Assembly: GCA_033764955.1 (NCBI GenBank)
Contig: JANRIL010000041.1
Coordinates: 58,408-122,407 of the forward strand
From: Cyanobacteriota bacterium
Lineage (GTDB): Bacteria > Cyanobacteriota > Cyanobacteriia > Thermostichales > Thermostichaceae
DNA: 64,000 bases
Direction of reading: 5' to 3'
Position numbers and translations under genes: made by a program
In this document: positions 1 through 64,000 of the stretch, piece after piece
How positions within the stretch are numbered: position 1 is the stretch's first letter
Layout of the letters: every line of letters begins with the position of its first letter
The notes under the pieces: generated by a model
Seen by the model: only the letters and a program-made list of their open reading frames with translations
Told to the model about the DNA's origin: nothing
The model's database searches: none

Positions 1-384
1 AAGATCTAAGTGGCCAATTACTAAATCACGGGTAATTAGTCTTAGTTCTGTAATTATTTTAGATCGAAGCTGAGAGAAATCGTCATTAGGATTATCCTCT
101 ATAATATCCCTCAATCGCGTATTAACAGCACTATAATAATCACCACTATGCCCACCATTGTGAATGGCACCTGGCACACGCTTCGCTACCTCACTATTAG
201 CAGGCAACATCACCCCATTCTCGGCACTGTTGATGCCAATGCCATAATCTCTCAGAATATCCTGGGCTAACTTCGCTGCTGTTGCCGTTGCAGCCACAAT
301 ATGATGAGGTCTTGTGCCACAGGGCATGTCCCCATAAACAGCTTCTAATGCTCTTGCCAGTTGGTCAGAGTTGCTAGTAGAAGA
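1..384 (-). pseudogene. Orphan AHH-family nuclease tip (cassette 4); nuclease domain only, no start at its 5' boundary, runs off the window edge
   Basis: Not in the ORF track. Manual translation after TGA at 385-387: SSTSNSDQLARALEAVYGDMPCGTRPHHIVAA...NSAENGVMLP...HNGGHSGDYYSAVN...DLVIGHLDL. About 91% nt identical (hand count 23/262 mismatches) to 2806-3067. Confidence 0.85.
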
Positions 385-494
385 TCATGATTCTGTTTGT
401 ATTGTCTCTATCAGAATGCTAAAGATTATGTTGAGATTGCGTTGGCTCTATGAAATGTGAGATTTACCTTTCTCTGATAGGAATTTTGGAGTGT

Positions 495-1046
495 CTAAGA
501 GGAGGATGACCAGACTTTATCAAACTTAAACCCTGTTAAATGATGTTGGCGAACCAACTCGACAAATTGATCGCTGACATAAATACTATATCTAAATTGT
601 TTATGAGGAATCCTAAAAATTTGCAAATCACCTATTTTACTTGGAAAGAATGAATGCTTTAGAATCTCTATAGGAGATCCAGAGGGAAGTGTTCTAAATT
701 CGGAGTTTTGTTCATCTAAGCAATCGCAAGATGAGGTAAAGTGATAAGCAAAATATGCGCCGAAACATGGTTGCAGTGGTAAAAGCTCTCCACTCTCTAA
801 TAAAAAATTACCTAAAACCATAATTGCCAAATCACTAAAAACTGGAATAGTTCCATAAATAGTAGCTCGATCACCAGGTATCCTCCCTCTTTGTCTTTTT
901 GATATTGAGAGATGTACTGGATTCCAGATATCTCGAATTGGATTATCCTTATGCCATCCCAGCTCCATTAATTTCTTTGACTGATCAGGATCTAGGCAAT
1001 GAAACATTATCCCATTATTATCGATTACAAGCAGATATATATTCAT
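495..1046 (-). CDS. Imm11/DUF1629-like immunity protein (partner of cassette 3)
   Basis: MNIY start; PVFS..GELLP and IFR..YVSDQFV..LTGFKF..W motifs shared with the two paralogs; begins just after the toxin stop. Confidence 0.8.
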   Translation of the reverse strand: MNIYLLVIDNNGIMFHCLDPDQSKKLMELGWHKDNPIRDIWNPVHLSISKRQRGRIPGDRATIYGTIPVFSDLAIMVLGNFLLESGELLPLQPCFGAYFAYHFTSSCDCLDEQNSEFRTLPSGSPIEILKHSFFPSKIGDLQIFRIPHKQFRYSIYVSDQFVELVRQHHLTGFKFDKVWSSSS

Positions 1047-1050
1047 GGAT

Positions 1051-2001
1051 CTAAAGCCATAGACTTGAATCATGGTTCAGAAGTCTAGTTCTTAATTCAT
1101 TGAGGATTTGAACTATTTCATTGACTGGTTCATTGTTATCTTTAGCAGACTTTAATAATGTATTTACCGTATTGATATACTTGCTTGTATGAATAGTTTG
1201 ATGATACGGCCCAGGAGCATAGGACTCTCTTCCCCCAGGTAAGAAAACTCCATTCACTGCATCATCAATGCTAATTTGATAGCTATCTAATACATCTCGT
1301 GCTTGCTGAGCACTAGGATCATTTTGCTCTACAATATGATGCGCCTGAGTATCACATGGTTGAAAGGTTGGGGGAGGCGCTTCAGGTAAATGGCTCCCTT
1401 GTTGCATATTTTGGGCTAGGCGATTAGTGGGTGATATCCGACATTCCACCTCAAATTCTATAAATTGATTGGCTTGACCGTCAGTTCCAAGAAGACTACT
1501 CCAAACAGTAGCTGAGGATGGAGAAATACTGTTCAGCAGTTGAAAACCCATAGTGGCAGGCGGATAAGTCCCCTCAGAAGCTACCTCAATTTTTATCTTA
1601 CTGAAAACTGCTCTGAGTTGAAGAGGCTGGTTTGCTACGGTTCCCTGATCCCAAAGCAATTGGCTTGATTGGGTAGTTTCGACTTGTGGGTATGGAGGGT
1701 TGATAGTGACTCCATTTTGCTTATTCAGGAGAGGTGTAACAGTGATGCTAACTCTGTCTCCATCATCAGGATAATGTCCATTATCCCACAACTCATTTTC
1801 AAGCAAATATTCATTGGAACTAATGACAATACTGGAGGGAGGAATCTTATCGTCAACTTTGGGATCCGGTGAAGGACTAGGAGAGGGAGAAGGACAAGCG
1901 GAGGGAGTGGGATCTGGGGGAGGATCTGGAGTCGGAGGAGGATCCCGATCTGGAGTCGGAGTTGGACTGCGTGAAGGAGATGGACTGAAATAAGCAGCTC
2001 G
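1051..2001 (-). pseudogene. Orphan toxin cassette 3: Pro-rich linker + pre-toxin domain + AHH nuclease; no start codon at the linker
   Basis: The frame of ORF 1051..1806 stays open to 2001 (RAAYFSPSPS...PSACPSPSPSPSPDPKVDDKIP...). Motifs QAHHIV, NGVFLP, HQTIH. Confidence 0.85.
1840..1902. repeat. 63-bp direct repeat (linker homology arm), identical to 5049-5111
   Basis: aggaatcttatcgtcaactttgggatccggtgaaggactaggagagggagaaggacaagcgga at both positions. Confidence 0.95.
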
Positions 2002-2640
2002 CTACTCATCACTTGACCAAACTAACTTGGGAGCAAACCCTAACAACCCATGCTCTTGGATCCGCTCAACGAATACGTCTGACACATAAAGCAGACCAGC
2101 TTTTGAGTGATGTAAGTCCATTCTGAAAACAACTTGGTTTTTAACTAAATCAGGATGAAACTTGTAATTTATGATATGACCAAGGCTACGATCAGCTAAT
2201 AATCCCTTAGTCCTTAAATAACCATAAGAACCAGGAGGGAGTAATTTAGCTTCTTCAGCAGTATAGTAATAATCAAACTCAGAGTTTTCTGTATCCAGAG
2301 CATCCACAAAGTTAGTTACGTTGTAGCAGTAATAGGTTCCATATTCGGTAATGATAGGTAATAATTCACCGCTTGGAATAAGTAGGTCTTCTAATACGTT
2401 CACTGCGTTCTGACTGAAGGCAATACGCCCCCCACAACCTGGAAAATCTGAAAGAGGGTACTTTTTAGGTTCTTCATCAGTTACCCAATAAGCTTTACAA
2501 GGAATCCATTCATGCTTAATTGGTTTTCTATACAACCATTTTCTCTCTCTGTAGTTAGCAGTAATTCTTCTAGAATCACTTGATTCAAGATTAAGCAAGT
2601 TGTAAGGATTAGCATCCCAATCAAGAATATAGATATTCAT
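2002..2640 (-). CDS. Imm11/DUF1629-like immunity protein (partner of cassette 2)
   Basis: MNIY start; SDFPG, GELLP, VDALD, YVSDVFVERI..LLGF, WSSDE end. Confidence 0.82.
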   Translation of the reverse strand: MNIYILDWDANPYNLLNLESSDSRRITANYRERKWLYRKPIKHEWIPCKAYWVTDEEPKKYPLSDFPGCGGRIAFSQNAVNVLEDLLIPSGELLPIITEYGTYYCYNVTNFVDALDTENSEFDYYYTAEEAKLLPPGSYGYLRTKGLLADRSLGHIINYKFHPDLVKNQVVFRMDLHHSKAGLLYVSDVFVERIQEHGLLGFAPKLVWSSDE

Positions 2641-2675
2641 TTGCTCCTCTTCTGTATCTTTGTTAAAAGTCTGGC

Positions 2676-3638
2676 TTACAATTGCAAATTCCCAAGAACT
2701 AAGTCGTTAGCAATTTTTCTTAGTTCATCAATTATTTTCCCTCTAATTTGCTGATAATTGTTACTGTTAGTAACTGCTTGATCTCTAGTTATTCTCAGTC
2801 GGTCGTTAACAGCACTATAATAAGCACCACTATGTCCACCATTATGAATAGCACCTGGCACACGCTTCGCTACCTCACTATTGGCAGGTAACATCACCCC
2901 ATTCTCAGCACTGTTGATGCCAATGCCATAATCTCTCAGAATATCTTGAGCTTCCTGCGCTGCTCCTGCCGTTGCCGCCACAATATAATGGGGTCTTGTG
3001 CCACAGGGCATGTCCCCATAAACAGCTTCTAATGCCCTTGCCAGTTGGTCGGAGTTACTGCTGGAAGTATAAGATAATCTCCTGCATTCCAAATTAAATT
3101 GATACTTTTGACCCAGCTCTAGCATTGGTAGATTGGCACTCAATGGCTTTAACTGACTATAGCTACTGATGCTTCCTCCTGTTGGGTCATGATTATTAAA
3201 CAAAAGGTTGAGGGTCGCTGCATCAGGATAACTCCCCAAATCAATCGCCTCAATAGTAACAGAATTGTTAAATCCTGGTAAATCAACTGTCTGTAAGTTC
3301 CCTAATGTGATTGTTAGCTCGACAGGAGAGAGAGCAGGTTGAGCTGCAATATCAGAGGTAGAAGGGTTAAAAGAACCCGCAGATTCGATAGTTAGCTTGA
3401 TGCGATCTTGATCCTGGTGATGTCCATTGTCTTCAAAGTTTATACCCAGAGAATAAGTATCATTCTTCAAGACCACTCTTACAGCAGACTGAAAGGCAAA
3501 CGGAGTCGGATCCTTTAGGTCAGGACTAGGGCTAGGAGAGGGCGAAGGACAAGCGGAGGGACTGGGATCCGGGGGAGGATCTGGAGTGGGACTTGGGCTG
3601 AGAGGCGGCGGTGGTGGCGAACTGAATAAGCAGCTCAC
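2676..3638 (-). CDS. Orphan toxin cassette 2: Pro linker + pre-toxin domain + AHH-type nuclease with PHY instead of xHH
   Basis: GTG overlaps the immunity TGA; PSACPSPSPSPSPD linker; NSAENGVMLP and HNGGH motifs. Confidence 0.8.
   Translation of the reverse strand: MSCLFSSPPPPPLSPSPTPDPPPDPSPSACPSPSPSPSPDLKDPTPFAFQSAVRVVLKNDTYSLGINFEDNGHHQDQDRIKLTIESAGSFNPSTSDIAAQPALSPVELTITLGNLQTVDLPGFNNSVTIEAIDLGSYPDAATLNLLFNNHDPTGGSISSYSQLKPLSANLPMLELGQKYQFNLECRRLSYTSSSNSDQLARALEAVYGDMPCGTRPHYIVAATAGAAQEAQDILRDYGIGINSAENGVMLPANSEVAKRVPGAIHNGGHSGAYYSAVNDRLRITRDQAVTNSNNYQQIRGKIIDELRKIANDLVLGNLQL
3532..3587. repeat. Linker homology arm copy in cassette 2
   Basis: ctaggagagggcgaaggacaagcggagggactgggatccgggggaggatctggagt; 3 mismatches to 1877-1932. 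Confidence 0.9.
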
Positions 3639-4189
3639 TCCTCATCACTTGACCAAATCTTGCGAAACAGAAAGCCTGTTAATCGAGCCCGTTCAACAAT
3701 ATTTACAAACTGATCTGTCACACAGGGATAGCTATCATGAGGAATTTGCACAGTCTTAAAAATGGTAAGTTGGGAAACCTTTTGTGGAATAAAATAATAT
3801 TTTTTGATATAATAAACTAAGCCATTTTGATTCTTTGATAGGGAAGACTTTTCTTCATCAAGAGCATCTACAATCGTTGTGGTATTGTAGAGATAGAATG
3901 TTCCATTATCACTTTCTAACGGTAATAACTCTCCATTCATCTCTAGTACTTCTCCTAAAGCTTCTACTGCTTTCTCGGTAAATGCAGGCATCCCACTCAA
4001 TCCTGGAAAATCACTAATTAGTCGAGGGGGTTTGTCAAGATCACTAACGAGCTGGACTGGTACTGGCTCCCAAATTCCTAATACAGGATTTCCAGAGAGA
4101 AATTTACTCACTTTATTGAGTTTCTCCCCACTGCCCACAACTAAACTTCGATATCTACTAACATCGGGTACTAAATGATAAATATTCAT
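3635..4189 (-). CDS. Imm11/DUF1629-like immunity protein of the full-length toxin
   Basis: GAGG SD before MNIY at 4189; SDFPG, GELLP, VDALD, VTDQFV..LTGFLF..WSSDEE. Confidence 0.85.
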   Translation of the reverse strand: MNIYHLVPDVSRYRSLVVGSGEKLNKVSKFLSGNPVLGIWEPVPVQLVSDLDKPPRLISDFPGLSGMPAFTEKAVEALGEVLEMNGELLPLESDNGTFYLYNTTTIVDALDEEKSSLSKNQNGLVYYIKKYYFIPQKVSQLTIFKTVQIPHDSYPCVTDQFVNIVERARLTGFLFRKIWSSDEE

Positions 4190-4199
4190 GCTCTGAACC

Positions 4200-6044
4200 T
4201 CAATGGGGAAATGTTTTTGCAATCAGTTCTTGTCGAATGTTATTCAATACATCTTGAATGTTAAATGTTGTTGCTCCTGGTTGATTTGCTGCTGCTGCTA
4301 ATCTTCTCCTAACTTCCTGAACATAAGTGTTCGTATGAAGCCCTGGAGATTGATTATGAGGTGTGCCAGGAACGGGAATGCTATTATTCTGTGGTAATAC
4401 TACTCCGTTTGAGGCACTGTTGATATGAATATCAAACTGAGTCAGAATATCTTTAGATGCTTGTACCGCTTCACTCATTTCCGGACTACCACTAAAGTTT
4501 CCTTTCGGCACAATATGATGAGCTGCCGTACCACATGGCATCCTTTTCCCATAATATCCAAATGGCTCTGAAAATACATTCCCAGATAAATTCATGTGGA
4601 GTCCTTGCTCCATATTTCTGGCTAGCTTAGCGGCATCATCACTGCCACCAGCCGGAGCACGACGACACTCTACTTCAAAGGTAATGCTTTGGTTAGCACT
4701 CAACAACACACTCCCTTCAAATGTGGTGAGGCTAACCGATTGACTAGATCCAGGGAGAGGAGTTGGATCTTGTTCTACCTTTTCTATCTTAAATTCTAGA
4801 GTGGCTGGCGGATATTCTCCTTCCGATAACCCCTCAATGGTGACTTTGTTCTCAACTGACTGGAGATCAAATACACTTGATTTGTCTTGAGCCGATAAAT
4901 TAATAGAATCTTGCTCACCTGTAGCAGAACTAAGAGTATATCCAGTAGGTTCAACGGTAATAATAACGGAATCACCATCAGAAGTATGATGACCATTATC
5001 GTTAAGCTTCATCGTAAATTGTTGATAGTCATGCACCACAACCTTGACAGGAATCTTATCGTCAACTTTGGGATCCGGTGAAGGACTAGGAGAGGGAGAA
5101 GGACAAGCGGATGGACTGGGATCCGGAGTTGGGGGAGGATCCGGAGTAGGAGTGGGTTGAGGAGTGGGAGTAGGACTCGGTGAAGGGAAAGGATCTGGTT
5201 GGTTATAAATCTCTTCTAGAGTAGCGGCAAAAGCAGCTAGCTGCTCAGGAGCCATATAGTCCTCGACCAAGGCTAACAACTGAGCCGTGGAATAGCCAAC
5301 TAAGCCAAAGACTTCAATAGTTGTGAGAATACAGCCATTGGGATTGGCAAGAGCCAAGCATTGGTTAATAGCAGTTGCAAACGCTTGTGGGGAAACAGAA
5401 CTAGTCTTGCTTTCGCTCTCAGAGAGGTGAAGGCTACTCTGGTCAGGAGGGCAAGGATCCGGAGTGGGAGTTGGGCTGGGAGGTGGCGGTGGTGGCGGTG
5501 GCGGTGGCGGTGGCGGTGGCGGCGGTGGTGGCGGAGTGGGATCTGGAGAGGGGAAAGGAGAAGGACTGGGGGTTGGGCTAGGAGAAGGGGAAGGACTGGG
5601 GGAAGGAATCGGGGAGGGACAAGTATCACGAGTCACTTCAAAGAAGCTTTGAGTTCCATCGGTTCTGCCGTAGCAGGCTTTAGTGCATTGGGAAGTACCC
5701 GTTAAAACATTTGTCCAGCAAAAATCATAGTAATAGCGAGTTGGCTGATCAAAAATCTGCTCTAGGGAATGGAAACGAGCATTATTCCAGCAGCGCGGCC
5801 CATGATAGAGCCAGGTTCCGTTATGGGGATAGTAGTAGTAGCACTGCGCACAGACCTGGCACATGGGAGTGCGAGTGGGGGATCCTGTTGGGGAAGGGCT
5901 GAGAGAGGCTGCTGGGGATGCTGCCACATTGACCGGATCATTGGGATCAACAGCAGGAGCAATCACCGTAGGAGCATGACTAACCGCACAGGCGGCTAAG
6001 CCAAAGCTGAGCAATCCTCCCCAGAGCCAAATCGAGCGAGCCAT
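4200..6044 (-). CDS. Lipoprotein polymorphic toxin with C-terminal AHH (HNH/EndoVII-fold) nuclease
   Basis: Signal peptide with lipobox LAAC (C19); Cys-rich domain; Pro linkers; AAHHIV at 4515-4523, NGVVLP, H..GLHT; immunity gene directly downstream. Confidence 0.85.
   Translation of the reverse strand: MARSIWLWGGLLSFGLAACAVSHAPTVIAPAVDPNDPVNVAASPAASLSPSPTGSPTRTPMCQVCAQCYYYYPHNGTWLYHGPRCWNNARFHSLEQIFDQPTRYYYDFCWTNVLTGTSQCTKACYGRTDGTQSFFEVTRDTCPSPIPSPSPSPSPSPTPSPSPFPSPDPTPPPPPPPPPPPPPPPPPPPSPTPTPDPCPPDQSSLHLSESESKTSSVSPQAFATAINQCLALANPNGCILTTIEVFGLVGYSTAQLLALVEDYMAPEQLAAFAATLEEIYNQPDPFPSPSPTPTPQPTPTPDPPPTPDPSPSACPSPSPSPSPDPKVDDKIPVKVVVHDYQQFTMKLNDNGHHTSDGDSVIITVEPTGYTLSSATGEQDSINLSAQDKSSVFDLQSVENKVTIEGLSEGEYPPATLEFKIEKVEQDPTPLPGSSQSVSLTTFEGSVLLSANQSITFEVECRRAPAGGSDDAAKLARNMEQGLHMNLSGNVFSEPFGYYGKRMPCGTAAHHIVPKGNFSGSPEMSEAVQASKDILTQFDIHINSASNGVVLPQNNSIPVPGTPHNQSPGLHTNTYVQEVRRRLAAAANQPGATTFNIQDVLNNIRQELIAKTFPH
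5049..5111. repeat. Linker homology arm inside the full-length toxin
   Basis: Identical to 1840-1902. Confidence 0.95.
5478..5534 (-). repeat. (CCACCG)n-type tandem repeat encoding 19 consecutive prolines
   Basis: Direct read of the ggtggc/ggcggt tract. Confidence 0.9.
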
Positions 6045-6286
6045 TCAGCCGTACCCTGCCAAACCTTCCACAGGCTACCGGCGATTAAGTAGCTTTCTAA
6101 AAAAAATCATAATTGTTTAATATTATGGATGAACTGAATGAAAGAAAGCGGATCCACCCCTTTCTCTAGTCATAGCTCTGAAGTTTCTGCAACAGGGATC
6201 CGGATCTGGGGGAGGATCCGGAGTTAGGTTGTTAGCTTTAATATGGATGACAGGCTCCCGCACACCATCAACCATCCGCTTAACCC

Positions 6287-6853
6287 TCAATCCGCCCTCT
6301 CCCTCGAGCATTCCTCCGGAAATTGAGCCAGGAGTGTCAAGGCTTCTTCACACCAAGCGATCCAATCGGCCTCATAGCGGATCCCGCGTTTAAGGGTGAG
6401 ATATTGAAATTGATGTTCTAAAGGAACTTGCCGTAAATTAGCAAAGAAAGATTGTTCCACTTGCCGATAGTGATCGAGCTGGTTTTGGTGAATCTTCTGT
6501 CGTCGTTTTAGCTCCTCTTCAATCAAGTTTTTGGGCACCAAATATCCCGCTAAAACTTTCACCAGTAAATCTTCTCGAAGCACCGTAGGTTGCGAAGGTT
6601 CCTTCAACCATTCCTTGAGGTTTTCCTTGCCTAAGGGGGTTATTTCGTAGACTTTTTTGTTGGGGCGATCCGCTTGAATCTCTAGGTGAGAATGAACCCA
6701 ACCCTCCACCTCTAATTTCGCTAATTCTCGATAAATCTGCTGCTGACTGGCCTGCCAATAACAGGCTACATACTGATCAAAATGCTTGGCTAGGTCATAG
6801 CCGCTTAGAGGAGAACGAGCCAGTGTCGCCAAAATGGCGTGGGTAAGTGCCAT
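6287..6853 (-). CDS. PadR-family transcriptional regulator (AphA-like C-terminus)
   Basis: MAL.HAIL..SGYDLAK.F...QQIYREL..L...RPNKKVYEIT..G. Confidence 0.92.
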   Translation of the reverse strand: MALTHAILATLARSPLSGYDLAKHFDQYVACYWQASQQQIYRELAKLEVEGWVHSHLEIQADRPNKKVYEITPLGKENLKEWLKEPSQPTVLREDLLVKVLAGYLVPKNLIEEELKRRQKIHQNQLDHYRQVEQSFFANLRQVPLEHQFQYLTLKRGIRYEADWIAWCEEALTLLAQFPEECSRERAD

Positions 6854-6901
6854 AGGGTGCAAAATATGACCGCAACAACAAACAGTCTGTGGTTTAGCGC
6901 A

Positions 6902-6921
6902 CTATACAACAAGTTGTATAG
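6902..6921. promoter_or_regulatory. Perfect inverted repeat CTATACAAC-AA-GTTGTATAG, probable PadR operator
   Basis: 9-bp arms in the short divergent padR/efflux intergenic region. Confidence 0.7.
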
Positions 6922-6982
6922 GTGCTTTTATGATTATTAACTAATGAGACTACTCTGTTCAGCTTACCTTGCGGAGGCCCCG

Positions 6983-8383
6983 ATGCTCCATCCTTCAGCC
7001 CCACGCCAACCGGCGGATCCCCCTTCGCCCCCTTTGGACAATTTAGGCAAGGGATCCCCTGTGCATCTTTTCTGGTCGAGCGGATCCCGCTTCTGGGGGC
7101 TGGGGCTACTGATCAGTGGCGGGATCCTGTTGGGGGTGTGGCGGCAGCCCTTGGGTTTGGTGCAGGCTGCGGATCCCAAAAATATAGAGGCGGCAGATAG
7201 AGAGGCTGTGGGGATGGCGGTGGCAACCCTCTCGATAGAACCTGTCACCACTCATGCAGTGGAGCGGGTTTATACAGGGGAGGTGATAGCCCGCCGTACC
7301 AGTGATCTGGGGTTTGAGCGAGGGGGAGAACGGGTGAGCGTTTTGGTAGAGGAGGGGGATGTTGTGGAAGCGGGATCCCCCCTGGCTCGTCTAGATACCC
7401 GTAAGTTGCAGGCGGAAAAAGCCCAAGTCATGGCTCAACAAGCCCGTGCCCAAGCTCAGCTAGCGGAATTGCAAGCAGGCCCCCGTCAGGAGGTGATCGC
7501 AGCAGCAGCAGCAGCGGTTCAGGATCTAGCTCAGCAGCGGGATCTTGCGGAGACCAAGCGGTTACGTCGTCAAGAGCTTTATGCCGCCGGAGCGATTTCT
7601 CGCGAACAGTTGGATGAACTGGCTTTTGAAACCCGCGCTTTGGAAGCTCGCTGGCAGGCCGCCTCGCAGGAGTTAACCGAGTTAAAAGCAGGCACTCGCC
7701 CCGAACAAATTGCCGCCCAGTCGGCAGCCGTTCAACAACTGGCGGCCAGTCTGAGCCGTGTGGAGGTAGATATCAGCCAAAGTACCCTGACGGCTCCCTT
7801 TGCTGGACGGATCACCCAGCGGTTTGTGGATGAAGGTACCGTCCTTGGATCGGGCCAGCCTGTCCTGCGATTGGTGGAGGTGGGATCCTTGGAGGCTCGG
7901 ATTGGTGTGCCCAGTCAAGCCACCACCGCCCTCAGCATAGGCTCTACCCAGACCGTGTGGGTGGGGGAGACTGCTTATCCCGCTCAGGTGAGTGCCCTCT
8001 TGCCGGAGGTAAATCCTACCACCCGTACCCTTCCGGTCATTCTCCGGCTACCCGATTCCCTAGGGATCCCTTCCGGTCAAACCGCCCGCCTATCCCTGAC
8101 GGAGACGGTAGAGATGGCTGGCTTTTGGTTGCCAACTACCGCTTTGGTTCCGGGCACCCGTGGACTCTGGTCAGCCTACACCGTAGAGGCAGGCACGGCA
8201 GGCTCACAGGGCGATTTTCAAATCAAGCGACAGGATCTAGAAATTTTGCATACAGAAGGGGAGAAGGTGTTGGTGCGAGGCACCTTACAAGCCGGAGATC
8301 AGGTAGTAGCAACCGGAGTCCAACGGTTAGTACCTGGACAATCGGTGATCCCGCAGCCAACAACATGGCTCAGCTTGCCGTAA
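6983..8383 (+). CDS. RND efflux periplasmic adaptor (membrane fusion protein)
   Basis: GGAGG SD; N-terminal TM; lipoyl-like VEEGDVV..G.PL and APFAG; long coiled coil. Confidence 0.92.
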   Translation: MLHPSAPRQPADPPSPPLDNLGKGSPVHLFWSSGSRFWGLGLLISGGILLGVWRQPLGLVQAADPKNIEAADREAVGMAVATLSIEPVTTHAVERVYTGEVIARRTSDLGFERGGERVSVLVEEGDVVEAGSPLARLDTRKLQAEKAQVMAQQARAQAQLAELQAGPRQEVIAAAAAAVQDLAQQRDLAETKRLRRQELYAAGAISREQLDELAFETRALEARWQAASQELTELKAGTRPEQIAAQSAAVQQLAASLSRVEVDISQSTLTAPFAGRITQRFVDEGTVLGSGQPVLRLVEVGSLEARIGVPSQATTALSIGSTQTVWVGETAYPAQVSALLPEVNPTTRTLPVILRLPDSLGIPSGQTARLSLTETVEMAGFWLPTTALVPGTRGLWSAYTVEAGTAGSQGDFQIKRQDLEILHTEGEKVLVRGTLQAGDQVVATGVQRLVPGQSVIPQPTTWLSLP

Positions 8384-8615
8384 TTCTATCGTGCGACTAT
8401 CAATGCTTGGTTTTATCTAACACAAAATAGGCGAACCAAGAGCCATCAAAAATGCTGTCATCATTGACCAAATAGAAATAGAATCCGGCCACTTAAATTA
8501 GGACTTTGGTCAGACGCAAATCTGTAATTGAAGAGACTAAATTAGAGTCACCTCTAAATAGTTCAAAAAATCAGTTACCCCAACCAAACACTAACCTTGC
8601 TTAGGAGAATGGATC

Positions 8616-9017
8616 ATGGTTGTTGTCTCAGTTACTCGTCTAAAAATTCGCTCTCCACTTTTTTTGATTCCTTTCATGATCTCGGCCATTCAGTCGAGTC
8701 AACAGGCGAAACGGGCTGCTGGAAATCTCTCCGCAGCCACCCGTAAAGATCAGGGTCTCGTCTTTTGGACACTGACCACCTGGGATAGCGAAGCGTCGAT
8801 GCGGCACTACATTCGGGCGGGATCCCATGGGAAGGCGATGGCGAAATTGGCGGAATGGTGTGATGAGGCCAGTCTTGTGCATTGGCTACAGGAGCCGGAT
8901 CAGCCTGTGAACTGGCAGATTGCCTCAGAACGGATGCTCAAGGAGGCGCACTTTAGTCGGGTTAAATATCCTTCTGTTGATCACCAACAACGACGGATCC
9001 CGACCCCTCAGTTTTAA
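8616..9017 (+). CDS. DUF3291-like (dimeric alpha-beta barrel) protein
   Basis: AGGAG SD; SVTRL, FWTLT.W.SE..MR.Y..G.H..AM.KL..WCDEA. Confidence 0.7.
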   Translation: MVVVSVTRLKIRSPLFLIPFMISAIQSSQQAKRAAGNLSAATRKDQGLVFWTLTTWDSEASMRHYIRAGSHGKAMAKLAEWCDEASLVHWLQEPDQPVNWQIASERMLKEAHFSRVKYPSVDHQQRRIPTPQF

Positions 9018-9134
9018 GTTGGCTTGAAGTTTATTGACTAATATTGATCGCTCAATTCTTGGCCAAGACCCGTTATATCCCTACTGGCGTTGTCTTGGTC
9101 ATTGACCCTTTTTTCTCAAACCCTATTCCGAAGT

Positions 9135-12100
9135 ATGTTTACCCTTTTTTATCGCAACCTGCGCTTATTGATTTTAACTCTGATCCTGATTGGGGTTTGG
9201 GGATCCACCGCTTTCTTCAGCTTGCCCCGTTTGGAAGATCCCGAATTGACGGCTCGTAATGCGGTGGTGACAACATTGTTGCCGGGGGCCAGTGCCGAAC
9301 GGGTGGAAACATTACTAACAGACAAAATTGAACAAGCCCTTTTAGAAATGGAAGAAATTGACACGATAGAATCCACCTCCCGCTTGGGAATTTCGATTGT
9401 ACAAATTGAGTTAAACGATGATGTCAATCCTGTCGATAATGCCTGGTCACGCATTCGAGATCAAATTTCCGATACCATACCTTTCCTGCCCCCCTCCGCC
9501 AGCGATCCCGAATTTGAAATCAGCACCGTCGGAGCTAATGCCCTGATTGTCGGCTTAACTTGGGATCCCCCCCATCCCGTCAATAATGCCGTGCTGCGAC
9601 GACAGGCGGAGGCTTTGCAATCGCGCCTGCGCGGGATCCCTGGCACAGCGGAAGTAGAGTTATTTGGGGATCCTGAGGAAGAAATTGGGGTAGAAATCCA
9701 GCCCAGCCAGCTAGCCCGCCTCGGTCTGACCCCCCAGCAGTTGGCGGCACAGATAGCGGCTAGTGATGCCAAAGTCACCGCCGGACAACTGCGTAGCCCC
9801 ACCAGCCAGTTGCTTGTGGAGGTGCAAGGAGAATTAGACTCACTGGAGCGGATCCGGCAAATTCCGATTCGGTTTGGCTCTGGAGAACAATTTGCTCGCC
9901 TGGGCGACATCGCTCAGGTAGAAAAAACGGTACGGGATCCCCTTTCGGAGCTGGCGCTGTTCTCAGGGAAAAGGGGGATTGGGGTGGCAGCCAAAACCGT
10001 ATCGGGAGCACGGGTGGATGACTGGGCGGTAGAGGTTCGGCAACAACTGGAGGATTTTCAGACCCAACTTCCCTCTGGCATCAACGTGCAGGTGATTTTA
10101 GATCAAAGTCGGTATGTTGAAGCCCGTCTTAACTCCGTGATCAGCAACTTGCTGGTGGGGGCACTGCTGGTGATTGGGGTCACGCTGTTCATGATGGGCT
10201 GGCGGTCAGCTCTGATGGTTGGCTCAGCTCTGCCCCTCTCGGCGCTCATGGTGTTTGGCAGCATGAAATGGCTGGGGATCCCGCTCCACCAAATTTCGGT
10301 GACAGGCATCATCATTGCCTTGGGTCTGCTGATTGATAACGCCATCATCATCGTGGATGAAGTACAAACCCGCCTCCAATCCGGCTGGGATCCCGGTCAC
10401 GCGGTTCATCACACAACCCAGCGGATGGCCGTGCCCTTGCTCAGTTCTACCCTGACCACAGTTCTGGCCTTTATGCCGATTGCCCTAGCACCGGGGGGAG
10501 TGGGGGAGTTTACCGGAACCATTGGCGTGACGGTAATTTTAGCCCTGACCAGTTCCCTGATTTTATCGCTGACGGTGATCCCGGCTCTGGTGGGGCACTT
10601 CCAGCCTTCCCAACCCCTTAGCCAGTCAGCTTGGTGGCAGGTGGGGTTCAGCAATGGGGGGCTAACGCGCCTCTATCGCCGATCGATTGCCTACTTTTTG
10701 GCGAGACCTTGGTGGGGAATTGGACTGGGGTTGGTGCTGCCTCTGGCCGGATTTATGGTAGCTCCCCAACTGCCACAACAGTTTTTCCCCCCCGCTGGAC
10801 GAGATCAGTTTTATATCGAGCTGGCTCTGCCCATCCAAACCTCTATCACTGAAACCCAGGCGGTAGTTGCCCAAGCCACCTCGCTTATCACAGCCCACCC
10901 CGCCATTAGCGATGTGGCCTGGTTTATCGGCAATGCTGCTCCTCGCTTCTACTACAACGTGATTGGCGGATCGGAAAATTCGCCCAACTATGCCCAGGCG
11001 CTCGTTCAACTGCACCAGGGATCCCCCAGCCCCACTCTCCTGCAAACCGTTCAAGATGAATTGGATCAGACTTTTCCAGCGGCACAGTTCTTAGTTCGGC
11101 AGTTGGAGCAAGGACCACCCTTTGCCGCCCCCGTTGAAATGCGTCTCTACGGCTCCGATCTGGAGGAGTTGCAACGGTTAGGGGAGCAGGTGCGAGCTGT
11201 CCTGGCTGGGATCCCGGCGGTGATACATACCCGTGCCAGCCTGACGGAAGCCCTACCTACCCTCGGCCTCGCTCTTGACGACGAACAAACCGGACTGGTG
11301 GGATTGAACAAAACCACGATTGCCCAACAGCTCGCAGCCACCCTAGAAGGGGCGGTGGGCGGCTCAATCCTGGAGGGAACAGAGGAGATTCCGGTGCGGG
11401 TAAGGGGATCCCAAGTACAACGGGCGGATTTGGCTGCCATCACCTCCTTAGATTTGGTTGGTGCCCAGCAACAAACTCTTCCTCTCAACAGTTTGGGGCA
11501 GATTCGCCTCACTCCCGATCCGGCTGTGATTGCTCGGCGGCAGGGGGAACGGGTCAACACGATACAAGCCTTCCTCACAGCAGGTATTTTGCCCTCGACG
11601 GTCTTAGCCGAGTTGCAAACCCGCTTGAGCCAAATCAACTGGCTATTGCCCCCCGGCTATCGCTATGAGTTTGGGGGGGAAAGTGATGCGCGGGGAACCT
11701 CCATCGCTAATCTCCTCTCCACGGTGGGGGTGCTGTCGGTGCTGATGGTGGCAACTTTGGTGCTTTCCTTCAATTCCTTTTGGATGGCGGGATTGATCGG
11801 CATTATTGCGGCTTGTGCGATGGGACTGGGCTTGGGGGCACTGTTTCTCTCCGGCTATCCCTTCGGGTTTACGGCAATTTTGGGGACGTTAGGGTTAGTG
11901 GGTCTGGCGATTAACGATTCGATTGTGGTGCTATCGGCGCTGCAGGAGGATCCCGCCGCCCGTCACCGGGATCCCACCGCCATGTTGGGGGTGGTGATGC
12001 ACTGCACCCGCCATGTGATAGCCACCACCGTCACCACCCTAGTTGGCTTCACTCCCCTCCTGTTTGATGCCACAGGATTTTGGCCGCCTCTCGCCATCTG

Positions 12101-12239
12101 CATTGCGGGCGGATTGGGGGGAACAACCCTGATGGCGCTTTACGTCGTTCCCTGCGTTTATCTATTGCTGGGACGCCCTTCGTTGCTGCCACCCGAAGCT
12201 AGCCATTCTCCGCCCACTTATTCCTCCCTCAGCCGTTAG
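9135..12239 (+). CDS. RND efflux permease (AcrB/AcrD/AcrF family)
   Basis: LPRLEDP, LPGASAERVE, ALGLLIDNAI, TT..GF.PL; about 1030 aa, multi-TM. Confidence 0.95.
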   Translation: MFTLFYRNLRLLILTLILIGVWGSTAFFSLPRLEDPELTARNAVVTTLLPGASAERVETLLTDKIEQALLEMEEIDTIESTSRLGISIVQIELNDDVNPVDNAWSRIRDQISDTIPFLPPSASDPEFEISTVGANALIVGLTWDPPHPVNNAVLRRQAEALQSRLRGIPGTAEVELFGDPEEEIGVEIQPSQLARLGLTPQQLAAQIAASDAKVTAGQLRSPTSQLLVEVQGELDSLERIRQIPIRFGSGEQFARLGDIAQVEKTVRDPLSELALFSGKRGIGVAAKTVSGARVDDWAVEVRQQLEDFQTQLPSGINVQVILDQSRYVEARLNSVISNLLVGALLVIGVTLFMMGWRSALMVGSALPLSALMVFGSMKWLGIPLHQISVTGIIIALGLLIDNAIIIVDEVQTRLQSGWDPGHAVHHTTQRMAVPLLSSTLTTVLAFMPIALAPGGVGEFTGTIGVTVILALTSSLILSLTVIPALVGHFQPSQPLSQSAWWQVGFSNGGLTRLYRRSIAYFLARPWWGIGLGLVLPLAGFMVAPQLPQQFFPPAGRDQFYIELALPIQTSITETQAVVAQATSLITAHPAISDVAWFIGNAAPRFYYNVIGGSENSPNYAQALVQLHQGSPSPTLLQTVQDELDQTFPAAQFLVRQLEQGPPFAAPVEMRLYGSDLEELQRLGEQVRAVLAGIPAVIHTRASLTEALPTLGLALDDEQTGLVGLNKTTIAQQLAATLEGAVGGSILEGTEEIPVRVRGSQVQRADLAAITSLDLVGAQQQTLPLNSLGQIRLTPDPAVIARRQGERVNTIQAFLTAGILPSTVLAELQTRLSQINWLLPPGYRYEFGGESDARGTSIANLLSTVGVLSVLMVATLVLSFNSFWMAGLIGIIAACAMGLGLGALFLSGYPFGFTAILGTLGLVGLAINDSIVVLSALQEDPAARHRDPTAMLGVVMHCTRHVIATTVTTLVGFTPLLFDATGFWPPLAICIAGGLGGTTLMALYVVPCVYLLLGRPSLLPPEASHSPPTYSSLSR

Positions 12240-12715
12240 GTGCTTTTGAATTGTGAACTTGAGACGAGACTTTTCCGTGCCAATAAAGAAGCAATAAATG
12301 GCTAGGGAAAATACAGAGAAACTCGATCGGGAGGGATCGATTACTGGTATTCATACGTCCGCTGTTGTTGAGTAGTGCATCAACCCGTTGTCCATAAATC
12401 CCGTGCAATTACGCTCCTCAATTGAGGGTTTCTCCCCGATACTAAGAGCGATACATATTACTCTAAAAAAGGTTATTATGGGTATCGCATCCCAGGCTCA
12501 GTTGCTCGCACGGATGTTAGGGTCAGCATTTAATCTGGGAGATCTCTCCGAATTACGGCTCCATTTTCAGGATGGTCAAGCAGTGGAGTGGGTTGCTTCC
12601 GGCAAGCAGAAGCTTTCCTCCGGTCAGTCTGAGCCATCCCCAGCCAATCGAGCCAGGTAGGATTCCTCTTGGGCTGCATGACTGTCTTACCGCATCTCAC
12701 CCACTAGAGCTGGTT

Positions 12716-14497
12716 ATGAATCTCGAGAGCCGATTAGGGATCCCAGAGCCGTTGCGGAAAATGGAGCGACCCAAAACGGAGATCAGCCTACGAGAACTAG
12801 ACGACAACCAGTTACGGGGCAGCTTAGGTAGCCTGGTTTTGAACAAAGCCACCTGGAGTCACTTCAGTCTTAATGAAACCAGCCGCTTGTTGCGACCTCT
12901 GCAAATCTCACCGGAATTAACCGGAACCACCATTCTCACCCAAGGAGCCACGGCAGAAATCACCTACAAATTCCCTTTGAATGGGGGACGGATCGGCACG
13001 ATGACGGGCATGATTTCCATCGAAGACTTTCGTGGAGATCGGCTAGGGGATATTTATCAGCAACTCAATATTCGACAAATTATTGATGGCTTTACCCAAA
13101 CCATTGTCATTCAAATCATTGATCATCTCAGACCCATTTTTGCTAGAGAAAATGATGCTTTGCTTTGGCAGGAATCTGTCATCTTTCTTCCCAAAGATAT
13201 CAGACAACATGAGTTCCTGATTCGGGGGCTGCGACCGGAGGGGATCCCCAGAAGTTTTGCCCCCCATTTAGAAAGTATTTATCGCTTGATCATCTCAGTT
13301 TGTCCGATCTTTCCTAATGTTGCGTTTCAGCTTTGTTTGCGTACCTATTTAGAATACAACGCTATCCCCAATCAAGAATTACTAGCTCTCCTACTCAGTA
13401 AATATTTTTATACCGTTTTTCGTTTGCAAGGATTGCACCAAGAGTCCTCCATTTATGTGGGTTCGGCTCTGCTGGGATCCCCGACTTCCCAGTCCCGTTT
13501 ACGCACACTTTCGGGTTTGATGACCATCGATAATGATAGCGAGGCTACCCTTCTAGATGGAGGAGGAATTGGTCGAGGGGGGGGCGGCAGCTATTTTTCG
13601 GGAGAGCAGGAATTTAGCGAACAGGGAGAACTGATCACTGCTGAAGAATTTGCCCGTCTTCGTCAAGATGCCCAACAGGCGCGTAGTCAGGCGGAAGAAG
13701 CAACCCAGTTAGTGGCACGTTACCAAGAAGAAGAAAAGCAGGAACTTCTCAAGCGGTTAAGCGATCCCGATCGCTTTTTAGCGTTTAGTCTCAACCAATT
13801 TTTTGATGATATTTTTACCAACATGCCCCAAGGAATCCGCTCCGAGTCGGGCGTAGTTTGGATTCCAAAAACATCTTTGCTTGATGAACTCAAACGGGAG
13901 GAATTAACCCAGTATCTGCGACGGGTGACCAGCGAAAATTATCTTTTTCGCGTCACTTCTGCTGAGGCTCGCATTATTGGCTATTGGCGAACCCTGGCAG
14001 AACCTTTTTACAACCAGTGGGTTCTCAATCAATATAAACAACTTCAGGACTATAATATCAAGCTGGAAAGTGTCAGTATCAAGATGATTTCACGGGAACG
14101 TTTTGTGGAGGAGGTGGAGCTACGCTTTGCCTCACGACACATGGAGATCGTTAATCAGAACCTCAGTAAAATTGCCTCTGTTGTTGTAGAAAAATTGGCT
14201 CAAAGGGTGGCGATCAATACTTCTCAGCAAAGCTTTCAGGCGATGCGAGCCAAACTCAACAATGTGCTGGATATGGAAATTTCCCGCAGTGATGTGAAAG
14301 AAGCGAAAAAGCTGATTGATATCTTTGAAGAAGTCTTTATGGGCAAAAAGGAACAGCACCGATCTCCTTATCCGGTGGGAACCATTTTGGAGGTCTATCG
14401 AGATTTACGTGGTCGCTACAAAGATGGCCGCACTTTAGTGGGCATGGAAATTTTATCGCAAATTTATCAGGAATATATGGCCAAAAGTCAGAGCTAG
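12716..14497 (+). CDS. Hypothetical protein with central Gly-rich hinge and coiled coil (start may be 12572)
   Basis: Long stop-free ORF with globular-like composition; no family recognised. Confidence 0.75.
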   Translation: MNLESRLGIPEPLRKMERPKTEISLRELDDNQLRGSLGSLVLNKATWSHFSLNETSRLLRPLQISPELTGTTILTQGATAEITYKFPLNGGRIGTMTGMISIEDFRGDRLGDIYQQLNIRQIIDGFTQTIVIQIIDHLRPIFARENDALLWQESVIFLPKDIRQHEFLIRGLRPEGIPRSFAPHLESIYRLIISVCPIFPNVAFQLCLRTYLEYNAIPNQELLALLLSKYFYTVFRLQGLHQESSIYVGSALLGSPTSQSRLRTLSGLMTIDNDSEATLLDGGGIGRGGGGSYFSGEQEFSEQGELITAEEFARLRQDAQQARSQAEEATQLVARYQEEEKQELLKRLSDPDRFLAFSLNQFFDDIFTNMPQGIRSESGVVWIPKTSLLDELKREELTQYLRRVTSENYLFRVTSAEARIIGYWRTLAEPFYNQWVLNQYKQLQDYNIKLESVSIKMISRERFVEEVELRFASRHMEIVNQNLSKIASVVVEKLAQRVAINTSQQSFQAMRAKLNNVLDMEISRSDVKEAKKLIDIFEEVFMGKKEQHRSPYPVGTILEVYRDLRGRYKDGRTLVGMEILSQIYQEYMAKSQS

Positions 14498-14741
14498 CAA
14501 CCCCTTCCATTCATCTTTATATTCCCTCATCCACCACTCATTCCTACCGCCGAGCCGCGTTAGGGAACAGGATCGATCCCACTTGGGTTCTGGTCGAGCC
14601 ACCAGGTAGCCAAACTATGGGAGCAGAAGAACACAAAACTTTAGATTAAAATCTTAAGGTCAGGTAAAGGTTTATACGCAATCGTTGTCATTCCCCTAAA
14701 AGACTAAGTTAACCTCAATAGATACTTTGGGAGATAGGGGA

Positions 14742-15878
14742 ATGGGTAATTGGCGTTGGTGGCAACTACTGGGTTGGGTAGGGTTGGGAATGTTGGCGAG
14801 CTTGGGGGGGGTATGGTCGGATCCCCTTGCTGCTCAGGGCTACGCTCCCCCTTTTTTGCTCAGCCTGCGGCAGCAACCGACGGATTTTTCCCAATACTCC
14901 CTGGGATCCCCGTTTCAGACCCAGCGAGTTGTCATTCCTCCCCAGTTTGATAAGGCCAGAGGATTTTCAGAAGGGTTGGCGGCGGTCAACATCGACGGGC
15001 AATGGGGCTTTATCAATCGGGTGGGCGATAGAGTCATCCCCGCCACCTATGATTTCGTCTTGGACTTTTCGCAGGGGAAGGCGGCGGTTAGACGAGGAGA
15101 TCTGTGGGGCTACATCAACCCCCAAGGCCAAGAAGTGATCCCCTTGCGTTATCAACAGGCGGGGCGATTCTCGGAAGGGTTAGCGGCTATTCGCATCAAT
15201 AATCGAGCGGGTTATATCAACCTGCAAGGGCAAATGGTGATTGCCCCCCGTTTCGGAGTTGCCCAAGAATTTTCGCAGGGGTTGGGGTTGGTGCGTATCA
15301 AAAGAAAATGGGGCTATGTAGATAAAACGGGATTGCTAGCGATTCAACCTCAATTTGATGGAGGATCTGGTTTTTCGGAAGGGTTAGCGGTGATTCACCA
15401 AAATGGCAAATCGGGTTATATCAATCGTGGTGGGGAGGTGGTGATTCCGGCTATTTATGACGAGGCGCTCAGCTTTACGGAAGGTCTAGGGCTGGTCAAA
15501 ATTGGACAAAAATGGGGATTTGTCGATCCTACTGGTCAATTGGCCATTCAACCCCAATTTGATACAGCCTTTCGCTTTTCGGAGGGGCTGGCTTCCGTTG
15601 AAATGGCAGGCAAATCCTTCTATATTGATCCGCAAGGGGAGGTCGTTTTGAAATCACCCCTGGATTTAGGCTTTGGAGTCGCTCTGAATTTCTCCGAAAA
15701 CTGGGGAGCCATCGGCATTGGTGACAAATGGGGATATATCGATAAGCTGGGTAATTTGGTGATTCCTCCTCAATTTGATCGGGTGTCTTTTTTCTCCGAA
15801 GGGATGGCGGCTGTCAATATCAATAACAAATGGGGATATGTCAGCAAGCGACGGTTTATCCCCGAATTTGACCGTTAA
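14742..15878 (+). CDS. Secreted WG/KWG-repeat protein
   Basis: Signal peptide; about 8-9 repeats of FSEGLA.V...KWG(F/Y)ID..G. Confidence 0.92.
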   Translation: MGNWRWWQLLGWVGLGMLASLGGVWSDPLAAQGYAPPFLLSLRQQPTDFSQYSLGSPFQTQRVVIPPQFDKARGFSEGLAAVNIDGQWGFINRVGDRVIPATYDFVLDFSQGKAAVRRGDLWGYINPQGQEVIPLRYQQAGRFSEGLAAIRINNRAGYINLQGQMVIAPRFGVAQEFSQGLGLVRIKRKWGYVDKTGLLAIQPQFDGGSGFSEGLAVIHQNGKSGYINRGGEVVIPAIYDEALSFTEGLGLVKIGQKWGFVDPTGQLAIQPQFDTAFRFSEGLASVEMAGKSFYIDPQGEVVLKSPLDLGFGVALNFSENWGAIGIGDKWGYIDKLGNLVIPPQFDRVSFFSEGMAAVNINNKWGYVSKRRFIPEFDR

Positions 15879-16034
15879 TTTGGATCCTGAAAGTCGGCAG
15901 GTTTATCGTGTGGATAGCCTGGATCAATCAGCCACAACAAAACCAACCATTTGTTGAGATGTTGTTTTCGTACCAGGTTTTAACCACCAGAAACTTTCTA
16001 CGCATTGGTGTTATTGAGCATTTTCAACCCATGT

Positions 16035-18308
16035 TTAAGAATTTTGCTGTAGTCTTAGCACCAACGTAGAAAGAGGTGGCAAGCAAAGTTCTACTGAATA
16101 AGGCATGGCATGATAAGCCCAATCGTCAGACCATTTTCCCCCATAATTGCCACAACCTGTCCCCCAAAATTCAACGGCATCACTGTTGAGGAGTTCTTGA
16201 TAAAAGCCAGAGAGAGGCACACCAATTCGATAGTGGCTACGAATAACGGGAGCAAAGTTACAAACCACCACCACAAACTCCTCATGATTTTGACTCCACC
16301 TCAGAAAGGAAATAACCCCACTGTGGTCGCTACAGTCAATCCAACGAAAGCCTTCGGGGTTGATATCTTGGGCATACAAAGCGGGTTGGGATCTGAGTAG
16401 ATGATTGAGGGCTTTTACATACTTTTGTAGCTTGCGGTGGGGATCAAATTGCAAAAGATGCCATTCCAAGTCCCCCCAAACATCCCATTCTCGAGTCTGG
16501 GCAAACTCCATGCCCATAAACAGAGTTTTTTTGCCCGGATGACAAAACATATAGCCAAACAGACATCTGACACTAGCAAATTTCCCCCATTCATCTCCCG
16601 GCATTTTATAGATCATGCTGCTCTTGCCATGCACCACCTCATCATGGGAAAAGGCCAACATATAGTTTTCACTAAAGGCATACATGAGAGAAAAGGTCAC
16701 CAAATTTTGATGAAACTGACGGAACCACGGATCCATGTGGAAATAGTCGAGCATGTCGTGCATCCAACCCATGTTCCACTTGAGGTTAAAGCCCAACCCT
16801 CCCACATGCACAGGCCAGGTCACCATCGGCCAAGAGGTCGATTCTTCAGCAATCGATAATGTACCTGGAAAGTTTTTGAAGATTAAGGTGTTGAGTTGTC
16901 GGAAAAATTCGATGGCTTCAATATGCTCTCTGCCACCGTATTGGTTGGTCACCCATTCTCCGGGCTGGCGAGAATAATCCAGATAAAGGGTGGAGGCCAC
17001 GGCATCGACACGGATCCCATCAATGTGATATTTGTCAAACCAAAATAGGGCGTTGGCTACGAGATAATTGCGGACTTCATTTCGGCCATAATCAAAAATT
17101 AAGGTTCCCCAATCTTTATGCTCTCCCTTGCGGGGATCCGCATATTCGTAAAGGTGGCTGCCATCAAAGAAGGCTAGCCCATGTCCATCTTTGGGAAAAT
17201 GTCCAGGCACCCAATCTACGATGACCCCAATGCCTTCCTGGTGAGCGCGATCGATAAAGGTCATCAAATCCTGCGGGGATCCGTAGCGGGAGGTGGCGGC
17301 ATAATGCCCAATCACCTGATAACCCCACGATCCATCAAAGGGATGTTCGGCTACGGGCAGCAACTCGATGTGGGTAAACCCCAGCTCTTTGACATAGGGG
17401 ATGAGTTTATCCGCCAATTCGCGGTAGGTGAGGAAACGAGCCGAGGGCTTCTGTTCGGATACAGGTACAACAGCACCCGTTGCCTCCCCCTGCTCATCGA
17501 GGGGAGGGGCTTCGCTGGAGGCATGTAGCCAGGATCCCAGATGCACTTCATAAACTGAAATGGGGGAACGCAAGGGATCCCCTTGGGCACGCGCCTCCAT
17601 CCAGTCCTGATCCTGCCACTGATGGGTGCTGAGATTAGTGACAATGGATCCGGTGCGGGGTCTTACCTCCTGTTGAAAGCCATAGGGATCCGATTTTTCA
17701 TAGATATGCCCCTGCCAGTTTTTGATCTCATATTTATAAATGGCTCCGCTGGTCAGCCCCGGCAAAAACAATGCCCAAATGCCACTGTTTCCTAGCCGCC
17801 GCATTTGGTGCTGCCGTCCATCCCAACGGTTAAAGTCACCGATCAAGCTAACATTGCGGGCATTGGGTGCCCAAACCGCAAAATGCACCCCTGCTACCCC
17901 TGCCATATGAATAGGATGGGATCCCAATTTTTCATAGATCTGATGGTGGTTCCCCTCCCCAAACAGATGCAGATCCAGATCCCCCAAAAAATTGGGCGGA
18001 AATCGATAGGGATCCTCTAAAAGCTCCTGCTCATCCCAGATGCGCTCCACCCGAAACTGATAGTCCGGCAAGGGATCCGCCACTGTGATCTCATATAACC
18101 CAACTGGATGGATCAAGCTCATGGGTTGAGATTCCCCAGTCTTTCTATTCAGCCATTCCACCTGGCGACTGTTAGGGATGAGGGTACGGATGATCCACAC
18201 CACCGAGTCCGCTTGGGGATGGGCGTGAGGCCCCAAGATGAGAAAGGGATCCGTCTGTTGGTTGGTAACCAGACTCTCGACTTGCTCAGGGGTGAGGGGG
18301 GTTGACAT
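16035..18308 (-). CDS. glgB: 1,4-alpha-glucan branching enzyme
   Basis: FAVWAPNA, YEVHLGSW, DGIRVDAVAS, AEEST, SHDEVVHGK. Confidence 0.98.
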   Translation of the reverse strand: MSTPLTPEQVESLVTNQQTDPFLILGPHAHPQADSVVWIIRTLIPNSRQVEWLNRKTGESQPMSLIHPVGLYEITVADPLPDYQFRVERIWDEQELLEDPYRFPPNFLGDLDLHLFGEGNHHQIYEKLGSHPIHMAGVAGVHFAVWAPNARNVSLIGDFNRWDGRQHQMRRLGNSGIWALFLPGLTSGAIYKYEIKNWQGHIYEKSDPYGFQQEVRPRTGSIVTNLSTHQWQDQDWMEARAQGDPLRSPISVYEVHLGSWLHASSEAPPLDEQGEATGAVVPVSEQKPSARFLTYRELADKLIPYVKELGFTHIELLPVAEHPFDGSWGYQVIGHYAATSRYGSPQDLMTFIDRAHQEGIGVIVDWVPGHFPKDGHGLAFFDGSHLYEYADPRKGEHKDWGTLIFDYGRNEVRNYLVANALFWFDKYHIDGIRVDAVASTLYLDYSRQPGEWVTNQYGGREHIEAIEFFRQLNTLIFKNFPGTLSIAEESTSWPMVTWPVHVGGLGFNLKWNMGWMHDMLDYFHMDPWFRQFHQNLVTFSLMYAFSENYMLAFSHDEVVHGKSSMIYKMPGDEWGKFASVRCLFGYMFCHPGKKTLFMGMEFAQTREWDVWGDLEWHLLQFDPHRKLQKYVKALNHLLRSQPALYAQDINPEGFRWIDCSDHSGVISFLRWSQNHEEFVVVVCNFAPVIRSHYRIGVPLSGFYQELLNSDAVEFWGTGCGNYGGKWSDDWAYHAMPYSVELCLPPLSTLVLRLQQNS

Positions 18309-18378
18309 GAGGAAAACCAGACATGGGCTACTCTACTCAGGATATCGTTCTTAGGATCCCAACCCCTATCTCACCCCT

Positions 18379-19386
18379 TCAATCCACCCAGGCACGGGGC
18401 TGCCGTAACACGTCATAGAGGCGAGCCTCCCAGCTCCCCATCGGCGGTTGATAGCCATACTCCCAGCGCACCAAGGGGGGCAGCGACATCAAGATAGACT
18501 CGGTACGCCCATTGGTTTGTAGGCCAAAAATCGTGCCCCGGTCATAGACCAGGTTAAATTCCACGTAGCGCCCCCGCCGATAAAGCTGAAACTGTCGTTC
18601 CGCTTCCCCCCAAGGGGTGGCTTGCCGCCGCTCCACAATCGGCACATAGGCAGGCAAAAAGGCATTGGCACACGACTGCACCAAATCGAATAAATCCTGC
18701 CAACTGCGCGCTCCGACAGTCTGGGCAACCGCTTCCGGCAAAACCAGTTGACTGGGCTGATGGTCTCCACTGCGATAAATCAATCCGGGTTGAGAATCTT
18801 GATAGTCAAAAAAGAGTCCACCAATACCCCGCCCCTCTCCCCGATGGGGCAAATAGAAATAGCGATCACACCAATACTTAAACACCCCATAATAGGCCGG
18901 ATCATGGGCATCGCAGGCCGCCTTCAGCTTGGCATGAAAATGCTGGGCATCCTCCTCAAACAGATAGTAGGGGGTTAGATCAATCCCTCCCCCAAACCAC
19001 CAAACCGGCCCCGCCTCAAAATAGCGATAGTTGAGGTGAACGGTAGGAACATAAGGATTGCGGGGATGTAAGACCATCGAAGTCCCCGTGGCATAAAACT
19101 CATGCCCAGCCGCTTCCGGTCTTTGCTTGAGAATCGAGGGAGGGAGAGTCGAGCCAAACACCTCCGAGAAATTCACTCCCCCCTGCTCAAACACTCCTCC
19201 TTCCCGCAACACCCGCGAGCGTCCACCCCCCCCTTCCGGTCGTTGCCACTGATCTTCCTGGAATTGGCTTTTGCCATCTAACGTTGCTAGGCGATGACAG
19301 ATGTCCTCCTGCAACTGTTGAAGAAATTGGCTGACCTGTTGGCGACTGGTATGGGGAGGGGCAAGTGGGGAGGAAGTAGCCATCAT
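18379..19386 (-). CDS. hemF: Oxygen-dependent coproporphyrinogen III oxidase
   Basis: [41 protein letters not shown]. Confidence 0.98.
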
Positions 19387-19482
19387 GGGGAGTAAAGATT
19401 TTTCAAGGTAACGAGCGATGGGCAGAAGGGGGCTGAGGGATCCGATCCCTCCTGATCTGGCTCGATGATTTGCTCGATTATT

Positions 19483-19725
19483 TTAGGTGGGAACTGGCTC
19501 ATGTGGGCGAAGCTTGACCCATTTGTTACGTTCTTCCCGAAAGCTTTGGCATCCCACTACATCCCATTCCATCTCCCGTCCGCCATTGCGGATGTTGACG
19601 TTGATTTCGGGCTGAATTGGCTCAAAATCAGGGGTGAGGGTGAGATGGGGCTGTTGGTGCTGATCTTCAACCGCATGATAGGTCAGGCAGCGATCCACAT
19701 AGTGACAATGAATACAGATACACAT
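19483..19725 (-). CDS. ycf34: Ycf34 small Fe-S protein
   Basis: MCICIHCHYVDRCLTYHAVE..H...MEWDVVGC. Confidence 0.92.
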   Translation of the reverse strand: MCICIHCHYVDRCLTYHAVEDQHQQPHLTLTPDFEPIQPEINVNIRNGGREMEWDVVGCQSFREERNKWVKLRPHEPVPT

Positions 19726-20189
19726 GCCAGCCCTGCCTCCTTATTTACCCAGGCCAATCATTTATCGGAACTCGTCTTTCCCCACAACCGATGGGATCCA
19801 CAGGTGATGAAGCCATCCTTGATCTATAGCGAATTGATCCCTCCTTTGCCCACCTCATCCTTGACAACTTGGCTCACTCCATTCACAAAGAGAACTTATC
19901 CACTTCCTCCTCCGAAACCCAGGCAGAGCCTAGCCTGAAAGGGGGGGGGAGGGATCCCTCTGGACGAAACTAGAGGAAGCTGCTAAGTTTGCGGGTATAG
20001 CTAGTAGTCCAGGATACCGTCAAAACACGAGACTTTAGGGTAGTAGGTTAGATAACGGCTCAGTCATGCTTAGGAATGAGTGCAATTCATTACTGGGTTA
20101 ATCAAAGGGGTTATGGCAAAAGTTAGCGCCGCCGATCCTTGCATGGGTTGGGCATGGCTTGTCTGCCATGAGACAGCAGGGTTGCGCCT

Positions 20190-22694
20190 ATGACCACACA
20201 ACCCGCCGCAGTGCCTGTCTCACTGATTGGACTGATGGCTTCTACGGTTGGGCTAGGGCTTGCTTTGCTGGGCTTTTATCAGGTCGAGTCTGAGGATTTA
20301 AGGGAACAAGCCCTCAATCAGCAGACAGCCAGAGCAGAAAGGCTTGCCCAGGGCTTAGAAGCCTATCTGATTTCGGCTCAGCAGGTTGTCCAAACCACCA
20401 CGGCCTTGTTCACAGAAGTCCCTCCTCCCCCGTTAGCCTCTCCGGATCCGCAAAGCAGCCCTCCGGCGATTTCCAGAGTATTCCCCAGCAACTCGGCGGC
20501 TATCGCTGACGGCTTGCAGCGAATTTTGTCCTCTACACCGGCAGAGGCCGTCTATGGGATTGGGGTTTGGTATCAACCCTATGCCTGGGATCCCGACCTC
20601 CTCAACTTTAGTTCCTATCAATCCCGTCCCTTGGCTGGATCCCCTCTTCCCATCCCTGACCCCAATCAACTCAACAGTGACTATCGGCAGCAGCCGTGGT
20701 ATCAAGCGGCAGTGTCCGGGCAAGGGGATCCCGTCTTTACCCAGCCCTTCGTGGACAGCGATGGTGTTTATGTAACGGTGGCAGAAGCGTTTTATCAGGG
20801 AGAAGCCCTGGCAGGGGTGGTGAGGGTTGATGTGGTGCTCCCTCAACTCAATGACTTCATTGTGGAGGCTAGCCTCAATGGGGCTGAGTTTAGCTACATG
20901 ACCAGTGGCGAGGGATCCCTGTTCATCCATCCATTTCAGGAGCAACTGCTGGCGGCAGCTCGGCAAGCAGGGGAGGATCCCGACAGCCTAAACGATCTAT
21001 CGCACGAGGACTGGCGGAGATTCCAAGAGGGTTATTTTACCTCCCCTCGCCAAGAAGCTCAGGTTGTGGTCAACCCCGTCGGCTGGAAACTCTATATCAA
21101 CTCCGCCCAAAAGGATTGGCTAGTAGAAGTGGGGCAGTTGCAGCGCGATCTCTTAGGGGTGGGGGGGTTAGCCTGGACAGGCTTGGCCTTGCTGTGGTTA
21201 GGGTGGCAACGCATCAACAACCAAACTCAGCGCACCCTGAAACTGGAGCATGAAAAAGCCCGCCTAGAACGAGAGATCTCGGAGCGAAAGCGCACCGAGA
21301 TGATGCTGCGTCAGCAGGAATTTCAACTGCGCGAGCAAGCCAAACAACTCGATTTTGAAGAACACCACGACTCTCTCACCAAACTGCCCAACCGCAACTG
21401 GCTGTTGATCCGGCTTCAGACCGCCCTGGATCGCGCCCATACCTATTCCGACTATCAATTTGCCCTGTTGTTTTTAGACTTGGATCGCTTCAAAGTTCTC
21501 AACGATAGCCTAGGGCATGATCTGGGGGATCAGGTTTTGAAGGGTCTAGCCAAAAAATTAGAAGCCTGTCTGCGGGTAGTAGATGCGGTGGCGCGTTGGG
21601 GAGGAGATGAGTTTGTGATTTTGTTGGATTATTTGTCAGAAGAAAAAGAAGCCCTCAAAATTGCGGAACAAATTCAAGCAACTCTCCGCACGCCGTTAGT
21701 GATTGATCGGCAAGATGTCTTTGTCACCGCCAGCATCGGGATTGCCCTCAGCAACCCAACCTACGATAAACCAGAAGATTTGCTGCGAGATGCCGATATT
21801 GCGGTGCATCGTGCCAAAGTCCAGGGCAGAAATTGCTATGAAATTTTTAACCCAGATATGCATAGCGAAGCCGTTGCCTTGCTCCAAATTGAGTCCAACC
21901 TGCGACGAGTGATCGACCAAATTCAAGCGGATCCCGATCAGGAGCAAGAACTCCAGGTTTACTACCAACCCATTCTCTGCCTAGAGACTCAACAGGTGGA
22001 GGGATTTGAGGCTTTGGTGCGTTGGCAGCATCCTACCTTGGGCATGGTGCAGCCGGATCGGTTTATCTACACGGCTGAGGAAACCGGCTTAATCACAGCC
22101 ATCGACGAATGGATATTGCGGCAAGCCTGCCTACAGCTCCAAAAGTGGCAACAACAATTCCCCACCCTACGACCCCTCAGCGTCAGTGTGAATCTTTCGG
22201 GGCGTGATTTTACCCAACCCCGCCTCTTAAACTGGATCGACCGCGTTTTAGAAGAAACCGGTTTGCCCCCCAGCAACCTTAAGCTGGAAATGACCGAAAG
22301 CAGTGTCATGAGTGAAATGGAGAGTGTGATTCAAATCCTCCATCAACTGCGGACACGCGGGATCCCCATCTGCATTGATGATTTTGGAACGGGCTATTCT
22401 TCCCTTAGTTATTTACACCGCTTTCCCATTGATGTTCTGAAAATTGACCGTGCTTTTGTCGATCACATGGGAGAACAGGCTGAGCAGGATGCCACGGTTA
22501 AAGCGATTATCACGCTTGCCCACAGCCTCAACCTGACAGTGATTGCCGAAGGAATTGAAACCCCCGCCCAAGCTGCCCAACTCAGGCGGCTGGGGGCAGA
22601 ACAGGGACAGGGATACTATTTCTCCCGACCTCTCAATCTAGAAGCGGCCACTGACTATCTGCGACGCTGCCAGGGATCCCTGATCCCTTCTTAA
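20190..22694 (+). CDS. Membrane Cache-domain sensor with GGDEF and EAL domains
   Basis: Two TMs; [37 protein letters not shown]. Confidence 0.93.
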   Translation: MTTQPAAVPVSLIGLMASTVGLGLALLGFYQVESEDLREQALNQQTARAERLAQGLEAYLISAQQVVQTTTALFTEVPPPPLASPDPQSSPPAISRVFPSNSAAIADGLQRILSSTPAEAVYGIGVWYQPYAWDPDLLNFSSYQSRPLAGSPLPIPDPNQLNSDYRQQPWYQAAVSGQGDPVFTQPFVDSDGVYVTVAEAFYQGEALAGVVRVDVVLPQLNDFIVEASLNGAEFSYMTSGEGSLFIHPFQEQLLAAARQAGEDPDSLNDLSHEDWRRFQEGYFTSPRQEAQVVVNPVGWKLYINSAQKDWLVEVGQLQRDLLGVGGLAWTGLALLWLGWQRINNQTQRTLKLEHEKARLEREISERKRTEMMLRQQEFQLREQAKQLDFEEHHDSLTKLPNRNWLLIRLQTALDRAHTYSDYQFALLFLDLDRFKVLNDSLGHDLGDQVLKGLAKKLEACLRVVDAVARWGGDEFVILLDYLSEEKEALKIAEQIQATLRTPLVIDRQDVFVTASIGIALSNPTYDKPEDLLRDADIAVHRAKVQGRNCYEIFNPDMHSEAVALLQIESNLRRVIDQIQADPDQEQELQVYYQPILCLETQQVEGFEALVRWQHPTLGMVQPDRFIYTAEETGLITAIDEWILRQACLQLQKWQQQFPTLRPLSVSVNLSGRDFTQPRLLNWIDRVLEETGLPPSNLKLEMTESSVMSEMESVIQILHQLRTRGIPICIDDFGTGYSSLSYLHRFPIDVLKIDRAFVDHMGEQAEQDATVKAIITLAHSLNLTVIAEGIETPAQAAQLRRLGAEQGQGYYFSRPLNLEAATDYLRRCQGSLIPS

Positions 22695-22744
22695 GAGCTA
22701 GCGACTAGCTAGAAACGGCTGCATAGCCAGATGTTCCCAGCCAA

Positions 22745-22774
22745 TTGACGGGCAGCTTGACTCTTCAGTATGAT
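22745..22774 (+). promoter_or_regulatory. sigma70-type promoter of tRNA-Leu (TTGACG-N18-TATGAT)
   Basis: Near-consensus boxes ending 15 nt before the tRNA 5' end. Confidence 0.65.
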
Positions 22775-22789
22775 AACTAAGGGTTAAAT

Positions 22790-22869
22790 GGGCGAGTGGC
22801 GAAATTGGTAGACGCACCGCACTCAAAATGCGGCGGGAAACCATGTCGGTTCGAGTCCGACCTTGCCCA
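22790..22869 (+). tRNA. tRNA-Leu(CAA)
   Basis: Acceptor GGGCGAG/CTTGCCC+A; D-loop TTGGTAGAC; anticodon stem CCGCA-CTCAAAA-TGCGG; long variable arm; GGTTCGAGTCC; CCA not encoded. Confidence 0.96.
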
Positions 22870-22970
22870 TCATGGTTGAAGCAATTAGCTGCATTATCAT
22901 AGCTTTCGAGACGAATGCAGGTTGGCTCTGAAGTCGGTGACTATGAATATTTCCATCATGATGTTCACTT

Positions 22971-23135
22971 GTTGAAGTGGGCAATCTCCACATCAACCGG
23001 GGTATTGCAGGGGGAGTTGTGGCTGGTCAGCCCTTTGGGGACTTCAAAATGTCGGGGGCAGGATCCAAAGCCGGTGGCTCCGATTATCTGCTGCAATTTT
23101 TAGAGCCGCGTGTCATCACTGAAAATATTCAAGGC
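22971..23135 (+). pseudogene. putA: C-terminal fragment of PutA / P5C dehydrogenase
   Basis: EVGNLHINRGIAG.VV..QPFG.FKMSG.GSKAGG.DYLLQFLEPR.ITENIQ matches the PutA ALDH C-terminus; no upstream domains. Confidence 0.8.
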
Positions 23136-23285
23136 AGGGATTTGCCCCGATTGAGGGAGCGGAAAATTAGGCAAGGGGATCCCTGTCTAACCCAGAGACA
23201 GCAAGAGATCTGCCACATTGCCATTGACGTTGAGATAGCTTCTGACTAGCCTAAAATCATCCTCACCACTACGTGGAGAAATTGT

Positions 23286-24098
23286 ATGGTAGGCTCCCCC
23301 ACCTGGTTCCTCGCAGCCGGACTCTCGCTTGCCTCCCTAATCGCGGTAGGAGTAACTATCATCCACCCAGAGCGAGAGGGGTTCTTAACCGAGGGGGAGT
23401 ATCCAGTCACCGCCTCTAGTCATGCCTTGAGTCATCCGTTGCACCAAGCCATTCAACAGGGATCCCTGACGGAGGTTGTCTCACTGCTGCGCCAAGGGGC
23501 GGATCCTAATCACCCACAGAATGGCCTGACCGCTCTCCACCTAGCTACCCAGGTGGGCAACCCGACGATCATGCAAGTGGTAATGGCGGCAGGAGCTGAT
23601 TTGGAAGCTCGTGATCCAGACGGCAAAACTCCCCTGGTTTACTCCCTCCACCATTCGGATCCTGATGGGATGGAGATTCTGTTGGATCAAGGAGCAGATC
23701 CCAACACTCAGGACAACAACCTCTGGACTCCATTGGAACATGCCGCTTGGTTGAGGCGCACAGAACAGGTTGCTATACTCCTCAATGCCGGAGTAGATGT
23801 GAATGCGCGGGATGCCTGCGGTCGTTCCAGCCTGCATTATGCCGTTTGGGTCAATGACTGGGAAATTGTGCGACAGTTGCTAGCCGCAGGTGCTGATGTG
23901 AATGCGCGGGATCGCTGCTGTGCTTCGGTGTTGCACTGGGCAGCCAAAGCTGGAAATCCAGAGATGGTGGGCTACTTGATTGCTGCTGGAGCCGACATTC
24001 ACGCCAACGGCAGTCAGGGGTCTGTGATGGACTGGGCCACACCGGAGGTAGTTCCCATTCTGCGATCTGCCCAAACTCTGGCGCAGGCTAGCTACTAA
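23286..24098 (+). CDS. Ankyrin-repeat protein with N-terminal hydrophobic anchor
   Basis: About 6 repeats of G.TPLH.A...LL..GAD.N. Confidence 0.93.
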   Translation: MVGSPTWFLAAGLSLASLIAVGVTIIHPEREGFLTEGEYPVTASSHALSHPLHQAIQQGSLTEVVSLLRQGADPNHPQNGLTALHLATQVGNPTIMQVVMAAGADLEARDPDGKTPLVYSLHHSDPDGMEILLDQGADPNTQDNNLWTPLEHAAWLRRTEQVAILLNAGVDVNARDACGRSSLHYAVWVNDWEIVRQLLAAGADVNARDRCCASVLHWAAKAGNPEMVGYLIAAGADIHANGSQGSVMDWATPEVVPILRSAQTLAQASY

Positions 24099-24182
24099 CC
24101 TATTGCCTGACAACTCCTCTCTCCACTACCAACGAGAGTGACCTGTTGTCTGTACATTCTCAGCCATCGAACTCAGGTTATG

Positions 24183-24470
24183 TTAATCTAACTGATTCAC
24201 TTTTGCCGACGATTTCTGACCTAAAAACCAATAGAGTTCAGCCACGATCAACCCCACTCCTAACCCCGTCACCCCAAGTTTGAGGGGGAGGGGTTGCTCC
24301 ATTTTGGGAAACCGTTGCCTGGATGGCTGCTCATGTCTGGGATCCCTTGCCTCTTTCGGAAAAGAGCTGGGGGTAGCCGGAGTCAGGCCGGCACTGCCCA
24401 GGAGCAACGTCAAGCTGAGCAGGGATCCCGTTAGGCAGACATGGAGTAGGGGTGAGAAAGGCAGTCGCAT
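24183..24470 (-). CDS. Small membrane protein of the copper operon (resembles the N-terminus of cyanobacterial cupredoxin-domain proteins)
   Basis: Signal-like N-terminus; EQPLPLK.GVT.LG.GLI..ELYWFL; 25 bp after the ATPase. Confidence 0.6.
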   Translation of the reverse strand: MRLPFSPLLHVCLTGSLLSLTLLLGSAGLTPATPSSFPKEARDPRHEQPSRQRFPKMEQPLPLKLGVTGLGVGLIVAELYWFLGQKSSAKVNQLD

Positions 24471-24495
24471 CGAGAAGTAGGGGTAGGGGGACTAG

Positions 24496-26811
24496 CTAGG
24501 GGATCCCAGCGGAAAAGCGGCGCAGACGCAGTGCATTACTAACCACAGAAAGTGAGCTAACCGCCATCGCCGCCCCCGCCAGCATCGGGTTGAGCAGGAT
24601 CCCCCAGGCTGGATAGAGCAGCCCCGCCGCAATCGGGATCCCTAGAACGTTGTAGATATAGGCAAAGAAGAGGTTTTGGCGGATGTTGTGGAGAGTAGCG
24701 CGGCTGAGATGGATGGCCGTAGCAAGCATCCGCAAGTCCCCCGATAAGAGGGTAATATCACTGGCGGCAATGGCTACGTCGGTTCCCGTGCCAATGGCGA
24801 TGCCCACATCCGCCTGGGCGAGTGCCGGAGCATCGTTAATGCCATCTCCCACCATCCCCACAACTTTGCCCTGGGCTTGCAGAGCGCGAATCACTCCCGC
24901 TTTTTGGTCGGGTCGAACCTGAGCCATCACCTGGTCGATGCCCACTTGCTGAGCGATGGCGGTGGCGGTAGCGGTTTGATCTCCCGTCAGCATCACCACC
25001 TCTAGCCCCATCCGTTTTAGGGATCCCACCGCGTCCGCCGCTGAGGGTTTAAGGGGATCCGCGATAGCAATAGCTCCCCGCTGCTGGGATCCCACCGCCA
25101 CATAAACCATGGTTTGACCGGAGGTTTCTGCCATCGGGTCCAAAGGTAAGGGGGGATCAAGGCTGCCGATCTGATTTTCCCGCAACCAGCTTTGATTACC
25201 AATCCGAATGGTTTCTCCCTCCACGACCGCCACCACCCCACTGCCGGGAACCGCCTCAAATTGACTGGCCGGGGGTAGGGTTAATCCAGCGGCTAGCGCA
25301 TGGTTAACAATGGCCTCCGCGAGGGGATGCTCCGATAGCCGCTCAACCGCCGCCGCCCATCTCAGCAGTTGCAGGGGATTTTTCTCCTGGTCAATCACTC
25401 CCGTCACCGTCGGTTTGCCCTGGGTCAAGGTGCCAGTTTTGTCAAAAACAAGAGTGGTTAGGCGGTGAACTTGCTCTAAGCTGTCAGCCCGCTTAAAAAG
25501 GATCCCCAATTCGGCTCCTTTGCCCATGCCCACCATAACCGAGGTGGGGGTGGCTAACCCCAACGCACAGGGGCAGGCAATGATCAGCACCGTAGCTGCC
25601 GTCAGAGTCGCCACCGTCAGATTGCCCATCCACCAAAACCAGAGGAGAAAGGTGGTGATGGCGATAGCGATCACCACGGGCACAAACCAGCCGGTAATCT
25701 GATCCGCTAACTTTTGAATGGGTGCCTTTGAGGATTGTGCCTGTTTCACCAACTGCACGATTTGCGCCAGCACCGTAGCTTTGCCCACCCGACTGGCTCG
25801 CATTTGAAAACTGCCCAGTTTGTTGATGGTGGCTCCGATCACCTCGTCCCCCACCTGCTTGTGAACCGGAAAACTCTCCCCACTGATCATGCTTTCGTCC
25901 ACCGATGAAGATCCCGCCACCACCACGCCATCCACCGGGATCCCTTCGCCGGGACGCACCACCACCACCTCCCCCACCCCCACCTCCGCCAGGGGAATAT
26001 CGATCTCTTGGCTATCTCGAATCACCCGCGCCGTTTTGGGCTGCAACCCCAACAAATGGCGGATCGCCGCCGAGGTTTGCTGCTTAGCTCGACTTTCCAA
26101 CCGTTGACCCAGCAAAATCAGGGTGATCACCACCGCCGCTGATTCATAATAAACATCGGCAGGTAGCCCCTGACGGTGCCACCATTCAGGAAAAATTGTG
26201 GGAAACAAAGAATACCCATAGGCCACATGGGTTCCCAAGGCCACCAACGTATCCATAGTGGCAACATGATGGCGAAAAGCGCTCCAGGCTCCCCAGAGAA
26301 AGCGCCGCCCCGCCCAAAATTGGACAGGAGCCGTCAGCATAAGCTGCACCCACGGATTATGGAGCTGATGGGGGATCCCTGGAATGGGCAATCCGGTCAT
26401 CATGGGTAGGGATCCCACCACGACGATGCTGCTCAGGACGGCGCTGACCCATAGCTCCTGTTGCAGGCGACGATCAGCCTGTTGGCGGGCATGGTTAAGA
26501 GCCGCTTCCTCCCCCAGTCCATCGCTGGCGAGGGTGGCCTGATAACCCAGATCGGTGATGGTTTTTTGCAGGCTAGCGAGGGAGGTTTGCTGGGGATCAT
26601 AGCGGAGGGTAGCCTGTTCACTGGCAAAGCTGACACTACAGGCGATCACACCACGGGTGGATTGCAGCGTTTGCTCAATCGTGGTCGCACAACTGGCACA
26701 GCTCATCCCCTCTACATCCAGCAGCAGATCGGGGAAGTTCTGAGGGGAAGAGGGAACGGGGGAGGGATCCCTACGCTCTTGGGATGGGGGATGGGAAGAA
26801 AACGTAGTCAT
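24496..26811 (-). CDS. Cu(I)-translocating P1B-1 ATPase (PacS/CopA-like)
   Basis: GMSCASC, CPC, DKTGT, SEHP, GDGIND, YN and MxxSS motifs. Confidence 0.96.
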
Positions 26812-26814
26812 GGT

Positions 26815-27009
26815 TTATTGGGGGGGATAACCTGCGGCTGCTAGAGTTTGCCGGATCTGCCCCTCCGGTTGCTGGCTGGTCACAATCACCTGCTTGGTTT
26901 TGGGATCCGCCTGCACCACCGCCTGCGGATCTAACTTCTGAATGGCCTGGGTAACGGTAGCTACGCAAGCACCACAAGCCAGTTTGGGAACATGAAATTG
27001 CAGAGCCAT
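26815..27009 (-). CDS. Copper chaperone (Atx1/CopZ-type HMA domain)
   Basis: 64 aa, LACGAC, ends AAAGYPP; start trimmed to ATG at 27009. Confidence 0.9.
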   Translation of the reverse strand: MALQFHVPKLACGACVATVTQAIQKLDPQAVVQADPKTKQVIVTSQQPEGQIRQTLAAAGYPPQ

Positions 27010-27046
27010 AAAGCCTGTGAAGAGAGTTTTTAGTAACGATAGATTC

Positions 27047-27078
27047 AGCCTAAAGTCTCCTGTCCACTGGAGAGTCAA
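27047..27078 (-). promoter_or_regulatory. MerR-type promoter/operator TTGACT-N20-TAGGCT with dyad TCTCCAGT-GG-ACAGGAGA
   Basis: Over-long spacer containing an inverted repeat, upstream of chaperone-ATPase and divergent from merR. Confidence 0.8.
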
Positions 27079-27164
27079 GAGGGATCCCTGCCTTTGTTGC
27101 CCTTTTTGGCTAGCCAGAGGGTTTACGATCGAGGAAGTTATCCTCCGGTAAGGCCACCTCAGCC

Positions 27165-27800
27165 ATGAAACCCTCACAATCCGAGATCCCCTCCCCAACC
27201 CTGCTGGCTTCCTCTCGACAGAGGGATCCTGGTCTGTCCGCCCTTCAGCCCAATCCAACGCTTAGGCCAGAGATTGATGGCGAAGGGGATCAAGAACAAG
27301 AAAAAATAGTGGGACTTTTGATCGGGCAGGTAGCGGCTGAAAGTGGGGTGCCGATCAAAACCATTCGCTTTTATGAAGAACAGGGATTACTCACTGCTCT
27401 AGGCCGTTCTGCGGGGGGATTTCGCTTATTTTCTGTAGATGTTTTGCCCCGTTTAGCTTTTATCAAGCGGGTACAAAAATTGGGGATGAGTCTACAAGAG
27501 ATCCGCGAGTTTCTTGACATCCGCGATCAAGGATCCTATCCCTGCGACAAAATCCACGAAAAACTCAAGGGCAAAATCCTCGATATTGACCAGCGGATTG
27601 AGCACCTGTTAAGCCTCAAGCACCATTTGCTCGACCTACTCACCGCTTGGGAAGCCCCCCCCCACATGGCAGGAAGCCACTATTTGCCCCAACCTGCAAC
27701 GGTGACCGCGATAGAAACTTCAGCCGCTCTCCCCCTGGCATCCGTGGGATCCCTAGGGATCCCTTCCCGACTTTCTCCCCCAGGCTCTAAGCTGAGATAA
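27165..27800 (+). CDS. MerR-family heavy-metal regulator, apparently frameshifted at a C9 tract (probable native end 27705; start may be GTG 27309)
   Basis: IGQVA..SGV..KTIRFYE..GLL; YPC; shifted frame gives ...WQEATICPNLQR*. Confidence 0.85.
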   Translation: MKPSQSEIPSPTLLASSRQRDPGLSALQPNPTLRPEIDGEGDQEQEKIVGLLIGQVAAESGVPIKTIRFYEEQGLLTALGRSAGGFRLFSVDVLPRLAFIKRVQKLGMSLQEIREFLDIRDQGSYPCDKIHEKLKGKILDIDQRIEHLLSLKHHLLDLLTAWEAPPHMAGSHYLPQPATVTAIETSAALPLASVGSLGIPSRLSPPGSKLR

Positions 27801-27846
27801 GCCTTTTTCGTAGGGCTAAGGCAGAGCGCAAATCGTTTGGACAGCT

Positions 27847-29664
27847 ATGACAACACGCACCCATTCACGCACCCATTACTGTGGGCAACTGGCATCGGCA
27901 GATATCGGCCAGCAGGTGACGCTATGCGGTTGGATCGACCGCCGCCGTGATCATGGGGGGGTGATTTTCCTCGATTTGCGGGATCGATCCGGTTTGGTGC
28001 AGTTGGTCAGCGATCCCCAAAAAACCCCTGACTCCTACGAGGTGGCGGGAGAAGTTCGCAGTGAATATGTGGTGCAGATCCACGGAACCGTTTGTGAGCG
28101 CCCACCAGAATCGGTCAACCCCCGCCTAGCCACGGGGACGATTGAGGTTTATGCCGATCGAATTGAGATCCTCAACCGGGTTGGCAAGCAACTGCCTTTT
28201 AGCATTACGGAAGGGGAAGCCGAATCGGTTCGAGAAGAAGTTCGGCTGAAATATCGCTATCTGGATCTGCGACGGCAGCAGATGTCGCAAAATCTGCAAC
28301 TGCGCCATCGGGTGGTGAAAGCCATCCGCCGATTTTTGGAAGATCACGAACACTTTATGGAAGTGGAGACTCCCATTCTGACCCGCTCCACCCCCGAAGG
28401 GGCACGGGATTATCTGGTGCCGAGTCGGGTTAACCCAGGGGAGTGGTTTGCTCTGCCGCAGTCTCCCCAATTGTTTAAGCAACTGCTGATGGTGGCCGGA
28501 TTGGATCGCTACTACCAAATTGCCCGCTGCTTTCGAGATGAAGACCTGCGCGCGGATCGCCAGCCGGAGTTCACCCAACTGGATATGGAAATGAGCTTTA
28601 TGGATCAGGCAGACATCCTGACCCTCAACGAGCGGCTGGTTTGCCACCTCTTTCAGACGATCAAAAACATTGAACTGCCCACCCCTTTTCCTCGCATCAC
28701 CTATGCCGAAGCGATGGATCGCTATGGCTGTGACCGTCCAGACACCCGCTTTGGCATGGAGTTGGTGGATGTCTCGAATTTTTTTCAAGGTACCCGCTTC
28801 AAAGTTTTCGCCAATGTTTTAGCTAGTGGCGGCATCATCAAAGTCTTGCCCATTGCGGGTGGGGACGAACTGATCTCCAACACCCGCATCAAACCAGGGG
28901 GAGATTTGTTCAAGTTAGCGGCTCAGTATGGGGCGCAGGGACTGGCTTTCATTCGCGTTCGTCCCGGCAACAGTTTGGATACGATTGGTGCCCTCAAAGA
29001 GAGCCTGAGCGAGGCACAACAAGCCCAGTTGCTAGAAAAAACCGGTTGCCAAACCGGAGATCTGCTACTTTTCGGAGCGGGTGCGCCCGCGATTGTCAAC
29101 GAGTCTCTTCATCGTCTCCGCTTGCATTTGGGCAAGGAGCTGGGGAGGATCCCGGCGGATGCGATTCATTTGCTTTGGGTGACCGACTTCCCCATGTTTG
29201 AATTTAATCCTGAGGAGCAGCGCCTACAAGCCATTCACCATCCCTTTACTGCCCCCAATCCCGCTGATTTAGGGGATTTACCGACGGCACGAGCCATTGC
29301 CTACGACCTAGTTTGGAATGGTATTGAAGTGGGTGGCGGCAGTCTACGCATCTATCAACGGGACATTCAAGAAAAAGTTTTTGCTGCTCTCGGTCTGGAT
29401 CTGGCCACAGCTCAGGAGAAGTTCGGATTTTTATTAGAAGCCTTTGAGTATGGTACTCCCCCCCACGGCGGCATTGCCTATGGGTTAGATCGTTTGGTCA
29501 TGTTGCTGGCCGGGGAAGACTCGATTCGAGATGTCATTGCGTTTCCAAAAACTCAACAGGCAAAATGCCTCCTCACGGGTGCTCCTTCATCGGTAGAAAG
29601 CAAACAACTGCGAGAGCTTTATGTGGCCTCTACCTATCAACCTACGGCAGAAAAGTCGACATGA
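27847..29664 (+). CDS. aspS: Aspartate--tRNA ligase
   Basis: [41 protein letters not shown]. Confidence 0.98.
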
Positions 29665-30725
29665 TCAACCTGATTACTGAGTTGAAACGTTTAGGGATCC
29701 TGGATGGGTTATCGTTTCAAGTCGCTTCGGTGGGAGCGAGAGATATGGGTGAGCAAGATTTTTCCCATCTTTGGTATGAATTAGGTGAACAACTCACCAT
29801 CTACAATTTTGAACCCGATGAACAAGAATGCCAAAAACTTGCTGAAAGATTTACTCGGCAAGGCATGACTCATCAAGAAATTTATATTCCCAAAGCCCTT
29901 GGTCAACGTTCGGGACAAGAGGATTTTTATATCACCCGCAACCCCGGTTGTTCCTCCCTATATCTACCTGATGAGGATTTCTTGGGTCGCCTGAGCCTCA
30001 GTCGCAGCACGAGTGGAAAATTCGAGCGGCTGAAGGATCTGAATGAATGGACTCAATTCGCTAGGGTTGAAACGGTCAACTGCTCAACCTTGGATCAAGA
30101 GATTGGCAATCACCCTATTGATTTTATAAAGATTGATGCTCAAGGAGCCGGTTTAGATATCTTGAGAGGGGGTGAAGAGAGGGTTTTGAACTCACTACTA
30201 GCCATTCAAGTTGAAATCGAATTTGTTAACCTTTATCACGGTGAATCTCTTTTTGGTGAAGTTGATACTTTCTTGCGGCAAAGAGGGTTTTCACTTTTAC
30301 TGATTGATCCTTCCGGTCAAAAGCTGCGATCCCTTACTCCGCTTGTCTATCAACGACAACCTTCCCCTTACTTTGTCGGTCAACTGGTTTGGGGAGATGT
30401 CATTTATTATCGAGATCTTATTCAAACTCCAGACTCTCATCCTAATTTGCCACAGTCATTACTTAAGCTTATTTGTGTTTTGTATTGCTTACTTCCCCAT
30501 CGTTTTATCGACATTTGTGCGGAATATATCATCTATCTGATTACCCATTATGGGGATCCCCAAGCCAATCATCTTTTTGATCTCATGCCTATCATCAAAG
30601 ACTGGTTTCAATCTCCTGATCTAGGATTGCAACTATCCGACGCTGAGCTAGGAGAAACAAAAGCTTGGCAGCAACTTTCCTGGGCTAAAGAGTTAGCTCA
30701 GCAGATATCCACGTTGGAGGATTAA
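29661..30725 (+). CDS. FkbM-family SAM methyltransferase
   Basis: [27 protein letters not shown] overlap with the aspS stop. Confidence 0.88.
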
Positions 30726-30920
30726 GCCATTATTGGGTCACCATGAGATGGCCAATGGGTTATTCATCTCCTGGTTTGTCAGGACAGGTTGTGCAACAAA
30801 ATCTGAATTTTTTTTGCAAATCTCAGGAACCCCTCCACAGGATCAGAGGGATCCCCGATGGATCTACTACACTTTGGGTGAGTTAATCCCGCCATCCACA
30901 TCACCCAACTAGGAGCCGGT

Positions 30921-31640
30921 ATGGCAGAAACTTTATACACTTATGCTTTTTTCCCAGTGCCGGATGCCGCCATTGTAGATGCTATTGAGCAAACGGAGGG
31001 TCTAGCCGGATCAATTCAGGTGGTTGCTCCCCAGGGAGGAATGATCGCGGCAGCGGTAGAGCGCTTATCGGATTTGGCCTATTTGGAATCCTCCGATGAA
31101 ATGCTCCTCCGTTCTGCTCTGCGCCATGATCAGGTCATTTGCCAACTATTTAGTCAGCTACAGGTTTTGCCCCTGCGATTCGGAACCTGTTTTGTTTCCC
31201 GCGAAAAGTTGCAATCCCATCTTTTGGCTAAGCAGGTAGATTATTCGGAAGCCCTCAGCAGCATAGTTGGACGGGCGGAATATCTCTTGAAGGTTTTTGC
31301 TCCAAGCGAGGTTCAACCTCTAGATCCCTCAACAACGACTTCAGGAACCGCTTATCTATTAGCCAAAAAACAAGCCTATGCACGCCTACAGGCTCAAGCG
31401 GCTGAGCAGGCTGCTTTGCTCAATGAAATCCAGGAATTATGGCCACTTGATTGGCCAAGGCAAACCATTTCTCCGCAAACGGATGAGATTTTAAGAATCT
31501 ATTTTTTGTTGTCAGCCGTAGAGTATCATCACGCATTGACCATTACAAAAGAGTGGCTAGAAGCGCATGAAGGGTGGAAGCTAGAGTGGAGTACCGCTTT
31601 GCCCCCTTACCACTTTGTTCAATCGCCCGCTCTATCTTAA
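30921..31640 (+). CDS. GvpL/GvpF-family gas vesicle protein
   Basis: LYTYAF, H..VI, VLPLRFGTCF, G..EY..K, SGTAYL..KK, LPPYHFV. Confidence 0.85.
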   Translation: MAETLYTYAFFPVPDAAIVDAIEQTEGLAGSIQVVAPQGGMIAAAVERLSDLAYLESSDEMLLRSALRHDQVICQLFSQLQVLPLRFGTCFVSREKLQSHLLAKQVDYSEALSSIVGRAEYLLKVFAPSEVQPLDPSTTTSGTAYLLAKKQAYARLQAQAAEQAALLNEIQELWPLDWPRQTISPQTDEILRIYFLLSAVEYHHALTITKEWLEAHEGWKLEWSTALPPYHFVQSPALS

Positions 31641-31830
31641 GGTTCAATTCCCTGCTATCACCCCACCATCAATAGGATCACCAATGTGAGTAACGGCGTG
31701 AATGGTCAATCCACTAACTTAGTTAGCCAGCGATCCTATTGCCTTATTCACTGAAGAAGTTTATTTTGGATTGACGGAAATACTTGAAAACTAATTTCCT
31801 CAATCTTTTTGTTGAGCCTCAGGGATCCCT

Positions 31831-33591
31831 ATGCCACCATTTATTCGACGCCATTTTTGGATTTTTGGGATCCTCAATCTCCTAGTTTGGCTGTTAGCAG
31901 CATGTGGTGAACCTACGGTTGTGAGAGAAACGCTGGTCAGCTCAGTGATTTCGGATCCCAAAACATTCAACCCCTATTTACAAGCAGAAAGTTCAAGCCG
32001 AGAGGTAACTGCCTACCTACAGGCAGGACTGACCCGACTCAACCCAGATACCCTCCTCCCCGAACCCGAATTGGCTGAGAAGTGGGAAGTCTTTGATGAG
32101 GGATTGCGTTATGTTTTTACTCTAAAATCTGGATTGCGATGGTCTGATGGATATCCATTAACGATGGAAGATGTGGATTTCACATTCAATCAAATTATTT
32201 TCAATGAAAAGATTCCCACCTCCTCGCGGGATGTTCAGCGCATAGGGGAAAGTGGAACCTTACCTACGGTTACGCTTCTCAATGAATCCCAGATAGAGTT
32301 TATTCTGCCGGAACCTTTTGCTCCCTTTTTGATTCAAGCAGGGGCATCTATTGTGCCAAAACATATCTTTCTGCCCACATTAGAGCAGGTGGATGAGCAA
32401 GGAAACCCATTGTTTCTCAAATCTTGGGGTATCGATACTCCCGTTCATCAGTTGATCAGTGCTGGTCCTTATATCATCGCGGAATATACTCCTGGTCAAC
32501 GGGTGGTCTATAGGGCAAACTCCCATTACTGGAAAAAAGGATCTCAAGGAGAGTTGTTGCCTAAAATTAGGCGACTGGTCATCCGAATCGTTGACTCTCA
32601 AGACACCGCTTTGTTACAGTTTCGTTCTGGAGAAACAGACAGTTATAGTGTGAGAGGAAGTGATTTTCAGTTATTAAAACGGGAAGAAGATCGGGATCAA
32701 TTCACCATTTATAATCTAGGATCCACCCTAAATAATAATTTTATATCCTTTAATCAGAGTAAAGCACGGGATCCCAAGTCGGGAAAGCCATTTGTGGATC
32801 CCATAAAAAGCCAATGGTTTAATGATATTTTCTTTCGACGAGCAGTTGCTTATGCCATGCACAAACAGGGCTATGTAGATAGCGTACAACAAGGTTTAGG
32901 CGAACCTCAAGATTCTGTTATTTCACCGGCTAGCCCCTTTCATCTGAGTCGCCAGGATGGGCTTCTGGTCTATGATTATGATCCACAAAAAGCACGAGAT
33001 CTGTTACTGTCGGCGGGATATCGCTATGACAATAATCAGCGACTACGGGATCCTCAAGATCATTTAGTTCGGTTCACTCTCAATACTAACTCTGGCAATA
33101 ATCAACGGGAAGCAACAGGTTCATTAATTAAATCCGATCTCGATCAAATCGGTATTACCGTTGATTTTGTGCCCATTGCCTTTAACAAATTGGTTGAGAT
33201 TACGGATCAGCGGGCATGGGAGGCGATCATTCTTGCTTTTGGAGGCGGGGGGACGGAACCTAATAATGGTTCCAATATCTGGCGTAGCACCGGACGACTG
33301 CATTTGTGGAACCTAGGCGACTTGCCAGATAGTCGAGCCGAAGGAGTAGAAGTCACAGAGTGGGAACAGGAGATTGATCGGATCTTTAATCAGGGAACCC
33401 GTGAACTTGAATTTGCCAAACGCAAAATTCTGTATGACCGTTTCCAAGTTATTATTCAAGAGCAGTTGCCCCTAATTGGAACCTTTAATCCGCTGGTTTT
33501 AGATGCGATACGCAATCGGCTAGAGGGTGTGGATCCCAGACCCATTTTGGGATCCCTATGGAATCTTGATGAGATTATCTTGGCAAACTAG
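31831..33591 (+). CDS. Peptide/nickel ABC transporter substrate-binding lipoprotein (family 5)
   Basis: LAAC lipobox, SDPKTFN, PELAE.W, WSDG.P.T..DV.FT. Confidence 0.93.
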   Translation: MPPFIRRHFWIFGILNLLVWLLAACGEPTVVRETLVSSVISDPKTFNPYLQAESSSREVTAYLQAGLTRLNPDTLLPEPELAEKWEVFDEGLRYVFTLKSGLRWSDGYPLTMEDVDFTFNQIIFNEKIPTSSRDVQRIGESGTLPTVTLLNESQIEFILPEPFAPFLIQAGASIVPKHIFLPTLEQVDEQGNPLFLKSWGIDTPVHQLISAGPYIIAEYTPGQRVVYRANSHYWKKGSQGELLPKIRRLVIRIVDSQDTALLQFRSGETDSYSVRGSDFQLLKREEDRDQFTIYNLGSTLNNNFISFNQSKARDPKSGKPFVDPIKSQWFNDIFFRRAVAYAMHKQGYVDSVQQGLGEPQDSVISPASPFHLSRQDGLLVYDYDPQKARDLLLSAGYRYDNNQRLRDPQDHLVRFTLNTNSGNNQREATGSLIKSDLDQIGITVDFVPIAFNKLVEITDQRAWEAIILAFGGGGTEPNNGSNIWRSTGRLHLWNLGDLPDSRAEGVEVTEWEQEIDRIFNQGTRELEFAKRKILYDRFQVIIQEQLPLIGTFNPLVLDAIRNRLEGVDPRPILGSLWNLDEIILAN

Positions 33592-33649
33592 CCAGAATTC
33601 ACTAGTGGCTTTGAACGGTATGGTTTTGGGTTCTTTTGCTACTCATCTT

Positions 33650-34213
33650 CTAGCGACGAGTTTGTTTGAGCTTTTGCAATTCTTGCTCGACCTCAAGATC
33701 GTGGAACTGTTTTTCCAGTTCCTCCCAGGAGGAGGAGGGTTTCGTCCAACCACTAAATTCTTCTGTAGGGGTGGAACGAGCAGCTTTTTGTTGTTCGACT
33801 CGCATAGCTTGTAGCTTTTGTTTGACCTCCTGCCGTCGTTCTTGAATTTGTCGAAGTAAGGCTTCCATTTGGGCAATGCGTTCGCGGATCCCTTTCATCT
33901 GTCCCCACAGTTGATTACCCTGGTTGAGTAGATCGGCTTCGCGGTCACGTGCCCCTTGAGCGAGATCGGGACGGTTGGCCTTCATCGCTTTGTCGATGCG
34001 GAGATGCCAGGTTTTGATGGTTTCAGCGGTGGCTAAGACGCTATGTTGAAGTCGCTGTTCTTCCGAACGACTTTCGGCCAGCAATCTGACTGTATCGGAT
34101 TCCTGCTGGCGGAGTTGTTCATCAAGGGCTTGCAGTTCCAGATCGGGGTGAGCCTTCAGAAATTCCTCGAGGCGGGTTTCCAAAAAGCGGCTGAGGTCAT
34201 CAAACAGTCCCAT
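33650..34213 (-). CDS. TIGR04376-family (PspA-like coiled-coil) protein
   Basis: MGLFDDLSRFLETRLEEFL.AHP.LELQAL. Confidence 0.85.
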   Translation of the reverse strand: MGLFDDLSRFLETRLEEFLKAHPDLELQALDEQLRQQESDTVRLLAESRSEEQRLQHSVLATAETIKTWHLRIDKAMKANRPDLAQGARDREADLLNQGNQLWGQMKGIRERIAQMEALLRQIQERRQEVKQKLQAMRVEQQKAARSTPTEEFSGWTKPSSSWEELEKQFHDLEVEQELQKLKQTRR

Positions 34214-34332
34214 AATCTTGGATCCCTTCCCGTTCTGAAATAACCCCCATTTTACTTGGCCTATTCCTCGACGCTTCATGCCCCTGTGAAAACTCTGAGG
34301 GGATCCAGACAATGGCCTGCCAGCCAGATCCA

Positions 34333-34596
34333 CTATGCCAGATGCCTCGCTAACACCGAACGGGGGGCGCGGCGAATCCGACAGAGAATAGTTTCGTGCC
34401 CCAAACGGGTACAGGCTTCCGTGCGATGACAGCCAGAAAAGCCATAAAATTGACCCTCCACCTCCAAAACATCAATCGGCTCCTGCTGCCCCACCTCCTG
34501 AATGGATTGCATGAGTGCGGCCACTTTGCTCGCATCGGTTTGGCGGATGAGGGGACGACGAATCTGTGCCAAGGGGATCCGCTCTACTCTTGCCAT
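34333..34596 (-). CDS. srxA: Sulfiredoxin
   Basis: FSGCHR motif in an 87-aa ParB-like fold. Confidence 0.93.
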   Translation of the reverse strand: MARVERIPLAQIRRPLIRQTDASKVAALMQSIQEVGQQEPIDVLEVEGQFYGFSGCHRTEACTRLGHETILCRIRRAPRSVLARHLA

Positions 34597-34662
34597 GGTG
34601 AAATGTCTCCCGACTATCTATTCTCTAAATCATACTCATAACGACTATGAGTTGAAAAGGAG

Positions 34663-35367
34663 CTAGTCGTCTTCCTGAATAGCTTGGGGCAGTGGGCGGG
34701 TACTTTTGGGGAGGCTGACCGAAAACCGCTGAGGGGATCCTTGACCAATCTGCACGCTGACGTGCTGAGGATCTGGCACTTGCCGAGCCGAGAAGACAAA
34801 GATCTCCGGTTGAATGGCAACGGCTCCCCCGGCGGTGACCAAGCGGGTCAGACTGGCTTGACCGCTTGTCCCTTCCAGAGAGACCTTAACCGTTTCCGTT
34901 GGGGGTGGGGATCCCAACCCTCCCCGAAAGATCACCTGAACCCGGTAGCGATCGGGAAAAAAGACCGCGTAGGGAACCTCCGTGACAACGGCGGTGGTGC
35001 CATCGGGCAGGATGGTGATGGGCAGATTGTCCTGACGAGGATTGAGCGTTCTGATCCGGCGTTCACTGCGGGTGGCAGCCACTTCAGCTTGCACACGGGT
35101 GACGGTAAGGCGACTGATGGTTGGGGTAGGGGTGGGCAAGAGAGTCAACAGGCGACTCCGGTAGGCTTGCAGTTGCTTTTTTTGCTGGGGATCCGCTTGC
35201 AGCGAGGGATCCGCCAACCACCGATCCACTAGGGTCAGAGCCGCCTGCCAATTCTCTTCAGCTACCGCCGCTTGCAGTTGGCGATGCCGCTCTGTGGGGG
35301 TTTGGGGAAACACTGGACAAGCAGATAAAACAAAGCCAATGGCCAGCAAAACAGCAAGCGGACGCAT
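34663..35367 (-). CDS. Hypothetical exported protein (possible lipoprotein)
   Basis: Signal peptide ending LSAC; helical then beta-rich part. Confidence 0.65.
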   Translation of the reverse strand: MRPLAVLLAIGFVLSACPVFPQTPTERHRQLQAAVAEENWQAALTLVDRWLADPSLQADPQQKKQLQAYRSRLLTLLPTPTPTISRLTVTRVQAEVAATRSERRIRTLNPRQDNLPITILPDGTTAVVTEVPYAVFFPDRYRVQVIFRGGLGSPPPTETVKVSLEGTSGQASLTRLVTAGGAVAIQPEIFVFSARQVPDPQHVSVQIGQGSPQRFSVSLPKSTRPLPQAIQEDD

Positions 35368-35442
35368 GAAACAACAATCCTCGAATTAGTGCTGATCAAG
35401 TATCTTATGAATAGAAGCTCAAAGACTTGAGGCAAAGCACCC

Positions 35443-36306
35443 ATGACCGCTGTGCTCATCAACAATCGTTATCGGCTGATTTCTCCTTTGGGCAAAGGTG
35501 GCTTTGGCATCACAGTCTTGGCAGAAGATACTCACATGCCCTCCCGTCGTTCCTGTGTGATCAAACAACTTAAGCCCGCCAGTGATGATCCTCGTTTTTA
35601 TCAATTTGCTCAAGAACGATTTCATCGAGAAGCGGCCATTTTAGAAGAATTAAGCCGGGGCAATGAGCAGATTCCGAAACTGCACGCTTATTTTGAAGAA
35701 ACCGGACGGTTTTATTTGGTGCAAGAGTTAATCGAAGGCAAAACTCTCCAGTCTCATATTCGCAGCGATGGACCGATGAGTGAGAGCCAAGTCACCGAAA
35801 TTTTAGCCAGTATTTTATCTGTCTTAGAATATGTCCACAGTAAAGGAATTATTCATCGGGATATCAAGCCAGATAATGTGATTTTACGACTGGCTGACCA
35901 TAAGCCCGTGTTGATTGATTTTGGGGCGGTCAAAGAAACCATGATGGATCACGATGATCATGGTCAAACCAAGGTGATCGGTACGCCGGGATATATGCCA
36001 ATTGAACAAGGTTTGGGCAGACCCGTCTATTCCAGCGATCTCTATAGTTTGGGATTGGTGGCTATTTTTATGTTGACGGGCAAACATCCCAAAGATTTGG
36101 GTCACGATCCTTTAACAGGAGGAATTACCTGGCAGAAAGCACTGCCCACCATCAGTCCCACCCTCGCCACCGTCATTAACACCGCCATTCAACCCCATCC
36201 CCGCGACCGCTATAGCACGGCGCAAGAGATGCTCTCTGGCATGGGGGACTTGCATGTGGATATGTTGACGGATCAGTTGCGCCGCTTTCGCCGTAAGGAT
36301 CGCTAA
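35443..36306 (+). CDS. Hanks-type Ser/Thr kinase, kinase domain only
   Basis: LGKGGFG, VIK, HRDIKPDN, DFG, GTPGY. Confidence 0.95.
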   Translation: MTAVLINNRYRLISPLGKGGFGITVLAEDTHMPSRRSCVIKQLKPASDDPRFYQFAQERFHREAAILEELSRGNEQIPKLHAYFEETGRFYLVQELIEGKTLQSHIRSDGPMSESQVTEILASILSVLEYVHSKGIIHRDIKPDNVILRLADHKPVLIDFGAVKETMMDHDDHGQTKVIGTPGYMPIEQGLGRPVYSSDLYSLGLVAIFMLTGKHPKDLGHDPLTGGITWQKALPTISPTLATVINTAIQPHPRDRYSTAQEMLSGMGDLHVDMLTDQLRRFRRKDR

Positions 36307-36315
36307 GGCAAACCC

Positions 36316-39300
36316 CTAGAGGATAATCTGGGTTACGCTGTCATCGGAGCGACGGGAGAGCACACGATTGAGGGTGGTTTTGGCCTCAGGAAAGTCGGGG
36401 TTGAGGTCGATGGCACGCCGCAATTCTTCCACCGCTTTATCCAGTTGCCCCAGCTTGGCATAAATGGATCCCAGGCGAAAGTGAGCCGCCGCGTAGCTAC
36501 CATTGGCTTTGATTGCCGCCTGATAATGCTGGACAGCAAACAGTAAATTGCCCCGAATCCGAAAGAGTTCTCCCATGCCAAAATGGGCTTCTGGCACCGA
36601 GGGATCCTTGCGCACAACCGTCTCAAATTTGTTGCCAGCGGCCTCTGCTTGTCGGGAATGAATAAACTTTTTGCCGGAGAGATCCTGTTGTTTTTGGGAT
36701 AAAAAGGCCAGTCCAATACAGGCGGTAGCCGCCCAAAAATGGTGATCCAAATTGTGAGCCAGCTCAAACTTTTTGATGGCTTCGTCATTGTCTTTGTTTG
36801 CCATCAACACCTGCCCCATACCGTAGTGGGCGCGTGCCAAGTTGGGATCCCTGGTCAGAGCTTTTGTAAACTCCTGCGCGGCATTCACCACATCTCCGGT
36901 TTGCAGTAAAGCCAGCCCTAAATCCACATGAAAATCCGGTTGAGGACGGGTCGCCTTCTCCACCGCCGTCCGTAGGGAAGCGATTGCGGGGCGCAGTTGT
37001 CCTAGGAGGAAAAAAGCCACCCCAGTACCGTGATGGGCTTCCGGCAGATTGGGGTTGATGCCCAGGGCTTTTTCAAACATATCAATGGCTAATTCCCGCT
37101 CTCCCTGATAACAAAGGGCATAGCCTGCCCCACAATAGGCGCTGGCTAAACTGGGATCCTGAATGAGCGCCTGTTGAAACTCAGATTTGGCCTCAATCCA
37201 CAACCGCTGCTGCAAGAACGCCTTGCCCAAGCAGACATGAATCTGGGCTTTCTTGGCTTTGGGACTATTCACCTGAGTGGTGGCAATGGCGTTGGCCGCC
37301 CGAAATTGGCTGACGGCTTCGTGGGGATCCTTTTGGGTGAGCAACTGTTGCCCATACTCCATCAGGGTATCCAGCAGTTGCGTGGACAGACCCTCCAGGT
37401 CGGGGTTGATCTGCTCCGCTTGCCGAAATAGGGGGATGGCTTCCTGAAAACGGCCTTTGCGAAACAACAAATAGCCCCACTGCTGATAGGCTGCCGCGTA
37501 ACGGGGATTGACCTCAATGGCCTGCTGTAACTCTAGGATGGCGGGATCCCATTGGTTCTCTTGAATCAGGGTGAGGGCTTGGCCGAAATGGCGGCTGGCT
37601 CGATCCCCTCCTAAGCCTGTGGAACTAACGGTCGGTCTGGCGGCGGATAGCGCCTTTTGCAGGGTTCTCCCTAAAACCAGTAGCGCCGGGATCCCTAACC
37701 CTACACCCAACCCCCAGGGGAGGATCTGTCGCCAGGGATGGCTGGAAACGCTCTCCACTCCGGCAGTAGAACTCACCAAACTTGGGGGAGCAGGGGCAGG
37801 AGTCGCCGCCAGAGCGGTTGCCAAGGGGGGAGCAGGAGTCGCAACCGAGACAGGGGGTGGGGCAGGCAGAGGGGTCGCCGGAATGGGGGTAGCAACCGCC
37901 AGAGGGGCAGGGGGGAGGGTGGGAATGGGAGTGGGGGAGGGGAATGGAACCGATTGAAAGGCTTGAGCCGTTGTGGCAACAGGCGGGGTTGCCCCTGAGG
38001 TCGTAGGAGCCACCGCAGGCTGGGTAGGAGCTTTGAGGGAATCCGGCAGGCTAGCGGTGGGATCCTGGAGGCGGCTCAGGTTGGCACGGATTTTTTGCTC
38101 CGCTTGATCAGCCAGGGTGCTAGCGGGGCTGGCTGGTTGGGGCAGACGGGTGGCAATGGTTTGGCTGGCTTGCGCCTGTTGGGATTGACCTGTGGCGGTT
38201 AGAACCTGACTTTGGCTGGCATAGGTTTGGGTCTGGAGGGGATTGTGGTCGAGAGCCGCATTAAATTGGCTAAGGGCCGCTCCATAATTTTGCTGTTGAG
38301 CCAAAGCCAAACCGAGGGTATGGCGAGCCTGACTGTTTTCCGGATCCAAGGCTACCGCTGTCTGGAGGTGCTCAACAGCCTGGTTGGTTTGCTCAGTTTG
38401 GAGGAGCGCCAATCCCAAATTTAGGTGGGTTTCAGCCCGCTTGGGATCCTGGGTGAGGGCGCGGTTCAGTTGGGCGATGGCTTGATCCAAAGGAGCATCC
38501 GCTAAGACGGCCTGCTCGGCCAGGGCAATGCCCAGGTAGTGTTGGGTGAGGGCATGGTTGGGGTCAAGCGCCAGGGCGCTTTCCAGGCTGGCGATAGCGG
38601 CTGACCACTCCCCCTGAGCAGACAACAGCCGTCCCAGTTGCAGATGAGCTTCCAAAAGGCGCGGATCATGGCGGATGGCTTGGCGGAAGGATTTTTCCGC
38701 TTCGGCTAGCTGATTGTGGGCGAAATAGGCTTTGCCCAAATTGAGATGGGTTTGGGGATCCCGTGGATTTTGTTGCAGGGCGGCGCGAAAGGTGCGAATC
38801 GCCTGATCCATCTGTCCCTCCGCATAAAAAGCGGATCCCAGATCCTGAACAGCACTGGCGTAGGTGGGATCCAACTGCATCGCCTGTAAATAAAAATCAA
38901 CCGCCGCTTCTGGATTAGCGGTGCGGGAATAGGCTAACCCCAGTTGATAATGAGCCAAGGCATGATTGGGATCCAAAGCAATCGCCTGGTGCAGGGGAGG
39001 AATGGCCTGCTCCGGTTGATCCTGCTTAAGGTACACCACGCCAATTTGAGCATGGGCATCGGCATAACGGGGATCCGCTTGCAGGGCGCGTTGATAGCTT
39101 TGCCGAGCCGGATCCCATTGGGCTTGGGCGGCATGGGTAAGCCCTAAATAATAGTGGGCTTGCGGATTTTGGGGGGCTTGGGCAAGGGTGGTGGCAAGTT
39201 CCTGTTGGGCCTGTTGCCAGTCGCCTTTTTGGTAGAGGGCAATCGCCAAATCCAGCCGAGCCTCGATGTTTTGGGGTTGAGCAATCAGTTGGCTGCGCTG

Positions 39301-40284
39301 TTGCCGGATCCGTTCCTCCAACTCGGCTAATCGTCCCTGAGCATGTTCAAGCGCCACCTGAACGGCCAGATTGTGGGGATCCTGCTGAAGGGCGGTTTCA
39401 TAACGGTCAATCGCCTGCTGCCAGCGACCTTGACGGGCGAAATCAACCCCTTGGTGATAGTCTTGGCTGACGGCTTGCCACTGCTGTGCTTGTCTCCAAG
39501 AGAGACCCAGCCAGAGGGTCACCCCCAAGCCAGCCAGACTGACCAGACCCAACAGCATCGGCAAAGGGGGCAAATAGGGGGAAAAGGATGACTGGAGTTG
39601 GGCAAAGCCAGATTGGATAGTCTGGACTAACCGGTGGGGGGAAGGGGCTTGCGGATCCCCCTCCTTATCTGTCTGGTTATCTGTGGGGGATAAAGAGGGT
39701 GCCACGGGATCCGCGATGGCTTCTGAGGGTTCAGACTCCTCAGCGGTTGGTGGTGAGGCAGAAGCCAGTTTGGGACTGGGAGAACGCAGGAGAGCAGGAA
39801 TGCCCAGGCGGGGCAGGCTGACCGAACTAGCGGAGGGGGGATCCCCTGTTGCAGCCTGAGGGACAGGTCGTAAATGGGGAGGAATCAGACGGATCGGGTC
39901 GGTGTGGCGGGTAGAAGCCAGCACTTTTTCTGGGGAGATTGGGTCTGGGGGAGATTCAGAGGGCACAAGTTGGGTGGGGTGAGGATCCAGGGATCCCCTT
40001 GCCACCGACTGCCGCCAAGCGGGTTGTTGCTGCCCCTGTGGCCGACCATAGATAATCACCTGCTCCACCTCAGGGGGCAAGGGCAGATCGCGGAGTTGTT
40101 CAACTAATTGCTTGACCACCTGCTGGGGGGGAGGGGGATCCGTTTCCCCATATTCCATGAGGAGGTGGAGGGTATCCGCCTTGAGGGAACAGCGCAAACG
40201 GGATCCCTCAACAATCGGGGTGGCTTGCAGTCGAGCCACAATCGATGCCGCCGCAACGGAAGAAGTGTGTGATGGCATGTGCAA
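36316..40284 (-). CDS. Large TPR-repeat membrane protein with two TM segments
   Basis: Two TPR arrays separated by a Pro-rich linker; TMs near aa 245-262 and 857-875. Confidence 0.9.
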   Translation of the reverse strand: MHMPSHTSSVAAASIVARLQATPIVEGSRLRCSLKADTLHLLMEYGETDPPPPQQVVKQLVEQLRDLPLPPEVEQVIIYGRPQGQQQPAWRQSVARGSLDPHPTQLVPSESPPDPISPEKVLASTRHTDPIRLIPPHLRPVPQAATGDPPSASSVSLPRLGIPALLRSPSPKLASASPPTAEESEPSEAIADPVAPSLSPTDNQTDKEGDPQAPSPHRLVQTIQSGFAQLQSSFSPYLPPLPMLLGLVSLAGLGVTLWLGLSWRQAQQWQAVSQDYHQGVDFARQGRWQQAIDRYETALQQDPHNLAVQVALEHAQGRLAELEERIRQQRSQLIAQPQNIEARLDLAIALYQKGDWQQAQQELATTLAQAPQNPQAHYYLGLTHAAQAQWDPARQSYQRALQADPRYADAHAQIGVVYLKQDQPEQAIPPLHQAIALDPNHALAHYQLGLAYSRTANPEAAVDFYLQAMQLDPTYASAVQDLGSAFYAEGQMDQAIRTFRAALQQNPRDPQTHLNLGKAYFAHNQLAEAEKSFRQAIRHDPRLLEAHLQLGRLLSAQGEWSAAIASLESALALDPNHALTQHYLGIALAEQAVLADAPLDQAIAQLNRALTQDPKRAETHLNLGLALLQTEQTNQAVEHLQTAVALDPENSQARHTLGLALAQQQNYGAALSQFNAALDHNPLQTQTYASQSQVLTATGQSQQAQASQTIATRLPQPASPASTLADQAEQKIRANLSRLQDPTASLPDSLKAPTQPAVAPTTSGATPPVATTAQAFQSVPFPSPTPIPTLPPAPLAVATPIPATPLPAPPPVSVATPAPPLATALAATPAPAPPSLVSSTAGVESVSSHPWRQILPWGLGVGLGIPALLVLGRTLQKALSAARPTVSSTGLGGDRASRHFGQALTLIQENQWDPAILELQQAIEVNPRYAAAYQQWGYLLFRKGRFQEAIPLFRQAEQINPDLEGLSTQLLDTLMEYGQQLLTQKDPHEAVSQFRAANAIATTQVNSPKAKKAQIHVCLGKAFLQQRLWIEAKSEFQQALIQDPSLASAYCGAGYALCYQGERELAIDMFEKALGINPNLPEAHHGTGVAFFLLGQLRPAIASLRTAVEKATRPQPDFHVDLGLALLQTGDVVNAAQEFTKALTRDPNLARAHYGMGQVLMANKDNDEAIKKFELAHNLDHHFWAATACIGLAFLSQKQQDLSGKKFIHSRQAEAAGNKFETVVRKDPSVPEAHFGMGELFRIRGNLLFAVQHYQAAIKANGSYAAAHFRLGSIYAKLGQLDKAVEELRRAIDLNPDFPEAKTTLNRVLSRRSDDSVTQIIL

Positions 40285-40729
40285 GCGTGACCCCCATAAT
40301 TAGCAATATTCAGCACTCTTTATCGCCTCAGCCAAATCACCACCTCAGCCAACCTAGGGAACCCTAGCGGATTCGGCATACACCTAATAAACACAATCAG
40401 ATGTTTAGATTTAGATAAGGTCAGATGGAAGCAAAGGGTATCGATTCAAAGTCAATAAGTATTATTTCTATGCTTAATTGTCTAAACATTAGTGATCTAC
40501 ACATCTTACGATTCGGGATCCCTGTGTCCGGGATCCGTTATCTATCCCCCAATAAACGCCTCTAAAGAATCGCCTAGGTCTATTCTAATCCCATCAGACA
40601 GACCATCACATCCGAATACCCTCGCAGTGATCTCAGCAATTCTGCTGAAGTTTTCCACCCTTCTCAACATACCCAAGTAAAAATGCTGCCCTGCTCCACT
40701 CCTCAATCCCAGGGATCCGCCCCAGCCCC

Positions 40730-42538
40730 TCAACTGATTTGGGATCCCTGCCGGTTTTGGGCGAGCGCTAACAGTTGTTGCAGATCGGCTTCACTCAAAC
40801 CTTTGAGATCGAGATGGTTCTGAAACCAAACGGCCTGCTGAGGCAAAGGAATCGGGATGCCGGCTTGATCGAGGGCACGTTTGAGCCGGCGTCGATATTC
40901 TCGTGCCACCGGCCACTGCTGGAGGGGTTGCACCTTAATCCAGAGGCGAATGATCATGCCGTGTTCAGCAAATTGATCCACACCCAAGACATCAACATCC
41001 AAGATCTGATCTCGCCACTGCCAATCCCGACTCATCTCCTGCGCCACCCGCCGGATCACCAACAGGGCTTGATCCACATCCGTTTGATAGGAAATTTGGA
41101 TCCCCAGATCCACTCGTGACCAACCGTTGGAGAGGTTCTCCACCACTTTGATGCTGCTATTGGGAATGGTAATCAGACTCCCTTCCGTATTTCGCAGTTG
41201 GGTAATTCGCAGATTGAGGTGTTCGACCAAGCCGCCCCGCCCATCCACAACAATCACATCCCCTTCCGCAAATTGATCTTCCATCAAGATGAGCAGACCA
41301 TTGATCACATCCTTGATCAGATCTTGTGCCGCTAACGAAATGCCCAGACCAATAAACCCTAAGCTCGCCAACAAAGGCCCGACATTCACTCCCAGCAGAG
41401 CTATACCCAAAATTCCACCAATTAAGACAACGGTGGTGGTGGCAACCCCCTTGATCACTCCCGAAAAGGTGGCAATCCGTTTGGTGAGGCGATAGCTGGG
41501 AATCGTTGTCGGGATGGCCTGAAACCATTCCCCCTGGTGGAGGGCAGCAAAGAATTGATCGGTCAGCAGAGAACTGATCCGCACCACCCCATAGGTGCCG
41601 ATGGTAACGGCGATGATTTTGAGGAGTGGCCCCCGCAGGCTCACCCAAAACACGGTTTGGATCCAACGGCTTTGGGGAAACAACCCCACAACGACTAGCA
41701 AACTGCTGCTCCACAAAAGGGTTTGACCCACCTGCAAGAGACGTTGTTGTCCATCCAACCGATTTTCCTGCTTTTGTCGCTGCGCCTGTTGCTCGACAAG
41801 GATCGGATCCACGGGTTGATCGGCGCTGGCTGCCGCCTGCATTTGGGCTTGATTTTCTTGGGCAATCGCCAGCCGTGCCTCCCGTAGCCCCTGTCGTCGT
41901 TTGTGCATCCGGTTGCCCCAGCCACCCAACAGCCAACTGAGCAGGCTAGTAACCCCCAGCAGCCCAGCCGCGTGACCCGTTTGTCGTAGCAAAAATTGGG
42001 GTTGTCGTTCCGCGTGGGCACGAATTAAGGCAGTTTCAATGATGGTCGTCAATTCAATCGCCCAGGTGTTAGCCTGCTGCCCCTGTAGCTCAGCATCCAA
42101 GGACGTTACGGTCATCAAATACTGTTCATTAAGATTGAGAATGGGCTGATTGGTTTGGCGATCTAAGCTGACGGTTACTTCCAACTGATTGGGATCAAAA
42201 TCTGTGGACAAAAAGCGGCGCAGGGATCCCTCAATGGCGCGTACCCGTTGCTCTAGGGGGGTCAACACAGGCGGATCCCCTTCGGTAATCTCCGCAACCG
42301 GGGCAGCCACCTGAAAAAGATGGCGACCATCCAAACTGACATAGCCAATTTCTGTGTTGGTTAGACTACGGGGATCCCGGAGCAACTCCCGCAGATCGCC
42401 TAGGGTATCAAAGTCAGTGTCAAGGTTAAGGAACTGTGCCTGGGCAGGGGGGATCATCCAACAAGCCTGACTGAGCAGCACGATCCCCCAGAGGGATGAG
42501 TGTGTTTTTATCCTTGGCATCTGGTTCTTTCGCCCCAT
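40730..42538 (-). CDS. MscS-family mechanosensitive channel with exported N-terminal domain
   Basis: LAAQDLIKD..NG..IL.EDQF..GD; IPNS. Confidence 0.92.
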   Translation of the reverse strand: MGRKNQMPRIKTHSSLWGIVLLSQACWMIPPAQAQFLNLDTDFDTLGDLRELLRDPRSLTNTEIGYVSLDGRHLFQVAAPVAEITEGDPPVLTPLEQRVRAIEGSLRRFLSTDFDPNQLEVTVSLDRQTNQPILNLNEQYLMTVTSLDAELQGQQANTWAIELTTIIETALIRAHAERQPQFLLRQTGHAAGLLGVTSLLSWLLGGWGNRMHKRRQGLREARLAIAQENQAQMQAAASADQPVDPILVEQQAQRQKQENRLDGQQRLLQVGQTLLWSSSLLVVVGLFPQSRWIQTVFWVSLRGPLLKIIAVTIGTYGVVRISSLLTDQFFAALHQGEWFQAIPTTIPSYRLTKRIATFSGVIKGVATTTVVLIGGILGIALLGVNVGPLLASLGFIGLGISLAAQDLIKDVINGLLILMEDQFAEGDVIVVDGRGGLVEHLNLRITQLRNTEGSLITIPNSSIKVVENLSNGWSRVDLGIQISYQTDVDQALLVIRRVAQEMSRDWQWRDQILDVDVLGVDQFAEHGMIIRLWIKVQPLQQWPVAREYRRRLKRALDQAGIPIPLPQQAVWFQNHLDLKGLSEADLQQLLALAQNRQGSQIS

Positions 42539-42641
42539 TGCTCACAACACGACCCCAAAACCGTCAAAAGCTTGGGATCCCGTTTAGTGTAGAGGAATTT
42601 TTCCATCAGCCGCAAAGCCGCTAGACCTATCCATAGGCTTG

Positions 42642-43769
42642 CTACGGGGGAGGAGCTTTCATGTCTCCCATGTTGGATGGGGGGGGAGTAGGGGAGTTTA
42701 ATGAAGCTACTTCGTCCGTGCTTAACCATCCCCAGCGCCAGAATAAAAATAGCAATAACCCTGCAATAGCCACCATGACTAACCAAACCAGGGGATAGCC
42801 ATAAGCCCAATTCAGTTCTGGCATATTCCAGATCGATTTTTCGGTATTAAAGTTCATGCCATATACCCCCACAATAAATGTCAAGGGGATAAAAATAGTA
42901 GAGACAATTGTTAAGACTTTGACCACTTCATTGAGTCGGTTATTCACAGAAGATAAATACAATTCAACCAGACTGGAGGCAATTTCTCGATAAATTTCGA
43001 CCGTTTCAATCACCTGAATGGTGTGTTCATAGCAATCTCGCAAATAGGTGCGAACGGCGGGAGAAATCAGGGTGTTTCCCTCTCGCATCAATGCCGCAAT
43101 CGCCTCTCTTTGGGGACTAATGGCTCGCCGTAGAGCCAATAGTTCACGTTTCACCTCATAGATACAACTCAAGGTTTGGCGAGTCGGTTGATCGGCGGCC
43201 TCTTCTTCCAAATCTTCTAGTTTGACATCATAGGTTTCTAAAATAGGGAAGAAACTATCAATTAAAGCATCCAAAATAGCATAGGCCAAATAATCGGATC
43301 CCTGTTGTCGAATGGCTCCTCGTCCTCCACGAATCCGTTCCCGCACCCCACTAAAACAGTCAAATTGCGGCTCCTCCTGAAAGGTGATTACATAACGGGA
43401 TCCGATTACAACACTCACCTGTTCGCTGTGAAATCCATCAACTTTTGCCACCACCATACGACTGACCAGCAGATAGTGATCCTCATACTCTTCAAATTTG
43501 GGCCGCTGCGGCACATTGACAATATCTTCCAGCGCTAGGGGATGTAAGTTAAATACCTGCGCTAATTGTTGAAGCAACTCGGCATCGCCTAACCCCTGCA
43601 CATCCAACCAGGTAATGGAGTCCGAATGAATAAATGCCGCGCATTCGGCGGGGGAATGGGTGACAAACCGCCGCACCTCTTCTTGGGTATAGTCAATCAC
43701 AATCAACTTGGGCGGGTGAGCATCTTTGGGAATGACCAATGTGCCAGGGGTGGTATAAACGTTAGTCAT
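42642..43769 (-). CDS. corA: Magnesium/cobalt transporter
   Basis: HPLALED, QRPK, PLTFIVGVYGMNF, MPEL. Confidence 0.95.
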   Translation of the reverse strand: MTNVYTTPGTLVIPKDAHPPKLIVIDYTQEEVRRFVTHSPAECAAFIHSDSITWLDVQGLGDAELLQQLAQVFNLHPLALEDIVNVPQRPKFEEYEDHYLLVSRMVVAKVDGFHSEQVSVVIGSRYVITFQEEPQFDCFSGVRERIRGGRGAIRQQGSDYLAYAILDALIDSFFPILETYDVKLEDLEEEAADQPTRQTLSCIYEVKRELLALRRAISPQREAIAALMREGNTLISPAVRTYLRDCYEHTIQVIETVEIYREIASSLVELYLSSVNNRLNEVVKVLTIVSTIFIPLTFIVGVYGMNFNTEKSIWNMPELNWAYGYPLVWLVMVAIAGLLLFLFWRWGWLSTDEVASLNSPTPPPSNMGDMKAPPP

Positions 43770-43897
43770 AGGGCAGTCCCACTCAAAACCCAGTCTGAGT
43801 CATTAGTATAGAAGATCGGGATAGACAGTCGGGGAAATGCTTGGGTAAGGCTGCTCTCTCTGACCAATTGCATCAATCCCGTAAGGATTTGCTAGCC

Positions 43898-44740
43898 ATG
43901 TTGCACACCTTTATTCCTGCCCATCGATTTTTCCCCTATCTGACCTGGACAGAGATTGCCGCGATGCCAGATAAGGAGAATGTGGTGATCGTGCAGCCGG
44001 TGGCTTCTATCGAACAGCATGGCCCTCACCTGCCCCTGGTGGTGGATGCGGCGATTGGCACGGCGGTGATCGGGCGAGCCATGCAAAAGCTGGAGCCAGG
44101 GATCCCGGCTTATGTGCTGCCCACCCAGTATTACGGCAAAGCCAACGAGCATTGGCATTTTCCTGGCACGATTGCCCTCAGCGCCCAGACCTTGATGGCG
44201 ATATTGACAGAGGTGGGAGACAGCCTCTATCGGGCGGGGTTTCGGAAGCTGGTCTTTTTGAATTCCCACGGCGGGCAACCACAGGTTTTGGAGATTGTGG
44301 CACGGGATCTACACCAAAAATATGCAGACTTTATGCTGTTTCCGGTGGCGGCTTGGCGGGTTCCCCATCAGGGATCCGAGTTGATGACGGCTCGTGAGCG
44401 GGAGTTTGGCATTCATGCCGGAGATGGAGAAACCAGCCTGATGCTGCATATTTTGGCGGAACAGGTGCGCATGGAGAAAGCGGTTTGTGAATATCCCCAT
44501 GATCTCCCGCAAAATAGTTTGCTCAGTATGGAGGGCAACATCCCGTTTGCCTGGGTCACCCGTGACCTCACCCAGAGTGGTGTTTTGGGGGATGCCACGG
44601 CGGCCACGGCTGAGAAGGGCAAACTTTTGTTGGAGTCGATGGCGGAGGGTTGGGTGCAATTGTTGCGGGATTTGTACCAGTTTCAACAGCCCCAAGCCTG
44701 GAGGAAACTGGCACCCGAAGACGGATCGGAATCGGTCTAG
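43898..44740 (+). CDS. Creatininase-family amidohydrolase
   Basis: EQHGPHLP..D, NSHGG, HAG..ETS. Confidence 0.92.
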   Translation: MLHTFIPAHRFFPYLTWTEIAAMPDKENVVIVQPVASIEQHGPHLPLVVDAAIGTAVIGRAMQKLEPGIPAYVLPTQYYGKANEHWHFPGTIALSAQTLMAILTEVGDSLYRAGFRKLVFLNSHGGQPQVLEIVARDLHQKYADFMLFPVAAWRVPHQGSELMTAREREFGIHAGDGETSLMLHILAEQVRMEKAVCEYPHDLPQNSLLSMEGNIPFAWVTRDLTQSGVLGDATAATAEKGKLLLESMAEGWVQLLRDLYQFQQPQAWRKLAPEDGSESV

Positions 44741-44774
44741 CCTTATCTCCTCAAGTAGACAGTATGGCGGATCC

Positions 44775-45971
44775 CTAGCGAGTGGTGGTCAGATCTTGGG
44801 TTAACCGCAGATCAATGGGTTGTTGGGGATCCAACACCACTACCCGTGGAGCCGTATAGTTGCCCACAGCGGCTCCGGCAACTCCCGCTCCCAAAACCTC
44901 TTCGGTCGCAATCACACGATCCCCCGTGACTAAGCCTAGAATGGCTCCGGCGGCGGCTCCAATGGCGGCATCCTGCGCCACTTGTCCCGTGCTGGTATGG
45001 CGGGGATCCTTGACATCTCGCAGCACATCCGACTGAGCGGCCAAGGGAAACACTTGATTGTCGATGATCACGCTCTCGGCCACAAAGCGGGTTCCCCCAG
45101 GAGCAGGCTCAAACCGTCCATCGATCCGGGATCCGTAGGGAACAAGAATGTCCCCCCGATCATTGCGGATCGGGTTGAGCACCAGCATCGAGGTAGGACG
45201 GGTTTCATTGGGGGCGATATACAACCGTTGGTCAAGGGTGGGGGTGACCTGCATGAGAGTGCCTGCCAACACCGTTGAGACCTGTAAATTAAAGCCTTGG
45301 TTGGGAGGATTTTGAACCACCGGAGCGAAACTTCCCCGTTGCATCATGGCTTGATAGGTAAAAGCCGCCACTTCAGCACGGGTGGCCGTTCGGTTCGGCT
45401 CCAGCAGGGTGGGATCCGGATAGCTGACGATCAGATTGGCTTGGCTGGCGGTAGCCACCTGTCCCACCGCCCAAGCGGGGATGGCGGCAGCATCTCGATA
45501 GCGGCTGTTTAAGTCCCCCACCGGAGCCGCTGGGATCGCGCTTCCCTGCAAACCATTCACCAACACCACCCAGGTTTCGGTACGGGTGACGGGTTGTTCA
45601 GGGCGAAAGGTGCCATCGGGAAATCCGGCTACTAAGTTGTTAGCGGCGGCGGTGGAAATAGCAGAAAATCCCCAGTAGGTATTGGGCACATCCCGAAAGG
45701 CGACAAATCCGACCGTTGCCGGCAGTTGAAAGGCTTTGTTGACAATCGCCGCAAACTGAGCGCGGGTGACGGGCTGGTTGGGGCGAAAACTGCCATCAGG
45801 AAATCCACTAATCACCCCCGACGTGGCCAGCGCATCAATGTAGGAGTTAGCCCAATGGCCTCCCGTATCCACAAAACGAGCCGCCAAAGCCGCCTCTCCG
45901 CCCGTCAAAAAGAGCAATGAACCTACACTGACTCCCCAAAAAGCCTGTGTCCAAAAAGCAGAACATTTCAT
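44775..45971 (-). CDS. S-layer homology (SLH) domain protein with C-terminal Gly-zipper-like segment
   Basis: Three SLH repeats (GFPDGSFRPNQPVTRAQ etc.); signal peptide. Confidence 0.9.
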   Translation of the reverse strand: MKCSAFWTQAFWGVSVGSLLFLTGGEAALAARFVDTGGHWANSYIDALATSGVISGFPDGSFRPNQPVTRAQFAAIVNKAFQLPATVGFVAFRDVPNTYWGFSAISTAAANNLVAGFPDGTFRPEQPVTRTETWVVLVNGLQGSAIPAAPVGDLNSRYRDAAAIPAWAVGQVATASQANLIVSYPDPTLLEPNRTATRAEVAAFTYQAMMQRGSFAPVVQNPPNQGFNLQVSTVLAGTLMQVTPTLDQRLYIAPNETRPTSMLVLNPIRNDRGDILVPYGSRIDGRFEPAPGGTRFVAESVIIDNQVFPLAAQSDVLRDVKDPRHTSTGQVAQDAAIGAAAGAILGLVTGDRVIATEEVLGAGVAGAAVGNYTAPRVVVLDPQQPIDLRLTQDLTTTR

Positions 45972-46405
45972 ATTAAAAACTCTCGGTTCACTATGCCTAT
46001 TCTGGCTATTTGACCTTATTTGACAAGAGCTAGAATCCTTGATCTATCGATATTTGAGCCTTTATCCTGATTATTTTGCTGAAACGCGCAGGTTTGGGAT
46101 CCCTAAATCCCTAATTCCGGTTCCTATTGGCCTAGCTTACCTAAGTCTTGATCCCATCACCGCAGGGTTTTGTCGTCAGAACTATCGGGATCCTGACTTC
46201 CAGACTCCGCTGCCATGACTTCAGGTTGGCTGAGGCGATCATGACCAAGCCAGCGAGGGATCCCATCTATCCCATCATGGATTGGTGCCACAGATTCTGC
46301 CTCGTTCTAGACGGTAACTTTTTCCTGACATGCTTTAAAGTAAGTAGAGCCTCTGAGGCGATGAAGGTTGGCCGCAATTCACTCAAAAACTGAACTCAAC
46401 TTGGC

Positions 46406-47401
46406 ATGACACAGCAGCGCACTTTTTCTGGTATTCAGCCCTCCGGCGAACTGCATTTAGGCAACTATTTAGGAGCCATTCAAACGTGGGTGGCGGAGCA
46501 AACCCGCTATGAGAACTATTTCTGCATTGTGGATCAACATGCCGTCACTATCCCCCAAGATCCCCATCAACTGGCGGAACGCAGCCGCGAAGTGTTTGCC
46601 CTTTATCTGGCTTGTGGCCTAAAGCTAGAGCATTGCACCCTGTTTGTGCAGTCCCACGTTCCCGCCCATACAGAATTGGGCTGGCTGCTCAATACCCTCA
46701 CCCCTATGAACTGGTGTGAACGGATGATTCAGTATAGAGAAAAGCGAGAAAAACAGGGAGAAGAGGCCAGTGTCGGCTTATTTACCTACCCCGTTCTACA
46801 GGCAGCAGATATCTTACTCTATCAGCCTAAATACGTTCCCGTAGGCGAAGATCAACGGCAACATATCGAACTTTGTCGTGATATTGCCCGTCGCTTTAAT
46901 GATCGGTTTGGAGAAGTTTTTGTCATTCCCGAAGCCCAAATCCGCACGGAGGGAGCACGGGTGATGAGTTTAACCGATGGCACCCGCAAAATGTCCAAAT
47001 CAGATCCTTCAGAATTTAGCCGGATTCACCTTTTGGATAGTCCTGATCTGATCAAAAAGAAAATTCAAAAGTGCAAAACTGATGCCATTCGTGGTCTTAC
47101 CTTTGAGGATCCCGATCGTCCTGAAGCCACTAATTTGTTGACCCTCTATTGGTTATTCAGTGGCAAAAGCAAAGCTGCTGTGATTAGCGAATGTGCCGAG
47201 ATGGGCTGGGGACAATTCAAGCCGCTACTGACAGATGTTATTGTGACAGCATTACAGCCGATTCAAGCCCGTTATCAAGAGCTACGCCGGGATCCCTCAG
47301 CTCTGACGCAACTGCTGCGGGACAATGCCGCTAAAGCGAGAGCGGTTGCTGAGGAAACTCTGGAAAAAGTGCGTCACGCGATGGGATTTTTGCCAGCATA
47401 A
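46406..47401 (+). CDS. trpS: Tryptophan--tRNA ligase
   Basis: SGIQPSG.LHLGNY, VPVGEDQ, KMSKS. Confidence 0.98.
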   Translation: MTQQRTFSGIQPSGELHLGNYLGAIQTWVAEQTRYENYFCIVDQHAVTIPQDPHQLAERSREVFALYLACGLKLEHCTLFVQSHVPAHTELGWLLNTLTPMNWCERMIQYREKREKQGEEASVGLFTYPVLQAADILLYQPKYVPVGEDQRQHIELCRDIARRFNDRFGEVFVIPEAQIRTEGARVMSLTDGTRKMSKSDPSEFSRIHLLDSPDLIKKKIQKCKTDAIRGLTFEDPDRPEATNLLTLYWLFSGKSKAAVISECAEMGWGQFKPLLTDVIVTALQPIQARYQELRRDPSALTQLLRDNAAKARAVAEETLEKVRHAMGFLPA

Positions 47402-47415
47402 TCGATGAGGGATCC

Positions 47416-48882
47416 ATGACTATGTTTGATTTGCGACAACTCTTCCAAAACTGTCTGGCGCGGATCCCACCGGAACATCAACAGGAGTTTTTGCAAGAAA
47501 TTGGCTTTACCAATTATCTGCGAAGTAAGGGGGTGGCTTGGTTACTTCTTTTGATCATACCTTTCGCTATTTATATTGTTGATATTATTAATATCTTTCA
47601 ATTGTCCAGATATCAGATTTATCGACTTTTATTTGTGCAAATAACCGTATGGATATTAACCATTGGATATCTCTTTCTTTGTCGATGGAAGGAGATTCGA
47701 GCTTCTAAAGAGTTTAAGACTTATCATGCCTATCTCAATCAGTTATTTGTCGGGCTTTTGCTGCTATTTATTGGTTTTGAAAGTTTAGTCTCATTAACTG
47801 CACTAAAATCTAGCGAAGTTTATATTTTAGGAATGTTTACTCTGGTTTCGTTGTTCTATTTTCCTGGTTTATTTAGTCTGTTTCTGATTTCGTTAATTTA
47901 TACATTTTATTTGATAGCTGTTTACTATGTCTTAGGTCAACAGCCAACTTATTTGATGGCGGCGTATTTGATCGCTACTCTCTCTACCTTTCTGGCCTGG
48001 TTGTTTTCTCGCTATAACCTATTTTCCAGGGCAAGTGATTTTTTGAGTCGCCAGATTATCCAACAACAGGCGGCTTCTCTAACACTCAGCAACCAGGCTC
48101 TGCAACAGCGCAATCAAGACTTAGCCATCCTTAACCAAGAAAAAAATGAATTTTTGGGGATTGTGGTGCATGATCTAAAAAATCCCTTGACGGCAATCCA
48201 GGCTTCTGCTGAAATCCTGCTCAAGTTTCCCTATCTCGATCAAACGCAGATGCGGGATTTGTTGCAGCGTATCTTGACCACCACCGCTCGCATGTCGGAA
48301 CTGATTCGCAACCTTTTGGATATCAACGCTATTGAACAAGGGGAACTGCACGTGACACTCAGCTTATGTGATCTCTCCGCTATCACAGCTTCCGTCAAAG
48401 ACTCCTACGAAGTCGCTGCCCAGCAAAAGGGGCAAACCCTGCATTTTCAGGGATCCCCTGCACCTGCCCTGCTCTTGGGAGACCCCAACATCTTGATCCA
48501 AATTGTCGATAACCTCGTCTCTAACGCCATCAAATATTCCTATCCTCAGCAACCCATCTGGCTAGCGGTGGAGGTGGATCCCCCTCATGTCCGCCTGCAA
48601 GTACGGGATCAAGGCCCAGGCATGACCACCGAGGATCAGGAAAAATTGTTTGGCAAATTTGTCCGTCTAAGTGCCTTACCCACGGGGGGAGAACACTCGA
48701 CAGGTTTGGGCTTATCGATTGTCAAACGGTTGGTGGAAGCTCTGAATGGGCGAGTATGGTGTGATAGCCAAATCGGGGTGGGATCCACCTTTATCGTGGA
48801 GTTTCCCCAGGCGGATGTCTCGGTGGCCGGGATAGAATTGATAGACTCACTGGCTGGTTTTCCCCCCAGTAGACACACCTAA
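47416..48882 (+). CDS. Multi-TM sensor histidine kinase
   Basis: About 6 TMs; HDLKNP; N, G1 and G2 boxes. Confidence 0.93.
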   Translation: MTMFDLRQLFQNCLARIPPEHQQEFLQEIGFTNYLRSKGVAWLLLLIIPFAIYIVDIINIFQLSRYQIYRLLFVQITVWILTIGYLFLCRWKEIRASKEFKTYHAYLNQLFVGLLLLFIGFESLVSLTALKSSEVYILGMFTLVSLFYFPGLFSLFLISLIYTFYLIAVYYVLGQQPTYLMAAYLIATLSTFLAWLFSRYNLFSRASDFLSRQIIQQQAASLTLSNQALQQRNQDLAILNQEKNEFLGIVVHDLKNPLTAIQASAEILLKFPYLDQTQMRDLLQRILTTTARMSELIRNLLDINAIEQGELHVTLSLCDLSAITASVKDSYEVAAQQKGQTLHFQGSPAPALLLGDPNILIQIVDNLVSNAIKYSYPQQPIWLAVEVDPPHVRLQVRDQGPGMTTEDQEKLFGKFVRLSALPTGGEHSTGLGLSIVKRLVEALNGRVWCDSQIGVGSTFIVEFPQADVSVAGIELIDSLAGFPPSRHT

Positions 48883-48999
48883 ACCTCCCCATATTCGGCT
48901 ACCTATCCAGCTTTTATCGAGACTTTCTCAGCAGATATTCAACAGTCCGGTTCCTGATTGCAGTAAACTCCTAGAAACCTCTGATCCCTGGCTAAACCT

Positions 49000-49899
49000 A
49001 TGGAAAAATTTCTACGGCGAACCGTTATTGGACTGCTAACTGGTCTGTTGGTTTGGTGGGTTAGCGCTTCTGCCCAGAGCGCCGCTGTGATCAAAGTTGG
49101 CTCCAAAGACTTCACGGAACAATTTATTCTGGGAGAAATGTATGCTCTGGTTTTGGAGGAAGCTGGCTTCACCGTAGAGCGCAAACTCAACCTCGGTGGA
49201 ACTCCGGTGGCACAAGCGGGTTTAGAAAGTGGCGAGATTGATCTCTATCCCGAGTACACCGGAACGGGACTGTTGACGGTGTTGAAACAGCCCGCCAATA
49301 GCGATCCCAAACAAGTCTTTGAAACAGTCGCTCAAGGCTATCAAGAGCAATTTAATTTGGTCTGGCTGGATCCCGCCCCCATGAACAACACCCAGGCGTT
49401 GGCCATGACCCAGGCCGGGGCAGAAAAATTTGGCATCAAAACTATTTCTGATATGGCGGCCAAAGCCGATCAACTGGTGATGATTGGCCCCCCCGAATTT
49501 CAGGCGCGGGAGGATGGGCTACCCGGCATTCAGAAAGCTTATGGCAACTTTAAACTCAAATCCTATAAAGCGGTGGATCCGGGACTGCGCTACAAAGGGT
49601 TGGTGGACGGGGAGGCAGACGTTACCGTGGCTTTTGGCACCGATGGTGAGATTAGTGCCTTCAACCTGGTTTTGTTGGAGGATGACAAAAACCTTTTCCC
49701 TCCCTATCAGGTGGCTCCTGTGGTGCGCCAAACCACGCTGGAGGCCAATCCCCAAATCCGTGAGGTCTTGAATAGTCTTGCTCCAAAGCTCACCGATACG
49801 GTCATGCAAACCCTCAACTATGAGGTAAGTGGCAAGCAAAAAGAGCCGGCGGATGTTGCCAAAGCTTTCTTGGTGGAAGCAGGGCTAATCAAAGGATGA
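49000..49899 (+). CDS. Osmoprotectant (glycine betaine/choline-type) ABC substrate-binding protein
   Basis: VGSKDFTEQ.ILGE, YPEYTGT, FPPY. Confidence 0.93.
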   Translation: MEKFLRRTVIGLLTGLLVWWVSASAQSAAVIKVGSKDFTEQFILGEMYALVLEEAGFTVERKLNLGGTPVAQAGLESGEIDLYPEYTGTGLLTVLKQPANSDPKQVFETVAQGYQEQFNLVWLDPAPMNNTQALAMTQAGAEKFGIKTISDMAAKADQLVMIGPPEFQAREDGLPGIQKAYGNFKLKSYKAVDPGLRYKGLVDGEADVTVAFGTDGEISAFNLVLLEDDKNLFPPYQVAPVVRQTTLEANPQIREVLNSLAPKLTDTVMQTLNYEVSGKQKEPADVAKAFLVEAGLIKG

Positions 49900-49909
49900 G
49901 GATGGGGTT

Positions 49910-50875
49910 GTGAGCAGCATTCGTTTTGATCAGGTCAGCCTGCGGTTCCCCAGAGCGCCTCGGCCTGCGGTCAACCAGTGCAGCTTTGAAGTAGCCAGTG
50001 GACAATTGGTGGTGCTGTTGGGTCCATCCGGTTGTGGCAAAACCACCCTCCTCAAAATGGTCAATCGGTTGTACGAACCCAGCAGTGGTCAGATTACCCT
50101 AGAGGGGCAAGATATTCGCCATTGGCCCGTTACCCGTTTGCGCCAGAACATTGGTTATGTCATTCAGCAGTCTGGCTTGTTTCCCCACATGACGGTAGCG
50201 GAAAACATTGCGGTGGTTCCCCGTCTCTTGGGTTGGGGCAAGCCCCGCATTCGGGAACGGGTGGAGGAACTCCTGGATTTAATCAAGCTGCCCGTCAGTG
50301 AATATGCTCACCGCTATCCGGCTCAACTGTCGGGAGGGCAGCAGCAACGGGTCGGCTTAGCCCGCGCTTTGGCTGGGGATCCCCAGGTGATGCTGATGGA
50401 TGAACCCTTCGGGGCAATTGATGCCATCACTCGCGCCAGCTTGCAGGAGGAGATTCTGCGCTTGCAGAGTCAGCTACAAAAGACCATCCTCTTTGTTTCC
50501 CATGATGTGGAGGAGGCGCTTCGCTTAGCGGATCGGATTCTCATCCTGCACAAAGGTCAGATCGTGCAATACGACACGCCCTTCCAGATTTTGACCCGCC
50601 CCGCCAATGCCTTTGTCGCCGAACTGATGGGATCCGAAGATATGGTGCGGCAACTCAGCTTGCTGCGGGTGGAAGGGGCGATGGTGGCAGTTCCCCACAA
50701 TCACCAGCCCAGTCAGGAGGCCATGATCAGGCAGGGAGATAGTTTGCGCCATGCCCTATCATTGTTGCTGCGGACAGGAGCTTCCAGTCTAACGGTGGTG
50801 GATGGGGGAGAAGCAGTGGGAGTCTTGACCCTAGAGCATATCCGAGAATCCGCCAGTCTGCGAGCCAGTGCTTAG
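49910..50875 (+). CDS. Osmoprotectant ABC ATPase with C-terminal CBS-like domain
   Basis: GPSGCGKTT, IGYVIQ, LSGGQQQR, DEPFG. Confidence 0.93.
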   Translation: MSSIRFDQVSLRFPRAPRPAVNQCSFEVASGQLVVLLGPSGCGKTTLLKMVNRLYEPSSGQITLEGQDIRHWPVTRLRQNIGYVIQQSGLFPHMTVAENIAVVPRLLGWGKPRIRERVEELLDLIKLPVSEYAHRYPAQLSGGQQQRVGLARALAGDPQVMLMDEPFGAIDAITRASLQEEILRLQSQLQKTILFVSHDVEEALRLADRILILHKGQIVQYDTPFQILTRPANAFVAELMGSEDMVRQLSLLRVEGAMVAVPHNHQPSQEAMIRQGDSLRHALSLLLRTGASSLTVVDGGEAVGVLTLEHIRESASLRASA

Positions 50876-50951
50876 GGGGGAATGCTTAGCCAAACATCCC
50901 CATCCCTCACCGGGGATCCCTGTCCATCGCCTACCTTCTTCTCTTTTCCCC

Positions 50952-51689
50952 ATGACCCGCATTCAGGCCATTTTCTTCGATGCCGTCGGCACTCTTTTTG
51001 ATGTGAAAGGAAGTGTCGGGCATATCTACGCCCAAGCCGCCCTTGGCTATGGCGTGCGGATGGATCCCCAACCCCTCAATCGAGCTTTCTATCGGGTGTT
51101 TCAATCGGCCAAGCCAATGGCCTTTCCTAACCCCAATCCGGCCACCCTCGATCAGGAGGAGCGCCGTTGGTGGCAACAGATTGTGGAGGCCACCTTGACC
51201 GAGATGGGGATTGATCTTTCTGCCGCATCGGAGGGAGATTCCTCTGGCTTCCCAAATTTTTCCAATTATTTCCGCGAGGTGTACGACCTGTTTGCGACGG
51301 CGGATCCCTGGCAGCTCTATCCTGAAACCATAGAAGTATTGCAACACCTGCGTTCCCAAGGGATCCCTTTGGGGGTAATCTCTAACTTTGATTCACGGTT
51401 GCTGCCTGTCCTGCAAAGGTTGGGGCTGCGGGATTTTTTTAGCCATGTGATCATCTCCACCCAGGTGGGATCCGCCAAGCCTGAGCAACAGGTTTTTGAA
51501 AAAGCCCTGCAAGCGTTTCAGATCCAGCCAGAGGCAGCTTTGCATGTGGGGGATAGCCATAGCCAAGACTATCAAGGAGCCAAACAGGCGGGGTTGCAGG
51601 CTCTCTGGTTGCAGCGGGATCCCCAGCCGGAGCAGCCTTTCTCCCCAGAAACCATTCGGGATTTGGCAGGCATCCTCAGGCTGTTGTGA
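50952..51689 (+). CDS. HAD-superfamily hydrolase (REG-2/HDHD3-like)
   Basis: FDAVGTL, SNFD, KP, HVGDS..D. Confidence 0.9.
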   Translation: MTRIQAIFFDAVGTLFDVKGSVGHIYAQAALGYGVRMDPQPLNRAFYRVFQSAKPMAFPNPNPATLDQEERRWWQQIVEATLTEMGIDLSAASEGDSSGFPNFSNYFREVYDLFATADPWQLYPETIEVLQHLRSQGIPLGVISNFDSRLLPVLQRLGLRDFFSHVIISTQVGSAKPEQQVFEKALQAFQIQPEAALHVGDSHSQDYQGAKQAGLQALWLQRDPQPEQPFSPETIRDLAGILRLL

Positions 51690-52419
51690 GAGGGAGGGAT
51701 CCAAAAGCTTGGATTGGGATCCCTTGGGCGGCGGCGGCATCGATCAGCCAGAGCAAATGACCGTGGGGTTTCACCTGTTGACAGGGCAAGTGGGGTGGGG
51801 TGGTCAAGACCTCCTGCACAATCGGGGCTTTACTGGATCCAGCCACCAAAAATATCACCTGCTGGCTGTGGTTGAGCACTGGAAAAGTCAGGGTGATGCG
51901 GGGTTGTCCTGCTTTTTCTCCTACCGTTACCCAGCGATCCATCACCTGCAAGGCGGCAGTCTGGGGAAACAAGGACGCGGTGTGTCCATCATCGCCAATC
52001 CCCAAGAGCATCAGATCAAAAGAAGGCCAATCGGATTGGAAAATCCCTTGCAGGGTTTGGGCGTAGGTGTCGGCGTCCCGCAGGGGATCCCTGGCGGCGG
52101 TGGGAATCGGAAAAATGTGATCAGCCGGAATGGGCACATGATCCAACAGCGCTTCTTTCGCCATTTTGAAATTACTATCGGGGTGATCGGTGGGCACATA
52201 GCGCTCATCCCCCCAAAAAATTTGGGTGTGCGCCCAATCTAGATCCGGGGTATTCGCTAATGCTTGATAGAGAGCTTTCGGGGTCGTTCCCCCCGACAAA
52301 GCCACCCGAAAGGAACCATGATCGGCGATGGCGGATTGTGCCCCCTGCCGCCACCAGGCGATGGCTCGCTTGACCACATGGGCGGGATCCACCGCGATTT
52401 CCAGTTGAAAGGCTTCCAT
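51676..52419 (-). CDS. pgl: 6-phosphogluconolactonase
   Basis: LSGGTTP, WGDERYV, DGHTASLFP, RITLT. Confidence 0.95.
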   Translation of the reverse strand: MEAFQLEIAVDPAHVVKRAIAWWRQGAQSAIADHGSFRVALSGGTTPKALYQALANTPDLDWAHTQIFWGDERYVPTDHPDSNFKMAKEALLDHVPIPADHIFPIPTAARDPLRDADTYAQTLQGIFQSDWPSFDLMLLGIGDDGHTASLFPQTAALQVMDRWVTVGEKAGQPRITLTFPVLNHSQQVIFLVAGSSKAPIVQEVLTTPPHLPCQQVKPHGHLLWLIDAAAAQGIPIQAFGSLPLTTA

Positions 52420-52579
52420 AACCTGGGACAGAAAGCAACGCCCTAGTTATACCACCCAGGGATCCGCTTGCGGTGAGTTAGCCCAGAAGGGAGGTTGAAA
52501 GAACGCCAATAGTTTGCAAGGCTGGATATTTTTGCGAGAGTTGATAGCAAGCAAGCCACTCAAGCAGGTACAGCAGCCG

Positions 52580-53218
52580 ATGGAAACCGAATCCGTGACG
52601 GTGATTGAGCATCCGCTAGTGCAACACAAATTAACGTTGATGCGACGGGCGGAAACCAGCACGGCCAAATTTCGCATGTTGCTCAAAGAAATTAGTATGT
52701 TACTGGCCTATGAGGTGACCCGCGATCTCCCCCTCAAAAAAGAGTGGATTGAAACGCCGATGGCTCCCATGCAGGCTCCCGTTTTGGCTCCCGATAAAAA
52801 AATGGTCATTGTCTCGATCATGCGGGCAGGCCAGGGCATTTTGGATGGCATGTTAGAGCTGATCCCCTCGGCACGGGTGGGGCATATTGGCCTTTATCGG
52901 GATCCCAAAACCTTGATTCCCATTGAATACTATTTCAAAGTTCCTCATGATGTGGAGGAGCGAGATATGCTGGTGGTGGATCCCATGCTAGCTACCGGAA
53001 ATTCGGCGGTGGCAGCCGTACAAAAGCTGAAAACAACGGCTCCCAAAACCCTTCGATTCGTTTGTTTGGTCGCCGCACCAGAAGGGATCCAAACGTTTCA
53101 TGATTATCATCCCGATGTGCCAATTTACACGGCTGCCATTGACGAAAAGCTGGATGAACATGGATATATTATTCCTGGGCTGGGAGATGCCGGAGATCGG
53201 TTGTTTGGCACCAAGTAA
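52580..53218 (+). CDS. upp: Uracil phosphoribosyltransferase
   Basis: [32 protein letters not shown]. Confidence 0.97.
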
Positions 53219-53532
53219 GACGGCAACGATTGGAAAACCAATTGGCAACGACTTGAACAAGACTTACGAACCCAAATATTGGCACAGTCCATTGAATTGA
53301 TTGAAGATAATCGCTATGGTAAAAAGTCACAAGTATTGAATCTTAAGATTTTCAAGATCGCTGATAAGCTATGGATTGGTTCTTTTGTTTAGGATCCCCC
53401 ATACCTCTACCCGTGTAGGGGTAGCCTAGATAACCTCTGCTTAACACCCGTTGACTACTATAGAACTACGGTAAGACCGTCCAAGAACTTGCTCTGTGGG
53501 TTCTTGGTTCGTGGATGTGATTTGGGTTAGGT

Positions 53533-56334
53533 ATGACAACCGCTCACCCTCCCCAATGGCGGGGCAAGATCCCCCTACGCCTGCTATGGATTGCCCCCTT
53601 TGTGGTGGAAATGATCGCTGTCGTCGGTGGAGTTGGCTACTTATCCTTTTGGCATGGGCAACGAGCCGTCAAACAGGTGGTCACCCAGCTCCAGAGTGAA
53701 ACTAGCCAGCGCATCCAACAGCAATTAGATCACTATTTGCAAACCCCCCGCCTCGTCAACCGCCTGAATGAAGAAGCGATACGGATGGGCTATCTCAACC
53801 TGGATCAACCGCGCCAGTGGTGGCTCTATTGGTGGCGGCAAATGCAGATGTTTGAAGGAATTGCTTATATCTCCACGGGCACGGCTGAGGGGGAGTTTGT
53901 CGGGATTGATCGACGGCAGGATGGATCCCTCGTCTACCACATCAAAGACCAAGCCACTCAGGGATCCGTGATTCAATATCGGGTCAATCCGGATGGATCC
54001 CAGGGGAACTATCTGGAGGAAATTGCCGATTACGATCCCCGCCAGCGCCCCTGGTATCAAAATGTAGAGCGGGCCAAAGCCCCCATCTGGTCAGAGATTT
54101 ATCAATACTTGGCTCCACCCGTCTTGGGGATCACCTTTGGTCAACCCTATCTGGATGAGCAAGGACAAGTGCAGGGGGTGATCACCGCCGATATCACCCT
54201 GCCGATCATCTCCGATTTTTTACAGGAATTAGAGGTGGGTCGCTCTGGCCAAACCCTGATTATGGAGCGCTCCGGTCTATTGGTGGCCAGCTCCCTCATC
54301 TCCCCCTTTAGTCCCCAACAGGAGCGGATCACCGCTGCCACCAGCCCTGACCCGTTGATTCGAGCCGCCGCTCTGGCTCTTCAGGAGCGTTATCCCAACC
54401 TGGAGGGAATTGAGCAGCCTCAACAGCTAGACTTTTGGCTGGAGGGGGAACGGCAGTTTTTGCAGGTGTTACCCTATCGGGATCCCCATGGGCTGGACTG
54501 GTTAATTGGGGTGATCATCCCCGAATCCGATTTTTTGGCAGAAATTACGGCCAGTAACCGCCATACCCTCGTTCTTTGTCTGGTGGCGGTCGCCCTGGCT
54601 TTGGGAGTGGGCTGGCTGACGGCTCGCTGGATTAGCCAACCGATTTTAGCCTTGAGTCAGGCTTCACAAGCCATGGCGGAGGGAAATCTGCAACCCCAAG
54701 TGAGTGCGACCGCCAGCCAAACCAGCATTCGTGAGATTAAGACGATGGCGGATTCCTTTGCTCGCATGGCTAGCCAACTGCGGGACTCATTTATGGCCTT
54801 GGAGCGCAGCAAAGAGGAGTTAGAACTGCGGGTGGAACAGCGTACCCTGGAATGGAAGGAAGCCAAAGAAGCCGCCGATGCCGCTAACCACGCCAAAAGT
54901 GAGTTTCTGGCGAATATGAGCCACGAACTGCGGACTCCCCTCAACGGTATTTTGGGGTATGCCCAAATTTTGCAACGGTCGGATCACCTGCCCGCCAGCG
55001 AAGCCCGCGGTGTTCAGATCATTCGCCAGAGTGGGCATCATCTCTTGACCCTGATTAACGATATTTTGGATCTCTCCAAAATTGAAGCCCGCAAGCTGGA
55101 ACTGCACCCGCATGACTTCTACTTTCCCGCTTTTTTGCGGGGGGTAACGGAGCTTTGTGCCCTGCGTGCCCAGGAAAAGGGCATTGCCTTTATCGACCAA
55201 AGCAGCCCCGCCTTGCCGGAAGGGATCCATGCCGATGAAAAACGTCTGCGCCAAGTCTTGATCAATCTCCTCAGTAATGCTGTGAAATTTACCGAGACGG
55301 GAAGGGTGACGTTACGGGTGGAGCCATGTCCGGATCCCCTCTCGCCGCCCATCTCTGCCGATCCTCCCCTCACCCATCTGCGCTTTGCCATCATCGACAC
55401 GGGGATTGGCATGACCCCTGAGCACCTCGCCCAGATCTTTCAACCCTTTGAACAGGTGGGATCCCAGCGGCGGCGGCAGGAGGGGACGGGTTTGGGGTTA
55501 GCGATCAGCCAGCGGATTGTGCAGTTAATGGGCAGCCAGATTGAGGTGAGCAGCCAACCGGGAGCAGGCAGCACCTTCTGGTTTGATCTGCATCTGCCCC
55601 TGGCTGTGGACTGGGCGCAGCAAGCTACGATCCTGCCACGGGGCAAAATCACCGGTTTCTTGGGGCAACCCCCCCAAATTTTGGTGGTGGATGATCGCTG
55701 GGAAAACCGCGCCGTGTTGGTCAATTTGTTACAGCCCCTAGGATTTGTGGTGAAGGAAGCGGAGGAGGGAGAGTCCGCCCTCCAGATCGCCCACACCTGG
55801 GATCCCGACTTGGTGATTACGGATCTGTTGATGCCGGGGATGGATGGGTTTGCTTTGATTCAGCAGATTCGTCAGAGTGCCAGCTTGCGCTATAAAGTCG
55901 TGCTGGTGTCCTCCGCCAGTGTCTTTGAGATGGATCAGCACAAAAGCTTGCAGGCGGGGGGCAATGACTTTCTGGCTAAACCCGTGCAAGCGGAGGAACT
56001 GTTTCAGCTCATCCAAAAACACCTGGGTCTGACCTGGGTCTATCACCCTCTGTCTGCGGATTCCGACTCTGAGCAGGCTCCTAAAGATATCAGCCTGGGG
56101 GATCCCCTTCCCCTGCTCGATGCTGCCGCTTATCCTGCCTCTCCCCACCTAGAGAAATTGCTGGATTTAGCGAAGCGAGGAGATCTGTCGGCGCTGCAGA
56201 CGACCTCCCAGGCATTGGCTGAGGAGGATCCCGCCTGCCAACCGTTTTTGGATCGCCTCAACCCCTTGATCAAAGGGTTTCAGGTCAAGCAGATTCGCCA
56301 GTTGATCGAGCAAGGGCTGGGGGTACAGGTATGA
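53533..56334 (+). CDS. Hybrid histidine kinase (Cache-HAMP-HisKA-HATPase-REC)
   Basis: [31 protein letters not shown]. Confidence 0.95.
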
Positions 56335-58190
56335 ACGCTCTGCCAACAGCGGTGATTCCAGCCACTCTGTTGATTGTGGATGATACCCCAGCCAATCTGG
56401 AGATTCTCTCCCAAGCTCTCCTGGATGTGGGCTATACCCCTTTGGTGGCGATTGATGGGGAAAGCGCCATTCAGCAGGCGGAATATGCTCAACCAGATTT
56501 GATTTTGTTGGATGTGATGATGCCCCCCGGCATCGATGGCTTTGTCACCTGTCAACAGCTCAAAGCTAACCCTCGCACCCAACAGATCCCGGTGATTTTT
56601 ATGACCGCCCTCAACGACACTGCCGAGAAGGTGCGCGGATTCAACCTAGGGGCAGTGGACTATATCACCAAGCCCTTTGAATTGGAGGAGGTCTTGGCAC
56701 GGGTCTCCACCCACCTACAACTGCGCTTCGTGAAACAGCAATTGCAAACCCTCAACACGGAACTAGAGGAGCGCGTCCAGCAGCGCACCATGCAACTGGA
56801 GGAAGCCAACCGCTCCCTGCAACGGGAGATCGCCGAGCGGCAGGAGGTGCAGAAACAACTGCTCAAGATGGCGCTGGAAGATAGCCTAACCGGTATGCCG
56901 AACCGCGCCAAAGTCATGGAAGCCTTGACGGAGAATCTCAAAAAAGCCGAAAGGGATCCCAGCTATGGCTTTGCCGTTCACTTTATTGACTGTGATCGCT
57001 TCAAACTGGTCAATGATTCCCTGGGCCACTTCGTGGGAGATCAACTGTTAATCGCCATTGCCCAATCCTTGCGGGCGGCTATCCCCGTCAACAGTCTACT
57101 GGGACGCTTGGGAGGGGATGAGTTTTTGGTCATCCAAGAAGGGGTGCAAACGGTCGAGGATGCCGTGGCTTGTGCCGAAACCATTCAAGGATCCCTGACC
57201 AAAGCGTTTCAGCTAGAGCCTTATCAGGTGTATATCAACGTCAGCATTGGTATTGTCTTGGGATCCGGCTACCAGCAGGCGGAACATCTGCTGCGGGATG
57301 CCGATACTGCCATGTATCAGGCCAAGTCTACGGGGAAGGGACACTACCGTCTGTTTGAAGCAGCTATGCATGAGCGTGCCCAAACTCGCCTCACCCTAGA
57401 AAACGACCTGCGCCGTGCCGTTGAACAACAGGAGTTTATCCTGCACTACCAGCCGATCGTGGAACTACAGAGCGGTCGCATAGTCAGTCTAGAAGCTCTG
57501 ATCCGTTGGCACCATCCCCAAAAAGGACGGATCCCGCCGGATCAGTTTATTGGGATTGCTGAAGAAACGGGGTTGATTCTGCCGATTGGTAGGTGGGTAT
57601 TGCAGACTGCCTGCCAACAACTGCGGCAATGGCACGATCGCTATCCACAGCAACAACACCTGACCATGAGCGTCAACCTCTCCGTCAAACAATTTGCTCA
57701 GCCCCATTTGATTCAACTGATTGATCGCTGCCTGGAGGAAAGTCATTTGGGTGGGAGCCAGATCAAACTAGAGATTACCGAAAGCGCCATTATGGAAAAT
57801 GCCGAGGAGACCTTTCACCTGCTGGCGCAATTGCGGGAACGGCAGATTGATCTGAGCATTGATGACTTTGGCACGGGCTACTCCTCCCTCAGCTATTTGC
57901 ACCGCTTCCCCGTCAGCATCCTCAAAATTGACCGCACCTTTGTTAGCCGTCTGGATCACTCCGTGAACCAACCACTCAGCCAAATGGGGATTGTGCGGGC
58001 GATCATCATGCTGTCCCAGAGTTTGCACATTCAACTGGTGGCAGAAGGGATCGAAACCCCCTGGCAACGGGAGCAATTGCTGATGATGGGATCCACCTAT
58101 GGTCAGGGCTATTATTTCTCCCGTCCGTTACCTGCCGAGGGGGTAGAGGCGCTCTTGTCTAATGGCATGGTTTTGCCCCTGCCCGCCTAG
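56331..58190 (+). CDS. REC-GGDEF-EAL response regulator, coupled to the upstream kinase
   Basis: [35 protein letters not shown] overlap. Confidence 0.95.
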
Positions 58191-58258
58191 CCATTTGGGG
58201 GATTGTTCTCTCGGAAAGGGGGCTGATAGAGTAGCGGTGCTGCCACTTGGATACGATC

Positions 58259-59167
58259 ATGCCTGCCCCCATTCGGATTTTGCTGCAAACCACCATTCCC
58301 AGCCTGGAGGATGATTGGCACATCGGACGCTTTGCCCTGCTGCATCGCTTCTTGGCAGGGCTAACCACCCCCCAGGGGGATCCCCTCTGCCAGGTGACCA
58401 GTCGGGATCGGCAGGTGGACGGGGCAGGCAATGATCCGGTGTTGAGCCAGATGGGTTCCTCACCGTTTGACGAATTGTGGCTGTTTGCGGTCGATACGGG
58501 GGATGGCTTGTCAGAGGCCGATTGCCAGGGCATCACCGCCTTTCGCCAACGGGGGGGGGGATTGTTGACCACCCGCGACCACCAAGATCTCGGATCCTCG
58601 TTGTGTCAGTTGAGCGGAGCCTGTCACCCGATTGGCATGGCGCACTTTTTCCACAGCCAAAACCCCGATCCGGATCCCAGCCGCCACTGCCGCGATGATC
58701 AAGCCACTTCCTCTATCACTTGGCCTAACTATCATTCGGGGCGTAATGGCGACTATCAAGTGATTCATCCCAGCCAGCCTTTGCACGAATTGCTGCATAA
58801 CCCAGATTCCCCCAGCGGAGCCATCCAATACTTCCCCGCCCATCCCCACGAAGGAGCCGTCGGGATCCCGCAGGCAGAAAGCAGCGCCCGCGTGATTGCC
58901 ACCGGCAAAAGTCTTGTCTCCGAGCGTCTCTTTAATCTGGCGGTGGCCTTTGAGCGGGTGGAGGATGCCGCGGGGCGTTTATTGGGGCGGGCGGTGGCTC
59001 AGTCTACCTTCCATCATTTTTGTGATTACAACTGGGATCCCTCAATGGGTTGCCCCAGCTTTGTCTCGGAGCCTGCCGGAGATAGCCTAGTACGGGATCC
59101 CTTGGCGATGGCGGATGTCTATGCCTATATGAAAAACTTGGCGCTCTGGCTCAGTCCCCAAGAGTAG
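58259..59167 (+). CDS. Hypothetical protein, possibly ThuA/class-I GATase-like fold
   Basis: ILLQTTI..DDWHIGRF, FDELWLF, GGGLL..RDH; fold is inference. Confidence 0.65.
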   Translation: MPAPIRILLQTTIPSLEDDWHIGRFALLHRFLAGLTTPQGDPLCQVTSRDRQVDGAGNDPVLSQMGSSPFDELWLFAVDTGDGLSEADCQGITAFRQRGGGLLTTRDHQDLGSSLCQLSGACHPIGMAHFFHSQNPDPDPSRHCRDDQATSSITWPNYHSGRNGDYQVIHPSQPLHELLHNPDSPSGAIQYFPAHPHEGAVGIPQAESSARVIATGKSLVSERLFNLAVAFERVEDAAGRLLGRAVAQSTFHHFCDYNWDPSMGCPSFVSEPAGDSLVRDPLAMADVYAYMKNLALWLSPQE

Positions 59168-59582
59168 CCGCCAGCCGATCCACCTGCTGTACCAAGCCCG
59201 CCACAGCACTGGGTGACCAGACTCCTTCGCTGGCTCTACCCTGGTGCAGTCGCAGATAAAGGCGAAAGTGATCCGGTTCTCCAGTGGCGATCAGGGTGAG
59301 AAGGTCTAAGCCTTGTTCTAGGGTGAGGCTCTCTTCGGCCATGAGGTGGGGGCGCATCACCTGCCACTGGTGCCGCAATTGCTGGAGCGCCTGACAAAAG
59401 GCTTGCCATTCTGCTTCCGTCAACTCCATCGCCCAGTCATCGGATCCCAAAAGAGTAGTGTAGGGGGGATGGTGGGGTTGGCGGCCCAGTCGCCAGCCAG
59501 CTCCTTTCCAGAGATGGGGGGAAGGGGAGGCAAACCGCTCCGATCGATCAGAGGGAAAATCAGATCCATCCACCATATCCAT
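59151..59582 (-). CDS. DUF1818-family protein
   Basis: G.GWRLG, LLG..DWA.ELT..E, LM.EE, EG.W. Confidence 0.8.
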   Translation of the reverse strand: MDMVDGSDFPSDRSERFASPSPHLWKGAGWRLGRQPHHPPYTTLLGSDDWAMELTEAEWQAFCQALQQLRHQWQVMRPHLMAEESLTLEQGLDLLTLIATGEPDHFRLYLRLHQGRASEGVWSPSAVAGLVQQVDRLAATLGD

Positions 59583-59659
59583 ACCCCCATACTCCCATCA
59601 CTCACTATATTCACATCACCCTATTCACAAAGGGGTGTATCGCTGGTTTGGGGAAGGGA

Positions 59660-60766
59660 CTAGGTTTCGTTGATCCGTTGCCAAACGCTGGCTTGCGTGC
59701 CACGACTGCGCCGCCGAAACAAACGAGGTCGGTAGGCAGACTCCCCCCCCAGCTCGACAATCTGCACGAGATTACGCTGGCGCAAGCTATCCAAACAGGC
59801 TTCCACCGCCTCTAGGGATTTTCCGGTTTGCACCATGATTTCTTTGGGGGTGACGGGTTGCTGTTGGCGGATCATCCAATTCAACAGATGCCGCTCTACC
59901 TCCGGCAGCGACAACATTTGCGACATGCCGCCTGTTTCTAGCTCCTGCACCAAATCATCCACCACCAGGGGACGGCTAGCCGAGGTGGAAGGAGTTTGCA
60001 GAATTTGGCTGGCAAGGCTGGCTAGGGTTTGGGTGAGGGGATGATCGGGGTAGCGCAGGCAAAACACATCATGACCAGCCAGCAACAACATTTCTTCACA
60101 GAGGGGCAGAATGGCCGTGGGGGGCATCCCATAATTGGTTTCAATTTCCTGGCGGAGATGGGTGCGATCCACCCCGCTGGGAATCTGGTTGAGGATGAGC
60201 AAGAGGTGGGGCACTTCTAGTTTGTGAGCCAGTTCCAATGCCACCGCCGTTTTTTGCAAATCCTCCCAGTCCAAGCCCACGATCACTATCAGAATATCGG
60301 CTAGGGTCATCGCCAAGAGAGATTCTTCGTCCAAGCCAGCGGGAGTGTCTAACAACAAAAAGTCTAAGCCCAGTTGCAGACTGAGTTGAAAAAAGCCTGT
60401 GCCCAAACGGGCGGCATCGTGTCCCTGTTGCAGAAGCGGCTTGATCTCCTTGAGTTTGAGACCAGAGGGTAAAAGATAAACCCCACCGCTCAGGAGGGCG
60501 ACCTCCCCCTCTCCCACTTTCAGCAATTCCGGTTCCTGCGGTTGCTGGGGATCCCAGAGCGCTCCCTTCCCCAAAAAGTCATTGAAGGTGGCATCCAAAC
60601 GCCATTCGTCATAGCCAAACAGGGAATGTACCCCTGGCATCGCCCGATCCGTATCGACAATCCCCACTCGCTTGCCCTGAGCCGCCATCAGCGCCCCTAA
60701 ATTAGCCGCTAAGTTGGATTTGCCTACACCCGGTCGAAAGGATTGCAGAGAAATAATACGGGTCAT
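59660..60766 (-). CDS. MinD/ParA-family ATPase with C-terminal winged-helix-like extension
   Basis: SFRPGVGKSN, VDTD..PG.H, LDTPAG. Confidence 0.85.
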   Translation of the reverse strand: MTRIISLQSFRPGVGKSNLAANLGALMAAQGKRVGIVDTDRAMPGVHSLFGYDEWRLDATFNDFLGKGALWDPQQPQEPELLKVGEGEVALLSGGVYLLPSGLKLKEIKPLLQQGHDAARLGTGFFQLSLQLGLDFLLLDTPAGLDEESLLAMTLADILIVIVGLDWEDLQKTAVALELAHKLEVPHLLLILNQIPSGVDRTHLRQEIETNYGMPPTAILPLCEEMLLLAGHDVFCLRYPDHPLTQTLASLASQILQTPSTSASRPLVVDDLVQELETGGMSQMLSLPEVERHLLNWMIRQQQPVTPKEIMVQTGKSLEAVEACLDSLRQRNLVQIVELGGESAYRPRLFRRRSRGTQASVWQRINET

Positions 60767-60884
60767 CGGTGCGGGGAGGGAATGGGGGTTTAGAAATGGG
60801 GTGATCCCAATTAAATGGGGATCCCGGCTTCTAGTCATGGTATTGCGCTTAGGGAAAAATGATCTCCCCCGCGTCAGGAAATCG

Positions 60885-62330
60885 TCACACTTGCCCGCTC
60901 TCACCATTGGCTGGAGAGGGAGGAGCCGTCCCTCGGCAAGCCTGATAACGGTGCTTAAAGGTGTGCTGGCGTTGTTTGTGATCGACTATCGGATCGGGAT
61001 AACCCAGGCGGCGGCGGGCTGTCAGGGCAGGTGGGTGGGCTTCTAGCAGGTGGGCGGTGGATAGTCCTGCCAATTCTGGCAAATAGTGGCGAATATAGCG
61101 ACCCTCTGGATCAAATTTGCTGGCCTGCGTCCAGGGGTTGAAAATGCGGAGGGGTTTGGCATCCGTCCCCACGCTGGCGCTCCACTGCCACCCCCCATTG
61201 TTAGCGGCCAGATCTCCATCCACCAGATTTTGCATGAAATACTGTTCTCCCCAACGCCAATCAATCAAGAGATCTTTGGTCAAAAAACTGGCCACAATCA
61301 TCCGGCAGCGGTTGTGCATCCAACCGGTTTGATTGAGTTGTCGCATCGCTGCATCCACGATGGGATAGCCGGTTTCTCCCCGACACCACGCCTGAAAGTG
61401 ATCCGGCTGGTTGTCCCACTCCAATCGGTCAAAGTCCTGACGATAGCATCGCGTTTCTACCTGCGGCCAAAAGGCCAAGACATGCTTATAAAATTCTCGC
61501 CAAGCAATTTCTTGTTGCCAGGTTTGCAGGCTGAGAGCCTGGGCATCACTGCGAATTTCCGGTTCGGCGTCCTTGAGGGTTTGCCACAATTGGCGGATCC
61601 CTAGATTGCCCCAGCGCAAATAGGGGCTGAGTTGAGAAGTGCCCGCTACCGCCGGATGGTTTCGCTGCTGTTCATACGCAAACAAACCTCCCTCCAGACA
61701 AAACCGATCCAGGTGGTCGAGGGCGGCGGTTTCTCCAGCAGGCGGTAACTGTTGCGAGCAGGTCATGCCCAAACCCGCCAAATCCGGCAGGGGAAGGGAG
61801 GGCAAAGCCAGGGTTGTCAGCGACCGGGGCGGCGGATAGGGATCCCCTTTCTCTAAGCGACTCCAGTTGCGCCAAAAGGGGGTATAGACAGAATAGGGAT
61901 CCCCCACCTGGGTCAGCACCTCTCCAGGTCCGTGCAGTAGTTGATCCTGGCAGGTGATCACCTGGATCCCCAGTGCCTCTAGCCCCGCTCGTACCCGTCG
62001 ATCCCGTTGTTGGGCAAACGGCTCGACATCCTCGTTCCAGAGAATGGTTCTGGCTTGACTTTCCTCAATCACCTGGCGCAGACAGAGCAGAGGATCCCCC
62101 CGGCGCACCACCAACTGTCCGCTGATCTGGGCATAGCGATCCTGCATTTCCCGCAGGCTATCGAGCATAAACTGCACCCGCGCCGGAGCAGTATCAGAGC
62201 GGTGCAGAATCTCTGGATCGAGAATGAAGATGGGGATAACCAGCGGACTCAAACGGTAGGCATGAGCCAGGGCGGTATTATCATGCAGACGCAGGTCACG
62301 GCGATGCCAGAGGAGGATAGGATCATTCAT
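60885..62330 (-). CDS. phrA: Class I CPD DNA photolyase
   Basis: WHRRDLRLHDN, TS.LSPYL..G, WREFY, TGYPIVDAAMRQL, MHNR.RM. Confidence 0.95.
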   Translation of the reverse strand: MNDPILLWHRRDLRLHDNTALAHAYRLSPLVIPIFILDPEILHRSDTAPARVQFMLDSLREMQDRYAQISGQLVVRRGDPLLCLRQVIEESQARTILWNEDVEPFAQQRDRRVRAGLEALGIQVITCQDQLLHGPGEVLTQVGDPYSVYTPFWRNWSRLEKGDPYPPPRSLTTLALPSLPLPDLAGLGMTCSQQLPPAGETAALDHLDRFCLEGGLFAYEQQRNHPAVAGTSQLSPYLRWGNLGIRQLWQTLKDAEPEIRSDAQALSLQTWQQEIAWREFYKHVLAFWPQVETRCYRQDFDRLEWDNQPDHFQAWCRGETGYPIVDAAMRQLNQTGWMHNRCRMIVASFLTKDLLIDWRWGEQYFMQNLVDGDLAANNGGWQWSASVGTDAKPLRIFNPWTQASKFDPEGRYIRHYLPELAGLSTAHLLEAHPPALTARRRLGYPDPIVDHKQRQHTFKHRYQACRGTAPPSPANGESGQV

Positions 62331-62419
62331 CTCCCTACCTTAAAGGACAGTCGCGCCTCAGCCAAGGGATCCCAAGATAAGGAGGTCAACATTAGGAGAC
62401 GAGGTCAACTCACCCCCTC

Positions 62420-62635
62420 TCAGCTTTGGGAATCCGCCCAAACGCGCTGAGGACATTCTTGGCAGGCGGGGTAGGGTTGCCGTTGTCCATCACTAAAGCC
62501 CATGGCATAGGCAGTATCTCCCAATAGCACCACCAATTGGGTTAGCTTGAGAGAGATTAAGGGATCCAAAGGTTCGGTGGCATCTAGCATAAACTTCTCA
62601 AAAGACCGACGTAGAGGTTCGGGCGTCTCAATCAT
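62420..62635 (-). CDS. Small hypothetical protein (71 aa, CQEC near the C-terminus)
   Basis: AGGAG SD 8 nt before ATG 62635; NtcA-type promoter upstream. Confidence 0.65.
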   Translation of the reverse strand: MIETPEPLRRSFEKFMLDATEPLDPLISLKLTQLVVLLGDTAYAMGFSDGQRQPYPACQECPQRVWADSQS

Positions 62636-62704
62636 CTCCACAACTCCTGCTATCTAGCGAATAGCGATAAGTATTTATCCTCAATGCAAGATGCGAATGT
62701 TGCC

Positions 62705-62746
62705 AGGATAAACGGGGGATCAAACGGGACTCGTAGCAATGTTTAC
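62705..62746 (-). promoter_or_regulatory. NtcA-activated class II promoter: GTA-N8-TAC, N22, TATCCT
   Basis: GTAGCAATGTTTAC at 62733-62746; minus-strand TAN3T at 62710-62705 with a 22-nt spacer. Confidence 0.65.
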
Positions 62747-62834
62747 CGATTGTTGAGAAAGGCTAGGGGGAGTGGGCAAGCTTTAGATTGGATCCCAAAT
62801 CTGGGTGGCAGCAGGTCAATTTATAGGAATCGCT

Positions 62835-63272
62835 ATGGCAACAGAACGACGGGTGGCACGGGTCGCCGAATTGATTAAACGGGAAGTGAGCCAAATGCTC
62901 TTAACCGATATCAAGGATGATCGGGTGGGGGCAGGCATGGTCAGCGTTACCAACGTGCAGGTTTCTAATGATCTGCAACATGCCAAGGTCTATGTCAGCA
63001 TTTATGGCACTGCCGAGGCACAAGCGGAAGCCATCACAGGATTGCAAGCCGCCACTAGTTTTGTCCGCCGAGAAATTAGCCAACGTCTCTCCCTGCGGCG
63101 TGCCCCTGTCGTCGTCTTTCAACAGGATCGCTCGATTGAAGAAGGGAACCGTGTCTTGTCCCTGCTGAGCCGATTGCAAAAGGAAAGTGCTAGCAAACAA
63201 GCTGCCTTAGCTAACCAACCAGAAGCCCTTGGGACTCAGACCGTGACCGAAAAACCCTCTCCGTTGGAATAA
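62835..63272 (+). CDS. rbfA: 30S ribosome-binding factor A
   Basis: [37 protein letters not shown]. Confidence 0.96.
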
Positions 63273-63273
63273 C

Positions 63274-64000
63274 GTGACATTCTCCCGATGCTCACCCTAG
63301 CGGGTAGAGGGCGGGCTTCCCTTCCTTGCGGTTGGGTTTTCCTGCTTCATCGGGGTTCCCAAGCAACCATCCTCCACAGGCAGTATCACCGACTGTCCAT
63401 CGGCTACAAGTACAAGACCTCGTTGCATCACCACTTGAGCAGCAGCAACATCTCGGTCAGTCGTATATCCACATTGATCACAATCATGCACCCGTTCGCT
63501 GAGTGTCTTCTTTCCAGTACGCGCTCCACACTGGGGGCAGGTTTGGCTTGTTCGATTCGGGTCAACCTTAGCAAAGTAGACTCCACGCTTCCAGGACACC
63601 CACTTGAGGATTTCCAGAAAACTACCCCAAGCAGCATCCAAACAATGCGTTGCCAACATCCCGCGACTAGTCATCTTGAGGTTCAAGTCCTCAGCAAAAA
63701 TCATCCCAGCGATGTCGCAAAGCCTGTGCGCTGTCAGGAAGTGGAACTCACGACGAACATTGTGGATGTGTTCGTGCACTGCACGAATCTTGGCTTGAGT
63801 CTTCCGGTAGTTGACAGAACCCTTTTCCTTGTTTCTCAATTTGCGTTGCAGCCATCGAAGCTTGCTTTGCAAGTCAACAAAAAAACGAGGGCGTTCAACC
63901 AACTTACCAGTCGATACAGCCAAGAACGTTTCCAGCCCCAAGTCAATGCCGATAGGTTCGCCATGCGGCATGATTTCAGGAACGGAAACATCGGCTTGCA
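63274..64000 (-). mobile_element. IS200/IS605-family element, right end
   Basis: tnpB followed by a subterminal hairpin and ...GGGAGAATGTCAC end at 63274. Confidence 0.8.
63297..64000 (-). CDS. tnpB: TnpB RNA-guided endonuclease (5' part outside the window)
   Basis: RuvC GIDLG, AEDL, DRD; zinc finger CPQC..CDQC. Confidence 0.95.
   Translation of the reverse strand, partial: QADVSVPEIMPHGEPIGIDLGLETFLAVSTGKLVERPRFFVDLQSKLRWLQRKLRNKEKGSVNYRKTQAKIRAVHEHIHNVRREFHFLTAHRLCDIAGMIFAEDLNLKMTSRGMLATHCLDAAWGSFLEILKWVSWKRGVYFAKVDPNRTSQTCPQCGARTGKKTLSERVHDCDQCGYTTDRDVAAAQVVMQRGLVLVADGQSVILPVEDGCLGTPMKQENPTARKGSPPSTR

Follow-up and report, generated by a model that had tools for sequence, protein, structure and literature searches.

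We were interested in what a dense array of nuclease and immunity genes is doing at the start of a 64,000-nt stretch of DNA (hereafter, the window) from a hot-spring-type cyanobacterium, whose relatives are Thermostichus sp. and a Synechococcaceae cyanobacterium, and in how a toxin encoded there could reach another cell.

Anatomy of the toxin–immunity array

Positions 1–6044 of the window carry, on the minus strand, one complete toxin gene (T1), four AHH domains (PF14412), and three Imm11 genes (PF07791) (Table 1). The initial annotation had described a lipobox-bearing toxin gene, an Imm11-like gene, and three headless cassettes, each of which was recovered in its place on that strand. The AHH and Imm11 assignments were confirmed by HMM search, with all four toxins (49.0, 43.2, 56.2, and 52.2 bits; cut-off 22.3) and all three immunity genes (38.8, 35.0, and 36.6 bits; cut-off 22.1) scoring above the Pfam cut-offs. 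The three headless copies are all AHH-positive, but the last one, T4, is only an AHH fragment and not a full cassette; its DNA is ∼90% identical to the second cassette (2794–3067). The array does run out of the window as had been claimed, but by just one further Imm11 gene (I4), ending ∼670 bases past the window start, where it adjoins pdxJ.

Every toxin gene is followed 4–35 nt downstream by the start of an immunity gene, and I1 begins 10 nt past the T1 stop. In the open frame of T3, the earliest start codon is a TTG at 1806. A scan for promoters and terminators did not rise above shuffled sequence (18 vs. 13.4 ± 3.9 and 4 vs. 5.4, respectively) and is hence uninformative. Public sequencing runs containing the locus, RNA included, were looked for, and none was listed.

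Table 1. Features of the array and of the domains of T1, in window coordinates unless marked otherwise
Feature	Position	Strand	Evidence
Complete toxin gene T1, 614 aa	4200..6044	-	ORF; AHH E 6.9e-13, residues 503-607; lipobox pattern
T1 signal peptide and lipobox, aa 1-19, Cys19 after L-A-A	5988..6044	-	Translation; lipobox pattern
T1 Cys-rich N-terminal domain, aa 55-149, 8 Cys	5598..5882	-	Single copy in genome
T1 Pro-rich stalk 1, aa 142-200, 66% Pro	5445..5621	-	Composition
T1 middle domain with hydrophobic stretch, helical by eye	5190..5444	-	Second copy on contig C44, 93% identical
T1 Pro linker 2	5046..5189	-	Direct-repeat family D4; translation
T1 pre-toxin beta-sandwich, type 1, motifs DNG, DGD, TIE, ECRR	4539..5045	-	Alignment of 13 copies
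T1 AHH nuclease domain, type 1	4203..4538	-	PF14412; AHH, N, H, H, Y positions kept
Imm11 gene I1	3635..4222, probable start ATG 4189	-	PF07791 E 8.1e-10
Orphan cassette T2 (linker remnant, pre-toxin, AHH; no signal peptide)	2676..3638	-	PF14412 E 4.5e-11
Imm11 gene I2	2002..2640	-	PF07791 E 1.1e-08
Orphan cassette T3	1051..1806, frame open to 2001	-	PF14412 E 4.2e-15
Imm11 gene I3	495..1073, probable start 1046	-	PF07791 E 3.7e-09
Orphan remnant T4, AHH domain only	1..327, stop just beyond window	-	PF14412 E 6.9e-14
Imm11 gene I4, partner of T4	Outside window, G000:C4:57741-58379		ORF and Imm11 match

Genome-wide, we counted seven AHH and nine Imm11 copies. Every one of them sits either in this array or in a second one on contig C44, so their clustering is not due to chance. 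The second array is headless and 87.9% identical to the first over 5052 nt. We rejected the idea that it is an assembly duplicate of the first array (contig C4) on the strength of this divergence, its different flanks, and its different extra genes. With three orphans in each array, six of the seven AHH copies are headless. The C44 array holds additional immunity genes without a partner toxin, including a SUKH-1 gene, and one of these partnerless proteins shares 50% identity with the immunity protein that is cognate to a Thermostichus toxin.

Three co-varying types can be distinguished among the toxins and their immunity proteins. Identity between AHH domains is 78%–88% within a type and 35%–44% between types; the corresponding values for Imm11 are 72%–91% and 31%–42%. 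I1 is 74%–76% identical to the three type-1 copies on C44, I2 is 91% identical to its C44 copy and 72% to I4, and I3 is 82% identical to its C44 copy. Nine of 10 aligned tips retain the catalytic AHH, N, H, H, and Y residues. The exception is T2, whose motif reads P-H-Y (H to Y in place of H-H) and which, judging from this change, may be inactive. Among solved structures, none is related by sequence to the AHH tip or to the Imm11 protein.

Each orphan is preceded by ∼145 nt of linker 2, the linker that lies ahead of the pre-toxin domain in T1. These stretches form a repeat family (5049–5193, with copies at 1840–1984 [81%] and 3495–3639 [62%]), and the frame upstream of T3 codes for a linker-2 homolog. 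Because its coding DNA recurs ahead of each orphan, we propose linker 2 as a site of recombination.

A lipoprotein carrier with a clade-restricted pre-toxin domain

T1 is built, in order, from a signal peptide with a lipobox, a Cys-rich domain, a Pro stalk, a helical domain, Pro linker 2, a beta-sandwich pre-toxin domain, and the AHH nuclease. A PROSITE-type lipobox pattern ends at its Cys19. This pattern is found in all eight full-length carriers from this genome and its relatives, T1 included, and in none of the three headless copies tested. Retention of the lipobox Cys in eight out of eight divergent heads argues that lipidation matters, and genes for Lgt and LspA were both found in the genome.

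The remainder of the head gave few leads. A word search with the Cys-rich domain yielded 22 candidates, none of which was scored, and found no homolog. An exhaustive phmmer search returned six matches, of which only one was plausible, namely, a T9SS-tailed protein in which a 4-Cys module occurs four times (27%–31% identical), which we treat as a weak lead; the other five matched through their repeats, being Ig-like or low-complexity repeat proteins, and were dismissed by eye. The AF2 model of this domain, based on a two-row alignment, had a pLDDT of 47 and was unusable. NCBIfam matches to TonB, SslE, and InlK fell far under their cut-offs, covered only the Pro linkers, and were discarded as compositional. 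The middle domain matched no family in Pfam or NCBIfam, and ESM Atlas queries with T1 residues 55–145 and 329–480 returned zero feature matches and only generic structures (TM <0.5). The earlier statement that T1 is devoid of Rhs, hemagglutinin, VgrG/PAAR, LXG, and MafB (DUF1020) features held up, with none of them appearing in Pfam at E ≤ 1.

The pre-toxin domain yielded a better model (AF2 pLDDT of 71, eight strands). No Pfam or NCBIfam model matches this domain, and a Foldseek search of the model against the PDB gave nothing at E ≤ 0.001. A wider fold search reached a top Z of 6.1, with generic beta-sandwiches (a HAP2 domain, pilus chaperones, PLAT, and Calx-beta); the predicted structure points to no specific nameable fold family. 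We found the domain in six out of 30 genomes from the order (Thermostichus relatives) and in zero out of 400 from elsewhere in the phylum; a 5.8-billion-protein collection contained five proteins with it. As homology queries, the head and the pre-toxin domain recovered cyanobacterial proteins only, besides the one T9SS protein, and no myxobacterial protein. A search for related loci with a single protein found none. Repeated with an alignment, it found 29 loci, of which just two, both already known, spanned the pre-toxin domain; the remaining loci shared the AHH domain alone and came from Actinomycetota, Bacillota, Chloroflexota, and other groups.

Full-length relatives place the pre-toxin domain behind a lipobox and ahead of either AHH or EndoU tips. 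A comparison of two species of one genus (G013 and G005) gave 90% identity over the first 283 residues, 51% in the EndoU tip, and 40% in the immunity protein. The initial annotation had proposed asking whether homologs of the T1 head carry different C termini. The tips of the relatives do differ, but the Cys-rich head of T1 itself has no comparable homolog bearing other tips, so a constant head with variable tips is shown for the other-headed relatives only.

Relation to known polymorphic toxins

The features by which Zhang et al. (2012) recognize polymorphic toxins are found here: an exported protein with a C-terminal toxin and a downstream immunity gene, a conserved N-terminal part with divergent tips (in the relatives), and standalone cassettes homologous to the full gene. 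The locus thus encodes a polymorphic toxin system whose carrier is a clade-restricted lipoprotein. The original proposal of an AHH/Imm11 system with orphan cassettes in a cyanobacterium is thus borne out, both by the domain matches and by the affiliation of the relatives with Thermostichus and Synechococcaceae. That the system is undescribed holds for the carrier, which is new, but not for the pairing: lipoprotein AHH/Imm11 toxins are known in Myxococcus (SitA5), and AHH/Imm11 in cyanobacteria is listed by Zhang et al. (PMC3482391). What we see is therefore a weapon system of a familiar general type, mounted on a previously unseen carrier. Our literature search turned up no report of lipoprotein polymorphic toxins in cyanobacteria or Thermostichus.

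The nearest system by architecture is myxobacterial SitA5 (lipoprotein, AHH, Imm11), although homology was not detected. According to two reports (PMC12077181; PMC8546572), Myxococcus has lipoprotein toxins that carry AHH tips and are paired with Imm11 immunity, and its AHH/Imm11 toxin–immunity pairs, SitA5 among them, have been shown by experiment. SitA5/SitI5 is delivered by TraA/TraB outer membrane exchange. SitA/SitI loci share with ours the lipobox, an N-terminal region specific to the family, C-terminal nucleases that are modular and include AHH, a downstream Imm11 gene, several loci per genome, and a mobile-island context, whereas tandem arrays of headless cassettes are not described in the text consulted (PMC12077181; PMC8546572). 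Moreover, the host here is a cyanobacterium, and T1 has no match to PF09533 or TIGR02269 (SitA6), the SitA models that were compared.

Lineage-specific lipobox carriers, along with Tox-AHH with Imm11 in cyanobacteria, also appear in Zhang et al. (2012) (PMC3482391). Compared with the carriers treated there (MafB-N, the Microscilla N-domain, and lipobox-bearing APD1/APD2), T1 is alike in its clade-restricted N-terminal part, variable C-terminal toxins, adjacent immunity, and orphan cassettes. It differs in that neither the head nor the middle or pre-toxin domain is covered by a Pfam or NCBIfam model and in that the variable cassette comprises the pre-toxin domain plus the tip. The array resembles those of CDI and Rhs in its tandem headless toxin/immunity cassettes, which retain short homology to the expressed gene, and in a bipartite variable part, with an entry-type domain followed by a nuclease. 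In contrast to CDI and Rhs proteins, T1 has a predicted export route through a lipoprotein signal and no FHA, TPS, VENN, RHS, or PAAR domain (Pfam, E ≤ 1). It differs from MafB in the absence of DUF1020 at E ≤ 1 and in having a PadR regulator, not a MafA lipoprotein, as its upstream gene.

Delivery, role, and rival explanations

The array neighbors that PadR gene and an RND efflux pair (an HlyD-type adaptor and AcrB). We rejected this pair as the exporter of the array, as it is an AcrB-type pump pair, on the opposite strand and behind the PadR regulator. It is not a protein secretion system, in agreement with the earlier remark that no secretion genes lie close by. In the genome as a whole, the T6SS sheath TssC/VipB was not found while an Escherichia coli control was positive; searches for TpsB (ShlB-type transporter) and MYXO-CTERM (TIGR03901) found neither, with equally silent controls. 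The assembly is 89% complete and in 48 contigs, so a secretion system could have been missed. LolA was found neither in this genome nor in a Synechococcus elongatus control, which makes stable outer-membrane anchoring of T1 uncertain. Among the lipoproteins of cyanobacteria, several reside in the thylakoid or plasma membrane.

We lean toward reading the locus as a toxin–immunity system for antagonism among closely related cyanobacteria, with T1 held on a membrane and its C-terminal module entering target cells by contact or vesicles. T1 would leave the cytoplasm through Sec, be processed to a lipoprotein at Cys19 by Lgt and LspA, and stay on a membrane, where its two Pro-rich stalks would extend the C-terminal module of beta-sandwich pre-toxin domain and AHH (HNH/EndoVII-type) DNase. 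This module would enter neighbors, through contact or shed membrane vesicles, and cut the DNA of those without the matching cytoplasmic Imm11. The pre-toxin domain may be the part that mediates cell entry, as the CdiA-CT entry domains and SitA escort domains suggest by analogy. The downstream cassettes would be headless spares; the immunity gene of each would protect the cell from sister toxins, and recombination within the common linker-2 sequence could place the cassettes behind the single expressed head. For the T1 system, we infer lipidation, location, delivery route (at the surface or on vesicles), toxicity, protection specificity, cassette switching, and a part in kin discrimination. It is also possible, and is offered tentatively, that the Thermostichus relatives, as early-branching thermophilic cyanobacteria, have a SitA-like system of their own, with contact or vesicle transfer that would dispense with a dedicated secretion machine and with the pre-toxin domain as a new escort module, swappable together with the nuclease.

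T1 might instead be a soluble bacteriocin-like toxin with a transient anchor or cleavage at its Pro linkers, which would diffuse, bind a receptor through its N-terminal or pre-toxin part, and be imported like a colicin or an S-type pyocin. The three-part, linker-separated build (head, middle domain, and pre-toxin plus nuclease) and the failure to find LolA in the genome suit this idea, as does the general-pathway export to which signal-peptide-only polymorphic toxins are assigned by Zhang et al. 2012 (PMC3482391). We nevertheless consider it rather unlikely, given the lipobox Cys retained in all eight divergent heads, an array in which no lysis or release gene was seen, and a Pfam search without matches to the translocation or receptor domains of colicins or pyocins. 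Some nutritional nucleases are exported from a gene that lies beside one for an inhibitor. That layout is shared by a role outside conflict, in which an exported nuclease would serve DNA scavenging or biofilm remodeling and the inhibitor self-protection, but such a role would leave unexplained the three co-varying types, the headless cassettes, the orphan immunity genes, and the AHH-to-EndoU tip swaps, and we regard it as very improbable. Finally, the array could be a defensive or decaying island, kept for Imm11 protection against the toxins of neighbors while the toxin genes persist as undelivered relics. The excess of headless AHH copies (six of seven), the altered motif of T2, and the partnerless immunity genes on C44 are what such an island would contain. 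Yet T1 is uninterrupted over its 614 codons with the full set of motif residues, the orphan frames are open without internal stops, and active CDI, Rhs, and Maf loci ordinarily keep arrays of orphans behind an intact gene (PMC3482391); we find decay improbable.

Interbacterial toxin delivery in cyanobacteria is almost unstudied. Hot-spring mats of the Thermostichus kind are a classic model of coexisting, closely related ecotypes, and a toxin/immunity "barcode" in such mats would offer a testable mechanism of strain exclusion. The carrier is compact and new, combining a lipobox, stalks, and a previously unmodeled beta-sandwich that co-varies with the nuclease and occurs with two nuclease families. 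If delivery of T1 is contact- or vesicle-borne, the SitA principle would reach beyond myxobacteria; if the SitA-like reading is true, lipoprotein-borne kin discrimination would be convergent in mat-forming bacteria and not a myxobacterial specialty. We also noted that the GC content of the island is 0.43, compared with 0.54 in its flanks.

Layout of the toxin–immunity array

The initial annotation described a complete toxin gene, an Imm11 gene, and headless toxin cassettes, and every element of this array was recovered among the ORFs and in a Pfam search (see table). The complete toxin T1 and the orphan cassettes T2–T4 all end in an AHH nuclease domain (PF14412; 43–56 bits, cut-off 22.3 bits), and all three immunity proteins within the window (I1–I3) match Imm11 (PF07791; 35–39 bits, cut-off 22.1 bits), placing both family assignments above the Pfam thresholds. 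The array had been said to run off the window, which spans 58408–122407 of contig C4 in the source genome (G000); on that contig it continues with one more Imm11 gene (I4, 212 aa) just past the window edge and is followed by pdxJ. The opposite flank holds a PadR regulator and an RND efflux pair as well as metabolic genes of an ordinary kind. An NCBIfam search of the array proteins gave no match above cut-off; weak matches to TonB, SslE, and InlK were confined to the proline linkers and were discarded as compositional.

Genes of the array and domains of T1 (nucleotide positions are those of the window)
Feature	Position	Strand	Description	Basis
T1	4200–6044	minus	complete, 614 codons	ORF list
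T1 signal peptide	T1 N-terminus		ends L-A-A-C, Cys19	translation
T1 Ser/Pro region	after signal peptide		short	translation
T1 head	about aa 55–149 (5598–5882)		8-Cys domain	translation
T1 stalk 1	aa 142–200		66% proline	composition
T1 middle domain	5190–5444		approximately 85 residues, with hydrophobic stretch	translation
T1 linker 2	aa 286–333		proline linker	translation
T1 pre-toxin region	between linker 2 and AHH		approximately 170 residues	translation
T1 AHH domain	aa 503–614			translation and PF14412
I1	3635–4222	minus	184–195 codons, probable start 4189	ORF list
T2	2676–3638	minus	320-codon ORF	ORF list
I2	2002–2640	minus	212 codons	ORF list
T3	1051–1806	minus	251-codon ORF, frame open to 2001	ORF list and translation
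I3	495–1073	minus	183–192 codons	ORF list
T4	1–327	minus	109-codon ORF	ORF list

All four toxins could be aligned from the second proline linker (linker 2) onward, and the 145 nt of linker 2 DNA (5049–5193) are repeated before T3 (1840–1984, 81%) and T2 (3495–3639, 62%). A cassette thus comprises a linker remnant, the pre-toxin domain, AHH, and Imm11. At the DNA level, the stretch where an immunity gene ends and the next cassette begins is also repeated (94% identity), and T4 duplicates the AHH part of T2 at approximately 90%. The T2 and T3 frames open immediately at the preceding immunity gene's stop codon. Nine of 10 aligned tips conserve the AHH, N, H, H, and Y residues. Within the AHH motif, T2 reads P-H-Y (2979–3011) where all other copies, including T4 and the T2 paralog on contig C44, read H-H; T2 may be an inactive copy.

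A second array and three types of toxin–immunity pairs

A search of the genome returned seven AHH and nine Imm11 matches, all within the window array or a second, headless array on contig C44 (G000:C44:104700–113300; 6700–15300 of L009, the contig stretch that holds it). The order there is Imm11, an N-terminally truncated T1, Imm11, T2, Imm11, T3, Imm11, an Imm11-like gene, a SUKH-1/TPR gene, Imm11, and a linker remnant. Positions 469–5498 of the window are collinear with this array (87.9% identity over 5052 nt); the collinearity breaks inside stalk 1, leaving T1 on C44 without a signal peptide and Cys-rich head. Since their flanks differ, the arrays are two separate loci, and both are AT-rich islands (GC 0.43 and 0.40 vs. 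0.54–0.58 in the flanks).

Pairwise identities sorted the toxin–immunity pairs into three types. AHH domains are 78%–88% identical within a type and 35%–44% between types, and the adjoining Imm11 proteins follow the same grouping (72%–91% and 31%–42%, respectively), a co-variation expected of cognate pairs. The C44 array has added immunity genes without a partner toxin, including extra type-1 copies. One orphan Imm11-like gene (L009 12446–12979), for which the genome yielded no partner toxin, shares 50% identity with the immunity protein that adjoins a toxin in a Thermostichus sp. MAG; given this identity, it may guard against a neighbor's toxin. A SUKH-1 (SMI1/KNR4) and TPR protein is also encoded inside the array (L009 13099–14232), with no matching toxin seen; SUKH-1 proteins commonly serve as immunity to toxins of other types.

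The predicted lipoprotein carrier and its relatives

A PROSITE-type lipobox pattern matched T1 and, across this genome and its relatives, 8/8 full-length carriers, and it matched 0/3 headless copies; the orphan cassettes lack a signal peptide. Lgt and LspA are both encoded in the genome. A second LspA match (G000:C14:124077–124471), split over two frames, may be a frameshifted paralog. LolA was not found in the genome, and a Synechococcus elongatus control likewise gave no match.

Full-length genes in relatives vary in architecture. A 526-aa lipoprotein has a different Cys-rich motif, two tandem beta domains, and AHH, followed by Imm11. Two lipoproteins of 427 and 428 aa share its Cys motif and carry a single beta domain with an EndoU RNase (PF14436), and an unrelated 140-aa gene lies downstream. 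A lipoprotein of 1056 aa, which is split in one genome, starts with a large N-terminal region and continues with a hydrophobic segment, linker, and beta domain; its AHH match is weak, and two to three Imm11 genes lie behind it. Homologs in relatives do differ at the C-terminus, the same pre-toxin domain preceding AHH or EndoU tips. The two EndoU proteins are 90% identical over their first 283 residues, 51% in the tip, and 40% in the downstream protein, a pattern that is the classical signature of polymorphic toxins.

In T1 and the 1056-aa relative (L035 4483–7653), a strongly hydrophobic, TM-like stretch and then an acidic stretch, helical by eye, lie just before the linker to the pre-toxin domain, which is odd for a lipoprotein. 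In two relatives (G003 and G010), a large lipoprotein (559 and 981 aa; L035 655–2334 and L036 4492–7437) directly follows the toxin and immunity genes. It has a sub-threshold match to von Willebrand D and may be either another toxin or an accessory protein.

The head occurs only once in the genome, and none of 22 word-sharing candidates scored. Exhaustive phmmer against 1.84 billion representatives gave six matches, five of them repeat artifacts. The sixth, an uncharacterized T9SS-tailed protein, carries four tandem copies of a 4-Cys module corresponding to the N-terminal ∼55 head residues (27%–31% identical, all four Cys aligned).

The pre-toxin domain is similarly restricted. A search with it found only the C44 paralog among 726 candidates; T1 alone as query found the region in three of 41 relatives' genomes; and a profile found it in six of 30 genomes from the order and, out of 401 drawn from across the phylum, in the source genome only. 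The 13-row profile recovered five proteins, with AHH or EndoU domains, from a 5.8-billion-protein collection. Its conserved motifs are D-N-G, D-G-D, T-I-E, and E-C-R-R. An AF2 model from this alignment shows a beta-sandwich of eight strands and then a helix (pLDDT 71, pTM 0.64). Foldseek returned nothing at E ≤ 0.001; a Foldseek-independent search gave generic sandwiches only (best Z 6.1, rmsd 2.8 Å over 79 residues), with Calx-beta and PLAT domains among many tied rows; and an Atlas search gave Fn3-like rows with TM below 0.5. The predicted fold gives no functional reading. Because the domain co-varies with the nuclease and directly precedes it, we infer a putative cell-entry or receptor function, the analogs being the N-terminal portion of CdiA-CT and the SitA escort domains (PMC8546572).

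Delivery and known systems

The feature is real, and the locus is very likely a polymorphic toxin–immunity system; most of the uncertainty sits in the putative delivery route. The best supported reading, which we favor with modest confidence, is that T1 would be a lipoprotein-anchored polymorphic DNase passed to neighbors by contact or vesicles, Imm11 serving as its cytoplasmic antidote and the orphan cassettes as spare modules exchangeable at linker 2. The main rival, a released soluble bacteriocin, is possible and clearly less probable; a largely defensive or decaying island is unlikely, and a nuclease with no part in conflict very improbable. A T6SS sheath gene was not found in the genome (89% complete assembly) with a control that worked; TpsB and MYXO-CTERM were not found there either, but in those searches the controls were silent. 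CDI, Rhs, MafB, and LXG models in Pfam had no match in the locus.

Zhang et al. (2012; PMC3482391) catalog Tox-AHH with Imm11, with cyanobacteria within the spread, and describe lineage-specific N-terminal carriers, some behind a lipobox. A commentary (PMC12077181) counts 14 ahh loci and 20 imm11 genes in Myxococcus xanthus DK1622 and places eight ahh-imm11 loci among the SitA5 lipoproteins, a family that outer membrane exchange by TraAB delivers. SitA toxins are defined as lipoproteins that combine modular nuclease tips with an escort domain of about 375 aa, specific to each family (PMC8546572). On paper, the present locus would work like SitA and these lipobox carriers; however, homology to them was not detected in searches that for the SitA families covered PF09533 and TIGR02269 (SitA6), and it lies in a different phylum. 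We found no published description of a lipoprotein polymorphic toxin system in cyanobacteria or Thermostichus in titles and abstracts. The core of the initial interpretation is right. In sequence the carrier is new, and its distribution is very narrow; the concept of lipoprotein, AHH, and Imm11 was already known.

Elsewhere in the window, a protein with eight WG beta-repeats (PF14903, E 2.8e-99) adjoins a 641-aa ORF without a Pfam match (14727–15878 and 12572–14497). About 6 kb past the array end, with housekeeping genes between, a candidate tyrosine integrase and two-part transposase ORFs were noted by eye (G000:C4:49700–51900; L008 3737–5893).

Follow-up and report, generated by a model that had tools for sequence, protein, structure and literature searches.

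The window, a 64,000-nucleotide stretch of a 3.8-Mb draft genome (48 contigs, 89% complete, contamination 0.23%), carries on its minus strand a polymorphic toxin array in which a gene for a 614-amino-acid lipoprotein and its Imm11 gene are followed by a series of orphan cassettes. We read this array, at a probability of about 70%, as a Thermostichus-type polymorphic toxin locus that combines a lipoprotein carrier with an AHH DNase tip, and in which the 3′ end of a proline-rich linker is the site of tip exchange among cassettes. In the proposed arrangement, a single gene would supply the exportable carrier, ending in the AHH DNase tip and paired with Imm11. The downstream cassettes, devoid of a signal peptide, each comprise the 3′ part of the proline-rich linker, a beta-sandwich pre-toxin domain, and AHH, together with an Imm11 gene of their own. 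Homologous recombination or gene conversion would keep the 3′ end of the linker identical among cassettes that are otherwise 45% identical, and this end would be the place at which tips pass between them. Two of the orphans, A2 and A3, are complete linker, pre-toxin, and AHH cassettes with Imm11, and a third, A4, is armless and truncated. The features of this array (locus A), in window coordinates, are:

6072..6201, minus strand: 130-nt upstream element, directly 5′ of the full-length toxin gene (from sequence copies)
4200..6044, minus strand: full-length toxin gene, 614 aa (ORF; Pfam AHH PF14412, E 6.9e-13, residues 503-607)
5988..6044, minus strand: putative signal peptide with lipobox L-A-A-C at its end (MARSIWLWGGLLSFGLAAC; read from the translation)
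5441..5619, minus strand: proline-rich linker 1 (PSPS..., poly-Pro, SPTPTPDPC; repeat family D2)
5049..5199, minus strand: proline-rich linker 2, whose final 63 nt (5049-5111) are the exact arm (repeat family D4)
4203..5048, minus strand: tip type 1, beta-sandwich pre-toxin (about 4659-5048) and AHH nuclease (about 4203-4658) (alignment, AlphaFold model)
3635..4189, minus strand: immA1, immunity gene (Imm11, Pfam PF07791, E 8.1e-10)
2676..3638, minus strand: orphan cassette A2, tip type 2, arm core 3528-3602 (ORF, Pfam, alignment)
2002..2640, minus strand: immA2, immunity gene (Imm11, PF07791, E 1.1e-8)
1051..1998, minus strand: orphan cassette A3, tip type 3, exact arm 1840-1902 (ORF, Pfam)
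495..1046, minus strand: immA3, immunity gene (Imm11, PF07791, E 3.7e-9)
1..383, minus strand: truncated orphan A4, reduced to the AHH domain and lacking the linker arm (90% identity between 110-383 and 2794-3067, family D1)

The full-length protein is assembled, in order, from the signal peptide and lipobox, a Cys-rich N-terminal domain, linker 1, a mid domain, linker 2, the beta-sandwich pre-toxin, and AHH. Its putative lipobox, ...GLAAC at residues 15-19, was read from the sequence by eye, LAAC fitting the lipobox consensus. Residues 1-182 occur once in the genome, in this gene. A2 opens with a GTG overlapping the stop codon of immA1, and A3 has no ATG, GTG, or TTG between the upstream stop codon and its arm. 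The Imm11 gene belonging to A4 lies just beyond the window edge (C4:57741-58382).

Across the genome, all seven toxin ORFs exceed the Pfam cut-off for AHH PF14412 (45.5-58 bits vs. 22.3), nine ORFs exceed that for Imm11 PF07791 (28.2-39.8 bits vs. 22.1), and every one of them resides either in locus A or in a second locus, B, on contig C44. Directly 3′ of each of the seven AHH ORFs sits an Imm11 ORF, a pairing read from gene order. A tenth Imm11-like ORF (C44:110445-110978) is 30-40% identical to the others and has no Pfam hit at E ≤ 0.001. The namesake motif reads AHH in the full-length gene and A3, THH in B3, PHH in B2 and A4, and PHY in A2, the one copy of seven that lacks the second histidine. 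In the AlphaFold model of the tip (mean pLDDT 67.8), strands run across module residues 9-136 with pLDDT of about 70-88; a Foldseek search of the PDB with this model turned up generic beta-sandwiches and no match at E ≤ 0.001.

The element on which tip exchange would hinge is the exact arm. The preliminary description had reported that 1840-1902 equals 5049-5111, and the identity is real: 63/63 bases agree between copies that share strand and reading frame, and the match extends by 0 bases at either end. Each copy is in frame with its own toxin, as had been asserted, and encodes SACPSPSPSPSPDPKVDDKIP. When the match and mismatch columns in the codon alignment of the two modules (879 nt; 54.4% nucleotide and 44.7% amino acid identity) were shuffled, a run of 63 was reached in 0 of 5000 permutations, the longest run averaging 10.3 and never exceeding 23. 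Five copies of the 63-mer exist in the genome, two in the window and three in locus B, and all five are identical although the loci are 88% identical overall. The domains downstream are diverged, as first described, with 37-45% amino acid identity between whole modules, yet still homologous. The lipoprotein N-terminus belongs to one gene, whereas the tips fall into three types, whose AHH domains are 32-37% identical from one type to another. The picture of a low-complexity proline linker suits about half of the exact arm; its 3′ third encodes DPKVDDKIP and does not conform.

Cassette A2 is a different matter. Its arm at 3532-3587 had been called near-identical, which overstates the case, as an ungapped comparison over that interval yields 43 matches in 56 bases. 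The true shared core spans 45 nt with 42 matches (CCGGATCCCAGTCC.TCCGCTTGTCCTTC.CCCTCTCCTAG.CCT); it is in frame and stops short of the DPKVDDKIP part. The full-length gene and A2 agree without a mismatch over at most 23 nt, a length reached by 1 of 5000 permutations. The A2 arm is a chimera of linkers 1 and 2: positions 3619-3576 match linker 1 (5497-5454) at 40/44 bases, and 77 of 85 bases equal the start of B1 before the sequence changes to linker 2 at a common ACTCCGGATCCT. The 3′ end of linker 1 corresponds to the 5′ start of both A2 and the long orphan B1.

Locus B is 88% identical to locus A and holds no exportable toxin gene; the upstream element directly adjoins its first immunity gene. 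It is an immunity-rich island that also carries a SUKH/TPR gene, and it contains diverged copies, 74-91% identical, of every immunity type. Cassettes follow the order 1, 2, 3 in both loci, and in each of them the tip joined to the carrier-homologous sequence is tip 1. On contig C44 lies a fossil cassette (C44:112700-113135) whose two sides have different affinities. Of the 128 informative sites to the left, 112 agree with the B2 context, 7 with B3, and 9 with neither; of the 49 to the right, 47 agree with B3, 0 with B2, and 2 with neither. The breakpoint interval, C44:112989-113038, coincides to within 50 nt with the arm (the SAC arm), and the fossil is cut off after about 120 nt of tip 3. This is the product to be expected of a crossover between the arms of B2 and B3 that deleted tip 2 with its immunity gene. 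Comparison of the two loci reveals a similar preference for the linker as a boundary: tracts of 97-100% identity at 5138-4840 and 1949-1230 both start in the linker, amid flanks of 67-85%, and dS between loci is 0.023 in pre-toxin 3 vs. 0.77 in the neighboring immunity gene. These are interlocus conversion tracts that start in the arm. The fossil, the conversion tracts, and the chimeric A2 arm show, in three ways, recombination at the linker between cassettes, and because the genome preserves a fossil recombinant, use of the arm is documented beyond assumption.

Could such junctions have been manufactured by assembly, in a draft or metagenome-derived genome whose repeats were collapsed or joined as chimeras, or through two strains binned together? 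The genome is indeed an incomplete draft in many contigs, and the joins are known from assembly alone. However, the loci are embedded in contigs of 122 kb and 161 kb and are flanked by different sequences, contamination is low, the reading frame is kept in all five arm copies, and the fossil copy has two private variants and ends at a non-repeated junction, all of which make this explanation very improbable. Equally hard to credit is a role for the 63-nt identity at some other nucleotide level, either as a signal that acts on the downstream tip through RNA or translation or as a by-product of GGGATCCC-driven repair bias. The genome is strikingly enriched in GGGATCCC (4915 copies vs. about 65 expected) and in GGATCC (11709 vs. 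about 983), and the linkers are rich in CCGGATCC, which encodes P-D-P. But GGATCC accounts for only 6 of the 63 bases, a promoter and terminator scan brought no signal to the fore (18 promoter-like sites vs. 13.1 ± 3.4 in shuffled sequences), and it is at the arm that the recombinant has its breakpoint and the conversion tracts begin.

Exchange among cassettes at the linker leads to the question of the full-length gene. The preliminary description had proposed that a crossover between its arm and an orphan arm would delete the intervening pair and fuse a new tip in frame to the carrier. The prerequisites are present, namely direct repeats that agree in strand and frame, and the fossil provides an orphan-orphan precedent, but a switch of the full-length gene itself is seen in neither locus. 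Recombination of 5049-5111 with 1840-1902 would remove 3209 bp and is predicted to create an in-frame chimera of carrier residues 1-332 and 262 residues of tip 3. Such a simple deletion would also remove immA1 and immA2, a cost absent from the original proposal. The same arm may let the full-length gene acquire an orphan tip, either through deletion or, at less risk, through conversion or following a duplication, with toxin-less locus B perhaps acting as a source of spare immunity genes and donor cassettes, and the toxin itself presumably acting between adjacent cells. In Salmonella, main and orphan rhs genes recombine across 522 bp at 95% identity, after a duplication such that immunity is retained, according to the available part of that report (PMC3967940). 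By that measure a 63-nt arm is short, and the exact run in A2 is shorter still. Furthermore, A4 lacks an arm and starts where the pre-toxin domain meets AHH, which makes for at least one breakpoint without any relation to the linker. The PHY motif of A2, the armless A4, and the truncated fossil are compatible with decay as much as with use.

These signs of decay invite a contrary account, in which DNA from outside strains replaced the tips, each displaced tip and its immunity gene were pushed downstream and kept for immunity only, and the arms are leftovers homogenized by incidental conversion, the orphans never being reused. The missing start codon ahead of the A3 arm, the PHY of A2, the truncation of A4 and of the C44 fragment, and the immunity-rich, toxin-less character of locus B all accord with this account, and displacement arrays have been described for the Vibrio T6SS, in the portion of the source available (PMC5361080). 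Selection speaks otherwise. Between orphan copies (A2-B2 and A3-B3), toxin dN/dS is 0.22-0.32, no higher, on our reading, than the 0.13-0.27 of the immunity genes; for the full-length gene against B1 it is 0.11-0.18. Orphan toxins are under purifying selection. Five orphan modules also retain open frames of 315-435 aa, and five arms are perfectly identical, observations that render purely passive retention unlikely and sit more comfortably with exchange at the linker.

Orphan toxin cassettes with homology arms are textbook features of proteobacterial CDI and Rhs systems. Recombination between main gene and orphan is experimental in Salmonella (PMC3967940) and proposed for CDI (PMC7662968), where orphans keep sequence upstream of VENN (PMC7662968), as far as the available parts of both papers go. 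In that same partial light, the present array shares with Rhs and CDI a full-length exported toxin followed by tip and immunity cassettes without start codon or signal peptide, each of which retains a piece of upstream coding sequence as a homology arm. The differences are equally plain. The carrier here is a 614-aa lipoprotein with AHH as its sole Pfam domain, and the swapped unit takes in the beta-sandwich pre-toxin domain together with the toxin. The arm is the end of a proline-rich interdomain linker, exact over 63 nt, compared with a folded core of 522 bp or a VENN/pre-toxin region in the accessible text of those accounts. Membership in either class was rejected: Pfam found no TPS/FHA filament, no RHS family at E ≤ 0.01, and no other domain in the 614-aa protein, whose sequence has no VENN; RHS/YD repeats and a PxxxxDPxGL boundary are the hallmarks of Rhs.

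Also comparable in architecture are the AHH/Imm11 lipoprotein loci of Myxococcus SitA5, delivered by outer membrane exchange (PMC12077181; PMC8546572, the latter available in part). Like SitA (PMC12077181), the present system has a lipoprotein signal, a nontoxic N-terminal part, a modular C-terminal AHH, a downstream Imm11, and several paralogous loci per genome. Unlike SitA, it has a cyanobacterial host, tandem orphan cassettes with arms (the word "orphan" is absent from the available part of PMC8546572), and an N-terminal carrier for which protein, metagenome, and ESM Atlas searches found no sequence relative. A family-specific escort domain and TraA/TraB-dependent delivery are the hallmarks of SitA; database searches with residues 1-150, which returned no relative, gave no sign of an escort domain from any of the six SitA families. 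One could imagine a contact-dependent lipoprotein toxin of a mat-forming cyanobacterium that is switched through two loci, with locus A expressing the carrier, the arm admitting any silent tip, and locus B serving as immunity back-up and donor library that spares the cell from its siblings during the switch, delivery following a route undescribed in cyanobacteria, possibly a Myxococcus-like outer-membrane lipoprotein transfer. As a whole, this elaborate scenario is distinctly doubtful.

The broadest framework is that of Zhang et al. (2012; PMC3482391), which, in the part available, lists Imm11 among homogeneous polyimmunity families, paired with Tox-AHH and with cyanobacteria included. In its sense the array would count as a polymorphic toxin system, having an apparent trafficking N-terminus with variable tips, and downstream immunity genes. 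Set against the polyimmunity loci in the same part of that survey (PMC3482391), locus B is similar in that Imm11 genes follow one another alongside a SUKH/TPR gene and an exportable toxin is missing, but differs in that it interleaves immunity genes with intact, signal-less, arm-bearing toxin modules, and in that an upstream element of a toxin gene directly adjoins its first immunity gene. Literature searches returned no paper on polymorphic toxins in this thermophilic-type cyanobacterial lineage. The known design is extended here to a small lipoprotein carrier, to a cyanobacterial host, and to an arm shrunk to roughly the final 60 bases of a flexible proline-rich linker. With three tip types, two loci, and one carrier, the system is compact enough that it could be used to probe the minimal arm length and the retention of immunity during switching, as well as how a cyanobacterial lipoprotein nuclease gets into the cytoplasm of a neighbor.

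Relatives of the carrier proved scarce. A word-indexed protein search with carrier residues 1-150 gave 0 hits, and the ESM Atlas offered no usable match to the N-terminal domain. An exhaustive HMMER search with residues 1-300 produced 1012 hits at E ≤ 0.001, none of them at E ≤ 1e-30, and the best 150 of the 1012 matched almost entirely to proline-rich residues. One match, P0027, covers residues 12-112 at 28% identity. In metagenomes, a degenerate pattern encoding SPDPKVDDKIP had 0 matches, and a scan with the N-terminal 152 aa found 131 pattern stretches, 0 of which were confirmed. A genome contig scan for the same carrier or arm gave four loci. Among 41 related genomes, no carrier match outside G000 begins before residue 95, and the pre-toxin/AHH module occurs only in G017, G010 (in two places), G003, and, weakly, G005. 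When the pre-toxin domain was the sole query, only B1 of the genome under study was recovered. The relative in G017 likewise begins with a lipobox-like LYAC.

As for the 130-nt upstream element, Rfam yielded only a sub-threshold RgsA fragment (21 bits vs. a gathering score of 88). The 127-nt direct repeats around the toxin pair of G017 were considered as its kin and rejected as unrelated. Of its three copies (92-100% identity), one is at 6072-6201, another adjoins the immunity gene that comes first in locus B, and the third is at C44:214-338; a partial 24-nt copy (96%) lies at C4:57661-57684, 3′ of the final immunity gene in locus A.

The 63-nt arm that closes the proline-rich linker 2 occurs at 1840-1902 and again at 5049-5111, identical at 63/63 bases, as the preliminary description had stated; the identity extends no further on either side. 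Both copies encode SACPSPSPSPSPDPKVDDKIP, in the frame of the toxin domain 3′ of each, which bears out the claim that the arms are in frame. Elsewhere, the two modules bearing them share just 54% DNA and 45% protein identity, and 5000 permutations of the aligned columns gave a longest identical run of 10.3 on average and 23 at maximum, against the 63 observed. The genome carries five identical copies of the 63-mer: in the full-length toxin gene, in cassette A3, in orphans B1 and B3 of a paralogous array on another contig (locus B, C44), and in a C44 fragment. The arm of cassette 2 had also been called near-identical, but is weaker than that: over 3587-3532, 43/56 bases match without gaps, and the common core (42/45 bases) stops short of the DPKVDDKIP-coding part.

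All genes of the array in the window (locus A) lie on the minus strand:

6044-4200, minus strand: full-length toxin gene (614 aa), followed 3′ by the Imm11 immunity gene immA1 (PF07791)
3638-2676, minus strand: cassette A2, with its Imm11 gene
1998-1051, minus strand: cassette A3, with its Imm11 gene
383-1, minus strand, continuing beyond the window edge: cassette A4, an AHH domain alone

As read from the sequence, the full-length toxin opens with an N-terminal signal peptide closing with LAAC, which we take to be a lipobox from the general consensus. A Cys-rich N-terminal domain follows, then proline-rich linker 1, which includes a poly-Pro run of 18 residues. The mid domain (~85 aa) leads into linker 2, which ends in the arm. 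Behind the arm come a domain of ~130 aa that is all-beta in the AlphaFold model (pLDDT ~70-88) and has no PDB match at E<=0.001, and finally an AHH nuclease domain (PF14412). The carrier N-terminus is found in a single ORF of the genome. Cassettes A2 and A3 have no signal peptide and begin right behind the stop codon of the upstream immunity gene, a junction conserved among cassettes at 94% over 33 nt; A2 has a GTG overlapping that stop codon, and A3 has no ATG, GTG or TTG 5′ of its arm.

The assembly (3.8 Mb in 48 contigs, 89% complete, 0.23% contamination) contains 7 AHH and 9 Imm11 matches above Pfam cut-offs, all within loci A and B. Over window 5498-469, locus B is 88% identical and colinear; it has different flanks and keeps the cassette order 1, 2, 3. 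Codons 1-182 of the toxin gene are missing from it, and in their place a 130-nt element directly adjoins an Imm11 gene. After this gene come B1, a long orphan that starts in linker 1 and continues through the mid domain and linker 2 into tip 1 (pre-toxin domain plus AHH), then B2, B3, an Imm11-like ORF, a SUKH/TPR gene, another Imm11 gene and a truncated cassette fragment. The presence of the Imm11-like ORF and the SUKH/TPR gene (C44:110445-112231; L002:6594-7127 and L005:303-1436) makes this a heterogeneous polyimmunity island. The Imm11-like product (177 aa) is 30-40% identical to Imm11 proteins and has no Pfam match; the SUKH (SMI1/KNR4) and TPR protein has 377 aa.

One trace of recombination at the linker is a fossil at C44:112700-113135. 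On its left side it follows the context of B2, from the tail of a type-1 immunity gene across the junction into the 5′ linker, and matches B2 at 112 of 128 informative sites, B3 at 7 and neither at 9; on the right side, 47/49 sites match B3 and none B2, two being private. The switch falls within C44:112989-113038, where PPPDPSPSACPSPSPS is encoded. In its sequence, the fossil is the product expected of a crossover between a cassette 2 arm and a cassette 3 arm, with tip 2 and its immunity gene lost; a later truncation cut this copy off ~120 nt into tip 3. Loci A and B are moreover mosaic: tracts of 97-100% identity (5138-4840 and 1949-1230) both start in the linker and adjoin stretches of 67-85%, and dS between the loci is 0.023 in pre-toxin domain 3 versus 0.77 in the adjacent immunity gene. 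The A2 arm is chimeric. It matches the beginning of B1, where an immunity gene ends and the 3′ part of linker 1 follows, at 77/85 bases up to ACTCCAGATCCT and is linker 2 from there, a switch that makes it look like a mid-domain deletion between the copies of the 12-mer ACTCCGGATCCT present in linkers 1 and 2, where the chimera junction lies. At the sequence level, cassettes are thus documented to have recombined with one another at the linker; the expressed gene so far is not, and the earlier proposal that the linker serves as the site of tip exchange is to that extent partly supported.

Neither locus of this genome contains a carrier with a tip other than type 1. Carrier relatives were not found in the collections searched (for HMMER, among the best 150 of 1012 matches), nor was the arm-coding pattern in the scanned metagenome contigs. 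A straightforward deletion from arm to arm (5049-5111 to 1840-1902) would cost 3209 bp and, with them, two immunity genes. Salmonella escapes this cost because duplication precedes recombination (PMC3967940). Locus B holds every immunity type, at 74-76% identity to immA1, 91% to immA2 and 82% to immA3. Cross-protection between Myxococcus AHH/Imm11 systems is reported at 46% and 86% identity (PMC12077181), and the locus B copies may protect in the present organism.

Orphan toxin modules compared between their two copies (A2 with B2, A3 with B3) gave dN/dS of 0.22-0.32, the full-length gene against B1 0.11-0.18, and immunity genes 0.13-0.27; by these ratios, the orphans are under selection and not in free decay. 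At the AHH motif, A2 has PHY where its counterparts B2 and A4 have PHH, so A2 may encode an inactive toxin, and may have been retained as such next to its immunity gene (91% conserved). A4 is 90% identical in DNA to the AHH of A2, has no linker, and has its own Imm11 gene just beyond the window edge. With no arm and a start right where the pre-toxin and AHH domains meet, it shows that not every breakpoint lies in the linker. This start, at 383, is near a conserved LA[RQ] motif and preceded by unique sequence (384-494); tips may be exchanged at this point as well, or the cassette may simply have lost its 5′ part.

In mechanism, the locus resembles CDI and Rhs orphan arrays, but it belongs to neither family: RHS and FHA domains are absent, and so is the VENN motif. 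By parts list, the closest systems are the Myxococcus SitA5 lipoprotein AHH/Imm11 loci (PMC12077181), from which it differs in a carrier with no homologue detected in the same searches. A literature search for polymorphic toxins with proline-rich arms, or in hot-spring Synechococcus, returned nothing relevant. The locus is new in its host lineage, in having a lipoprotein as carrier, in an arm that is very short and closes a proline-rich linker, in a swapped unit that takes a beta-sandwich domain along, and in a second locus without an exportable toxin. A small number of other genomes in this family, including a Thermostichus MAG and a Synechococcaceae MAG, also have the pre-toxin, AHH and Imm11 module, in differing contexts: on a different lipoprotein of 535 aa (G017), after a Pro-rich linker in a protein of >1000 aa (G003), and in one genome both after a Pro/Glu-rich linker (G010:C225) and as an orphan (G010:C58).

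The 130-nt element, which matches no Rfam family above threshold, has three copies at 92-100% identity: at 6072-6201, just upstream of the toxin gene and 93% identical to the locus B copy; at C44:104654-104781, adjoining the ATG of the immunity gene; and at C44:214-338, isolated between genes. A 96% identical copy of the element's first 24 nt lies immediately 3′ of the final immunity gene in locus A (C4:57661-57684, on the window's contig), so that a direct repeat encloses locus A. In G017, the one lipoprotein-AHH/Imm11 pair also lies between direct repeats (127 nt, 96% identical; L029:6823-6949 and 9399-9525), whose sequence is unrelated to that of the 130-nt element. Beyond the element, the neighbourhood of the toxin locus (6287-15878) comprises:

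6287-6862, minus strand: PadR/Vir_act_alpha_C regulator
6944-8383: HlyD-type adaptor
9090-12239: AcrB-type RND pump
12572-14497: ORF of 641 aa with no Pfam family
14727-15878: WG_beta_rep protein

Genome-wide, GGGATCCC occurs 4915 times against ~65 expected, and GGATCC 11709 times against ~983. The former is reported as an iterated palindrome (HIP1 derivative) of hot-spring Synechococcus OS-A and OS-B′ (PMC4390886). The P-D-P motifs of the linkers (5049-5199 and 5441-5619) are encoded by CCGGATCC.
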